NCBI GenBank assembly: GCA_016934595.1
Contig: JAFGSM010000188.1
Span: forward strand, 1 to 32,162
Length of the DNA: 32,162 nt
Direction: 5' to 3'
Source of the DNA: a bacterium
GTDB lineage: Bacteria > SZUA-182 > DTGQ01 > JAFGSM01
In this document: piece by piece, positions 1 to 32,162 of the stretch
Position numbering within the stretch: position 1 is the first letter of the stretch
Layout: each line of letters begins with the position of its first letter
Translations under genes and position numbers: made by a program
The notes under the pieces: generated by a model
The model's input: only the letters and a program-made list of their open reading frames with translations
What the model was told of the DNA's origin: nothing
The model's database searches: none

Positions 1-21
1 AATTCGCTTTGAATATTTGCC

Positions 22-50
22 TTGACAAAAGTCAAAATTCTTTCTATACT
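22..50 (+). promoter_or_regulatory. Near-consensus sigma70-type promoter (TTGACA - 17 nt - TATACT)
   Basis: Read directly: ttgaca at 22-27, 17-nt spacer, tatact at 45-50. The -35 sits in a small palindrome ttgacaaaagtcaa. No convincing ORF follows. Confidence 0.45.
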
Positions 51-65
51 TTCTTTCAGGAAAGC

Positions 66-128
66 AAATTCCTATCAGCATCAGCTAAATTCCTATCAGC
101 TATCAGCATCAGCCAAATTCCTATCAGC
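66..128. repeat. Tandem array of 14-nt unit aaattcctatcagc with interspersed atcagc hexamers
   Basis: Unit aaattcctatcagc at 66-79, 87-100 and 115-128, with six atcagc hexamers interspersed. Degenerate copies aaattcctatgcgat at 151-165 and aaatacctatgcgat at 293-307. Confidence 0.6.
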
Positions 129-169
129 AAAACCCGCATGAAAAAAATGAAAATTCCTATGCGATCAAA

Positions 170-276
170 CTATAGATTTTCAGATAAATAATTGCAAAAA
201 ATCTTCTTGCATTAATTCGAAATTACAAAAGGTTATAGAGCAAAGATTGTGTAATTTGATTTCTGAAAATCTATAG
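170..276. mobile_element. MITE-like small repeat element, family B, copy 1 (15-bp terminal inverted repeats ctatagattttcaga)
   Basis: Left TIR ctatagattttcaga at 170-184; right TIR tctgaaaatctatag at 262-276. The whole unit of about 107 bp recurs at 31876-31980 at about 90% identity. Confidence 0.55.
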
Positions 277-378
277 AAAATGAAGGATGCCAAAATACCT
301 ATGCGATTTAAATAGTCATTTTTAAGATTTAAGCAATTTCTCTAAAGTATTTAATTTTCAAATGAAAGCGATCATAAT

Positions 379-420
379 TAGAATTGCTGGTCAATCAGGC
401 AGCAATTCTCATTTTGACCA
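379..420. other. Nested palindromes: agaattgctg / cagcaattct (10-bp stem, 10-nt loop) and tggtcaa / ttgacca
   Basis: Read directly at 379-410 and 387-420. Followed by cattttga, so a weak terminator-like hairpin or a dimeric regulator site. Confidence 0.3.
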
Positions 421-642
421 ATTTATATGTCATATATCATATATTTAGATAGAAAATATATTATGTTTTGTAACAAAAAGTGCCAAAATGAGAATAGCTT
501 CAATCATGATGATTAATTGCAATAGAATAAAAGAGAGATTATAATAATGCCTTTGAGGAAACTGTCCTTCGTCCTCAGAAGGCGAATAAGTATATGGATG
601 TTGTTATATATTCATCAATTTTAAGAGAGATAGGAAAAACTT

Positions 643-2124
643 ATGTCCGAACTTGACATACAACGAGATCAAAGGCTGGCCAAGATAGATTCCCTGAGGG
701 AGAAAGGGATAAATCCCTATCCGAATGATTTCAGGCCTTCTATAGGGATACCTGAAGTGCTGGATAGATATAAAGATTTTGCTGATGAAAAGGGGTCTTC
801 AGAAAGACTTTCTGTGGCAGGAAGGCTGGTAGCCAAAAGGGGACACGGAAAGACATGTTTCGCCCACCTTTTGGGAGATGGCGCAAGGCTTCAGATTTAT
901 TCAAGCAGGGACAGGCTTGGAGATGAAGAATATGCCCTGTTTAACGGACTTGATATAGGGGATATCATAGGGGTTGAAGGCCCAATCTTCAGGACAAGGA
1001 CAGGAGAACTTACCATAATGGTGGAGAGGTTTTTTCTTCTTGCAAAATCCCTTAGGCCACTGCCTGAGAAATGGCATGGTCTAAAGGATATAGAGACCAG
1101 ATACCGTCAGCGTTATCTTGACCTTTTCACAAATCCTGAATCCAGGCAGGTTTTTTTGCTTCGCAGCAGGATCATAAAGCAGATCAGGGAGTTTTTTAAC
1201 CTAATGGGGTTTATTGAGGTAGAAACACCCATGATGCAGGCAATCCCTGGAGGGGCTGCTGCAAGGCCATTCAAGACATATCACAATGCCCTGGATCAGG
1301 AATTTTATCTCAGGATAGCTCCTGAGCTTTACTTAAAGCGTTTGATAGTGGGCGGATTAGACAGGGTTTATGAATTAAACCGCAATTTCAGGAACGAGGG
1401 CCTGTCTGTGGATCATAATCCGGAGTTTACCATGCTCGAATTTTATATGGCCTATGCAGATTATAAAGAGCTTATGAGGCTCACGGAAAGGCTGTTTTGC
1501 GAGCTGGCGGAAAAGATAAAGGGTGTTTTTACCTGGGAATATCAGGGCAATCGCATAGACTTTACACCGCCCTGGAAGTGCCTTACGATTCATCAGGCAA
1601 TCCTTGAAAACAGCGGGGTGAAAGAAAAAGATCTGGATGATATGGACATGCTCAGAAAGAGGCTCTCAGAAGAAGGGGTTCCCCTGACAGGAAAGGAAGG
1701 ACATGGAAAGTTGCTATTAAAGATATTTGAGTCTTTGATAGAGCCTAAGCTTATCCAGCCGACTTTTATAATAGATTTTCCCAAAGAGGTCTCCCCTTTG
1801 GCCCGTTCCAAGGATACACAGCCGGATATTGTGGAGCGTTTTGAGCTTTATGTGGCTGGCAAGGAGATCGCCAATGCATTTAGCGAACTTAATGACCCTG
1901 TTGATCAGAGAAAGAGGTTTATTGAACAGGTGGAAGATTCGGAGGAAATGGAGGGAGTGGTGAAAAGGGTGGATGAGGATTATATCCAGGCACTTGAATA
2001 CGGTCTTCCGCCTACGGCAGGCGAAGGAATAGGCATTGACCGACTGGTGATGATATTTGCCGATTGCCCTTCGATAAGGGAGGTTATACTTTTCCCTCAG
2101 TTGAGGGAGATTTCGAATCCATAG
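643..2124 (+). CDS. lysS: Lysyl-tRNA synthetase, class II
   Basis: 493-aa ORF with an N-terminal anticodon-binding OB region and class II catalytic core motifs (e.g. FRNEG, GGLDRVYE, GIDRLVM). RBS-like ggaaaaa upstream. Confidence 0.95.
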   Translation: MSELDIQRDQRLAKIDSLREKGINPYPNDFRPSIGIPEVLDRYKDFADEKGSSERLSVAGRLVAKRGHGKTCFAHLLGDGARLQIYSSRDRLGDEEYALFNGLDIGDIIGVEGPIFRTRTGELTIMVERFFLLAKSLRPLPEKWHGLKDIETRYRQRYLDLFTNPESRQVFLLRSRIIKQIREFFNLMGFIEVETPMMQAIPGGAAARPFKTYHNALDQEFYLRIAPELYLKRLIVGGLDRVYELNRNFRNEGLSVDHNPEFTMLEFYMAYADYKELMRLTERLFCELAEKIKGVFTWEYQGNRIDFTPPWKCLTIHQAILENSGVKEKDLDDMDMLRKRLSEEGVPLTGKEGHGKLLLKIFESLIEPKLIQPTFIIDFPKEVSPLARSKDTQPDIVERFELYVAGKEIANAFSELNDPVDQRKRFIEQVEDSEEMEGVVKRVDEDYIQALEYGLPPTAGEGIGIDRLVMIFADCPSIREVILFPQLREISNP

Positions 2125-2129
2125 GCGTC

Positions 2130-3356
2130 ATGTCATACGAATTATTTATTGCCCTTCGTTATCTAAAGGCCCGGCGCAAACAGACCGTCATATCCCTTGT
2201 GACGTTTATCTCCATGGCAGGCGTTGCGCTTGGCGTTATGGCCCTCATAATAGTCCTTGCGGTAATGACCGGTTTTCAGACGGATATGAGAGACAAAATC
2301 CTCGAGACAAATGCCCATGTGGTGGTATTGAGCCATGATCAAAAAGGCATAGAGGATTATGAAAAGGTCATATCCGAGACCGAAAAGATCCCCGATGTTC
2401 TTGCCGTAGCCCCTTTTATCTATAGCCAGGTCATGCTATCGTCTCCCAGAAATGCCATGGGCGTGGTGTTGAGGGGCATAGACCCTGATTCTGAGATAAA
2501 GGTGACAAATCTTTCGGGAAATATGGTTGAAGGAAGACTGAGCGATCTGAAGGATTTGGATGGCGAAGAGGGCATAATCATAGGCAAGGAGCTTGCCAGG
2601 ACGCTTGGGGTTTATCATGGCCAGGATATAACGGTTATGTCTCCGGTTGGAAGGCTGACCCCAATGGGGACTGCGCCCAGGATGAAAAAGCTCAGGATAA
2701 CAGGCGTTTTTGACTCGGGTATGTATGAGTATGACACGAGCCTGGCCTATGTCACACTTGACACTGCCAGGGGATTTTTTGATCTGGGCCCTGTAGTAAC
2801 AGGTTTACAGGCAAAGGTTAAGGATATCTTTAGGGCGAGGGAGGCGGCAAGGGATATTCAGACTAAACTGGGATTTCCTTTTTATACGAGAGACTGGATG
2901 GAAATGAATAAAAACCTTTTCTCTGCATTAAAATTGGAAAAACTGGCCATGTTTATCATTCTCATACTCATAATACTTGTAGCAGCCTTCAATATAGTGA
3001 GCACGCTGGTGATGATGGTCCTTGAAAAACACAAGGATATAGGCATCCTGAAATCTATGGGCGCAACTGCAAAGAGCATCATGGGCATTTTTCTGATTGA
3101 GGGCCTGACCATAGGTGCGGTAGGCACGTTCATCGGCTTTGCAGGAGGAGTCTTGATATGCTGGGTCGCAGACACATACCGGCTTATTAAGCTCCAGGCG
3201 GATATCTATTACATCAGTTATCTGTCTTTTAAGATGCAGCCTCTTGATCTGATTCTGGTGTGCGCTGCATCTATTTTGATCAGCATACTGGCTACTGTTT
3301 ATCCTGCATGCCAGGCGTCGAAGCTTGATCCTGTTGAGGCATTGAGATATGAATGA
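2130..3356 (+). CDS. lolC: Lipoprotein-releasing system permease LolC/E (FtsX/MacB-type)
   Basis: The ORF track gives 2064..3356, but the likely start is the ATG at 2130 (MSYELFIALRYLKARRKQ...), which would overlap the lysS end by a few nt. N-terminal TM helix, large periplasmic domain, three C-terminal TM helices, and a LolD-like ABC ATPase gene immediately downstream. Confidence 0.85.
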   Translation: MSYELFIALRYLKARRKQTVISLVTFISMAGVALGVMALIIVLAVMTGFQTDMRDKILETNAHVVVLSHDQKGIEDYEKVISETEKIPDVLAVAPFIYSQVMLSSPRNAMGVVLRGIDPDSEIKVTNLSGNMVEGRLSDLKDLDGEEGIIIGKELARTLGVYHGQDITVMSPVGRLTPMGTAPRMKKLRITGVFDSGMYEYDTSLAYVTLDTARGFFDLGPVVTGLQAKVKDIFRAREAARDIQTKLGFPFYTRDWMEMNKNLFSALKLEKLAMFIILILIILVAAFNIVSTLVMMVLEKHKDIGILKSMGATAKSIMGIFLIEGLTIGAVGTFIGFAGGVLICWVADTYRLIKLQADIYYISYLSFKMQPLDLILVCAASILISILATVYPACQASKLDPVEALRYE

Positions 3357-3443
3357 AATGAATGAAATAAAAGTTTCGGATCGGCGAAGGTGGTTCCGGG
3401 CGAAATTTGGGTTCGTTGGCAGGTAATAGGTAAGAAAGGACAC

Positions 3444-4124
3444 ATGAAAGACGTATTATTGAAGATGACAGATATTCACAAATCCTACCCAATGGCAGGA
3501 ATGCAGGTAGATGTATTGAAAGGCGTTGACCTTGATCTTGAGTCTGGGGGGGTGTTGGCTGTTGTTGGGGCTTCAGGGGCAGGAAAGAGCACCCTGCTTC
3601 ATATTATAGGGGCGCTTGATAGGCCAACCAAGGGAGGTTATCATTATAAAGACCATGATGTCTTTAAGTGTTCTGATAGAGAGTTGGCCGGTTTCAGGAA
3701 CAGCACGATAGGTTTTATATTCCAGTTTCATCACCTCCTCCCGGAGTTCACGGCGCTTGAGAATATCATGATGCCTTTGATGATCTCAGGCAAGGCAAAA
3801 AAAGAGGAGATAAGGGAAAAGGCGCAGACGCTTCTTAAAGAAGTGGGCCTGGAGAACAGGGAATTCCATAGGCCCTCGGAGCTTTCAGGCGGAGAACAGC
3901 AGAGGGTGGCAATAGCCAGGGCTCTGGCCAATGATCCTGAGCTTATTTTAGCGGATGAGCCGACAGGCAATCTGGACACCCAAACAAGCCATTCCGTATT
4001 TGATCTTTTGGTAGGGCTCAACTCCCAGAGGGGTATGAGCATGATATTTGTCACTCATAATATGGAACTGGCAAAAAAGGCTAAGCACAGGCTTAGGCTC
4101 AAGGATGGGGTTGTCTTGGATTGA
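3444..4124 (+). CDS. lolD: ABC transporter ATP-binding protein LolD
   Basis: Walker A GASGAGKST, signature LSGGEQQRVAIARAL, Walker B ILADEPTG. Start taken at MKDVLL (ATG 3444) after RBS aagaaagga; the ORF track begins at 3390. Sits downstream of the lolC/E permease. Confidence 0.85.
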   Translation: MKDVLLKMTDIHKSYPMAGMQVDVLKGVDLDLESGGVLAVVGASGAGKSTLLHIIGALDRPTKGGYHYKDHDVFKCSDRELAGFRNSTIGFIFQFHHLLPEFTALENIMMPLMISGKAKKEEIREKAQTLLKEVGLENREFHRPSELSGGEQQRVAIARALANDPELILADEPTGNLDTQTSHSVFDLLVGLNSQRGMSMIFVTHNMELAKKAKHRLRLKDGVVLD

Positions 4125-4287
4125 TTTTTGCATCAGTTGTCATATAATAGACTTTATGATATTTGAAGTGAGATAAAAATAGTTTTATAATTAATTGATA
4201 TTATTGACAATATTTTTTTGTCTTATATTTATACTGTGTCAAAGCATATTATTTATACTGTAAAAAATTTATACGAGGACATCAATT

Positions 4288-6762
4288 ATGTTCGAACGTT
4301 TCACAGAAAGGGCTAAACGGACCATAGTTCTGGCCAGAGAAGAGGCCATCAGGCTGGGGGATCCCTATCTCGGCACGGAGCACATACTCCTTGGCCTCAT
4401 ACGCAAGGAGGACGGCACGGCGGTTGAGATATTGAAAAATATAGGGCTCGATCTTAAAGAGATACATTTTGAAGTGGAAAGAAGGATACCGCGTCAGTAT
4501 AACAGACGGCTGGAGCATCAAATAGAGATCCCATTCACAAACCGGGCAAAGAAGGTACTTGAACTGGCTATAGAGGAAGCCAATATGATGGGCCATGACC
4601 GGATCGGAACAGGGCATATACTTATTGGCCTGGTTAAGGAGGGAGAGGGGATCGCTGCCAGTGTATTTGAAGATCTAAGGGTCGATCTGACGGAGGTCAG
4701 GCGTGAGGTTATAAACATGGCGCAGTTTGGCCAGAGAGAGACAAAACCTGAGGTAAAAACGGAGACGCTCAACGAATTTGGAAGGGATATTACCCGTCTT
4801 GCAAGAGAAAACAGGCTGGATCCTGTAATAGGACGTGAGGATGAGATCGAGCGCCTTATACAGATACTGAGCCGCAGGACAAAAAACAATCCTGTGCTCA
4901 TAGGAGAGCCTGGTGTTGGAAAGACAGCCATCGTGGAAGGTCTAGCCCAGAGGATTGTAGACCGTACCGTTCCTATTTTTCTGACTGATAAAAGGATAGT
5001 GGGACTGGATTTAGGCCTGCTCGTTGCGGGGACAAAATACAGGGGGCAATTCGAGGAGAGAATGAAGGCAATAATGAAAGAGATTGCCTTGGCCAAGAAT
5101 GTAATCTTGTTCGTGGACGAGCTTCATACACTGGTAGGCGCTGGAGCGGCAGAGGGGTCTATTGACGCATCCAATATGCTGAAGCCTGCGCTTTCGCGCG
5201 GCGAGATACAATGCATAGGCGCCACAACGCTGAGGGAATACAAGAAATACATAGAGAAAGACGGCGCATTGGAAAGGCGTTTTCAGACGCTAATGGTAGC
5301 TCCTCCATCCCTGGATGAGACAATTGAGATAATAAGAGGCTTGAGAAGCAAATATGAGATGCATCATCATGTCATATTTAATGAAGAGGCCATTATCCAG
5401 GCTGCCAGGTTGTCAGACCGTTACATTACGGACCGCTATCTCCCTGATAAGGCTATAGATGTTCTGGATGAGGCAGGGTCTCGGGCGAGGCTGAAGAATG
5501 CGGAATTCCCCCCTATGCTGAAAGATTTACAGAAGGAATCCTTACAGATAAGGGAGGCCAAGGATGAGGCAATAAAATCCCAGGAATACGAAAAGGCTGC
5601 GCAACTGAGGGACAGGGAACGGAAACTTAGAATGAAGCTGGAGGAAAAGAATCGTCTCTGGCAATATAAACAGAGGATGAAAAAGATCGAGGTAAGCGAG
5701 GATGACGTGGCTCATGTCGTGTCCAAGTGGACAGGCGTGCCTGTGTTTAAGATGGGGCAGGAGGAGTCTGAAAAACTGATTCATATAGAAGATGAGCTGC
5801 ACAAAAAATTAATAGGCCAGGATGAGGCGATTTATGCCATTTCAAGGGCAATCAAACGGTCAAGGGCCGGTGTGAAAAACCCGAACAGGCCCATAGGTTC
5901 TTTCATATTTCTTGGGCCGACCGGCGTGGGCAAAACAGAACTGGCCAGATGCCTGGCGGAATATCTTTTTGGAAGCTATGAGGCGCTTATCAGGATTGAT
6001 ATGTCCGAATACACTGAAAAATTTGCCGTTTCCAGGCTCGTAGGCGCCCCTCCCGGATACGTGGGATATGAGGAGGGCGGGCAGCTCACAGAAAGGGTAA
6101 GGCGCAGGCCATATTCGGTTGTCTTGATAGACGAGATAGAAAAGGCGCATCCTGAGGTGTTTAACATCCTCCTTCAGGTTTTGGAGGACGGCCACCTTAC
6201 TGATTCAAGCGGCAGGTTTGTGGACTTTAAGAATGTAGTCGTGATAATGACCTCCAATGTGGCCGCCAAACATATCGAAAAAAAGGGGAATCTGGGATTC
6301 AATCCCCAGGATGATGAAATAACCAAGTATGAGCAGATGAAAAGGCTTGTCATGGATGAGCTGAAACACATGTTCAATCCCGAATTCCTGAACAGGGTCG
6401 ATGAGATCATTGTATTTCACACCCTTGGCAAGAAACACCTGAGGCAGATCATATACCTTCTTATAGGTCAGCTTAATAAACAATTGAAGGATAGACAGAT
6501 GAATCTGGAGATTTCCAAGGAGGCTGAAGATTGGCTTTTAGAGAAGGGTTATCAGCCCAAATACGGGGCAAGGCCTCTAAAAAGATGCATACAAAGATAT
6601 ATTGAAGATGTCCTGTCAGAGGATATTATAAAAGGCCGGTTCAAGGATGGCGATTGCATCAGTGTAATTGTTCAGGATGGAGGGCTGGCCTTTGTCAAAA
6701 AGATCAGTAGTGTTAAAGAAGAAATCGGCGCAGGCAAACCAGGTTTGATGGGTGAGAATTGA
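4288..6762 (+). CDS. clpC: ATP-dependent Clp protease ATP-binding subunit ClpC (tandem Clp_N repeats, two AAA+ modules, UVR-like motif)
   Basis: 824 aa. N-terminal double Clp_N repeat, two Walker A boxes (GEPGVGKT and GPTGVGKT), and a UVR-like segment [17 protein letters not shown] in the middle domain. Confidence 0.9.
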
Positions 6763-6802
6763 AGGGCTTGAATAAAGCAGACAATCTGGAAAGATACATT
6801 AG

Positions 6803-9103
6803 ATGGTTAAGCTGAAGCAAGCCATCCTTTTTATCTGTCTATTTATCCTATTTTCCCCGTATCTTGGCGAAGGGGCGGAGGAATATATCCCTGTTCAAGC
6901 TATTGAAATAAATGGGCATCGTGTCATAGAAGAGGATACCATCAGGCATCAGATAAAAACCCGTGTAGGGGATATCTTTAAACCATTTCTCATCCGGCAG
7001 GATATCGTATCTATATATAAGATAGGTTACATCGAGGATATAAAGGTTGAATCCGAGCCATTCGAGGGCGGAATAAAGCTTATATACATCATAAAAGAGA
7101 GACCTTCAATCAGGAATATCATCTTTGAGGGAAACAAAAAGATAAAAATGGATACGCTCAAAGAGAAGATAGACCTGAAAGAGAAAACCTTTCTCGACAA
7201 AGGCGCCATCAATCAAAACATTGGCAAATTGATCCAGCACTATCAGAGCGAAGGGTTTTATCTGGTGGAGATCGATTATAGATTGGAGGATGTCGATGAG
7301 GGATGGGTCAACGTTTATATTATTATCGATGAAGGGAAAAAGGTGAAGATCAGGGAGATTGTTTTCTCAGGGAATGAGCATTTTAAAGACAGGGTACTCC
7401 AAAAGGAGATAGGCACCAAGACTTATGGACTTTTTTCATGGCTTTCAAGAAAGGGTTTTCTTAACAAAGAGGTATTGGATGCAGACCGCTTTAGAATACA
7501 AAATTATTATCTGGACAGGGGATTCATCCACTGCCAGGTTTTTTCACCTGTGGCGGAACTGGACGAAAAAAGGGAACGCCTGACTGTAATGTTTACTATC
7601 AACGAGGGTGATCTTTATCAGATTGAGGATGTATCCATTACAGGGAATTTTATTTACTCCATCGAGAACCTGGAAGAATTTATCAAGGTAAAATCCGGCG
7701 ATGTTTACTCAAGAAGCGCTATAAGCAAGGACACGATCAGCATCACCGATGCCTATGGAGAGAAAGGGTATCTTACAACTGAAGTCTATCCTTCGATTTC
7801 CGAGAAGCCGGATAAAAAAGCCGTTTCCATCATATACAGAATCAAAGAAGGGGGGCCTTCTTATCTGAGATGGATAAATATCTCGGGTAATAACAAGACC
7901 AGGGACAAGGTCATACGAAGGGAGATGAGCGTCAAAGAGGGTGATCTCCTTGATACAAAACGTATGCGTGAAAGCTACAGAAGGGTCAGAAGCTTGGGCT
8001 TTTTTGAGGAGCTGGACATGCAGACAGTTCCAACTATGCTTGAAGACAGGTTTGATCTGGACCTTACAGTTGAGGAGAGGCTTACAGGTCAGATAAGCCT
8101 TGGGGCAGGTTACAGCTCCGAGGATCATCTTGTGGGCACATTCGAGATCAGGCAGGGGAATCTGTTTGGCCGGGGACAGAGGCTTTCAGCAGCGGCTGAA
8201 CTGGGAGGAGAGCGGCAGACATACAGCCTTAGCTTCACCGAACCTTATTTCATGGACAAATCCCTGACGCTGGGAGCGGGGATCTATTACGAGATCAAGG
8301 AATATGACAATTATACAAGAAGCTCCCGAGGGGGTGACCTGAACTTTGGTTTTCCCCTTCCCATGGATTTCCGGTTTTTCACAAACTATAATTATGAAAA
8401 TGTGAATATAACCGAGGTAGACCCTTATATCCTGGCCAGGGATGCAAATAATCAGGAGTTGACCTTTTTTGAGCAAAGCCTGATCGATGCACAAGGGGAA
8501 TCAGACTCAAGCAGCCTTTTGTTCGCCATCTCCAGGGATACCAGGGATGACCGTTTCAGGCCTACGTCAGGGTCGAATAATCGCCTCTCTTTCAAATATG
8601 CAGGCGGGATTTTAGGAGGTGATAACTGGTTCTACAGCACAAGCATTGACAGCGGAATGTATATCCCCCTGCCATGGTGGAAATTTATCCTTGCCCTGCA
8701 TGGAAATTTGACTTATGCCAGCGGGCACGGCGGCAAGAATCTTCCGGTTTTTGAAAGGCTGTACTGCGGGGGCACCAGCACGGTAAGGGGTTACTCTCAA
8801 AGAGGCATAGGCCCGAAAGACATCTATGACAATCCTACAGGCGGAAATAAAAGGGTTGTTTTCAATACAGAGATTCATTTCCCTATCTATGAAGCTATGA
8901 ACGGGCTGTTTTTTTTCGATGCAGGCAATGTGTTTGACGAACAACAGTATTTTTTCGCAGAGTCTCTGAGGATGAGCGCCGGTATCGGCATACGCCTTTA
9001 TACTCCTATGGGTCCCATGCGTTTGGACTGGGGATACAAGCTTTTGAGAAGGGTTACAGAGAGCCCGTCTGACTGGCATTTTGCTATAGGGACATATTTT
9101 TGA
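6803..9103 (+). CDS. bamA: Outer membrane protein assembly factor BamA (POTRA repeats plus Omp85 beta-barrel)
   Basis: 766 aa. Signal peptide, multiple POTRA-like repeats, and a C-terminal beta-barrel ending in aromatic ...AIGTYF. The bamA-skp-lpxD order is canonical. Confidence 0.9.
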   Translation: MVKLKQAILFICLFILFSPYLGEGAEEYIPVQAIEINGHRVIEEDTIRHQIKTRVGDIFKPFLIRQDIVSIYKIGYIEDIKVESEPFEGGIKLIYIIKERPSIRNIIFEGNKKIKMDTLKEKIDLKEKTFLDKGAINQNIGKLIQHYQSEGFYLVEIDYRLEDVDEGWVNVYIIIDEGKKVKIREIVFSGNEHFKDRVLQKEIGTKTYGLFSWLSRKGFLNKEVLDADRFRIQNYYLDRGFIHCQVFSPVAELDEKRERLTVMFTINEGDLYQIEDVSITGNFIYSIENLEEFIKVKSGDVYSRSAISKDTISITDAYGEKGYLTTEVYPSISEKPDKKAVSIIYRIKEGGPSYLRWINISGNNKTRDKVIRREMSVKEGDLLDTKRMRESYRRVRSLGFFEELDMQTVPTMLEDRFDLDLTVEERLTGQISLGAGYSSEDHLVGTFEIRQGNLFGRGQRLSAAAELGGERQTYSLSFTEPYFMDKSLTLGAGIYYEIKEYDNYTRSSRGGDLNFGFPLPMDFRFFTNYNYENVNITEVDPYILARDANNQELTFFEQSLIDAQGESDSSSLLFAISRDTRDDRFRPTSGSNNRLSFKYAGGILGGDNWFYSTSIDSGMYIPLPWWKFILALHGNLTYASGHGGKNLPVFERLYCGGTSTVRGYSQRGIGPKDIYDNPTGGNKRVVFNTEIHFPIYEAMNGLFFFDAGNVFDEQQYFFAESLRMSAGIGIRLYTPMGPMRLDWGYKLLRRVTESPSDWHFAIGTYF

Positions 9104-9270
9104 TGGGTGCGGGTGAGCTTCCTTAATGGACCCTTTATCTCGAAAATAGATTCTATTTTAGTGATTCGTATTGACACCAAAAGTGGGATAGGCGTTTATC
9201 ATTTTATTAACCGTTTTTAGCCTGTTTTTTAAGGCTGAATAATCAAAAACAGGATTAGAGGAGGAATCAT

Positions 9271-9819
9271 ATGAGTTTTAGAATCAAGTCCATATTAATG
9301 TCGGTTTTGATTTTATCTTTTTTTACAGCATTTGTCCCGATATTTACCGGAATAGCAGGCTCAGCCGAGTTAAAGATCGGTTATATCAACAGTCAGAGAA
9401 TCCTTGAGGAGTCAAAGGCAGGCAGGGATGCGACCAAGTCTCTTGAAAATCTCGAGAAGGAGAAAACCGGCCAGGTGGAGCAAAAGAAAAAGGAGATCGA
9501 TGACCTGGAGAACGAGCTGAGAAAAAAGGAATTTGCCATTACCCCTGAGCGGAAAAAGGAGATAGAGGACAATATCAGGCACAAAAGCCTGGAGTTGAAA
9601 TTTTTCGGAGAGGTAAAGGATAAAGAGATCAAGGATCTATATATTAAAAGCCTCAAGAAGGTGGAAAGCCAGGTTATGGAGATTGTCCTGCAGATCGGTC
9701 AGCAAGAAGGTTATGACCTTGTGCTCGGACGGGATGAGAGCGGGATATTGTTCGCCAATCCGAAACACGACCTGACCGAAAAGGTCATACAGATTTATGA
9801 CCAAAAGATGCAGCAATAA
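9271..9819 (+). CDS. skp: Periplasmic chaperone Skp/OmpH
   Basis: 182 aa. Signal peptide then a highly charged coiled-coil-rich sequence. Strong RBS aggagg upstream. Located between bamA and lpxD. Confidence 0.85.
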   Translation: MSFRIKSILMSVLILSFFTAFVPIFTGIAGSAELKIGYINSQRILEESKAGRDATKSLENLEKEKTGQVEQKKKEIDDLENELRKKEFAITPERKKEIEDNIRHKSLELKFFGEVKDKEIKDLYIKSLKKVESQVMEIVLQIGQQEGYDLVLGRDESGILFANPKHDLTEKVIQIYDQKMQQ

Positions 9820-10876
9820 ATCAGAGTTTACGCTTAAGGATCTTGCAGACAGGATCGGCGGCAGGGTCATCGGCGATGAAAAGATAAGCATAAGGGGTGT
9901 TGCCGGTCTGAATGAGGCATGCCCAGGAGAAATCGCCTTTTTTGCCAATCAAAGATACAGGCCATTGCTGGCCAGTACCCGTGCATCAGCCCTTATTGCC
10001 TCTGAAGAGGAACCTTTTTTTAAAGGGCCTGTCATTCAGGTCTGCGATCCATACCTTGCGTTCGCCAAGGTATTGGAGATATTCTATCCCTGTTTAGAGC
10101 CAGCGACAGGGATCCATCCGGATGCAGTTATACATCCGGATGCAGTGATAGCGGAGGATGCAAGCATACAGGCAGGGGCTTTCATAGGAAGGGGGGTGCG
10201 TGTCGGCAGCAAGGTGCATATAATGTCGTGCTCGGTTGTGGGAGAGGATTCAGTGATCGGGGATTGTTCCCTGCTTTATCCAAATGTCACGCTATACCCT
10301 GAAACAGAATTAGGTGAGCGGGTTATTATCCACGCAGGTTCTGTCATAGGCAGCGACGGATTTGGTTATGCAAGACAGAACGGTATGCCCTACAAGATTC
10401 CCCAAGTAGGAAGGGTTGTGATTGAGGATGATTGCGAGATCGGGGCAAACGTATGTATAGACAGAGGTACACTGGGCGATACAAGGATCGGCAAAGGGAC
10501 AAAGATCGATAATCTCGTCCAGATCGCCCATAATGTTGTATTAGGGCCTTATTCTGTCATTGTATCCCAGACAGGAATATCCGGCAGCACCCAGGTAGGA
10601 AGCGGTGTAATACTTGCAGGCCAGACAGGTGTCGCAGGTCATATAAAGATCGGTGATGGTGTTGTTGCCGCTGCAAGGTCGGGTATTACAAAAGACATCC
10701 CGCAGGGGCAAACGATCGCAGGCTTTATGGCGATGCCTGCAAATGAATGGAGAAAATCAGAGGCGGTCTACAGGAACCTGCCTGAGATGCAAAAAAGATA
10801 CAGGGAACTCCTGAAAAGGGTAGAGTCACTGGAGGCTGTTCTTCAAGCCGGAGGCCATGCCAAGGGCGGCAGTTAG
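9797..10876 (+). CDS. lpxD: UDP-3-O-acylglucosamine N-acyltransferase LpxD (left-handed beta-helix)
   Basis: 359 aa. N-terminal LpxD-specific domain (FTLKDLADRIGGRVIGD), hexapeptide repeats (IHPDAVIHPDAVIAEDASI...) and a C-terminal helical tail. Overlaps the skp end by 23 nt. Confidence 0.9.
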   Translation: MTKRCSNKSEFTLKDLADRIGGRVIGDEKISIRGVAGLNEACPGEIAFFANQRYRPLLASTRASALIASEEEPFFKGPVIQVCDPYLAFAKVLEIFYPCLEPATGIHPDAVIHPDAVIAEDASIQAGAFIGRGVRVGSKVHIMSCSVVGEDSVIGDCSLLYPNVTLYPETELGERVIIHAGSVIGSDGFGYARQNGMPYKIPQVGRVVIEDDCEIGANVCIDRGTLGDTRIGKGTKIDNLVQIAHNVVLGPYSVIVSQTGISGSTQVGSGVILAGQTGVAGHIKIGDGVVAAARSGITKDIPQGQTIAGFMAMPANEWRKSEAVYRNLPEMQKRYRELLKRVESLEAVLQAGGHAKGGS

Positions 10877-10906
10877 TGCCTGGAAAAAGATCGAAATGGA
10901 ATTTAA

Positions 10907-10967
10907 GGTGATTTCGGTGTTGGTTGAAAATCCGCAAACATTGCATTGTATCTGTCCTTTGTTTTTA
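10907..10967 (-). repeat. Duplicated 3' fragment (about 60 bp) of the small radical SAM gene, also present at 12854-12917
   Basis: Minus-strand translation gives GQIQCNVCGFSTNTEIT, identical to residues near the C-terminus of the 302-aa radical SAM protein, with one synonymous nt change. Homology stops on both sides. Confidence 0.7.
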
Positions 10968-11120
10968 CTTGCTTTATATGAAAATGATCGAACAATGCTT
11001 TGTTTTTATTCATTTTCATGCTTCGTTGTGACTGTAAGGTCATGGGGGTTACTTAGCAATTTAATTATTTGAGTGTAACCAAAATAGAACATTGTTGCTT
11101 GTTCCAATTTTCCGGACATA

Positions 11121-11155
11121 CTGGATTCCGGCTTTCGACGGAATGACAAATAAGA
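11121..11155. repeat. Border repeat copy A: ctggattccg-N10-gaatgacaaataag
   Basis: Shares ctggattccg and gaatgacaaa(a)ta with 16765-16799. Contains a small inverted repeat attccg...cggaat. Lies just 3' of the AAA ATPase gene. Confidence 0.5.
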
Positions 11156-11178
11156 AATAGCACCATTTTGGTTACAAT

Positions 11179-12477
11179 CTAATTATTTTTGGTGGATTCA
11201 GTTTCTGATTTTTTTCTTGTCAGAAGCCATTTCCACAAAGGCACAAACTTTATATTCCTGCCATTTGAATCCTCAATTGAATCATAATCCCATGTAATTA
11301 CCGATAAGTCGTCACAATTTAGCTCTTCGCTTGCATCTATCAAAGATCTTATTTCCCTCTTTTTCACTGCCATCTCTTCTATTTGATAACAGACCTGTAT
11401 GAGATTTTTGACAGTCAATCCATCCCTTATAATAAAATCAACCTCTTTGTTGTTTTTGGTTTTATAATAAAAGACATCTTTATTTGGTTTATATCCATCT
11501 CTCAAAATCTCAAGGAAGACAAGATTTTCCATCAACCTCCCTGTATTTTGTGAGAACTGAAAGGATTTTGCCAGGATAAGGCCATTGTCCACAATATAGA
11601 TTTTCTTTGGGGACTTGATTTGCTCGCCAATTTTAAAAGAGAACCTGTTTAGTGAGAAGAATAGATAGGCATCTTCAAGATATCCCAAATAACTCTGAAC
11701 CGTGCCGGTGCTATTGAATTCAAGGGTATTTCTAATCTTTGTAGAACTAAACTCAGAACAAAAATTGCTTATCATGTACAATGCCAGATCATACATCTTT
11801 TGAGGAAATCTCACCCTGTATCTCTTAACAATATCTTTAAATAAAATGGCGTCAAAAAGTGTTTCCAGATATGTTCTGGTGTCAAGATCATTCATAACAA
11901 TCTCAGGAAACCCGCCATTCTTCAAAAAGCAGTCTAAGTGATTTAGAATCTTTCCTTTCATTTCAGGGATAATATCTTGATCTTTCTCCATCCTGACATT
12001 TTTGCTTCCGAGGAATTCACTGAAACTAAAAGGCAGAATCTCAATCGGCACATATCTTCCTGTTAATGCGGTTGCCAATTCTTTACTTAAGAGCCCTGCA
12101 TTTGATCCGGTCAAAACTAGATTATATCCTCTCCTTTGAAGCTTATTGACAAATAATTCCCAATTTTCTAAATTCTGTATCTCATCAAAAAAGATGAGAT
12201 CATGTTCTGGATAAACCTCGAAAATACCTTTAACAATATCATCAGTTGAAGCCTTTATAAGATTCTCATCGTCAAGGTTTAAATAGGCAAAGTTGCTTTT
12301 GTTTAATAGAAGAAAAGAAAATACGGATTTTCCAGCCCTCCTCGGACCGGTAATCACCTTTATCAGGGACGAATCCAAGAAATGCCTTGCAAAATCAAGC
12401 TTTTCGCGTAAAAGATAATTGCGTGAAAGTAGCTTTTCTTTCTCCTTCTTGTGTTGGATTATAAGCTCTTTTATCAT
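11179..12477 (-). CDS. AAA+ ATPase, DUF4143/COG1373 family (predicted ATPase)
   Basis: 432 aa with Walker A GPRRAGKS and Walker B-like DEIQ, matching the AAA_14 plus DUF4143 C-terminal architecture. The gene looks noticeably AT-richer than its neighbours (estimated by eye, not computed). Confidence 0.8.
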   Translation of the reverse strand: MIKELIIQHKKEKEKLLSRNYLLREKLDFARHFLDSSLIKVITGPRRAGKSVFSFLLLNKSNFAYLNLDDENLIKASTDDIVKGIFEVYPEHDLIFFDEIQNLENWELFVNKLQRRGYNLVLTGSNAGLLSKELATALTGRYVPIEILPFSFSEFLGSKNVRMEKDQDIIPEMKGKILNHLDCFLKNGGFPEIVMNDLDTRTYLETLFDAILFKDIVKRYRVRFPQKMYDLALYMISNFCSEFSSTKIRNTLEFNSTGTVQSYLGYLEDAYLFFSLNRFSFKIGEQIKSPKKIYIVDNGLILAKSFQFSQNTGRLMENLVFLEILRDGYKPNKDVFYYKTKNNKEVDFIIRDGLTVKNLIQVCYQIEEMAVKKREIRSLIDASEELNCDDLSVITWDYDSIEDSNGRNIKFVPLWKWLLTRKKSETESTKNN

Positions 12478-12575
12478 ATCTTAATCATATACTGGATATA
12501 ATTTTATATTTTTGTTCAATACAGTAACAATACCATATAAAATCATTATGTCAAATTCATGTTTTGATTTATTTT

Positions 12576-12698
12576 TGATGGCCTCGTAAAAAGTCTAAAA
12601 CGCCCCTAAAAATACGTTTAATATAATAAATTTGATATATATTTTGGCGATGTAATTGTTTTTCCTCAGCATCAAAATTACTTTTTACGAGGCCATCA
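12576..12698. mobile_element. MITE-like small repeat element, family A, full copy with 19-bp perfect terminal inverted repeats (tgatggcctcgtaaaaagt)
   Basis: Left TIR at 12576-12594; right TIR actttttacgaggccatca at 12680-12698. The internal about 85 bp recurs at about 85% identity at 32076-32162. A solo TIR-like copy is at 16918-16935. Confidence 0.6.
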
Positions 12699-12784
12699 TT
12701 TTTAACCCCTGAAACATGGGGCGTATTTTCTCTGTGCGCTCTGTGGTCTCCGTGGTGAATTATTACAGTATAAGGAGAATACAG

Positions 12785-13693
12785 CTACCCTGTGCAATAC
12801 CTGAATACGCGTCTTCCTACATTGATCGATTCCATCTCAAGCTCATAGGCAAGGGTGATTTCGGTGTTGGTTGAAAAGCCGCAAACATTGCATTGTATCT
12901 GTCCCCTGTTTTTTACGTAGCAGCCTGTGGTTATAGTGCCGTCCGGTTCAATGCTTGCGATCATCCAATCCTTGCACCTCTTGGTCCAATCATTGGACTT
13001 CAGGGCATCAAGCGCCTTGAAGGAGTTAGTCAGCGGCCATCCCTCCCTCTTCATCCTTATCAGTTCATCCAGCACCCGAACCCTTTTATCGGATGACAGC
13101 ATCAAAGGGTCTGCCTTTTCATAAGGATAGAAAAACTGTATGGTCACGCCCTTGACCTTCCCCTTCAGGAATCTTACCATGTCAGGTATTTCATTCCAGT
13201 TAAGCATGTTTATGGTAGTGTTTACGTAAAGGTTGGGGTGATTGCTTGCCTCAATTTTTTGGATTACCTGATCAAATATATCCCTGCCTCTTATGTGGTT
13301 ATGTGTCTCTTTTAGCCCATCCAAACTTACCCACAGGCTGTTTGAGTCAATATCCAGGGATATTGTCCCGTTTGTTGTGACGCCAACGCTGAAGAAGTAT
13401 TTTTTCGCTTCATTGACCACGTCATTGAGGCCGTATTGCCCATTCCTCCATAAAAACGGCTCACCCCCTTCTATAAGCAGTATCCTGATCCCCATATCAT
13501 ACAGTTTTTTCAAAACTGCCTGGATCTGTTTGAAATCCATTTGAGGAAGGTTTTCATGCCAGAAAGGGCAATGCCTGCATTTCAGGTTGCATTTATGTGT
13601 GATCTTGAACCCTGCAAGAAGCGGGGTCTTTTTGCCGAGCCACCGTGTCTTAAAGTAGTATCTTAAGAAATAGAAAAACCAGCCACTTTCCAT
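12785..13693 (-). CDS. Radical SAM enzyme (SPASM/twitch-clade) with a C-terminal auxiliary Cys cluster
   Basis: 302 aa. CNLKCRHC gives the CxxxCxxC motif, IEGGEPFL is a glycine-rich SAM motif, and the C-terminus reads C-x18-C-x9-C-x2-C (twitch-like). RBS ggggaaagaag upstream. Confidence 0.85.
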   Translation of the reverse strand: MESGWFFYFLRYYFKTRWLGKKTPLLAGFKITHKCNLKCRHCPFWHENLPQMDFKQIQAVLKKLYDMGIRILLIEGGEPFLWRNGQYGLNDVVNEAKKYFFSVGVTTNGTISLDIDSNSLWVSLDGLKETHNHIRGRDIFDQVIQKIEASNHPNLYVNTTINMLNWNEIPDMVRFLKGKVKGVTIQFFYPYEKADPLMLSSDKRVRVLDELIRMKREGWPLTNSFKALDALKSNDWTKRCKDWMIASIEPDGTITTGCYVKNRGQIQCNVCGFSTNTEITLAYELEMESINVGRRVFRYCTG

Positions 13694-13768
13694 CTGAAAA
13701 TCCCTTCTTGGTATCTTCTTTCCCCTTTGAGAATAAAATATTCATGGGTGTTTCACCTGATTATCCAC

Positions 13769-15721
13769 TTATGACAGATCAGTGATCTGCCTGTAAACCT
13801 CTTCCGCTTCAAGGAGGAAGCAGGGGTTTAAACCGTATAAACGGAAAAGCCAGCATCCGCCTCTGCACTCAGAAAGATGCGGGCATCTTAGGCAGCCTTC
13901 CTGCAAATCTTCGGGTATGTCCTTGCGAAATGATGCAAATCCATCCGTCCAGATATGTTGCATCGAATCCTTTCTGCAGTCACCTTCCTCTGTCTTCCTG
14001 GATGTTTTCACAGGGCATCCCTGCACTATGCCATTCGAGTTAATGCAAAAGGTGTTCCAACCACAGCCGCAAAAGAACGGGGCAGGGCGAAGGAATGGCT
14101 CAAGGGCTCCGAGATATCCGAATAGCTCCCCTGCCTCAACGGCAAATCCCCGCCTTCTGGCCTCCAAAATAAACCTGAAGGAATCCTTGACCGTCTCATG
14201 CTGATTGCGCAAGGGCTGGCCGTTGTCAAAGATACGGGGCTGGATCTGCAAGAGATTTGCCCCTGCCCGAAAAGCATCTTCGGTCAGTTTTGGAAATTCC
14301 CTGAGGTTTTCATCAAGGAGTATTGAGGACACGCAAATCCTTGGCGCGCCTATATCATGGAAGAATTCTATGGCCCTGATCCCCCGCTCATAAGAATCCT
14401 TGGAGTCCCTTATCCTGTTTTGCGTTTCACCATAACCATCCAGTGTTATGACCACAGAGTCAAACTTTGCATCGGACAGGGCTGCCACGTTTTCCTCAAC
14501 GGCATAGCCGTTTGTGGTAAGGCCCACCCTTATCCCTTTTTCTTTAGCATAGCGGGCTATTTCAAAAAGGTCTTTGCGAAGCAGAGGCTCTCCGCCGGTT
14601 AAAGATAGAAATCCGCAGCCCATATCAGCCAGATCATCGATGACCTTTTTTGCCTCTGATGTCTCAAGTTCCTGTGGGGTAGGATGCCCAGCCACTATCT
14701 CACAGTGGCCGCATTTAAACTGGCATTTATCTGTTATCACCCACTGCACATATTGGGGGCTGAGTTTGCCCTCCTGTAAATCCTGCTTGTATTTATTGAT
14801 AAAACCCTCTGAAGGAAGAACCTCCGCCTGAGGTCTTGGGTATTGATCTTTAGTGGTAAATGCCTCAGTGGCTTTTTTTGCCTCTTCGTGCGTTATTTTT
14901 GCCTCTTCATGCCCTATCTCTTTTGATTTTGCGGTTTCCGATTTTTCCTGTGTTTTGATCATCCTTTTTATATTATCGAGAAAAGGCGTCAAAAGGTCTA
15001 AAGGAAACGGGAAAAGGATGGTCGATCCCTTGTTTGTGGATATATCACGAAGGGTCTGGAGATACCTGAGCTGCAGGCCATGCGGATTGCTTGAGAGTAT
15101 CTCGCCTGCCTCTGCAAGGGTCCGGGATGCCTGATATTCGCCCTGGGCGTCTATAAGCCTTGCCCTTCGCTCACGCTCCGTCTCGGCCTGTTTGGCCATG
15201 GCCCTTTTCATCTCCTCAGGCAGTGTGACCTCCTTGATCTCCACCATAGTGATATTGATGCCCCACTGACTTATGTGCACGGATATGATCTCCTGCAGGT
15301 GTTTATTTATCTTTGCCTGCTGGCTCAGGAGTTCATCCAGTTCCACCTGACCCAGCACACTCCTCAATGTGGCCTGGGCAAGCAGGAAGGTGGATTGATA
15401 GATGTCCTGTATATTGATAATGGCCATTGCCGGATCAGAGACATGAAAATAAACGACTGCGTCCACCGTGACAGGGACATTATCCCTCGTCATTATATCC
15501 TGACGGGGCACATCTATGGACACCAGGCGCAGATCCACCCTCTGTATACGGTCTATCAGCGGTATTAGAATGACCAGCCCCGGGCCTTTTGTGGATAGAA
15601 ATTTCCCCAGGCGGAATACGACGGCTCGTTCATATTCTTTGAGTATCTTAAAGGCCGATCCAATGACGGCTATAGAGCCTAATATCAGCAATAATATTTT
15701 TATATATACAAGATTCATCAT
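13769..15721 (-). CDS. Fusion protein: N-terminal TM helix plus stomatin/SPFH (band-7) domain, linker, then C-terminal radical SAM with a full SPASM domain
   Basis: 650 aa. Residues about 1-250 are a classic stomatin-like SPFH domain (EYERAVVFRLGK..., ...EMKRAMAKQAETERERRA...). Residues about 320-650 carry CQFKCGHC (CxxxCxxC), LTGGEPLL and a 7-Cys SPASM (CGCGWNTFC...C..C...CLRCPHLSEC.GGC). Strong RBS agggagga upstream. Confidence 0.85.
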   Translation of the reverse strand: MMNLVYIKILLLILGSIAVIGSAFKILKEYERAVVFRLGKFLSTKGPGLVILIPLIDRIQRVDLRLVSIDVPRQDIMTRDNVPVTVDAVVYFHVSDPAMAIINIQDIYQSTFLLAQATLRSVLGQVELDELLSQQAKINKHLQEIISVHISQWGINITMVEIKEVTLPEEMKRAMAKQAETERERRARLIDAQGEYQASRTLAEAGEILSSNPHGLQLRYLQTLRDISTNKGSTILFPFPLDLLTPFLDNIKRMIKTQEKSETAKSKEIGHEEAKITHEEAKKATEAFTTKDQYPRPQAEVLPSEGFINKYKQDLQEGKLSPQYVQWVITDKCQFKCGHCEIVAGHPTPQELETSEAKKVIDDLADMGCGFLSLTGGEPLLRKDLFEIARYAKEKGIRVGLTTNGYAVEENVAALSDAKFDSVVITLDGYGETQNRIRDSKDSYERGIRAIEFFHDIGAPRICVSSILLDENLREFPKLTEDAFRAGANLLQIQPRIFDNGQPLRNQHETVKDSFRFILEARRRGFAVEAGELFGYLGALEPFLRPAPFFCGCGWNTFCINSNGIVQGCPVKTSRKTEEGDCRKDSMQHIWTDGFASFRKDIPEDLQEGCLRCPHLSECRGGCWLFRLYGLNPCFLLEAEEVYRQITDLS

Positions 15722-15761
15722 TTTTTATTTTCCTCCCTATGATTTATATAAAATCTTTATA

Positions 15762-16784
15762 TCAGAGTTTGCCTCCCAATCCAATAAGGTTCATAACAAA
15801 CCATAAAAGCCCCATGATTGAAAATATGGAAAAGATCACAGACAAAAGGCCGTATATGGAAAGCCAATGAAACCGTTTTTTGCGCAGGTATTCCTTCCCT
15901 TTTTGCCTCATGTTCACTGTGCGTGAGAAGTCTGATAGAAGCCAGTATCCGTCTCCGTTGACCAGCGGATTCATAATAATGCTCCACCTTGTGTATTGCA
16001 GGATGAGAAGCGGGGTTACATAGTATTCAGCCGCAGGGTAATAGATTGCAAGGGCAACGAGCAATGAATTAAGGCCCATGTCCATAAGGATGCCCGCTGA
16101 GTTTATTAGCAGGCGGATATTTCTTGGAAGGCACCAGGCTGCGTGCGTGTCCATATATACGGCAGGGAAAAACCAAAGGAATGTGAAACCAAGTCGCGGG
16201 GCAAAATACTTCCTTGCGCTGAGATAGTGTCCCAATTCATGCAGGATGATCGGGATGATGGAAATAAGCCCGACTATCAATGCATCATACCATCTTCCAA
16301 GACGGAATGTGCGCGCAATATTTTGAAAATACTCAATTTGTATAGCAGCCAGCAGAAAAAACAGGAGGACGAAAGGGGCGATGTGTATATCGTCCTGTTG
16401 ACCCGACTTGGTGATTTTGCCCTCCCTTGGAGAGACAATGGCTCCCTCGCGGCGGAGATTTGCGATCAATCCGTTGAGTTCCTTTTGATCGATCTTGTAT
16501 TTTGTGCATAACGGGACAACAGGCATTCCAGCGTTCAGTTCCATTAGAAGGCGTAATGTGAGCCAATCCACATGGAACAGCCCCTTCGAAGGTGTGCGGA
16601 TCCATATTGTGCCGTCATCCAGGAAGCCGTACTCGAACCGGAGGGATTGATTATAGCTTTTTCTCTCAGGTTCAGTGTAGGCAGGATGTGGTGACGGACT
16701 GCCTGAAATTTTCTGCTGCAAAAATGGCATATTCAAGATTTTCTTATTTTCCTTATTTAAAGCGCTGGATTCCGTGTCAGGCAC
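15762..16784 (-). CDS. Membrane zinc metalloprotease, M50 (site-2 protease) family, with an N-terminal cytoplasmic PqqD/RRE-like domain
   Basis: HELGH in a TM helix and NPLVNGDG in a later TM helix match the M50 HExxH plus LDG motifs. N-terminal segment HVDWLTLRLLMELNAGMPVVPLCTKYKIDQKELNGLIANLRREGAIV resembles PqqD-like peptide-binding domains (inference). The start may be the internal Met (MPFLQQ...) rather than the GTG at 16784. Confidence 0.7.
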   Translation of the reverse strand: MPDTESSALNKENKKILNMPFLQQKISGSPSPHPAYTEPERKSYNQSLRFEYGFLDDGTIWIRTPSKGLFHVDWLTLRLLMELNAGMPVVPLCTKYKIDQKELNGLIANLRREGAIVSPREGKITKSGQQDDIHIAPFVLLFFLLAAIQIEYFQNIARTFRLGRWYDALIVGLISIIPIILHELGHYLSARKYFAPRLGFTFLWFFPAVYMDTHAAWCLPRNIRLLINSAGILMDMGLNSLLVALAIYYPAAEYYVTPLLILQYTRWSIIMNPLVNGDGYWLLSDFSRTVNMRQKGKEYLRKKRFHWLSIYGLLSVIFSIFSIMGLLWFVMNLIGLGGKL

Positions 16785-16799
16785 TGAATGACAAAATAG
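16765..16799. repeat. Border repeat copy B: ctggattccg-N11-gaatgacaaaatag
   Basis: Matches 11121-11155. Overlaps the annotated GTG start of the M50 gene. Confidence 0.5.
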
Positions 16800-16917
16800 G
16801 GTGAAACCGGCTTTTTACAAATCCATCAATTCTCAAAGTTTTTATTTCTGTTGACCGATATAAAAGTTAGAACAGTTTAACTTGTAAATTATCAATTGTC
16901 CATAGACGGCTGATTTT

Positions 16918-16935
16918 GATGGACTCGTAAAAGGT
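16918..16935. repeat. Solo TIR-like copy of the MITE family A terminus (tgatggactcgtaaaagg)
   Basis: 16/18 identical to the family A TIR tgatggcctcgtaaaaag. No matching right end nearby. Confidence 0.4.
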
Positions 16936-17019
16936 TTTTACCGGCTTTTTAAATTGCGTCAGGATTGATAAATACTTTTAAAATTGTGGTCGCGAGATCA
17001 CGTGGATTGGGAAGAAACT

Positions 17020-17793
17020 ATGACACACCCTTCAGACAACATATTCGAGCTTTTGACCCATCACCTGTCTGACAACGTGCTGGTAAAGATCAATATATTT
17101 GGGCTGGACATGAGCATCACAAAATACGTGGTCTTCATGTGGATCATATCCGGCGGGATTTTTCTATCTCTCTATATCCTGGCAAGAAAATACAGGGGGC
17201 GGGGCATAAGCGCCCCTGACCGCACCATGACCCTGATCGAGACCTTTGTAGGATTTGTAAGGGATGACATTGTGAGCCCTTTTATAGGGCATGAAAGGGA
17301 GAGGGCTTACCTTCATTTCTTCTGCACCCAGTTTTTATTCATCCTTGCCTGCAACCTGGTCGGCCTTATTCCGAAATCGGTCACAGTCACATCGAACCTT
17401 GCGGTCACAATGGGGCTTGCCCTGGTGACCTTTTTTTTCACGCAGGTCTATGGCATGGTGAGCCGGGGGCCTATTTCCTACTGGAAACACCTGGTCCCCG
17501 ATGGCGTGCCGGTTTTGCTCGCCCCGATAATAGCCCTCAATGAATTCATAAGCCTGTTCAGCAAGCCTTTTGCCCTCATGATCAGGCTTTTTGCAAACAT
17601 GCTTGCGGGGCATATCGTCATATTTGTCATCCTGTATCTGGTCATCATGTTCAGAAACCTGTTTCTGGGGGTCTTTACCGTACCTATCGCTGTGGCGGTT
17701 AGCCTCCTTGAGATATTCATCTGTGTTTTACAGGCATATATATTCACTTTCCTCTCAGCTATATTTGTGGGCATGGCAGGAGAGGCACATTAA
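17020..17793 (+). CDS. atpB: F-type ATP synthase Fo subunit a
   Basis: Multi-TM protein with the conserved C-terminal region ...LFANMLAGH.... Start chosen at ATG 17020 (MTHPSD) after RBS gggaag; the ORF track begins at a TTG at 16984. Confidence 0.9.
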   Translation: MTHPSDNIFELLTHHLSDNVLVKINIFGLDMSITKYVVFMWIISGGIFLSLYILARKYRGRGISAPDRTMTLIETFVGFVRDDIVSPFIGHERERAYLHFFCTQFLFILACNLVGLIPKSVTVTSNLAVTMGLALVTFFFTQVYGMVSRGPISYWKHLVPDGVPVLLAPIIALNEFISLFSKPFALMIRLFANMLAGHIVIFVILYLVIMFRNLFLGVFTVPIAVAVSLLEIFICVLQAYIFTFLSAIFVGMAGEAH

Positions 17794-17830
17794 TAGTTGA
17801 TTCAAAAACCTAAATAAGGAGGTAGATGAA

Positions 17831-18055
17831 ATGTTACCAAATATCGCTGCATTAGGAGCCGCATTAGGGGCCGGACTGGCTGCAGTCGGGGCAGGCATTG
17901 GCATAGGACTTATAGGCGGGGCTTCGCTTCAGGGGATTTCAAGGCAGCCTGACACCCTCAATCCGCTCAGGGCGACTATGTTGATAGCCGCAGCCCTTGT
18001 CGAGGGCATAGCTCTTTTCGCCCTTGTTATATGCATCATAGTGGCTACAAAATAG
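17831..18055 (+). CDS. atpE: F-type ATP synthase Fo subunit c
   Basis: 74-aa Gly/Ala-rich helical hairpin with the polar loop RQPD. RBS aaggaggtag upstream. Confidence 0.95.
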   Translation: MLPNIAALGAALGAGLAAVGAGIGIGLIGGASLQGISRQPDTLNPLRATMLIAAALVEGIALFALVICIIVATK

Positions 18056-18076
18056 GCATAGCCGGGAGATATTGGG

Positions 18077-18592
18077 ATGTTTGACATCATAAAGGAAGGT
18101 CTTCTGCAGATCCAGCCCGGGCTGATGATCTGGACGCTGGTCACATTCGGGCTGCTGGTCTTTGTCCTGTGGAGGTATGTCTGGGGCGTCATTCTCAATG
18201 CGCTGGATGCTAGGTCTGCAAAGATTTCCGAGGATCTTGAACACGCAAGGCAGGAAAAAGAGGTGGCGGACGGTCTCCTTGAGCAGAGGAAAAAGATGCT
18301 TCTGAGCGCGAAGGAGGAATCCCTGACGATTGTTAGCAGGACAAAGGCATCAACCGTGGAGATAAAGAATAATATCCTTACAGAGGCAAAAAAGGAGGCG
18401 GAGAAGCTTCTGCAAAAGGCCCAAAAGGATATTGAACAGCTCCGTCACAAGGCCATTGAGGAATTTAAGGCGGATCTGGTGGATATCACATTTAATATGA
18501 CGAATAAATTCCTTAATAAACAGATCGATCCCAAGGAAGGGGAGCGTCTGATGGACGAATACTTGGAAGAGTACGTAAAACATGCCAAATAA
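18077..18592 (+). CDS. atpF: F-type ATP synthase Fo subunit b
   Basis: 171 aa. One N-terminal TM helix then a long charged coiled coil. Sits between atpE and atpH. Confidence 0.85.
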   Translation: MFDIIKEGLLQIQPGLMIWTLVTFGLLVFVLWRYVWGVILNALDARSAKISEDLEHARQEKEVADGLLEQRKKMLLSAKEESLTIVSRTKASTVEIKNNILTEAKKEAEKLLQKAQKDIEQLRHKAIEEFKADLVDITFNMTNKFLNKQIDPKEGERLMDEYLEEYVKHAK

Positions 18593-18653
18593 TACAGATT
18601 GCCAGACATCTGTCAAGACCGAGCACGGGTTAGGGGACGATGTCTTCCTGACC

Positions 18654-19229
18654 ATGGGGCACAAGAAGTATAAGGCATCTATGGCATATGCCAAAGCGCT
18701 TTTCAATTTCGCTGTGGACTTCAAACTTCTTGGTCCTATCGGCAAGGGATTTGAGGAATTTATCTGCATATGGCGGCAGTCGTCGCTGATGAGGCGGTTT
18801 ATCCAGTGTCACGCCATAGACAGAAATACCAGAAAAGAGCGTATAAACAGCCTTTTTAAAGACCGTATGCATAAGGGGATCCTGTGTTTCTTAGGGAAGC
18901 TTATTGACAACAGTCATACAGAGCTTATTCCAGGCATTTACAGCATGTTTTCAGATATGGCGGATGAAGCCCGCAACAAAAGGCGTGTGCGTGTTGTGTC
19001 GGCTTTTCCTCTCAACTCTTCTCAAAAAAGCAGGCTTCAAAAAACGCTGGAGGATTACCTTAAACTGGCTGTCACGATCAGCAATGAGATAGACCCCAGG
19101 ATACTGGGCGGATTTGTTTGCTATACGGATTCAATAAAGATAGATATGTCATTGAAAAGAGACCTGGAAAAACTGAAGGACCGGGTTTTAACTATGCCTT
19201 GCGGGGGGGATAAAAAAGATGAAGGTTAA
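18654..19229 (+). CDS. atpH: F-type ATP synthase subunit delta (OSCP)
   Basis: Motif [15 protein letters not shown] near the N-terminus is typical of delta. The true start is uncertain (18582, 18654 or 18681); 18654 is chosen here. Confidence 0.75.
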
Positions 19230-20820
19230 TGTTGCCGAACTTTCTCAAATAATTCAGAAAGAACTGGAAGCATACGAATCTCTACTGGAAGTAGATGAGG
19301 TAGGCACTGTGCTCGAGGTGGGGGATGGCATCGCCAGGGTGAGCGGGCTTAGAAATGCGATGTCTGCGGAGATGGTGGAGTTTGAGAACGGGATACAGGG
19401 GATTGTATTCAACCTTGAGCAGGAGACGGTTGGCATTGTCATACTTGGCGATTATCTGAAAATCAAGGAAGGCTTTCAGGCAAAGAGGCTCAAAAGGCTT
19501 CTTTCCGTGCCCGTAGGGGAGGCGCTTCTTGGAAGGATAGTAGATCCTCTGGGAAACCCCCTTGATGATATGGGGCCTGTGAGATGCGAAGAAAGCCGTC
19601 TTGTCGAATCCCCTGCCCCAGGTATATCCGCACGCAAACCTGTAAGGACACCGCTTCAGACCGGCATAAAGGCCATAGACGCCATGGTTCCCATTGGCAG
19701 GGGGCAAAGGGAGCTGATAATCGGTGACAGAAAGACCGGAAAAACGGCCATTGCGATAGATACCATTATAAATCAGAGGGAAAGCGGGGTAATCTGTATC
19801 TATGTCGCCATCGGTCAAAAGACGTCAACGATCGCCGCAGTTGTTGAAAAACTCAAAGAATATGACGCGATGGACTATACCATCATCGTATCGGCAAGCG
19901 CCAGCGCAAATTTTCCGCTCCAGTACATAGCCCCCTATGCAGGATGCGCTATGGCGGAGTGGTTTGTGAATGAAAAACACAAGGATACTCTCATAGTATA
20001 TGATGACCTATCCAAACATGCGGACGCATACAGGCAGCTTTCCCTGCTTCTGAACCGTCCGCCTGGAAGGGAGGCATACCCAGGAGACGTGTTTTATCTG
20101 CATTCCAGGCTGCTTGAGAGGTCAGCAAAGCTGTCGGACGATCTTGGAGGAGGTTCGATGACAGCCCTGCCTATAATAGAGACACAGGAAGGTGAGGTCT
20201 CCGCCTACATCCCCACCAATGTAATCTCCATTACAGATGGCCAGATATACCTTCTTCCAAATCTGTTTGCTGCAGGCATCCGGCCTGCTATAGATGTGGG
20301 CATATCGGTCTCCCGTGTCGGAGGGAATGCCCAGATCCATGCCATGAAGCAGGTAGCTGGGACACTGAGGCTGGAAATGGCCCAGTTCAGGGAGCTTCAG
20401 GCATTTGCACAGTTGGGAACCGATCTTGACCCTGCCACACAAAGGCAGTTAAAGCGGGGCATGTGCCTTGTGGAGCTTCTTAAACAGCCTCAGTTCAAGA
20501 CGATGAAAGTCGAGGATCAGGTGGCGCTAATCTATGTGGCATCTCACGGCTGCTGCGACATGATCCCTCCTGGCATGGTAAGGCAGTTTGAGGCTGAATT
20601 CCTTGAGTATATAAACGGCGTTTATCCTCATGTAATCAGTGATATTGCGCAGACAGGGAGGCTTAATAACAAGACACTGCTCAAAGAGATAGGAGAGGAG
20701 TACAGCAGGAAATTTATCAAGGATCACAATATCGTACAGGACACCGAAGAGGATGGATGCGAATGTCCCCAAAAAACAGAACAACAGAAACCGCATGACG
20801 TTGAAGGGGGCTCAAGGTAG
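19219..20820 (+). CDS. atpA: F-type ATP synthase subunit alpha
   Basis: 533 aa with Walker A GDRKTGKT and alpha family motifs. Carries an acidic Cys-containing C-terminal tail of about 20 aa (...[24 protein letters not shown]). Confidence 0.95.
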
Positions 20821-20823
20821 ACA

Positions 20824-21723
20824 GTGGCTACGCTTCGCGACATAAGAAAGAGGATAGAGGCGGCGGCCAACATCCGCAAGATCACCCAGACCATGGAGAG
20901 GATATCGGCTGTCAGGGTGATGCGATCAAACAGGAGGCTTGAAAAGACAAGGGAATATTCCACCGCCCTCAAAGATATAGCCGCTGATCTCTTCTATACA
21001 GGGATACAGGATGAAAACAGCTTCAGGGATATCTGCCTGCTCCATAGCAGGAAAGAGATAAAAGAGGTGGGGATCGTTGTTGTTACAAGCAATCAGGGCA
21101 TGTGTGGAGGGTTCAATTACAATATCATTCAGGAGGCAGAAAGGGTCTACCAGCAATTCTGCGTTGGCAAAAATGTGCCCAAGGTGTTTGCTGTCGGGAA
21201 AAAGGGGATACAGCACTTCAGGAACATGGGCATCCGCCTGCATTTCGCATGTGATCAGTATTCGGATAAATTCAGTTATGATGACATAAGAGCGTTGGGG
21301 CAAAAACTGATCATTTCCCTGGAGACAGGCGATCTTGACGAGGTGTTCATAGTTTATAACCACCTGGAATCCTCTTCAATAAGGGGGCCTGTTGTGGAGG
21401 CGCTGCTTCCATGCGATGAATTTTTGAGGGAGATCCATTCCCCTGAAAAAAAGAAACGCAAGCTGTTTGTGTGCGAACCCAATGTCCATGACCTGATAGA
21501 CGCAGTGCTTCCCGAACTTGTCATAAACAGGCTTTTTCAGGCAGTGCTTGAGAGCATTGTTTCCGAGCATATAAGCAGGAGGCTTGCCATGCAGCAGGCA
21601 TCTGTTTCAGCAAAGGACATGATCACAGAGATGCGAAACAGATACCATGCGCTGAGAAAATCGAAGATAACAAGGGAACTCAACGAAATCATGGGGACAA
21701 TACTTGCCCTTCAGAGGGATTGA
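20824..21723 (+). CDS. atpG: F-type ATP synthase subunit gamma
   Basis: GTG start. N-terminus MATLRDIRKRIEAAANIRKITQTMERIS matches conserved gamma. Confidence 0.9.
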   Translation: MATLRDIRKRIEAAANIRKITQTMERISAVRVMRSNRRLEKTREYSTALKDIAADLFYTGIQDENSFRDICLLHSRKEIKEVGIVVVTSNQGMCGGFNYNIIQEAERVYQQFCVGKNVPKVFAVGKKGIQHFRNMGIRLHFACDQYSDKFSYDDIRALGQKLIISLETGDLDEVFIVYNHLESSSIRGPVVEALLPCDEFLREIHSPEKKKRKLFVCEPNVHDLIDAVLPELVINRLFQAVLESIVSEHISRRLAMQQASVSAKDMITEMRNRYHALRKSKITRELNEIMGTILALQRD

Positions 21724-23148
<1,425 letters not shown>

Positions 23149-23150
23149 GG

Positions 23151-23480
23151 ATGGAGGGCTCGCAGCCTATAAGGGTCAGGATAATCACCCCTGAGAAGAC
23201 CGAATACGACGAGATGGTAAATCATGCAATGCTTCCTGGCATAGAAGGAAATGCCGGCATATTCCATAAGCACACCCCGTTCATGACATATCTTAAGCCA
23301 GGATATCTATACATATACATGCAGGGCAAAAGGATCGTCCGCATAGGCATGAAAAGCGCCATTCTGGAATTCAAAGACGATTCCCTGACCATACTCACCT
23401 CAGATGAAATATATCAGGAGGATTTTTATACCGGTCAGGCGGATCAATCGAATGAGCAGGATAATGTCTCTCAGAAATAA
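23151..23480 (+). CDS. atpC: F-type ATP synthase subunit epsilon
   Basis: 109 aa, beta-sandwich N-terminus ([10 protein letters not shown]...). Last gene of the operon. Converges with glnS with a 10-nt overlap. Confidence 0.85.
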
Positions 23481-25204
23481 GGTGCTTCAGTTCCACGAGA
23501 TTTTTCTATCTTGGCCCACGAATCACGCAAGGATACAGTCCTGTTGAAGACAGGCTTTTCAGGGGAAGAGTCTACTGAGTCTACGCAAAAGTAGCCCTGT
23601 CTCAGAAACTGGTAGAAGCTCCCAGGAGCGGTTTCGGCAAGGCATGGTTCGACCCTGCAAGACGTCAATGTCTCAAGGGAGTTGGGATTTAAGAATGTCC
23701 TGAAATCTCTATCCTTTTCATCATCGGGGTTCGCCCTCAGGAACAAGTGATCATAAAGACGCACTTCGGCTTTCACGGAGTGGGCCGCCGAGACCCAGTG
23801 AGATGTGCCCTTTACGATGCGTCCATCTTTTGACCAACCGCCTCTTGTCTCCGGATCATAGGTGCAGTGCAGTTGAATCACCTCGCCTGTATGTTCGTCC
23901 TTAATTACCTTTGTGCATTTGATGTAATATGCATGTTTCAGGCGTATCTCGCTGCCGGGGGACAGGCGGAAAAACTTCTTCGGTGGATTCTCTCGAAAAT
24001 CATGCTGCTCGATATACAGTGTTTTTGAGAATAGGACCTTCCTTGAACCCATACCTGGGTCTTCGGGATTGTTTTCGGCGTCCATCTCTTCCACTTTTTC
24101 TTCGGGGTAGTTGTCTATTATCACCTTAAGTGGACGCAATACCGCCATAACCCGAGGGGCTCTCCGGTTGAGGTCTTCCCTTATATAGTGTTCAAGCAGG
24201 GCTATATCTACTACACTTTCCCTCTTTGCCACTCCGATACGGTCACAAAAATTTCGGATTGACTCAGGGGTATAGCCACGCCTTCGCAGGCCGGCTATCG
24301 TAGGCATGCGGGGGTCGTCCCATCCGCTGACGAGTTTTCCTTCAACAAGGGCCAGGAGCTTTCGTTTGCTCAATATAGTATGGCTGAGATTAAGCCTGGC
24401 AAATTCGATCTGCCGGGGGTGGCAATCCACTTCCAGTTGATCGAGAAACCAGTCATACAATGGGCGGTTGTTTTCAAACTCCATAGTGCAAATAGAATGG
24501 GTGATGCCCTCGATAGAATCCGAAAGGCAATGGGTAAAATCATACATTGGATAGATGCACCATTTATTGCCTGTCCTGTGATGCTCTGCCCTGAGTATGC
24601 GGTACATGACAGGGTCGCGCATATTTAGATTCGGGGATGCCATATCGATCTTAGCGCGAAGCACACGGGATCCGTCCTCGAATTCTCCTGAGCGCATACA
24701 TTCAAACAGATCCAGGTTTTCTTCTGCAGACCGGTTGCGATAAGGGCTTTCCCTGCCAGGTTCGGTTAAGGTGCCGCGATATTCCCGTATTTCGTCAGGG
24801 CTCAGATCGCAAACATAGGCCTTGCCCTTTTTTATGAGCTGCACGGCGTACTGATACAGCCTGTCGAAATAGTCGGATGCATAGAACAGACGGTCGCCCC
24901 AGTCGAATCCAAGCCACCTTACGTCTTTCATTATGGATTCCACATATTTAATATCTTCCTTGCTTGGATTTGTGTCATCGAATCTTAGGTTGCACAGGCC
25001 GCCTTTATGTTCGGCTGCGATTCCGAAATTCAGGCAGATGGATTTTGCATGTCCTATATGCAGATAGCCGTTCGGCTCAGGCGGGAATCTGGTATGCACC
25101 CTGCCATCATTTTTGTTTGCCTTCAGGTCTTCTGCGATAATGTTTCTGATAAAATCTAATGAGGCTGAAGGATCGGTATGTTCAGGTGAAAAATTTATAG
25201 TCAT
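23471..25204 (-). CDS. glnS: Glutaminyl-tRNA synthetase, class I
   Basis: 577 aa with HIGH motif ([12 protein letters not shown]), KMSKS-like LSHTILSKR, and a GlnRS-type anticodon-binding C-terminus. Confidence 0.9.
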
Positions 25205-25205
25205 T

Positions 25206-26297
25206 TCAATTTTTGATAAATTCGTTGGTCATCCTGAATGCATCATCATCTGTGAACTGCCGCGGGGGATGTTTAAAGAAATAGGAGGATGGCGCTTCAA
25301 GCGCCCCGCCTATCCCACGATCAATGGCAAGTTTTGCACAACGGATGGCGTCTATGGCGACCCCTGCGGAGTTGGGCGAATCCTCTACAGACAGCCGGAG
25401 TTCAAGATTCATCGGCACATCGCCAAAGAGCCTGCCCTCCATTCGGATGAAGCAGATTTTATTGTCGTTTTGCCAGGGCACATAATCGCTTGGCCCGATA
25501 TGGATGTTTTCGTCATCCATTCGTTTGGCTGCCACGGCCTGAACAGCCTCGGTCTTGGATTTTTTCTTAGAGGTCAGGCGGGTGCGGTTGAGCATATTGA
25601 GAAAATCCGTGTTGCCGCCGGTATTTAGCTGATAGGTTCTGTCGAGTTTGACGCCCCGTTTGGCGAACAGGTCGGTCAAAACCCTGTGGGTGATGGTTGC
25701 GCCCAACTGGGATTTTATGTCGTCGCCCATGATGGGGATGTTTTTTTCTTCAAAACGTTTGGCCCATTGGGGATTGCTGGCGATAAAGACAGGTATATTA
25801 TTAATAAAGGCCACGCCTGCCTTTAATGCGCAACCGGCATAAAACAGTGCGGCCTTTTCAGATCCGACCGGAAGGTAATTCAACAGGACTTCCGATCCTG
25901 ATTCCTTGAGCGTTTTTAAGATTTCTTCCTCGGTTGGTTCAGGTTTGTCGGCCACAACAAAAGTGCGTCTTTCATCATAATCTTTCATATGTTCTGAAAA
26001 CCCGTCCAGTATCTTCCCCATTTGCACGATTACATTAGATTTTACAAGCCTTGGATAAAAAACCTTCGTGCAGTTGGGAGGTGAAAAAATGGCTTCGTTC
26101 ACGCCGGAGCCGACTTTTCTTTTATCTATATCAAAGGCTGCAACAACTTCGATATCACCGGGTTTATATCCGCCGATTTCCCAATGCATGAGGCCGGTTG
26201 CATCTTGAGTGTCCTTTTCCCTGTAATAATGGATTCCCTGAATAAGCGAACTGGCACAGTTTCCAATACCTACTATTGCGATTTTAATCTTGCTCAT
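25206..26297 (-). CDS. ino1: myo-Inositol-1-phosphate synthase (archaeal/bacterial short type)
   Basis: Start taken at [21 protein letters not shown] (Rossmann NAD-binding), after RBS ggggtga; the ORF track begins 26 codons upstream at 26375. Conserved MIPS core throughout. Confidence 0.85.
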
Positions 26298-26422
26298 AGA
26301 TATCGTCACCCCATCAATGTCATCATGATACTTCATAAAATCCATAAAATCAATTTTTGATATAAAATCAAGCAATCAGATTTTAAATGGCAGATATAAT
26401 GCCCTGAGGGTCTCGTATAATT

Positions 26423-27244
26423 TTACCAACCGCCGCTTGCCCCGCCTCCCCCGCTCATGCCTCCGCCGAAGCCGCCGAACCCTCCGCTGAATCCGCCTCT
26501 GCCGCTTGACCATCCCCCTCCGCCAGGAAATCCCAAAAACAGAAGAGGCCAAAGGCCGCTTCTTATCAGGAATATGAATATAAATAGAAATAACAGCAAT
26601 GAGAATATGCCTCCTAACCTTGAGGATTTTTGGGATATATTGGATATGTCTTCGGGGTTGGTCCTGAAAGCCATTCCATCAGGCAGGCTGATCCCGTATT
26701 CTTTGGCTATCAGGTTAAGCACAGACTCTGTTCCGGCCAATAGACCCTGATCGAAACGGCCTTGTTTGAAGTTTGGTGTGATGACCTGACGGATAATCTC
26801 GCCTGCTGTGCCGTCCGTTATAGCGCCTTCGAGGCCATATCCCACCTCTATCCTGACCTTCCTTTCCTCGACGGCCACAAGGATAAGTATGCCGTTGTCC
26901 TTATCCTTCTGTCCGATCCGCCATTTTTCAAAAAGAAGGACTGCATAATCTTCAATATTGTAAGGGCTGATTGTTTTCAGGGTTACAACCGCCACCTCTG
27001 AGCCTGTCTTCTGTTTCATGTATGTAATCAAATTATTTAAATGCTGGACGGATTCGGATGACAGGAGCTTTGCAAGGTCAGTCACATAACCCTGCGGCGC
27101 AGGAAAGAAGGTTTCTTTTGCATTTGCCGCGCAGGAAAAGGGATATATAACAAGGACGATAATAGCAAGAAAAATGGCGAATTTAATGAGGGCTGATATT
27201 TTTATGTCTTTATCCCGGTTCAGGAAAGGGTTCCTTATATTCAT
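26423..27244 (-). CDS. TPM-domain protein (TLP18.3/Psb32/MOLO-1 family) with a TM anchor and Gly-rich C-terminal tail
   Basis: 273 aa. Signal/TM, then a TPM phosphatase-like domain (GILILVAVEERKVRIEVGYGLEG), a second TM, and a GGxGG-rich tail. Confidence 0.8.
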   Translation of the reverse strand: MNIRNPFLNRDKDIKISALIKFAIFLAIIVLVIYPFSCAANAKETFFPAPQGYVTDLAKLLSSESVQHLNNLITYMKQKTGSEVAVVTLKTISPYNIEDYAVLLFEKWRIGQKDKDNGILILVAVEERKVRIEVGYGLEGAITDGTAGEIIRQVITPNFKQGRFDQGLLAGTESVLNLIAKEYGISLPDGMAFRTNPEDISNISQKSSRLGGIFSLLLFLFIFIFLIRSGLWPLLFLGFPGGGGWSSGRGGFSGGFGGFGGGMSGGGGASGGW

Positions 27245-27263
27245 GATCCTTAAATTAGGCCTA

Positions 27264-28037
27264 TTACGAATGTATAATATTTATCCGGTCGATCTTTGTC
27301 GCCAGTTCAGTCAAGTCATTCATATACCCTTTGAATATACTGTCTATACATGGGCGATCAGGTTTATGGGCGCCCTTTTTTATATCCAGGATGTCTATAA
27401 ACGCCTTCCCTTCAAGGTGAAATTCATGGCAGACCTGCCTGATGATCTCTTCATTGGTCTTTGGAGGGATGGAGCCGGGTTTAACAAGGCGGATGGAGTT
27501 TCTTAATATAGGAAGAAGGCTTGTCAATGATCCGGTCAAGACCCTAAGGATATGACGCTTATTTAATCCCGTCTCAAGATATGCCTGACGAAGACGAATT
27601 ATCTTGCCTTTTATCTGCTGCTCGCACTGGAGCCTCAGGTTTTTGGGATCGATAACAAGATCAGGGAAAGGGTCTGTGCCGTAAAGGCTTATGTGTTTCT
27701 CTTTCATATCGAGGAATTCGGCAGGAAAGACGTCTAATGATGTGTTTATATGCTCAGGCGTAAGAAATAGGGGCGCGGATATCCTTTTTTTGCGGCCAAA
27801 CTTTATCAGTTTGAGGGATTTCTGAAGGTCTTCCATCTCCAGCCGGTCTATCATCACCATAAGATTTATGTCGGATCGTTTTGGGATATGGTCCCCGACA
27901 GAGGCGCTTCCATATATACATATAAAGCAGATCCTTCCCGCAAAGTCTTGCAGCAGCCTCTGGCAAAATATGCTTACATTTTCTCTGAGCCTCGGATCGA
28001 GGATGTCCAGATTTTTTAAGGTGTTTTCCATTATCAT
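27264..28037 (-). CDS. Nucleotidyltransferase-fold protein (Pol-beta superfamily) with a C-terminal helical domain
   Basis: Motif IYGSASVGDHIPKRSDINLMVMI is a GS...SDxN variant of GS...DxD. Start taken at MIMENT, overlapping the tatD stop by 4 nt; the ORF track begins at 28076. Confidence 0.6.
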   Translation of the reverse strand: MIMENTLKNLDILDPRLRENVSIFCQRLLQDFAGRICFICIYGSASVGDHIPKRSDINLMVMIDRLEMEDLQKSLKLIKFGRKKRISAPLFLTPEHINTSLDVFPAEFLDMKEKHISLYGTDPFPDLVIDPKNLRLQCEQQIKGKIIRLRQAYLETGLNKRHILRVLTGSLTSLLPILRNSIRLVKPGSIPPKTNEEIIRQVCHEFHLEGKAFIDILDIKKGAHKPDRPCIDSIFKGYMNDLTELATKIDRINIIHS

Positions 28038-28822
28038 TCCATTACAATGCCAAACATGAGGGAGAAATTGATGCATACCTTTTCTTTAAGCTCATCTGTG
28101 TGTACCCCTTTTATCTGCGCAATCCTTTCATAGGTATGCAGGACATATGCCGGCTCATTCCTTTTGCCCCGGAATGTTTGTGGGGAAAGGTAAGGGGAGT
28201 CTGTTTCCACAAGCAGCCTGTCCATGGGCGTAAAACGAACTGCATCACGAAGTTTCTCTGCACTCGGGTAAGTTACAGGGCCTGCAAAGGAGAGTGATGC
28301 CCCCCATGAAAGGAGCCCTTTTGCCTGATCCGTGTCTCCTGAAAAGCAGTGAATCAGTACCTTTGCAGGGTTTATATGTACGGTTTTCAGGATATCTATC
28401 AACAGGGGATATGCCTGACGGCAGTGGATGATTACAGGGAGGGAAACCCCGGCGGCAAGGCTCAACTGTTCCCTGAATACCCCTTCCTGACATTCAGGGT
28501 CAGAGTGTTTGTAGTAAAAGTCGAGTCCGATTTCGCCTACGGCTAAAATATCTTTGTTGTTTAGAATGAGCGACTTGAGGTTTTCGTATGATGAATCATC
28601 TACATCCTTGGCTATATGAGGGTGATAGCCTAAACCTGAATATATAAATCCGGGATATTTCGCTGCCAGGGCGATCTCACTTGTGAACTCTTCGGGGCTT
28701 GTTCCGATGCTGAGGATCGCCTTGACGCCTTTTTTTTTGGCTCTTGAAATGACCTCATCACGATCGGGATCGAAATCGGCCTGACTCAGGTGTGCATGAG
28801 AATCAATGGCGCCTATGTTCAT
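28034..28822 (-). CDS. tatD: TatD-family metal-dependent hydrolase (DNase)
   Basis: 262 aa. N-terminal IDSHAHL metal-binding motif and a TIM-barrel TatD pattern. Confidence 0.9.
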   Translation of the reverse strand: MNIGAIDSHAHLSQADFDPDRDEVISRAKKKGVKAILSIGTSPEEFTSEIALAAKYPGFIYSGLGYHPHIAKDVDDSSYENLKSLILNNKDILAVGEIGLDFYYKHSDPECQEGVFREQLSLAAGVSLPVIIHCRQAYPLLIDILKTVHINPAKVLIHCFSGDTDQAKGLLSWGASLSFAGPVTYPSAEKLRDAVRFTPMDRLLVETDSPYLSPQTFRGKRNEPAYVLHTYERIAQIKGVHTDELKEKVCINFSLMFGIVME

Positions 28823-29304
28823 CCGTTTTCCTTCTTTATAAAAACGCCGCTTTTCCCGCCGGATTTGCGAATAAGTTCGACCTTATGAATGCTCATGCCG
28901 CGGTCTATGGCCTTGCACATGTCATAAATGGTCAGCGCAGCCACGCAAACAGCGGTCATGGCCTCCATTTCAATCCCTGTCCTGTCCACCGTTTTTACAA
29001 TAGCCTCTATATCCACCCTGTTTTTTTCTTTCACAGGCAGAAAGGATATGCCGATGGATGTGATAGGGATTGGATGACAAAGAGGTATTAGCTGGGAGGT
29101 GCGTTTCGCTGCCATGATACCGGCAAGCCTGGCCACTTCGAAGACATCCCCTTTGGAGATGCCTTTATCCATTATCCTTTGCAGGGTTTCAGGCTTCATT
29201 TCTACCGAGCCCCTTGCCAGGGCTTCACGAGCGGTAACGGGCTTATCCGAGATATCTACCATCTTGGACCGGCCTTGTTCATCAAAATGTGTCAGATCCT
29301 GCAT
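28819..29304 (-). CDS. moaC: Cyclic pyranopterin monophosphate synthase accessory protein MoaC
   Basis: 161 aa. Conserved MoaC core (KGDVFEVARLAGIMAAKRTSQLIPLCHP). Confidence 0.9.
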   Translation of the reverse strand: MQDLTHFDEQGRSKMVDISDKPVTAREALARGSVEMKPETLQRIMDKGISKGDVFEVARLAGIMAAKRTSQLIPLCHPIPITSIGISFLPVKEKNRVDIEAIVKTVDRTGIEMEAMTAVCVAALTIYDMCKAIDRGMSIHKVELIRKSGGKSGVFIKKENG

Positions 29305-29331
29305 TAAAAATCCCTTTTAATTGCGGTTCCA

Positions 29332-30786
29332 TCAAGGCTGCAGGGTGACCGGATATATGTAAGGCCCCCTTTGTACCATAAGCAGCAGGCTTTCCTGCTG
29401 GGCCGCCGCTAAGATCGCCTTCTTGAAGGTTTCTTCCTCTTCAATGACCTGATTATTTACCTGACGGATAATATCCCCCGGCCTGATGCCTGCCCGGTCG
29501 GCTGCCTTCATTCTGACTACCTCTGTGACTATTATCCCTCTTTTGTCCTTTATACCGTATTTCAGAAAGTCATTCTGGGTTATCTTTCTGTATCTTATCC
29601 CCAGCCAGTTAAAGGCCAGGCTTTCCGCAAGCTCGATAGGGATGTCCGATGCCGTCACCTCTATATTTATTTTTTTGTCATCCCTGATAATGCTGAAAGT
29701 TATCCTGTCCCCTGATGTGTATCCTGAAATGATCGAGATATAATCCTCCCATGTTGATATTGCCTGACCGCCCATATTTATGATAATATCCCCTTGTTTT
29801 ATGCCGGATTTTTCAGCAGGGCTTCCTTCCATGACCTTTGTCACAATCACCCCTTCCTTGATGGAAAGGTCGAAGTGTTTTAGAAGGTTTTGATCCAGTT
29901 CCTGGACATAAATCCCTGTCCATGCCTTGCGCACCTCTCCGTAATGGATCAGGTCTTTTATGATCCTTTTTGCCCTGTTTATGGGTATGGCAAAACCGAT
30001 CCCTTCGGCCTCCTGATAAATGGCGGTATTTATCCCTATCAGTTCTCCCAATATGTTCAGGAGCGGCCCCCCGCTGTTTCCAGGATTTATTGACGCATCC
30101 GTTTGGATAAAGTCTTTATATATCCGGTCTTCCTTGACCTTTACAGATCTGTTCAGTGCGCTTATGACACCTGTAGTCACTGTGTGGGAGAGACCGAATG
30201 GGTTTCCGATGGCTATAACGGTCTCACCGATCATAAGGTCATCCGATTTGCCCATTGTGACATGTGGGAGAGGTTCTTTGTCATCTATCTTGATTATGGC
30301 AAGATCGGATTTAGTATCCGCTCCGATCAGCTTGGCCTCAAATTCCCGTTTGTCGGCCAAAGTGACAATGATCTGTGATGTTTTAAGTATGACATGTTCG
30401 TTGGTGAGTATGTACCCCTCGGGGTTGATGATGACCCCGGAGCCGAGGCTTTGCTGCTTATAGCTTCTTTGAGGGAAGGCATTGAAGAAATCCCTGAAGA
30501 ATTGATCAAAAAAAGGATCCCCAAAGGGATTGATTCTTTCCTTCATTATCCTCTCAGTACTTATATTTACAACTGCCGGTCCTACCTTTTTTACTGCAAG
30601 CACAACTGGGGTTTCCCTGTTTGGGTAGTTTTCAGCGCCTGCATCTGCTGCATGGGATAAAGATAAACCTATAAGTGGAATAAGAATAAAGGCTAATATG
30701 CAGAGGAATAGCCGGTAACGACTTAAACTGATGCTTCTATGAGAAAAGATTGAATACCCCCTTTCTTGCGCCCTTTTTTTTCTCAA
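29332..30786 (-). CDS. htrA: Periplasmic serine endoprotease DegP/HtrA (trypsin domain plus two PDZ domains)
   Basis: 484 aa. Signal peptide, catalytic motifs [15 protein letters not shown], and two PDZ-like repeats. The 5' end overlaps dnaJ by about 50 nt as called, so the true start may be downstream or non-ATG. Confidence 0.85.
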
Positions 30787-31843
30787 TATCCTGAAATTCT
30801 CTTAACAGCTCTTCCTGCCTTTTGTTCAGATTTGTAGGTATCTTAACTATTATGCGCACTATCTGATCACCCTGTCCGAATCCCTTTAACCTTGGAAATC
30901 CGGCCCTTTTTATCTTAACGGTATCGCCTGTCTGCGATCCCTTGGGCAGGGAAATGAGCTGATTCCCATTCAGGGTAGGCACCTCTATTTCATCGCCAAG
31001 CGCTGCCTGAACCATTGAGACCGGAACATCGCAGATTACGTCATCCCCTTCGCGTTTAAAATAATCATCTTCCCTGACAATGATTAGCACATAAAGATCT
31101 CCGGGCGGTCCGCCCAATGTGCCTTTTTCGCCTTCGCCAGTTATCCTGAGCCGGCACCCTGTGCTTACGCCAGGAGGGATTTTGATGCCTAATTTTTGTT
31201 TAACGACCACAGTCTTTTGTCCTCTACATTCCGGGCAGACATGTTCGATGATCTTGCCTCTTCCCCTGCAATGAGGGCATGTTGTTTGAATTCTTATAAA
31301 TCCCTGGGAATGGGCAATTTGACCATTCCCTTTACAATAGGGGCATAAAATAGGAGATGTGCCTGGCTTTGTCCCTTCGCCATTGCATGCGGGGCAGGGC
31401 TCATGTCTTGGGATTTCAATGGTTGTCTTTATGCCTGTAGCCGCCTGTCTAAAATCTATAGGGAGACGGTATTCAAGGTCCGATCCCCTGCGTGGCCTTT
31501 CATGTCTTGTTGCGCCGCCCATGCCAAAACCGAACAGGTCATGGAAAATATCGGTGAAACCCCCGAAGATATTGGAATCAAACAGATCATCAAAACTGAA
31601 GCCAGTAAATCCTGAGTTCTGTAAACCCGCATGTCCGAATCTGTCGTATAATTCCCTTTTATGAGGATCAGTCAAAACCTCGTAGGCTTCGGATGCTTCC
31701 TTGAATTTTTCCTCAGCATCTTTATCGCCCTGGTTGCGGTCTGGATGGTATTTAAGAGCCATCTTGCGATACGCCTTCTTTATCTCTTCTGGCGTGGCTT
31801 CTCTGGAAATATTCAATATATCGTAATAATCTCTTTTTGTCAT
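30737..31843 (-). CDS. dnaJ: Molecular chaperone DnaJ (J domain, G/F region, four CxxCxGxG zinc-finger repeats, C-terminal domain)
   Basis: 368 aa. J domain with HPD, G/F-rich linker, CPACNGEG / CPYCKGNG / CPHCRGRG / CPECRGQK. No dnaK or grpE adjacent. Confidence 0.95.
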
Positions 31844-31875
31844 TTAGGGATGCCTGTTTCCTTTCCTGTTTGATT

Positions 31876-31980
31876 CTATAGATTTTCAGATAAATAATTG
31901 CAATAATCTTCTTGTATTAATCAGATATTACAAAAGGTTAGGGAGCAAAGATTGTGTAATTTAATTTCTGAAAATCTATA
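31876..31980. mobile_element. MITE-like small repeat element, family B, copy 2
   Basis: About 90% identical to 170-276 and carries the same TIRs (ctatagattttcaga ... tctgaaaatctata). Immediately upstream of the dnaJ start. Confidence 0.55.
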
Positions 31981-32075
31981 TACTCTAAACGGCCATAGAT
32001 TGCGCCTTTGGTATATAGTCTCATTCATCCTTCTCAAGATGATGAGTAAATATTAAAAAATTAAAATTTCAATTA

Positions 32076-32162
32076 TGATGGCATCGTAAAAAGTCTAAAA
32101 TGTCCTTAAAAATAAGTTTGATATTATAAATTTGATGTCTATTTTGGCGATATAATCCTGGT
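32076..32162. mobile_element. MITE-like small repeat element, family A, copy truncated by the window end
   Basis: Left TIR tgatggcatcgtaaaaagt plus about 70 bp of internal sequence, about 85% identical to 12576-12660. Confidence 0.5.

Follow-up and report, generated by a model that had tools for sequence, protein, structure and literature searches.

Genes and features of the lpxD-atpB interval

Between lpxD (9797-10876; NCBIfam, 413 bits) and atpB (ATG at 17020; ATP-synt_A, 187 bits), the window, i.e. the whole analysed stretch of 32,162 nucleotides, carries four co-directional open reading frames on the minus strand, as a preliminary description of this DNA had stated. The features of the interval are listed below.

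10907-10966 and 12854-12913, no strand: 60-nt direct repeat, the second copy being the 3' end of the coding sequence of the second radical SAM gene and the first a duplicate of it (repeat search)
11179-12477, minus strand: AAA_14/DUF4143 ATPase, 432 aa, candidate anti-phage defence gene (PADLOC PDC-S01), as judged from PADLOC, GC content and absence from relatives
12576-12698, no strand: perfect 19-nt inverted repeat (12576-12594 and 12680-12698), both arms being copies of a dispersed intergenic 19-mer
12785-13693, minus strand: stand-alone radical SAM protein with a DUF3463 C-terminal domain (PTO1314-like; Pfam), 302 aa, a lineage-specific neighbour
13694-13781, no strand: rearrangement scar of 88 bp, replacing a 3.07-kb block of the related locus L002 (11908-14973)
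13769-15721, minus strand: stomatin (SPFH)-radical SAM/SPASM fusion, 650 aa (Pfam, NCBIfam and sequence alignment to a structure database)
15762-16784, minus strand: predicted RRE-fused S2P/M50-type intramembrane metalloprotease, maximal reading frame 340 aa, likely start at 16736 giving 324 aa
16737-17019, no strand: divergent intergenic region between the protease gene and atpB, with one copy of the 19-mer inside

Two of the gaps between the reading frames are 40 and 75 nt, the range once given for all of them, but the third, which separates the AAA gene from the second radical SAM gene, measures 307 nt. Nearly all of the domains proposed earlier held when compared with Pfam and NCBIfam, the exceptions being Peptidase_M50 (below cutoff), PqqD (no match) and, for the second radical SAM protein, the SPASM domain (no Pfam match).

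The stomatin-radical SAM fusion and the RRE-protease

The fusion protein is composed of an N-terminal transmembrane helix, a Band_7 domain (aa 26-195), a low-complexity linker (about aa 250-315), a radical SAM domain (aa 328-482) and a SPASM domain (aa 551-634). Since Band_7 (129.3 bits), Radical_SAM (96.2 bits) and SPASM (24.3 bits against a cutoff of 21.5) all exceed the Pfam gathering scores, the fusion of one radical SAM enzyme to a stomatin scaffold is confirmed. The protein has the Band_7 domain, N-terminal membrane anchor and C-terminal coiled-coil region of SPFH/stomatin proteins, and residues 13-245 align to residues 19-253 of human stomatin (PDB 9wmj) with 220 bits and to QmcA with 127 bits. 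The core motif CQFKCGHC (CX3CX2C) occupies aa 333-340. The seven SPASM cysteines (C559, C569, C610, C613, C619, C623 and C634) are invariant, as are all key residues among the approximately 19 full-length homologues. The linker contains a 21-nt tandem duplication at 14875-14916.

The fusion system is rare and undescribed: a library of 1.84 billion representatives holds a single full-length representative of the fusion at 50% identity, and a search of the open-access literature found no paper connecting SPFH proteins with radical SAM peptide maturation. The best NCBIfam match of its radical SAM domain is MftC (TIGR03962) with 138.2 bits against a cutoff of 265; lower scores were given by TIGR04103 (121.5 against 725) and PqqE (82.5 against 381). 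MftC, PqqE and GeoRSP belong to the same SPASM subfamily with the seven-cysteine auxiliary-cluster motif, and all act on peptides via an RRE; however, none of the cutoffs is reached, and the partner genes of MftA/B, PqqA/D and GeoRSP type are absent, mftA and mftB being found in neither the window nor the related loci. The suggested relation to GeoRSP was rejected, TIGR04303 giving 82 bits against a cutoff of 400, while the judgement that the combination is not a described system agrees with the failure to reach any curated family cutoff. The proposal of two SPASM/twitch radical SAM enzymes stands for the fusion but not for the second radical SAM protein, which carries DUF3463 instead.

The protease start at 16736 agrees with the NCBI call (P0121). 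Peptidase_M50 (PF02163) gave 16.7 bits (E = 0.0049), below the gathering score of 27.2, and the PqqD profiles gave no match to the protease. The HExxH motif in a transmembrane helix and the NxxPxxxxDG motif are nevertheless present, and H166, E167, H170, N256, P257, D262 and G263 are invariant in 37 sequences. In the structure model, an S2P core fold is seen together with an N-terminal winged helix-turn-helix of three strands followed by three helices, as in an RRE. Because the motifs and the structure model agree where the profile scores are too low, the assignment as a PqqD-like RRE on an S2P/M50 body appears to hold, in line with the earlier prediction of a protease with a peptide-recognition domain. 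The only NCBIfam families matching the protease are the daptide protease and the YydH/LiaK types of epipeptide systems (E = 1e-13, 48-51 bits against cutoffs of 225-300), which are polytopic HExxH metalloproteases situated beside radical SAM or other RiPP maturases. In contrast to these, to which its scores stay far below the cutoffs, the present protease has an N-terminal RRE and an adjacent SPFH gene.

Complete system in related loci

The order of protease, fusion, an overlapping second radical SAM/SPASM gene of type B (rSAM-B) and precursor gene(s) was found in L002, L082, L083, L084/L085 and L086, and with a truncated protease in L003. The genomic contexts of these six cluster-bearing loci are unrelated, and each cluster includes from one to three precursor genes, whose products have in common the leader MxHIFFExLExRxSTQ (also given as MxHIFFExLExRQSTQ), followed by long cores, rich in Gly, Trp, Tyr and Pro, with four to nine hydrophobic-Tyr-Gly-(Val/Ile/Pro) motifs. 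The YG dipeptide is enriched in L087 (9 observed, 0.8 expected) and L086 (6 observed, 0.5 expected), and all nine tyrosines of the L087 precursor lie within xYG. The distant precursors of L090 and L094 have x-Tyr-Ala and x-Tyr-Ser, respectively, in place of x-Tyr-Gly. In the fused clade, most precursors end in Tyr (GIPY, GTIY or WPY) and contain W-x-N-P motifs. The RiPP grammar read earlier into all four genes thus applies to the protease and the fusion, which in relatives stand beside rSAM-B and leader-repeat precursors, but not to the whole set.

Among distant homologues of the protease, four of five (L087, L090, L094 and L095) have a separate Band_7 gene adjacent or at most three genes away, plus an rSAM-B gene; L087 has in addition an unfused orthologue of the fusion's radical SAM part (rSAM-A; 44% identity). 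The retention of a separate SPFH gene next to the protease in distant relatives shows that the link between SPFH and protease is functional. A similar leader, hydrophobic-x-E-x-L-E-x-R-K/R-S-T, accompanies the protease family in L087, L090 and, in a looser form, L094. It also occurs with the protease family in L088, which has an ATP-grasp enzyme as maturase and TTxAxGEEGR as core repeats.

Proposed mechanism and chemistry of modification

Our working model is a membrane-organised system with spliceotide-like tyrosine chemistry. The protease RRE, the sole RRE of the system, would bind the leader, a role indirectly suggested by the co-occurrence of leader and protease family in both radical SAM and ATP-grasp systems. 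The stomatin part may assemble a ring at the cytoplasmic face of the membrane, as in the HflK/C-FtsH and stomatin-NfeD complexes; such a ring could hold many copies of rSAM-A on flexible linkers and corral the protease. rSAM-B would modify the x-Tyr-Gly sites, most likely by spliceotide-like excision of tyramine to give alpha-keto-beta-amino acids, and the tethered rSAM-A would introduce another modification, possibly on the conserved C-terminal Tyr, after which the leader would be removed by the S2P protease.

Formation of a ring or cage by the fusion is inferred from the sequence match to the stomatin (16-mer) and QmcA (26-mer) entries, and the topology of the fusion and control of the protease by its stomatin part are likewise modelled on known systems. 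Genetic coupling of an SPFH/stomatin gene with a membrane protease gene is likewise seen in HflK/C-FtsH and in stomatin (PH1511)-NfeD/STOPP (PH1510), and the SPFH part of the fusion aligns to stomatin over the cage-building transmembrane, SPFH and coiled-coil regions. In contrast to those systems, the protease is here an RRE-bearing S2P/M50 type rather than FtsH or NfeD, the stomatin has a radical SAM domain at its C-terminus, and the context is peptide maturation, not membrane protein quality control.

The best NCBIfam match of rSAM-B is nif11-class maturase 3 (TIGR04103; 273.7 bits, E = 2e-81), which we take to be the family holding the PlpX spliceases. The cutoff of 725 bits for this family is reached by neither rSAM-B of the relatives nor the fusion. 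Spliceotide systems (PlpX/PcpX/RhaX and PlpY) share with the present one a radical SAM/SPASM maturase, repeats of x-Tyr-Gly followed by Val, Ile or Pro, and a PqqD-like RRE, and known spliceases can also process multi-site proteins. Core motifs such as RLLYGVFP resemble PIRPLYGLPI and AVAAGYGVVFPG, both experimentally validated splice tags (PMC10533398). Type I spliceases need an RRE-like Y protein (PMC11414181), and PlpX acts on Nif11-like precursors (PMC5995677), in line with its presumed place in TIGR04103. The differences are that the RRE is here part of a membrane S2P protease and not a small Y protein, stomatin carries a second radical SAM/SPASM enzyme as a fusion, the leader of 18 residues is of a new type, neither Nif11 nor NHLP, the cores are of 160-200 aa with low complexity, the scores lie far below the family cutoff, and the window itself includes neither a splicease-like enzyme nor a precursor.

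Modification of the peptides by a chemistry other than tyramine splicing is a less likely alternative, either as cyclophane or ether cross-links formed on the Trp/Tyr-rich cores by the two radical SAM/SPASM enzymes, or as oxidative decarboxylation of the C-terminal Tyr in the manner of MftC. MftC targets a Val-Tyr at the C-terminus (PMC10114670), and its standing as the best match of the window radical SAM domain, the terminal Tyr and W-x-N-P motifs of fused-clade precursors, and the x-Tyr-Ala and x-Tyr-Ser variants all agree with such chemistry. On the other hand, the MftC score is far under its cutoff, MftA and MftB are absent, the similarity of rSAM-B to the nif11-maturase-3 family is double that to any cross-linking family, and the repeat has Tyr at its centre, with a small residue and next Val, Ile or Pro behind it, as in known splice sites.

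Roles of bacterial SPFH/stomatin proteins beyond HflK/C-FtsH are largely open. We tentatively suggest, while regarding the full proposal as somewhat doubtful, a new membrane-organised type of RiPP or protein maturation, in which a radical SAM maturase would be tethered to a stomatin ring that also gates an RRE-S2P protease. The leader (hydrophobic-x-E-x-L-E-x-R-x-S-T) and protease would be a platform for at least three maturase types (PlpX-like radical SAM, stomatin-linked radical SAM and ATP-grasp), and the products would be polypeptides of about 200 residues with several backbone-spliced or otherwise Tyr-modified sites. Bacterial stomatins would then gain a defined enzymatic client, and a stomatin fused to an enzyme, or conserved beside a specific membrane protease, would offer a genetically defined client pair for the scaffold or gate idea. 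For natural products, the system would add a family of precursors bearing many Tyr-Gly sites each, a leader of a new type and an RRE anchored in the membrane. Should tyramine splicing be the chemistry, poly-ketoamide polypeptides would result, ketoamide being a pharmacophore known to inhibit proteases. The coupling of protease and stomatin spans several lineages, including an Elusimicrobiota MAG and unclassified MAGs.

Probable partner half in the present genome

No precursor-like reading frame or leader motif was found in any frame of the window. The earlier remark that no precursor gene is visible is thus correct for the window, but the absence is not intrinsic to the system: synteny between the window and L002 (blastn) breaks at 13782 and 13693, the missing 3.07-kb block of L002 contains rSAM-B and two precursor genes, and homologues lie on another contig of the same MAG. 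Two precursor genes, JXL19_07355 and JXL19_07360, share the locus-tag prefix of the MAG and the sequencing run, the contig being assigned to the same genome by MAG binning and the shared run. The same-MAG precursors (P0173 and P0174) contain 4 and 7 YG and have the x-Tyr-Gly repeats of the relatives. L092 comes from the same sequencing run, and upstream of its rSAM-B gene stands a relic of the last codons of the fusion ('...CREIIDAPLYTQTP*'). This relic of only about 14 codons mirrors the truncation in the window, the break points of the two loci overlapping to within about 25 nt. The partner half would accordingly have been cut off exactly at the end of the fusion gene, to reside now elsewhere in the genome as rSAM-B, JXL19_07360 and JXL19_07355, and through the deletion the second radical SAM gene would have come to lie 75 nt from the fusion gene.

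The rSAM-B gene of L092 differs from that of L002 by a dS of about 0.8 (94% amino acid identity), whereas the window genes are saturated against L002 (pS at least 0.75). Because L092 rSAM-B is so much closer to L002 than the window genes are, recombination, horizontal gene transfer or a co-resident relative may be its source. With the contigs linked by bin and sequencing run only, this closeness would also fit a functionless remnant, i.e. protease and fusion having lost the partner radical SAM enzyme and precursors, with L092 and L093 belonging to a co-resident relative mis-binned into the MAG. We consider such a remnant improbable, for both window genes are intact with all catalytic residues and no excess of private substitutions, and in a relative whose cluster is intact, the complete fusion gene would stand in place of the 14-codon relic. 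The identity of the fusion to the outgroup clade (59-64%) is the same as that of its sister sequences, its private changes number 9 at 208 otherwise invariant columns (family range, 0-14), and dN/dS is about 0.05. As judged from the sequences, both genes look functional with no sign of decay.

Composite nature of the interval

The second radical SAM protein matches Radical_SAM (52.6 bits), DUF3463 (33.9 bits; cutoff, 31.3) and, below the cutoff of 306, TIGR03961 (PTO1314; 131 bits). Among relatives, only L002 and L083 have its gene. It does not adjoin the cluster in the examined stretches of L082, L084, L086, L003, L087, L090, L094 and L095, and in L002 it is set off by 585 nt with a terminator-like hairpin. 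It is an unrelated neighbour and not part of the conserved system.

The AAA protein matches AAA_14 (115 bits) and DUF4143 (88.6 bits) in Pfam and, in PADLOC without a curated cutoff, profile PDLC04787 (PDC-S01) end to end (positions 7-409 of 412; E = 4.6e-110, 366 bits). PDC-S01 itself is only a candidate system with a predicted defence role, and the ATPase gene appears unrelated to its neighbours. The GC content of the AAA region is about 0.35 against 0.45-0.48 in the remainder, and the gene is absent from all related loci. The segment is bracketed by the 60-nt direct repeats (95% identical, spacing 1947 nt), of which the 10907-10966 copy also matches the second radical SAM orthologue in L083. 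The gene is an independently acquired, single-gene insertion and a candidate for phage defence. The 307-nt gap upstream contains a promoter-like site, the promoter and terminator scans being at chance level.

The four genes are thus three separate units rather than the single operon or cassette first described, and the set as a whole is common to none of the relatives. A self-contained, precursor-less protein-modification operon of all four genes, acting for example on the SPFH protein itself or on another cellular protein with the AAA+ ATPase as partner, is very improbable, since its supports (co-directional genes, the gaps of 40 and 75 nt, a window without precursor and the repetitive, tandemly duplicated linker) are opposed by the insertion features of the AAA gene, the absence of the second radical SAM gene from most relatives and its place behind the hairpin in L002, and dedicated precursors in all six relatives with the fusion. 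Insertion between lpxD and atpB was correctly supposed for the lpxD side, which is unique to the present genome, but the three closest relatives share the adjacency to the atp operon. Probably, though short of certainty, the interval is a composite of a core protease-fusion pair, a neighbouring DUF3463 radical SAM gene and an inserted PDC-S01 ATPase gene, the pair being the membrane half of a conserved, uncharacterised RiPP-type system that would act by the mechanism proposed above and has its other half now at another locus. For annotation, the interval illustrates that what looks like one cassette in a single window may be mosaic, made up of a dismembered cluster, a bystander and an inserted defence gene.

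The mosaic character and repeat features noted at the outset were both recovered, in the synteny breaks, the direct repeat and the dispersed 19-mer. Besides the inverted pair, the 19-mer lies at 4266-4284, 16917-16935 and 32076-32094, giving five copies in the window against 0.01 expected, and it is also present on L093.

Gene organization and protein families

The interval between lpxD and atpB holds four ORFs:

9797-10876, lpxD, one border of the interval
11179-12477, minus strand, AAA_14/DUF4143 ATPase gene (AAA gene), 432 aa
12785-13693, minus strand, DUF3463 radical SAM gene (rSAM2), 302 aa
13769-15721, minus strand, stomatin (SPFH)-radical SAM/SPASM fusion gene, 650 aa
15762-16784, minus strand, RRE-S2P/M50 protease gene, 340 aa (324 aa in the NCBI call P0121, which starts from 16736)
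17020, ATG of atpB, the other border

The lpxD flank carries lysS, lolCD-like, clp, bamA, skp and lpxD genes and the atpB flank atpBEFHAGD and glnS, in agreement with the housekeeping flanks (bamA, skp and lpxD; atp genes) of the preliminary description. The gaps across the four ORFs are 307, 75 and 40 nt in this order; the short spacing of 40-75 nt described before thus holds for two gaps, but the third is 307 nt. Promoter and terminator scans gave chance-level output, uninformative on operon structure.

Against Pfam, the proposed domains were recovered above the gathering score for the AAA gene (AAA_14 and DUF4143), rSAM2 (Radical_SAM and DUF3463) and the fusion (Band_7, Radical_SAM and SPASM), but not for the protease, which scored 16.7 bits for Peptidase_M50 (cutoff 27.2) and gave no PqqD match. 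None of the four proteins reached a curated NCBIfam cutoff. The top NCBIfam matches of the fusion were MftC (138 bits, cutoff 265) and nif11-class maturase 3 (121 bits, cutoff 725), and those of the protease were daptide_HExxH (51 bits) and YydH/LiaK (48 bits). The suggested GeoRSP-like kinship was not upheld, the GeoRSP profile giving 82 bits against a cutoff of 400. A defence-system identity for the radical SAM genes was also rejected, the sole matches being a generic radical SAM core likeness to pVip (55-65 bits).

The complete cluster in relatives

The same gene order, protease, fusion, an overlapping second radical SAM gene (rSAM-B) and small genes, was found in the related loci L002 (a close relative), L082, L083, L084/L085, L086 and L003. 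The atp operon adjoins the cluster in the three closest relatives only, the remaining clusters lying in unrelated contexts. The rSAM-B protein, about 368 aa with rSAM/SPASM domains, scored 273.7 bits (E 2e-81) for TIGR04103 (nif11-class maturase 3) and 258.5 for TIGR03913, both under the cutoff. One to three small genes follow, encoding proteins of 99-213 aa without known domain. Their sequences have the leader-plus-core layout of RiPP precursors: an invariant N-terminus, M-x-H-I-F-F-E-x-L-E-x-R-x-x-T-Q-x-L, precedes a variable Gly/Trp/Tyr/Pro-rich stretch, and the leader peptide of the system reads MSHIFFEKLEKRQSTQSL.

In L003 the protease is cut down to its RRE domain (9388-10011, 207 aa, without the HExxH part). 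An S8 subtilisin-like protease gene (14184-15941) lies just downstream of the L003 precursor and may have taken over as leader peptidase while the RRE was kept.

Probable split of the cluster in the genome of the window

The window itself carries only half of this system. By blastn, its collinearity with L002 stops at L002 11907 (window 13782) and resumes at L002 14974 (window 13693), so that 3,066 bp of L002, containing rSAM-B and two precursor genes, correspond to 88 bp in the window. That no precursor gene is visible, as stated before, was borne out over the whole 32 kb by ORFs of at least 20 aa, by tblastn with the precursors of relatives and by a leader regular expression in six frames.

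A precursor profile search, in turn, detected two hypothetical proteins, JXL19_07360 and JXL19_07355. The window protease is JXL19_09770, and the shared prefix places all three in the same MAG, the precursors on a different contig. The precursor locus, on a 9.9-kb contig at NCBI, was covered here by a 2.2-kb and a 2.4-kb Logan contig from run SRR13394437, also the source of the window sequence: L092 with rSAM-B and precursor A, and L093 with precursor B. A short ORF directly upstream of the L092 rSAM-B ends in CREIIDAPLYTQTP at its stop codon, which is the C-terminus of the relatives' fusion (...VYREITNAALYTQTP), and the window fusion reaches an early stop after VYRQITDLS. The breaks at the two loci overlap to within about 25 nt, and the fusion-to-rSAM2 junction was reproduced in an independent assembly, L001. 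The complementary breaks, the precursors in the same MAG and the independently confirmed junction argue that a break at the fusion gene's 3' end divided the cluster, whose second half now lies elsewhere.

The L092 rSAM-B (246-1352) shares 94% amino acid identity with that of L002 (11910-13016) at a dS of about 0.8, whereas the window protease, fusion, rSAM2 and atpB show synonymous saturation against L002 (pS 0.75-0.85). This discordance suggests that the rSAM-B/precursor block may have been swapped between lineages by recombination or HGT, that L092 could come from a co-resident relative, or that the bin is of mixed origin. Neither decay nor excess substitutions were detected in the window fusion and protease. 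Their divergence from the outgroup clade equals that of sister sequences, private changes number 9 at 208 otherwise invariant columns (family range 0-14), and dN/dS is about 0.05.

The RRE-S2P protease

The HExxH motif (H166, E167, H170) and N256-P257...D262-G263, the S2P 'NxxPxxxxDG' motif, are invariant across the aligned protease homologues (n=37). An AlphaFold2 model on this 37-homologue alignment (pLDDT 86.4, pTM 0.80) has an N-terminal domain of three strands then three helices (residues 34-96), followed by a polytopic helical core. Compared with S2P proteases, the model scored 6.6 for SpoIVFB, 6.2 and 5.8 for RseP and 5.6 for MjS2P. From the predicted fold, these structural matches and the invariant motifs, the earlier 'RRE-M50' call is right, on structural rather than profile grounds.

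The stomatin-radical SAM fusion

Residues 13-245 of the fusion align to human stomatin (220 bits), PH stomatin and QmcA, and every aligned stomatin or QmcA structure was solved as a 16- to 26-mer cage. The protein has one N-terminal TM helix with heavier positive charge on its C-terminal side, from which the rest of the protein is predicted to be cytoplasmic, as a radical SAM enzyme also requires. The SPFH domain is followed by a variable low-complexity linker, CQFKCGHC and a complete seven-Cys SPASM motif, and both CQFKCGHC and the seven SPASM Cys are invariant in full-length homologues (n=17).

The fusion is rare. About 19 full-length sequences were found, every one from unclassified 'MAG: bacterium' assemblies, and a library of 1.84 billion proteins holds one full-length 50%-identity representative. 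A scan of genome contigs with SPFH-domain patterns returned 80 loci, 78 of them ordinary stomatins; L002 and L003 alone were informative.

The linker contains a 21-nt tandem duplication (window 14875-14916) encoding two copies of (I/K)(G/T)HEEAK. Among homologues it ranges from very short to about 250 residues, being proline/glutamine-rich in some (P0017, 884 aa).

Unfused systems and the common leader

The analysis covered five contexts of protease homologues with 38-51% identity.

Gene contexts of distant, unfused protease homologues
L087 (Elusimicrobiota): separate Band_7, rSAM-B, unfused orthologue of the fusion's radical SAM, rSAM-A (44% identity, 312 bits), precursor, RND/TolC efflux genes
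L090: rSAM-B, protease, Band_7
L094: protease, Band_7, rSAM-B
L095: rSAM-B, ATP-grasp, protease, Band_7
L088 (Planctomycetota): ATP-grasp beside protease, without Band_7

A stomatin gene adjoins the protease gene or lies at most three genes off in four of the five, as in every fused context. With a separate Band_7 gene near the protease in these four distant loci, the SPFH-protease link is no accident of the fusion.

The accompanying leaders are MDKKKLFLEDLEQRKSTSSF (L087), MKKKLLIEDLEKRRSTSSLF (L090), ...LFVGILERRKSTSSL (L094) and MSTDKRLFIEELEHRKSTTAL (L088), the last followed by TTxAxGEEGR repeats. Repeats of this type are typical of ATP-grasp substrates. The leader-protease platform appears to be common to rSAM and graspetide-like chemistries. 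Neither rSAM-A nor rSAM-B has space for an RRE, and the L003 protease kept its RRE and lost its catalytic domain; the membrane-anchored RRE accordingly probably hands the leader to the whole machinery.

In L088 (MAG JBFWOT010000004; 6132-7022 and 7063-8969), an RRE-S2P homologue and an ATP-grasp enzyme occur with a leader of the same type, LFIEELEHRKSTTAL, and the 296-aa precursor is built from TT(M/L)A(V/L)GEEGR repeats. In the unfused systems, rSAM-B is followed by a conserved 303-306-aa protein (L087 4211-5122, L094 9846-10766, L095 4280-5191; pairs at 207-261 bits) that is missing from the fused clade. Its N-terminus carries a hydrophobic, signal-like segment, and '...Y.Y.G.PH.W..IA' is repeated about seven times.

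Likely chemistry

The precursor cores carry four to nine copies of hydrophobic-Tyr-Gly-(Val/Ile/Pro), e.g. RLLYGVFP, QPLYGVS, AYYGV, PMYGIEP and KYGPGP. All nine Tyr of the L087 precursor lie inside x-Y-G (0.8 expected), and that of L086 has six x-Y-G (0.5 expected). XYG motifs are the sites at which radical SAM spliceases remove tyramine (PMC11414181, PMC9811515); PIRPLYGLPI and AVAAGYGVVFPG have been published as splice tags (PMC10533398), and PlpX, whose substrates are Nif11-like precursors, requires the PqqD-like PlpY (PMC5995677). Taking the x-Tyr-Gly motifs, these published facts and the TIGR04103 similarity together, tyramine splicing by rSAM-B is our best single guess. Against it stand the missed TIGR04103 cutoff and the motifs of L090 (x-Tyr-Ala) and L094 (x-Tyr-Ser) instead of x-Tyr-Gly.

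MftC decarboxylates a C-terminal Tyr (PMC10114670). It is the top-scoring family of the fusion and most fused-clade precursors end in Tyr; an MftC-like action of rSAM-A on the C-terminal Tyr is only a lead.

Five fused-clade precursors (P0173 and P0174 of the same MAG, L002 13787-14389, L084 14387-15004 and L086 12948-13586) have W-(T/S/N/K)-N-P-(F/I) motifs and FGGLFGG runs in common, and usually a C-terminal Tyr (GIPY, GTIY, WPY). The W-x-N-P and FGG features are missing from the two complete unfused-clade precursors seen. The stomatin-linked rSAM may act on these features and on the C-terminal Tyr.

Relation to known systems

In the way it works, the system resembles a RiPP pathway. Its closest likeness is to spliceotides in enzyme and motif, and to HflK/C-FtsH and stomatin-NfeD in the SPFH-protease pairing. 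New are the stomatin-tethered maturase, the RRE fused to an S2P protease and the leader type with multi-site cores. A splicease survey outside our search (Scott et al. 2022, Chem 8:2659) reportedly covers 939 predicted systems. In the open-access literature searched, that survey excepted, no paper contained both 'spliceotide' and 'stomatin' or linked SPFH to radical SAM peptide maturation, and none in the searched literature mentioned 'TIGR04103'. The tests of curated families likewise gave no membership.

Accompanying genes and repeats

The idea of one four-gene cassette had to be abandoned. The AAA gene has a GC content of about 0.35 (0.45-0.48 in the other three), is missing from every relative and lies in a segment between 60-nt direct repeats of 95% identity (10907-10966 and 12854-12913) that stem from the rSAM2 3' end. 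Its match to PDC-S01, a PADLOC candidate for phage defence, is full-length (366 bits, E 4.6e-110), and the gene is an independent insertion and a candidate defence gene. The 60-nt repeats are unusually long for a target-site duplication.

rSAM2 lies downstream of the cluster in L002 and L083 only and is missing from every other context. In L002 it is preceded by a 585-nt spacer with the hairpin GGCGGTGAGTGAAAACTCACCGCC and then a T-run. It is a bystander, and the deletion left only 75 nt between it and the fusion gene.

The window has five copies of a 19-nt motif, TGATGGCCTCGTAAAAAGT (0.01 expected), all of them intergenic (4266-4284, 12576-12594, 12680-12698, 16917-16935 and 32076-32094). The copies at 12576-12594 and 12680-12698 are perfect inverted repeats of each other, separated by 85 nt, and the motif also lies beside the relocated precursor locus (L093 2357-2382). 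A REP- or MITE-like element and a regulator site are both possible identities, and the motif may mediate the rearrangements.

Follow-up and report, generated by a model that had tools for sequence, protein, structure and literature searches.

The DNA analysed here is a stretch of 32,162 nucleotides, which we call the window. Its central gene, g2, encodes in one polypeptide a stomatin-type SPFH module and a radical SAM (rSAM)/SPASM enzyme; in NCBI, the product (MBN2374060.1) is labelled 'radical SAM protein' and nothing more. g2 is preceded by g1, the gene of an intramembrane metalloprotease, and is followed by a junction where relatives possess g3, encoding a second rSAM/SPASM enzyme, and g4, encoding one or more precursors. 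The features of the locus are the following:

15762 to 16730, minus strand: g1, an RRE-like winged-helix domain (aa ~30-110) and a site-2-protease-like intramembrane metalloprotease (HELGH, NPLVNGDGY)
13769 to 15721, minus strand: g2, the SPFH(stomatin)-linker-rSAM/SPASM gene (650 aa, ATG start)
14981 to 15721, minus strand: stomatin module of g2, aa 1-247 (Pfam Band_7, phmmer, Foldseek)
14762 to 14980, minus strand: variable charged linker of g2, aa 248-320 (low pLDDT, orthologue comparison)
14873 to 14911, minus strand: HEEAKIT/HEEAKKA repeat within the linker, aa 271-283
14252 to 14761, minus strand: radical SAM core of g2, aa 321-490 (PF04055, invariant motifs, pLDDT 85-95, Foldseek)
13769 to 14251, minus strand: bridging region and SPASM auxiliary-cluster domain of g2, aa 491-650 (PF13186, eight invariant Cys)
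13694 to 13778, no strand: junction where relatives have g3 and g4 (blastn synteny with locus L002)
12785 to 13693, minus strand: 302-aa rSAM protein with DUF3463 (PTO1314-like/HpnH-like, far below the family cut-offs)

The first-pass annotation had recognised a membrane-anchored stomatin-like domain in the N-terminal ~250 aa of g2, an assignment staked on the outcome of a profile search. This search upheld it: Band_7/SPFH (PF01145) covers residues 26-195 with 129.3 bits against a Pfam cut-off of 23.6, and the module is complete through the cap β-strand. Residues 12-246 align with residues 62-298 of human stomatin, i.e., nearly full-length (E 5e-64, phmmer against PDB sequences), and the N-terminal half also matches P. 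horikoshii stomatin (3e-49) and E. coli QmcA (7e-36). Its Foldseek matches were 9oh9, 9z7u, 3bk6, and 8z5g. The hydrophobic N-terminal anchor (around residues 5-24) is followed by K25, K28, R32, R37, and K40, and the C-terminal part of the protein is therefore predicted to be cytoplasmic. Further along the chain come a wall helix (169-211), a cap helix (215-228), and a cap β-strand (K231-GSTILF-P238-F-P240), whose S233, T234, F237, P238, and P240 are invariant among the g2 orthologues. The spacing in this strand (KGSTILFPFP, 231-240) is that of K263, S265, P270, and P272 of human stomatin, residues that form the cap barrel of a 16-mer, at the apex of which the C-terminal end emerges (PMC12344292). 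The conservation of these oligomerisation elements suggests that g2 could assemble into a membrane cage of 16 to 26 subunits.

The two halves are connected by the charged linker with a tandem HEEAK(I/K) repeat that had already been noticed. This linker is variable and disordered: residues 256-303 have a pLDDT below 50 in the AF2 model, its sequence is unconserved, and its length, which differs by whole codons, goes from 37 to 141 aa in 16 orthologues and reaches ~270 aa in another sequence (P0017). Beyond it, the C-terminal ~330 aa had been read as a complete rSAM enzyme with CxxxCxxC and GGEP motifs. We located both of them, as CQFKCGHC at 333-340 and GGEP at 376-379; C333, C337, and C340, as well as G376 to P379, are invariant among orthologues, and Radical_SAM (PF04055) spans residues 328-482 with 96.2 bits (cut-off 29.5). 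SPASM (PF13186) covers residues 551-614 with 24.3 bits (cut-off 21.5). The last 100 aa contain 10 Cys, eight of which (551, 559, 569, 610, 613, 619, 623, and 634) are invariant in 16 orthologues, so that the '7-Cys SPASM' first described was essentially right. Together with G564, these Cys are arranged as CX12GX4C...CX2CX5CX3C...C, in agreement with the SPASM signature CX9-15GX4C...CX2CX5CX3C...C.

This half matches BlsE, SkfB, and PqqE in a PDB sequence search (4e-14 to 1e-12), and SkfB, SuiB, CteB, anSME, and PqqE with Foldseek. Its best NCBIfam family is MftC (TIGR03962), at 138.2 bits under a cut-off of 265, and no mft gene was found in the window; the models of other RiPP rSAM/SPASM maturases (nif11 class 3, GDL-trio, StsB, WgkB, DynA, SkfB, PqqE, and ScmE/F) all scored far under their cut-offs. 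The initial reading of the C-terminal half as a complete rSAM/SPASM enzyme, of the kind that matures peptides, is supported. Structure prediction had been proposed for the two domains: the AF2 monomer model has a pLDDT of 64 overall, with a usable rSAM core (85-95) and a mediocre to poor SPFH part.

The presence of both domains in one polypeptide, which was the initial claim, is borne out by the 650-aa ORF, by the two Pfam domains, and by about 19 full-length orthologues (619-884 aa, 56-71% identity), each with both domains within one ORF, collected from independent assemblies in NCBI, JGI, ENA, and Logan. As judged from these sequences, g2 is a genuine, conserved bifunctional protein in which a flexible linker joins a complete stomatin-type SPFH scaffold, predicted to sit in the inner membrane on its cytoplasmic side, to a predicted rSAM/SPASM maturase.

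The adjacent M50 intramembrane protease that had been pointed out is g1, directly upstream of the fusion. Indeed, it has the S2P core fold, an HExxH motif in a membrane helix (HELGH, 164-168), and the downstream NxxPxxxxDG motif (NPLVNGDGY, 254-262); its longest ORF reaches a GTG at 16784. By sequence, its N-terminal domain gave weak winged-helix matches alone, and the likeness to PqqD and RREs needed fold comparison, using AF2 models built from database sequences: a three-stranded sheet is followed by three helices, resembling leader-bound RREs. The NCBIfam matches of g1 are limited to the YydH/LiaK and daptide RiPP proteases, at 48-51 bits for cut-offs of 225 and 300.

In the relatives, g1 (RRE-S2P protease), g2 (fusion), g3 (second rSAM/SPASM enzyme), and g4 (precursors) form a conserved cassette. 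Each of the 11 fusion loci that we read has g1 directly upstream of g2, and nine of them show the order g1-g2-g3-g4. The g3 protein has ~368 aa, and its best score against a named family is 278 bits for a cut-off of 725. The g4 proteins (140-260 aa, one or more per cassette) consist of bodies rich in Tyr, Gly, Trp, Ser, and Pro, preceded by an invariant N-terminal leader, MAHIFFEKLENRRSTQ (consensus M[AP]HIFFE[KR]LE[KN]R[RQK]STQ), which is common to 26 distinct precursors. In these bodies, we counted 71 hYG[VIL] motifs, where shuffles gave 2.7 ± 1.6, and [LYFIMW]Y[GA][VIL] is enriched 26-fold over shuffles in 25 precursor bodies. Cys represents 0.1% of the bodies, and thioether chemistry is therefore unlikely. 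The leader core, hF.E.LE.R(R/K)(S/N)T, is also present at three more distant loci (L030, L031, and L032), with other repeat bodies (KYGPGP/MYGIEP, KYAPP). A leader-profile search of 5.8e9 proteins returned one match, an already-known 57-aa fragment, and says nothing on the size of the family, because exact look-up finds precursors in the same collection, as 'hypothetical protein'. The peptide-modifying role first attributed to the fusion is backed by these leader-bearing genes and by the RRE fold predicted on g1, and the g4 proteins may be the substrates of the fusion. We also observed that their low-complexity bodies, of 140-240 aa, greatly exceed the length of classical RiPP cores.

The search for full-length fusions versus split genes, which had been recommended, returned both: besides the 19 fusions, scaffold and rSAM are separate genes in more distant relatives. 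Contexts were here read individually, and a stand-alone stomatin adjoins g1 in four out of five (L030, L032, L033, and L034), being immediately downstream of g1 in the last three; the g1 of L031 has no SPFH gene nearby. In L030 (Elusimicrobiota), the stand-alone stomatin shares 60% identity with the N-terminal half of the fusion, and an unfused rSAM, which has the same N-terminal 'YVQW' lead-in, 44% with the C-terminal half; this cluster also holds a precursor, g1, a g3-type rSAM, and an RND/OEP efflux set. Since the stand-alone stomatin adjoins g1 in most split contexts, the scaffold-protease pair seems to be the older arrangement, from which one clade would have derived the fusion to the rSAM. 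The split stomatins score 318 and 298 bits against the fusion N-terminal half, versus 282 bits at most for the best free stomatins among 5.8e9 proteins; the orthology of split and fused SPFH modules rests on these modest differences, stomatins being highly conserved. The suggestion that scaffold and adjacent protease work together thus receives comparative support, from the fusions as from the split loci. Moreover, SPFH1 genes normally partner NfeD proteases, an operon association found for 229 of 353 SPFH1 genes (PMC2636767); neither the window cassette nor any locus read contains an NfeD (PF01957) gene, and the neighbour is g1 instead.

The explanation that we favour, and consider rather probable as a whole, is that bifunctional g2 belongs to an RRE-protease/rSAM/precursor cassette in which maturation is organised by the scaffold, that the fusion is derived, and that the cassette of the window is truncated. 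Within it, cage formation, contact between scaffold and protease, and the chemistry are what we infer. By analogy with stomatin, QmcA, and HflK/C, which surround their clients, the stomatin module would oligomerise around g1 to form a cage or a ring at the cytoplasmic side of the membrane. The RRE of g1 would hold the precursor leader, and the rSAM domains, which do not have their own RRE and would be kept locally concentrated by the scaffold, would modify the repeated Tyr-Gly-Val/Ile sites, most likely by triceptide-type C-C or C-O cross-linking or by epimerisation. g1 would then cut off the leader and may hand the product to the membrane or to an exporter. Pushed further, the stomatin cage could constitute a membrane-bound maturation chamber or assembly line, in which at least 16 tethered rSAM domains and a corralled RRE-protease would convert leader-tagged, aromatic-rich proteins of ~200 aa into multiply cross-linked or epimerised products; we advance this only tentatively. 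The geometry is awkward: stomatin C-termini leave a closed cage at its narrow apex, which would put at least 16 rSAM domains of 38 kDa outside and g1 inside, and the assembly may have to be open or partial.

On the other hand, the SPFH module could do no more than tether the protein to the membrane, or act as a scaffold for generic quality control, in which case a housekeeping stomatin would be adjacent by chance, with neither a partnership with g1 nor cage-organised chemistry. Stomatins are abundant and strongly conserved, many free and unrelated ones showing 57-60% identity, one g1 context (L031) is devoid of a nearby SPFH gene, and an enzyme tethered at the apex is not obviously helped to reach a client inside a closed cage (PMC12344292). 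However, chance would have had to bring a stomatin beside g1 in four differently arranged and distantly related clusters and to fuse it in a fifth arrangement; the stomatins concerned do not have their usual NfeD partner (PMC2636767), and the fusion keeps invariant all the stomatin oligomerisation elements, which a mere anchor would not need. For these reasons, we consider such a fortuitous association unlikely.

The window itself differs from most of the fusion loci by what follows g2. By blastn, window positions 16640-13778 correspond to positions 5507-8431 of L002, and window positions 13685-12802 to its positions 10733-11616; the stretch with g3 and g4 measures ~2.3 kb in L002, and its counterpart in the window ~93 bp. 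When g3, six g4 proteins, and the leader served as tblastn queries, none of them was found in the whole 32 kb; the matches were paralogous rSAMs and a low-complexity match where a TPM-domain protein (26423-27244) has a Gly-rich tail. Nor did a regular-expression search of the window for the leader core, or the small ORFs of the flanking intergenic regions, reveal a precursor. The cassette of the window thus appears truncated by the loss of g3 and g4 from the locus, so that the gene of any substrate would have to be at another place in the genome. In related MAGs, two or three precursor loci are dispersed, many of them being orphan copies far from any cassette, so that the precursors corresponding to the window may likewise lie elsewhere.

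The same deletion could be understood as the beginning of a decay, g1 and the fusion having become functionless after the loss of g3 and of the precursor and heading for loss in their turn. Beyond the deletion itself and a 32-kb contig without any leader-bearing ORF, this would account for the clipped C-terminus of the fusion ('ITDLS*', where orthologues have 'ITDAAALYPQTP*'), and a degenerate second cassette is known in another MAG (L006, with g1 cut to 130 aa and a precursor of 99 aa). Nevertheless, the g1 and fusion ORFs are intact and retain all the family-invariant residues; the fusion presents 9 conservative singleton changes, for a family range of 0-14, and no sign of decay. The dispersed precursors of the related MAGs also speak against a remnant, as does L028, where g3 and g4 are likewise missing downstream of the fusion, yet a precursor and rSAMs are present upstream. 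We therefore give the decaying remnant a small chance of being right.

A non-peptide substrate was also considered: the rSAM/SPASM half, perhaps with the DUF3463 rSAM, would modify a lipid or a cofactor in a microdomain organised by the SPFH scaffold. The DUF3463 gene, with weak similarity to HpnH and PTO1314, is directly downstream of the cassette in the window and syntenic in its closest relatives (orthologues in L002/L013, L012, and L023), and the SPASM enzymes include non-peptide ones, AhbD, NirJ, and BlsE, that were seen among our matches. But this gene is missing from most cassettes and scores 54 bits with HpnH (cut-off 225); its belonging to the system is uncertain. In addition, the fold predicted for the N-terminal domain of g1 is typical of leader-peptide recognition, and leader-bearing precursors are a tightly linked fourth gene, also found beside unfused g2-type rSAMs (L028 and L029). 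A lipid or cofactor substrate is, in our opinion, very improbable, and a peptide substrate is retained. Finally, a sequencing or assembly artefact, in which a frameshift or a mis-join, as feared in the first-pass annotation, would have welded separate stomatin and rSAM genes such as those existing in other lineages (L030, L032, and L034), can be discarded for practical purposes, because the ORF is uninterrupted in 19 independent assemblies (four sources), with linkers that vary by whole codons and in sequence, and the window has neither a stop nor an alternative start between the two halves.

SPFH scaffolds are found in all domains of life, and their molecular role is debated beyond the surrounding of membrane proteases and channels. 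Like stomatin and QmcA (SPFH1, slipin), the g2 module, which along the entire chain shares 42-52% identity with the human and archaeal stomatins, has in the same order an anchor, an SPFH domain, a wall helix, a cap helix, and a cap strand with two prolines; stomatin, however, ends ~10 residues past the cap strand, where g2 bears a 330-aa rSAM enzyme. As in stomatin-NfeD (STOPP PH1511-PH1510), QmcA-YbbJ, HflK/C-FtsH, and prohibitin-m-AAA, the scaffold gene is associated with that of a membrane protease, but this partner is an RRE-bearing site-2-type metalloprotease and not NfeD or FtsH.

On the enzymatic side, the cassette recalls the epipeptide pathway of Bacillus subtilis (YydF/EpeX, rSAM epimerase YydG/EpeE, and M50 protease YydH/EpeP), which also pairs an rSAM, an intramembrane M50-type protease, and a ribosomal precursor, and where EpeP is in charge of the processing, and presumably also of the export, of the rSAM-made epipeptide (PMC10885120). 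It differs from it by the N-terminal RRE of g1, by two rSAM/SPASM enzymes, by repeat precursors of ~200 aa, and by the SPFH scaffold; g1, at 48-51 bits, also stays far under the cut-offs of the protease families that it matches (225-300). Triceptides are produced by rSAM/SPASM enzymes acting on aromatic-X-X motifs, and the Y-G-(V/I) repeats of g4 fit the aromatic-X2-X3 format of these triceptide/cyclophane maturases (3-CyFEs; also WgkB, DynA, and DarE) (PMC11499958). In contrast to these systems, whose known precursors are short peptides and whose enzymes are soluble and without a membrane scaffold, g2 and g3 reach no family cut-off, and a cross-link in g4 is purely hypothetical. With MftC and PqqE, the cassette shares the presence of rSAM and RRE on separate polypeptides (MftC/MftB and PqqE/PqqD, here g2 and g1), but it contains no MftA/B/D/E/F or Pqq genes, and its RRE is the N-terminal domain of a membrane protease, not a small soluble chaperone.

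rSAM maturases devoid of an RRE need some way to find their substrate, and the cassette suggests one solution, namely co-localisation at the membrane. It would represent a previously undescribed peptide-modification family, captured by no Pfam or NCBIfam model and distinguished by its leader (hFFE.LE.RRST), by the unusual length and composition of its precursors, by the RRE-site-2 protease fusion, and by its two rSAM/SPASM enzymes. It would, in addition, provide the first example of an SPFH scaffold that takes part in a natural-product-type biosynthesis. By a Rosetta-stone argument, the enzyme being covalently attached to the scaffold in one lineage, and protease, stomatin, and rSAM being side by side in others, the cassette designates a concrete pathway as a client of stomatin, and the contribution of the scaffold can be tested with and without the SPFH module. 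If the maturation chamber were real, it would define a new RiPP-like class, in which the precursors are giant and multi-site, as well as the first defined biochemical client pathway of a bacterial stomatin beyond a protease alone.

The first-pass annotation was not aware of a described SPFH-rSAM fusion; we likewise found none in the literature searched, nor any Pfam or NCBIfam family model for it. A link of the fusion with conflict systems was dropped, the literature match naming stomatin, SPASM, and radical SAM being unrelated. A promoter and terminator scan of the window cassette gave nothing exceeding shuffle expectation. Among the distant rSAM relatives returned by a search of 1.84e9 representatives, none of the ten long matches carries Band_7; these ten proteins are tandem rSAMs or GT2 fusions.

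The fusion gene (g2) encodes, in a single polypeptide, a Band_7/stomatin (SPFH) scaffold and a radical SAM (rSAM)/SPASM enzyme joined by a linker. Its features, together with those of the adjacent g1, are the following (residue numbers are those of the fusion; the three domains are Pfam matches above the gathering score):

13769-15721, minus strand: fusion ORF, ATG start, 650 aa
Residues 26-195: Band_7/SPFH domain, 129 bits
Residues 271-283: HEEAKIT/HEEAKKA repeat
Residues 328-482: Radical_SAM domain, 96 bits
Residues 333-340: CQFKCGHC cluster motif
Residues 376-379: GGEP motif
Residues 551-614: SPASM domain, 24.3 bits
15762-16730, minus strand: g1, polytopic membrane protein directly upstream of the fusion

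The first-pass annotation had described a membrane-anchored stomatin-like domain, a C-terminal rSAM/SPASM enzyme with CxxxCxxC and GGEP, and a tandem HEEAK(I/K) repeat in the linker, and all of these are present. Indeed, in a PDB sequence search, residues 12-246 match residues 62-298 of human stomatin (E 5e-64), i.e., from the membrane anchor through the C-terminal end of stomatin; the N-half also matches the P. horikoshii stomatin and E. coli QmcA, and the C-half BlsE, SkfB and PqqE. The structure prediction which that annotation had proposed leads to the same division, since Foldseek splits the AlphaFold model into an N-half resembling stomatin cage chains, PH1511 and QmcA, and a C-half resembling SkfB, SuiB, CteB, anSME and PqqE. 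The rSAM half falls below every NCBIfam family cut-off (best, MftC, 138 bits vs 265). One hydrophobic helix (around residues 5-24) makes up the N-terminus; it is preceded by no charged residue and followed by K25, K28, R32, R37 and K40, so that the remainder of the protein would be cytoplasmic under the positive-inside rule. An Fe-S/SAM enzyme needs such a location.

We searched 5.8 billion proteins, in which the window's own protein, MBN2374060.1, bears no annotation beyond 'radical SAM protein', and found around 19 full-length fusion orthologues (619-884 aa, 56-71% identity), all with Band_7 and Radical_SAM (plus SPASM), in NCBI MAGs and in JGI, ENA and Logan assemblies. An alignment of 16 orthologues showed that both halves are strongly conserved, cysteines 551, 569, 610, 613, 619, 623 and 634, together with 559, being invariant across the family. 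The segment running from the cap strand of the stomatin module to the 'YVQW' that leads into the rSAM core is unconserved, with a length of 37-141 aa in these 16 and of about 270 aa in the long orthologue P0017. The worry that a frameshift artefact had created the fusion is thus excluded by these single-ORF orthologues from several assembly sources, with their conserved halves and variable linker. In P0017 (L007 8001-10655, 884 aa), the linker is rich in 'SNQQP(A/G)A' and 'SSQYPA' repeats and the rSAM half is interrupted by two Gly/Ser/Asp-rich insertions, so that the tether and some surface loops accept large low-complexity expansions.

When the rSAM half alone was used as query against 1.84 billion cluster representatives, we recovered one fusion representative and one unfused relative at 42% identity, the rest being at 37% or less; this half belongs to a narrow clade. 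None of ten long matches checked was an SPFH fusion, all being tandem rSAMs or glycosyltransferase fusions. The first-pass annotation knew of no described SPFH-rSAM fusion and, likewise, we found no description of the fusion, of the g4 leader family or of the cassette in Pfam, NCBIfam, the PDB or the full-text literature searched. Proteins of the cassette type are annotated as 'SPFH domain-containing protein', 'radical SAM protein' or 'hypothetical protein'. The components are of known kinds (an SPFH-protease pair and an rSAM/SPASM RiPP pathway); their combination is new.

The stomatin module is kept up to its last structural element. The cage of the human stomatin 16-mer, solved at 2.2 Å, is closed by a beta-barrel to which each subunit contributes its K263/N264/S265...P270/P272 strand; beyond the prolines, residues are directed into the apical pore or away from it, and the final ~10 protrude (PMC12344292). 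The equivalent cap strand is retained in the fusion as K231-G-S-T-I-L-F-P238-F-P240, its S, T, F and both P residues being invariant in the alignment, so that the rSAM domain hangs by a flexible tether exactly at the end of stomatin. Invariant oligomerisation elements are not expected for a protein needing a mere membrane anchor, and we infer that the module forms a cage. As stomatin C-termini exit at the closed apex, many tethered 38-kDa domains would stand outside the cage and the client inside; a closed cage therefore poses a geometric difficulty, and an open assembly or substrate threading via the apical pore would be needed.

The neighbor g1 had been taken for an M50 protease. It lies directly upstream; its invariant HE[LM]GH motif (with NPxxxGDGY) and its site-2 protease (S2P) fold bear this out, and its Pfam M50 match is below threshold. 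In NCBIfam, it matches only the RiPP intramembrane proteases of the daptide and YydH/LiaK families, with scores far below cut-off. The AlphaFold model is confident (pLDDT 86.7) and has a beta-beta-beta-alpha-alpha-alpha domain at the N-terminus and, after it, six membrane helices, which in model comparison resemble the site-2 proteases SpoIVFB (7.6), MJ0392 (7.2) and RseP (7.0). As modeled, g1 is hence a RiPP leader-recognition domain (RRE) fused to a site-2-type protease; no account of such a protein came up in the literature searches, which were aimed at the SPFH-rSAM fusion. The whole g1 family comprises only 48 clusters.

From the contexts of eleven fusion loci, we read a tight, co-directional cassette in the order g1, fusion, g3 and g4. 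The g3 gene encodes a second rSAM/SPASM protein of ~368 aa, and its start overlaps the end of the fusion. The 26 distinct g4 sequences (139-260 aa) are annotated as 'hypothetical protein' and match no Pfam or NCBIfam model. They share a near-invariant N-terminus, M[AP]HIFFE[KR]LE[KN]R[RQK]STQ[ST]L, beyond which the bodies are hypervariable and consist of Ser, Pro, Gly, Tyr, Phe and Trp (Cys 0.1%, charged residues 5.6%). In these bodies, [LYFIMW]Y[GA][VIL], i.e., the (L/Y)YG(V/I) type, occurs 71 times vs 2.7 +/- 1.6 in composition-preserving shuffles, and W(N/S)NPF and F(F/L)SP.(W/R)N..GG(L/F)FG also recur. Scanning one genome per species, we found g4-type genes in some twelve MAGs; these often have 2-3 such loci, and the loci are often remote from any cassette. 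The grammar is that of a RiPP pathway, with a leader that is conserved, a body that varies and bears several motifs, two rSAM/SPASM enzymes and an RRE-protease, although the g4 'core' is unusually long. A leader-only mini-ORF (MAHIFFERLENRQSTQALYGGED*), either a truncated paralogue or a pseudogene, lies between two full-length precursor genes at L004 11720-11893. One MAG, GCA_040752695.1, carries two cassettes (L006 7619-11941 and L009 7022-11891), that of L006 being degenerate, with g1 cut to 130 aa and a precursor of 99 aa, and with the fusion and g3 intact. The L028 cassette has two unfused rSAMs besides a precursor, g1 and the fusion; it is flanked by two proteins (123-1295 and 8410-9693), FtsX/MacB-permease-like by eye, that may constitute a dedicated export system.

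At 43-51% identity, more distant g1-family members are found in clusters of other arrangements. L030, an Elusimicrobiota MAG, has a stand-alone stomatin (251 aa, 60% identity to the N-half) and an unfused rSAM (380 aa, 44% identity to the C-half, same 'YVQW' lead-in), after which come g1 and an OEP/MFP/RND efflux set; a g3-type rSAM, a repeat lipoprotein and a precursor ('MDKKKLFLEDLEQRKSTSS...') with KYGPGP and VQPMYGIEPTPVP repeats are also present. In L032, the order is precursor ('MKKKLLIEDLEKRRSTSS...', KYAPP repeats), g3-type rSAM, g1 and, directly downstream, a stand-alone stomatin with 61% identity to the N-half. The order in L034 is g3-type rSAM, lipoprotein, ATP-grasp, g1 and stomatin; L033 has a stomatin after g1 and no rSAM nearby; and L031 lacks an SPFH gene and combines a precursor with g1 and an rSAM/SPASM protein fused to ATP-grasp. 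Hence, the comparison of fused and split genes proposed in the first-pass annotation returns both the ~19 full-length fusions and split versions in distant relatives. An NfeD partner, usual for most SPFH1 genes (PMC2636767), is missing for all the stomatins of the split clusters. Because a stomatin adjoins g1 in differently arranged clusters, the recurrent unit is g1 plus stomatin; in one clade, the rSAM was fused onto this unit, and this comparative evidence points to a scaffold functionally tied to the protease and rSAM pathway. The ATP-grasp enzyme (L031 5926-8001, 691 aa, fused; L034 5191-6117, separate) is another Rosetta-stone pair within the g1-cluster family. A 303-aa lipoprotein-like protein immediately following the g3-type rSAM (L030 4211-5122, L034 4280-5191) matched no Pfam family, and its approximately eight repeats ending in 'YLG.PHKW' suggest a beta-propeller.

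Starting from what is established, i.e., the architecture, conservation, cassette, split variants, precursor family and motif statistics, and from the RRE and S2P folds shown by the g1 model, we infer a mechanism that is well motivated as a whole. On the cytoplasmic side of the membrane, the stomatin module would assemble into a ring or cage, with g1 inside or beside it, as FtsH with HflK/C, and aquaporin-1 and urea transporter-B with stomatin, are clients within or beside SPFH assemblies. The RRE of g1 would bind the leader. The rSAM domains of g2 and g3 would lack an RRE of their own, as their cores start within ~25 residues of the linker or N-terminus, and the scaffold would keep both domains beside g1, where they could reach the substrate. 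The leader would then be cut off by g1 and the product perhaps passed to the membrane or an exporter, a hand-over proposed for the M50 protease EpeP (PMC10885120). Concerning the chemistry, the near absence of Cys in g4 bodies argues against thioethers. The Y-G-(V/I) motifs would fit the aromatic-X-X format of triceptide cyclophanes (PMC11499958), Val/Ile epimerisation, as in epipeptides, being the other obvious option.

In the window itself, synteny with L002 is evident: 16640-13778 corresponds to g1 and the fusion, and 13685-12802 to the DUF3463 rSAM placed after g4 in L002. The 2.3 kb carrying g3 and g4 in L002 corresponds to ~93 bp here, the C-terminus of the fusion is clipped at the expected g3 start, and nothing similar to g3, g4 or the leader was found in the 32-kb contig, as would be the case for a dead locus. 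Nevertheless, g1 and the fusion are intact, and the nine departures of the fusion from otherwise invariant columns are all conservative (family range 0-14). Moreover, related genomes carry dispersed precursors, and in L028, too, g3/g4 are lacking downstream of the fusion; a substrate encoded in trans therefore seems to us more likely than a dead locus. The sole weak tblastn match to precursor bodies, the Gly-rich C-terminal tail (GGGGWSSGRGGFSGGFGGFGGG...) of a TPM-domain protein (26423-27244, minus strand), is a low-complexity coincidence and no precursor. The locus is surrounded by housekeeping genes of a diderm bacterium (LysS, Lol-like ABC transporter, ClpB, BamA, Skp, LpxD, ATP synthase operon, GlnS). 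The DUF3463 rSAM (301-302 aa), either a third tailoring enzyme or a mere neighbor, is located downstream of the cassette both in the window (12785-13693, minus strand) and in its three closest relatives (L002 10725-11630, L012 11948-12853, L023 6690-7595), and is absent from other cassettes; its best matches, PTO1314 and HpnH, are both far below cut-off. Directly beside the cassette is an AAA_14/DUF4143 ATPase gene (11179-12477, minus strand), and the G+C content is 0.35-0.37 in 11001-13000 vs ~0.47 elsewhere; this gene may have been inserted recently and may be connected with the rearrangement by which g3 and g4 were removed.

Follow-up and report, generated by a model that had tools for sequence, protein, structure and literature searches.

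The protein encoded on the minus strand of the window analysed here (the whole stretch of DNA, 32,162 nt in length) is probably a polytopic zinc metalloprotease of M50-like fold that carries a cytoplasmic RiPP recognition element (RRE) and acts on leader-bearing, multi-core precursors. The family to which it belongs is a divergent, unannotated branch of the RRE-site-2-protease design; in most of 26 related loci, which represent at least six phyla, its genes lie beside stomatin-type genes, large precursor genes, and genes for radical SAM/SPASM (rSAM/SPASM) or ATP-grasp enzymes. The features that underlie this assignment are collected in Table 1.

Table 1. Coordinates of the features discussed, as positions in the window unless residues are given.
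Feature	Position	Strand	Basis or remark
RRE-site-2-protease fusion gene	15762..16736	-	324 aa, NCBI start for JXL19_09770; mechanical ORF to GTG 16784
Predicted RRE-like domain core, residues 31-97	16446..16646	-	three beta strands then three helices
Linker strand	residues 107-110	-	beyond RRE-like core
Membrane-embedded M50/site-2-protease-like catalytic domain, residues 120-317	15786..16379	-	predicted structure, hhalign
HELGH zinc-binding/catalytic motif (H166, E167, H170)	16227..16241	-	invariant in protease family
NPLVNGDG motif (N256, P257, D262, G263 invariant)	15948..15971	-	alignment
Stomatin::rSAM_A partner gene	13769..15721	-	40 nt downstream of protease gene
N-terminal TM helix and stomatin-type SPFH domain of partner, aa 1-255	14957..15721	-	Pfam Band_7
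Junction, only 92 nt left	13686..13777	-	blastn vs L013, L012 and sequence reading
Radical SAM/DUF3463 protein, 302 aa, PTO1314/HpnH-like	12785..13693	-	79% identical to L013 7775-8680
Upstream element TAAAAAGCCGGTTTCACCCTATTTTGTCAT and flank	16788..16832	-	recurs just downstream of precursor gene P0148, contig L049, same organism

The protease gene and its catalytic domain

The open reading frame spans 15762..16784 on the minus strand and encodes 340 aa when counted from the GTG at 16784, while the NCBI call for the same gene, JXL19_09770 (P0001), starts at the TTG at 16736 and gives 324 aa; an ATG follows at 16730. TTG 16736 is the likely start, and the first ~26 residues are unconserved when homologues are compared. 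We found 47 full-length homologues, with 19 full-length loci among GTDB species representatives, and aligned 38 sequences sharing 36-75% identity. With this many homologues, the conservation of the reading frame and of its motifs is far beyond chance.

The residues H166, E167, G169, H170, N256, P257, D262, and G263 are invariant among the 38 sequences; the family-wide patterns are HExGH and NPxxxGDG. With the catalytic residues invariant, proteolysis is under selection. D262 is presumed to be the third zinc ligand, by analogy with the NxxPxxxxDG motif of M50 proteases. The predicted structure shows the S2P core fold, with helices 120-140, 149-174, 205-232, 234-254, and 291-317 and a beta hairpin at 181-196. 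HELGH (166-170) is part of helix 160-174 in the hydrophobic segment 146-173; NPLVNGDG (256-263) falls between helices 234-254 and 262-271, as it does in M50 proteases. Topology prediction places the RRE, HELGH, and D262 all on the cytoplasmic side. The sequence-only reading, which had described a membrane enzyme of the M50 site-2-protease family with both motifs associated with membrane helices, is thus borne out in each of these respects.

At the family level, the Pfam M50 model (PF02163) gives the window protein 16.7 bits, under its gathering score of 27.2, and 33 of the 38 relatives match it at E<=1 (best, 4e-6). By these profile scores, the protein is a member of a divergent M50-like family and not of PF02163 itself. 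Its only NCBIfam matches are RiPP intramembrane HExxH proteases, that is, daptide_HExxH (NF041824, 50.8 bits against a cut-off of 300) and YydH/LiaK (NF058609, 48.2 bits against a cut-off of 225), and hhalign relates the protease domain to that of a daptide-type RRE-S2P with 99.3% probability (E 3e-20).

The N-terminal domain

The soluble N-terminal part comprises ~119 aa from the TTG start or ~135 aa from the GTG. The pattern previously pointed out in the first ~130 aa, LTLRLLMELNAG...ELNGLIANLRREGAIV, is present and conserved across the protease alignment. AlphaFold models predict strands at 34-38, 44-47, and 53-56 and helices at 58-68, 73-80, and 84-96, in the order beta1-3, alpha1-3, with pLDDT values of 92-97 for this block in the full-length model and of 89-97 over the beta-sheet and helices when the domain is modelled by itself. 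That is, the predicted domain has the RRE arrangement of a three-stranded antiparallel sheet followed by three helices in about 85 aa. The model is also closer to solved RREs than to generic winged helices, with TfuB1, TbiB1, and PqqD among the best structural matches.

Sequence searches were uniformly negative for this relationship. Neither PqqD (PF05402) nor any RRE model of Pfam/NCBIfam matched the window protein, its 38 relatives or 32 isolated N-domains, even to E<=10; PDB profile searches with the N-domain returned weak generic HTH matches and no RRE; and hhalign showed no match between the N-domain profile and that of a daptide-type relative. Among 1.84 billion representative sequences, matches to the N-domain profile are confined almost entirely to the N-terminus of this same protease family. 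With PqqD undetected by every sequence method, the evidence for an RRE is the predicted fold together with the genomic context, and we regard the identification of the cytoplasmic N-terminus as an RRE as supported at this level. Hence, the earlier proposal of a PqqD/RRE-like domain stands as far as the fold is concerned (best fold matches to RREs, pLDDT above 90) but not as a PqqD relationship visible in sequence.

Gene neighbourhood in the window and in related loci

The gene downstream of the protease encodes a fusion in which the SPFH part is followed by a ~60-aa low-complexity linker and then by a radical SAM/SPASM maturase (aa ~314-650); the Pfam matches are Band_7 (2e-37), Radical_SAM (3e-27), and SPASM (4e-5). 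Its SPFH domain matches stomatin cage chains with 222 bits and QmcA with 131 bits, and the whole protein is 63% identical to its orthologue in locus L001. It has no RRE of its own.

A stomatin-type SPFH gene adjoins the protease in 25 of the 26 related loci, which come from Planctomycetota, Elusimicrobiota, Omnitrophota, Patescibacteria, and unclassified MAGs, and it is fused to rSAM/SPASM in 14 loci (13 besides the window). Depending on the locus, the tailoring enzymes are of the radical SAM or the ATP-grasp type, and loci with ATP-grasp only still keep the RRE-protease. Co-occurrence of the RRE-protease fusion with rSAM/SPASM genes in other genomes, one of the checks proposed earlier, is confirmed by the related loci. 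None of the rSAM or ATP-grasp genes of these clusters could accommodate an RRE, PqqD genes are absent from the vicinity, and the protease appears, from its modelled fold, to carry the sole RRE of the clusters. Our literature search for SPFH or stomatin proteins together with radical SAM enzymes or RiPPs found nothing relevant.

The sequence-only reading had placed the protease in one operon with two rSAM enzymes. The stomatin-fused rSAM/SPASM is indeed a conserved partner, but the second enzyme, the 302-aa radical SAM/DUF3463 protein, occurs only in L012, L013/L020, L017, and L019 among the 26 related loci and is a clade-specific neighbour outside the core set. The close relatives L013 and L012 have an additional stretch of about 2.2 kb at the junction between the two genes, with genes for a second rSAM/SPASM (rSAM_B, 368 aa) and a precursor protein, and the 302-aa gene adjoins the stomatin::rSAM gene in the window only because these two genes are missing there. 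Upstream of the protease, the element at 16788..16832, of which there are two to three instances only, is possibly a shared control site, as its recurrence in sequence suggests; its 30-nt part at 16788-16817 has its counterpart at L049 2132-2161. Promoter and terminator scans of 12300-17100 gave nothing above shuffled expectation.

Precursors and their leader

Of 23 assessable loci, 20 have, next to the protease gene, a precursor of 170-300 aa with multiple repeats and a plesiocin-like leader (hhE.LE.R.ST). This leader stays conserved from phylum to phylum even as the cores and the tailoring enzymes differ, and our search of the literature on this leader outside plesiocin found nothing relevant. 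Relatives L004, L027, and L029-L032 combine an LFIEDL leader with TTxxxxEE cores and ATP-grasp, which is not the case in the window or its clade: no ATP-grasp gene is present there, and the precursors of that clade have HIFFE.LE in the leader and Y-G-[VI]..P in the cores. Most precursors look soluble; those of the window clade contain GGFFGGLFGG stretches.

Within the 32-kb window itself, we found no precursor among the small flanking ORFs, by KYAPP or Y-[GA]-P repeats or by tandem repeats, and no leader motif in any of the six frames. On another contig of the same MAG, 9,940 bp long, the clade-specific precursor profile identified two precursors, JXL19_07355 and JXL19_07360, together with rSAM_B (an earlier mixed-clade profile, A3, had poor sensitivity, with 5 matches). 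Their assignment to the same organism depends on MAG binning. JXL19_07360 and JXL19_07355 are most likely the precursors of this organism's protease, and the window cluster is split across contigs. A deletion of rSAM_B and precursor that left an orphan protease was also considered and was rejected, given the two precursors in the same MAG and the rSAM_B-precursor contig, whose upstream flank is a different one. A candidate leader peptide is MSHIFFEKLEKRQSTQSLLP, which includes F5, F6, E7, L9, E10, R12, and T15.

Comparison with known systems

The daptide leader peptidase MpaP already has the RRE-site-2-protease architecture, which is therefore not new: MpaP consists of an RRE fused to a site-2 protease and removes leaders as an intramembrane enzyme that depends on its RRE (Ren et al. 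2023, PMC10028931). The two families share the two-domain plan (N-terminal RRE plus intramembrane HExxH protease), occurrence in RiPP clusters, and homologous protease domains. However, only the protease half aligns to the MpaP family model (profile positions 157-345), and the RRE halves have no detectable sequence relationship. Daptide systems, further, have ELExMEAP/C-terminal Thr precursors and daptide enzymes, both absent here (Pfam/NCBIfam found no daptide tailoring gene in the 32-kb window), whereas the partners here are a stomatin, rSAM/SPASM or ATP-grasp enzymes, and multi-core precursors of 170-300 aa.

In the EpeP/YydH system, an rSAM enzyme is paired with an M50 protease that matures the radical-SAM-modified peptide (PMC10885120). 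That protease is an intramembrane M50-type enzyme as here, but the 246-position YydH/EpeP model aligns with the membrane part only (aa 134-321 to positions 55-240), with the RRE outside the match, and the rSAM partner in that system is an epimerase whose substrate is a short peptide with a single core. Compared with SpoIVFB, RseP, and MjS2P (PF02163), the window protease lacks PDZ and CBS domains, scores below the gathering threshold, and presumably acts on a leader-tagged precursor as opposed to anti-sigma or pro-sigma factors. Lasso B proteins (RRE B1 and protease B2, fused or split) resemble the present family in that the RRE brings the leader to the protease, although the protease in their case is soluble, a cysteine transglutaminase-like enzyme. 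PqqD and MftB, in turn, are RREs that serve RRE-less rSAM/SPASM enzymes (PqqE and MftC) but are not fused to proteases.

On the substrate side, the ATP-grasp relatives share the LFIEDL-type leader and TTxxxxEE cores (TT[ML]A[LM]GEEG) of plesiocin-type (group 2) graspetides, as described for PsnA2. In the present clusters the leader is longer (LE.R+STS.LF), an RRE-protease and a stomatin are additional members, and the window clade has rSAM/SPASM and Y-G-[VI]..P cores in place of ATP-grasp and TTxxxxEE. In plesiocin, the ATP-grasp enzyme PsnB suffices and binds the LFIEDL leader directly; conservation of the leader therefore need not be due to the RRE.

Finally, several operons pair an SPFH protein with a membrane protease that it presumably organises (PH1511-PH1510 STOPP/NfeD, QmcA-YbbJ, HflKC-FtsH). 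A stomatin is likewise present here, but its partner has no NfeD domain and is an M50-like metalloprotease with an RRE instead of an NfeD serine protease or FtsH, and the stomatin::rSAM fusion of 14 loci sets these clusters further apart.

Proposed mechanism and alternative explanations

Under the reading that we favor, the RRE would capture the conserved leader (M..hhhE.LE.R+sT.sL) of large multi-core precursors, whose Y-G-[V/I]..P cores would be the substrates of radical SAM/SPASM enzymes lacking an RRE, one of which is fused to the stomatin scaffold encoded immediately downstream. The RRE would then present the precursor to the active site at the cytoplasmic membrane face, where the protease would remove the leader, possibly separate the cores, and may pass the product on to the membrane or the periplasm. 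What we infer from the data above is binding of the leader by the RRE, precursor proteolysis, the order of the steps, the role of the stomatin, and export. A point against this reading is that site-2 proteases generally cleave membrane-associated segments and the majority of these precursors seem soluble, although the GGFFGGLFGG stretches occur in those of the window clade. A more speculative extension, which we put forward only tentatively, is a single membrane-bound RiPP assembly line, in which a stomatin ring or cage (with C-terminal rSAM domains in the window clade) encloses the RRE-protease, the single RRE holds the leader while RRE-less enzymes modify the repeats, and the protease then releases the products at or through the membrane.

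Alternatively, the RRE might serve mainly as a leader-binding chaperone in trans for the RRE-less rSAM enzymes, with the stomatin ring joining both and the protease domain being a late, RRE-independent peptidase or a membrane anchor. It is the sole RRE of the clusters, rSAM_A and rSAM_B begin right at their CxxxCxxC core, the SPFH-rSAM fusion enforces co-localisation at the membrane, and there is the precedent of PqqE/PqqD and MftC/MftB, in which an RRE in trans serves the rSAM enzyme (MftC is also the best NCBIfam match of rSAM_A). We nonetheless consider this unlikely, as the protease keeps its catalytic residues without exception, a fused RRE drives proteolysis in MpaP and lasso B proteins, and ATP-grasp-only loci retain the RRE-protease even though group 2 ATP-grasp enzymes bind the leader themselves.

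It is also conceivable, if rather improbable, that the protease and the SPFH protein form a housekeeping or regulatory unit, comparable to stomatin-STOPP/NfeD or HflKC-FtsH, that acts on membrane proteins or on the stomatin itself, the N-domain being a generic winged helix and RiPP-like genes only occasional neighbours. SPFH is the most constant neighbour, kept even in L007/L033 where no modifying enzyme was recognised; its domain is a close stomatin homologue; and the window retains intact protease and stomatin genes with no local precursor. Yet leader-bearing precursors adjoin the protease in most assessable loci and are present in the same MAG as the window, the stomatin is fused to a peptide-maturase-type rSAM/SPASM in 14 loci, the nearest protease families are RiPP-specific, and the N-domain finds its best fold matches among RREs and not among generic winged helices. 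By far the least probable is a membrane-tethered DNA-binding regulator whose winged-helix N-domain is released or controlled by intramembrane proteolysis: some family members weakly match Pfam HTH_28, HTH_29, and MarR_2 (best E 4e-6) and PDB profiles match the MCM winged helix, BlaI, and Z-alpha domains (E 0.015-0.5), but these matches cover the helical half only and do not reach family thresholds, the beta3-alpha3 order fits RREs and not classical wHTH domains, the mean net charge of the N-domain is about 0, and we know of no M50 protease that cleaves its own tether.

Significance

For the window itself, the main gain is that three 'hypothetical' genes can be annotated correctly and that their cluster is seen to be split across contigs. 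More broadly, RRE-guided intramembrane leader peptidases were, to our knowledge, previously known only from daptides, and the favored reading indicates that the same RRE-protease design is used by phylogenetically wide, uncharacterised clusters beyond them, which share leader, RRE-protease, and stomatin scaffold but swap the tailoring chemistry (ATP-grasp or radical SAM) and the core motifs. This provides a class-independent handle for the mining of multi-core RiPPs, and the trio of leader, RRE, and protease could be reusable for engineering. With these clusters it can also be tested whether an SPFH protein organises biosynthetic enzymes together with a site-2 protease, a matter relevant to the long-standing question of what role bacterial stomatins play; if the assembly line is true, SPFH scaffolding of a natural-product pathway and an SPFH partner for a site-2 protease would both be seen for the first time.

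Membrane protease half

The protease gene is a minus-strand ORF that encodes 340 aa if started at GTG, and NCBI holds it as the hypothetical protein JXL19_09770 (P0001) of an unclassified bacterial MAG, with a TTG start at 16736 and 324 aa; residues are numbered here from the TTG start. Database searching returned 47 full-length relatives (36-75% identity), none of them annotated. The HELGH and NPLVNGDG motifs picked out by the sequence-only reading were both located, and H166, E167, G169, H170, N256, P257, D262 and G263, the catalytic positions included, are unchanged throughout a 38-sequence alignment. The N-terminal pattern noticed in the same reading is likewise conserved across this alignment (F34, Y36, G37, D40, D41, W45, P49, T60, L61, L67, N68, G70, K79 and Y80).

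Weak sequence evidence for the protease half points in one direction. Pfam M50 scores the protein at 16.7 bits (cut-off 27.2) and matches 33 of the 38 relatives weakly, and the NCBIfam models matched, daptide_HExxH (50.8 bits, residues 165-333) and YydH/LiaK (48.2 bits), both far under cut-off, are two families of RiPP intramembrane HExxH proteases. Structure prediction provides the stronger evidence. In a confident AlphaFold2 model built from the family alignment (mean pLDDT 88.5, pTM 0.82), HELGH lies close to the C-terminal end of helix 160-174, inside the hydrophobic stretch 146-173, NPLVNGDG forms the junction of helices 234-254 and 262-271, and a beta hairpin (181-196) comes after the HExxH helix; these predicted positions fit the M50 arrangement and bear out the M50-type membrane protease proposed earlier, Pfam M50 remaining sub-threshold. 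Loop 255-290 holds eight positive charges, and the Lys/Arg distribution suggests an N-in topology, so the N-domain, the HExxH motif and D262 would all face the cytoplasm.

N-terminal RRE-like domain

The likeness to PqqD-type RiPP recognition elements (RREs) stood at the level of predicted fold and failed in profile searches. Pfam did not recognise PqqD in any family member, even when the domain was searched by itself with E values allowed up to 10, and gave scattered weak HTH_28, HTH_29 and MarR_2 matches; PDB profile searches with the N-domain returned MCM winged helix, BlaI and Z-alpha (E 0.015-0.5). The domain is predicted to form strands 34-38, 44-47 and 53-56, then helices 58-68, 73-80 and 84-96 (block pLDDT 92-97; mean pLDDT 91.2 for the domain modelled alone), and this beta3-alpha3 order is that of RREs. 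The five highest-ranked structural matches were TfuB1 with its leader (score 7.8), TigE (7.7), ThcOx (7.2), TbiB1 with its leader (7.2) and PqqD (6.0), and the top 33 further included TbtB, McbB, TglI, PbtF, MibB, MccB, LynD, MadB, SuiB and a second PqqD. The models thus support an RRE by predicted fold, not by sequence. A profile search of 1.84 billion representatives found the complete N-domain almost confined to the N-terminus of 300-340 aa members of the protease family, or fragments. The sole protein of other length with most of the domain N-terminally (profile positions 5-69) is P0122 (479 aa), which may be the same RRE type joined to another enzyme.

Daptides already offer an example of an RRE-protease fusion, so the fusion is not categorically new: MpaP, the daptide leader peptidase, is described as an RRE-dependent intramembrane peptidase, and its architecture is already published (PMC10028931), and M50 proteases of other RiPP pathways include EpeP/YydH and TglG/TmoG (PMC10885120). 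A 422-aa Bacteroidota protein from a genome scan (locus L035) aligns to positions 13-338 of the daptide model, RRE part included, at 114 bits, and its protease domain aligns with the window family at 99.3% probability (E 3e-20); alignment of the two N-domains detected no sequence relationship. This protein links the daptide model to the window family, and the window protease therefore falls in a diverged branch of a wider RRE-S2P superfamily. At L035 (Aquimarina, 7430-10705), the daptide-type protein directly follows a 667-aa protein that weakly matches squalene-hopene cyclase and polyprenyl synthase; this is another uncharacterised setting of the architecture.

Gene context and a probably split cluster

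On the minus strand, the protease gene is followed by stomatin::rSAM_A (40-nt gap), a 302-aa rSAM/DUF3463 gene (75-nt gap), a 300-bp low-GC spacer and an AAA_14/DUF4143 ATPase gene. This array is operon-like and holds two rSAM genes, stomatin::rSAM_A and rSAM/DUF3463. A divergent ATP synthase operon lies upstream of the protease, a synteny repeated in loci L009 and L013.

Features of the window and of associated contigs
Feature	Position	Strand	Remark
Protease ORF	15762-16784	-	
HELGH	nt 16227-16241	-	residues 166-170
NPLVNGDG	nt 15948-15971	-	residues 256-263
stomatin::rSAM_A	13769-15721	-	one polypeptide: TM helix, SPFH, ~60-aa Lys/Glu-rich linker, radical SAM/SPASM
AAA_14/DUF4143 ATPase gene	11179-12477	-	inside low-GC stretch 11000-12780
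~30-nt element TAAAAAGYCGRTTTYRCCYTATTTTGTCAT	16788-16817, within 16788-16832	-	just upstream of protease ORF; recurs at L049 2117-2161
Half copy AAAAAGCCGGTAA	16938-16950	-	130 nt further upstream of TAAAAAGYCGRTTTYRCCYTATTTTGTCAT
JXL19_07360 (P0148)	9.9-kb contig of same MAG		precursor profile E 1e-61
JXL19_07355 (P0149)	9.9-kb contig of same MAG		precursor profile E 7e-55
rSAM_B, P0148 directly after	L049 246-1928		2.2-kb contig, run SRR13394437

The closest relatives (L013, L012, L017 and L019) have rSAM_B plus one or two precursor genes in the interval from rSAM_A to rSAM/DUF3463. Homology to L013 (blastn) ends at 13778 (L013 5579) and restarts at 13685 (L013 7783), so about 2.2 kb is missing from the window, the break beginning exactly at the rSAM_B start codon; neither leader motif nor repeat ORF was found anywhere within the 32-kb window. 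Searching with a clade-specific profile of the precursor retrieved 51 proteins, of which two come from the window's MAG, and on the 2.2-kb contig the upstream flank of rSAM_B is unrelated to rSAM_A. Since this MAG has rSAM_B and the two precursor genes on another contig, the cluster would be split in this organism, not lost, provided that the MAG binning is right. The L049 copy of the TAAAAAGYCGRTTTYRCCYTATTTTGTCAT element lies downstream of P0148; the element could be a shared regulatory site, two instances being no proof.

The stretch 11000-12780 (GC 0.35 vs ~0.47), with an inverted repeat (GGCCTCGTAAAAAG...CTTTTTACGAGGCC, about 12575-12700) in the AT-rich spacer after the ATPase gene, resembles an insertion that separates the cluster from lpxD. 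The window end upstream of lysS (1-640) is also of low GC (0.35), and overlapping tandem repeats of 7, 15, 21 and 28 nt occupy 66-132.

Tailoring enzymes and the stomatin partner

Gene context was surveyed in 26 distinct related loci by a custom screen built on phmmer and regular expressions. The fusion of stomatin to radical SAM/SPASM (rSAM_A) is present in 14 loci, the window among them, and rSAM_B, an rSAM/SPASM protein of about 368 aa, in most loci examined, so the protease family does co-occur with rSAM/SPASM genes. By NCBIfam, rSAM_A comes closest to MftC and rSAM_B to maturases of the nif11/GDL type (nif11-class maturase 3 and GDL-motif maturase, each under cut-off); in other loci, an ATP-grasp peptide maturase replaces or supplements rSAM_B. 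No rSAM or ATP-grasp protein of the examined loci has an RRE-capable N-terminal extension and no PqqD gene is listed near the protease there; therefore, the protease bears the sole RRE of these clusters. This RRE might chiefly serve the maturases in trans, which have none of their own, yet it is fused to a protease with invariant catalytic positions, and we consider that reading unlikely.

Of the 26 loci, 25 have a stomatin-type SPFH gene adjoining the protease. The window fusion matches Band_7 (2e-37), Radical_SAM (3e-27) and SPASM, its SPFH part scores 222 bits against stomatin cage structures and 131 bits against QmcA, and no description of a stomatin-radical SAM/SPASM fusion was found in the searchable literature. 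The protease could be a housekeeping enzyme partnered with stomatin, to which this pairing would be congenial and the maturase and precursor genes foreign; we give this a slightly smaller chance still.

Precursor proteins

A 170-300 aa protein in which repeats come after a conserved leader at the N-terminus adjoins the cluster genes in 20 of 23 assessable loci, and no NCBIfam model matches any of these precursors. ATP-grasp-containing loci (e.g., L004, L027, L029, L031 and L032) have the leader MKKKLFIEDLEKRRSTSPLF, the rSAM-only loci L002, L006 and L008 have KKKL[FL][IFV]E[DE]LE.R[RK]STS, and the window's clade has M[AP]HIFFE.LE.R.STQ.L. As to the repeats, ATP-grasp-containing loci show TT[ML]A[LM]GEEG, and KY[AG]PxP or x-Y-G-[VI]-x-x-P occurs where a radical SAM enzyme is present, including the ATP-grasp-bearing L011 and L028. 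Plesiocin, a group 2 graspetide, has the leader LFIEDL and core TTxxxxEE (bioRxiv 10.1101/2021.03.09.434688), exactly as in the precursors of ATP-grasp-containing loci.

Precursors of two loci with both rSAM and ATP-grasp (L011 3-809; L028 3-467) mix KYAPP/IYSVP rSAM-type cores with GEEG-/GEGG-type motifs (TTxxxGEEG in L011, GIGEGG alone in L028), which suggests hybrid radical-SAM/graspetide products; that of L004 (5261-5788), a locus of the same kind, has TTLAMGEEG cores only. The L008 precursor (6299-6679) is divided between two ORFs, one of 38 aa with the leader and one, frame-shifted, with three KYAPPNP repeats; it is a pseudogene unless the assembly is at fault. At the usual precursor site of L025 (4248-5201), between rSAM/SPASM and ATP-grasp genes, stands a 317-aa protein that starts with a signal-peptide-like segment, repeats DKYLGxPHxW about eight times and lacks the usual leader. 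Precursor copy number differs among close relatives: L017 has two genes, and L001 (11991-13976) three consecutive ones, one cut down to 23 aa.

Proposed mechanism

The best supported mechanism, and in our view a probable one, combines RRE leader capture, rSAM/SPASM modification and intramembrane cleavage. The cytoplasmic RRE would bind the conserved leader that the multi-core precursors share, RRE-less rSAM/SPASM enzymes, one membrane-tethered via stomatin, would modify Y-G-[VI] sites, and the protease active site, within the membrane at its cytoplasmic face, would cut off the leader and perhaps separate the cores. Leader binding, cleavage, step order and any export role are proposed by analogy with MpaP, lasso B proteins, EpeP and PqqD/MftB, and, speculatively, stomatin might surround the protease as a scaffold or cage (cf. 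HflKC-FtsH and stomatin-STOPP). That the N-domain is a DNA-binding winged helix, as its profile matches could be read, is very improbable, its net charge averaging about zero across the family.

The RRE-protease assignment made from sequence was right. As far as the searchable literature shows, the protease family is new, and so are its near-obligate pairing with stomatin, including the stomatin-rSAM fusions, and the multi-core precursor family, in which a plesiocin-like leader is common to different tailoring chemistries.
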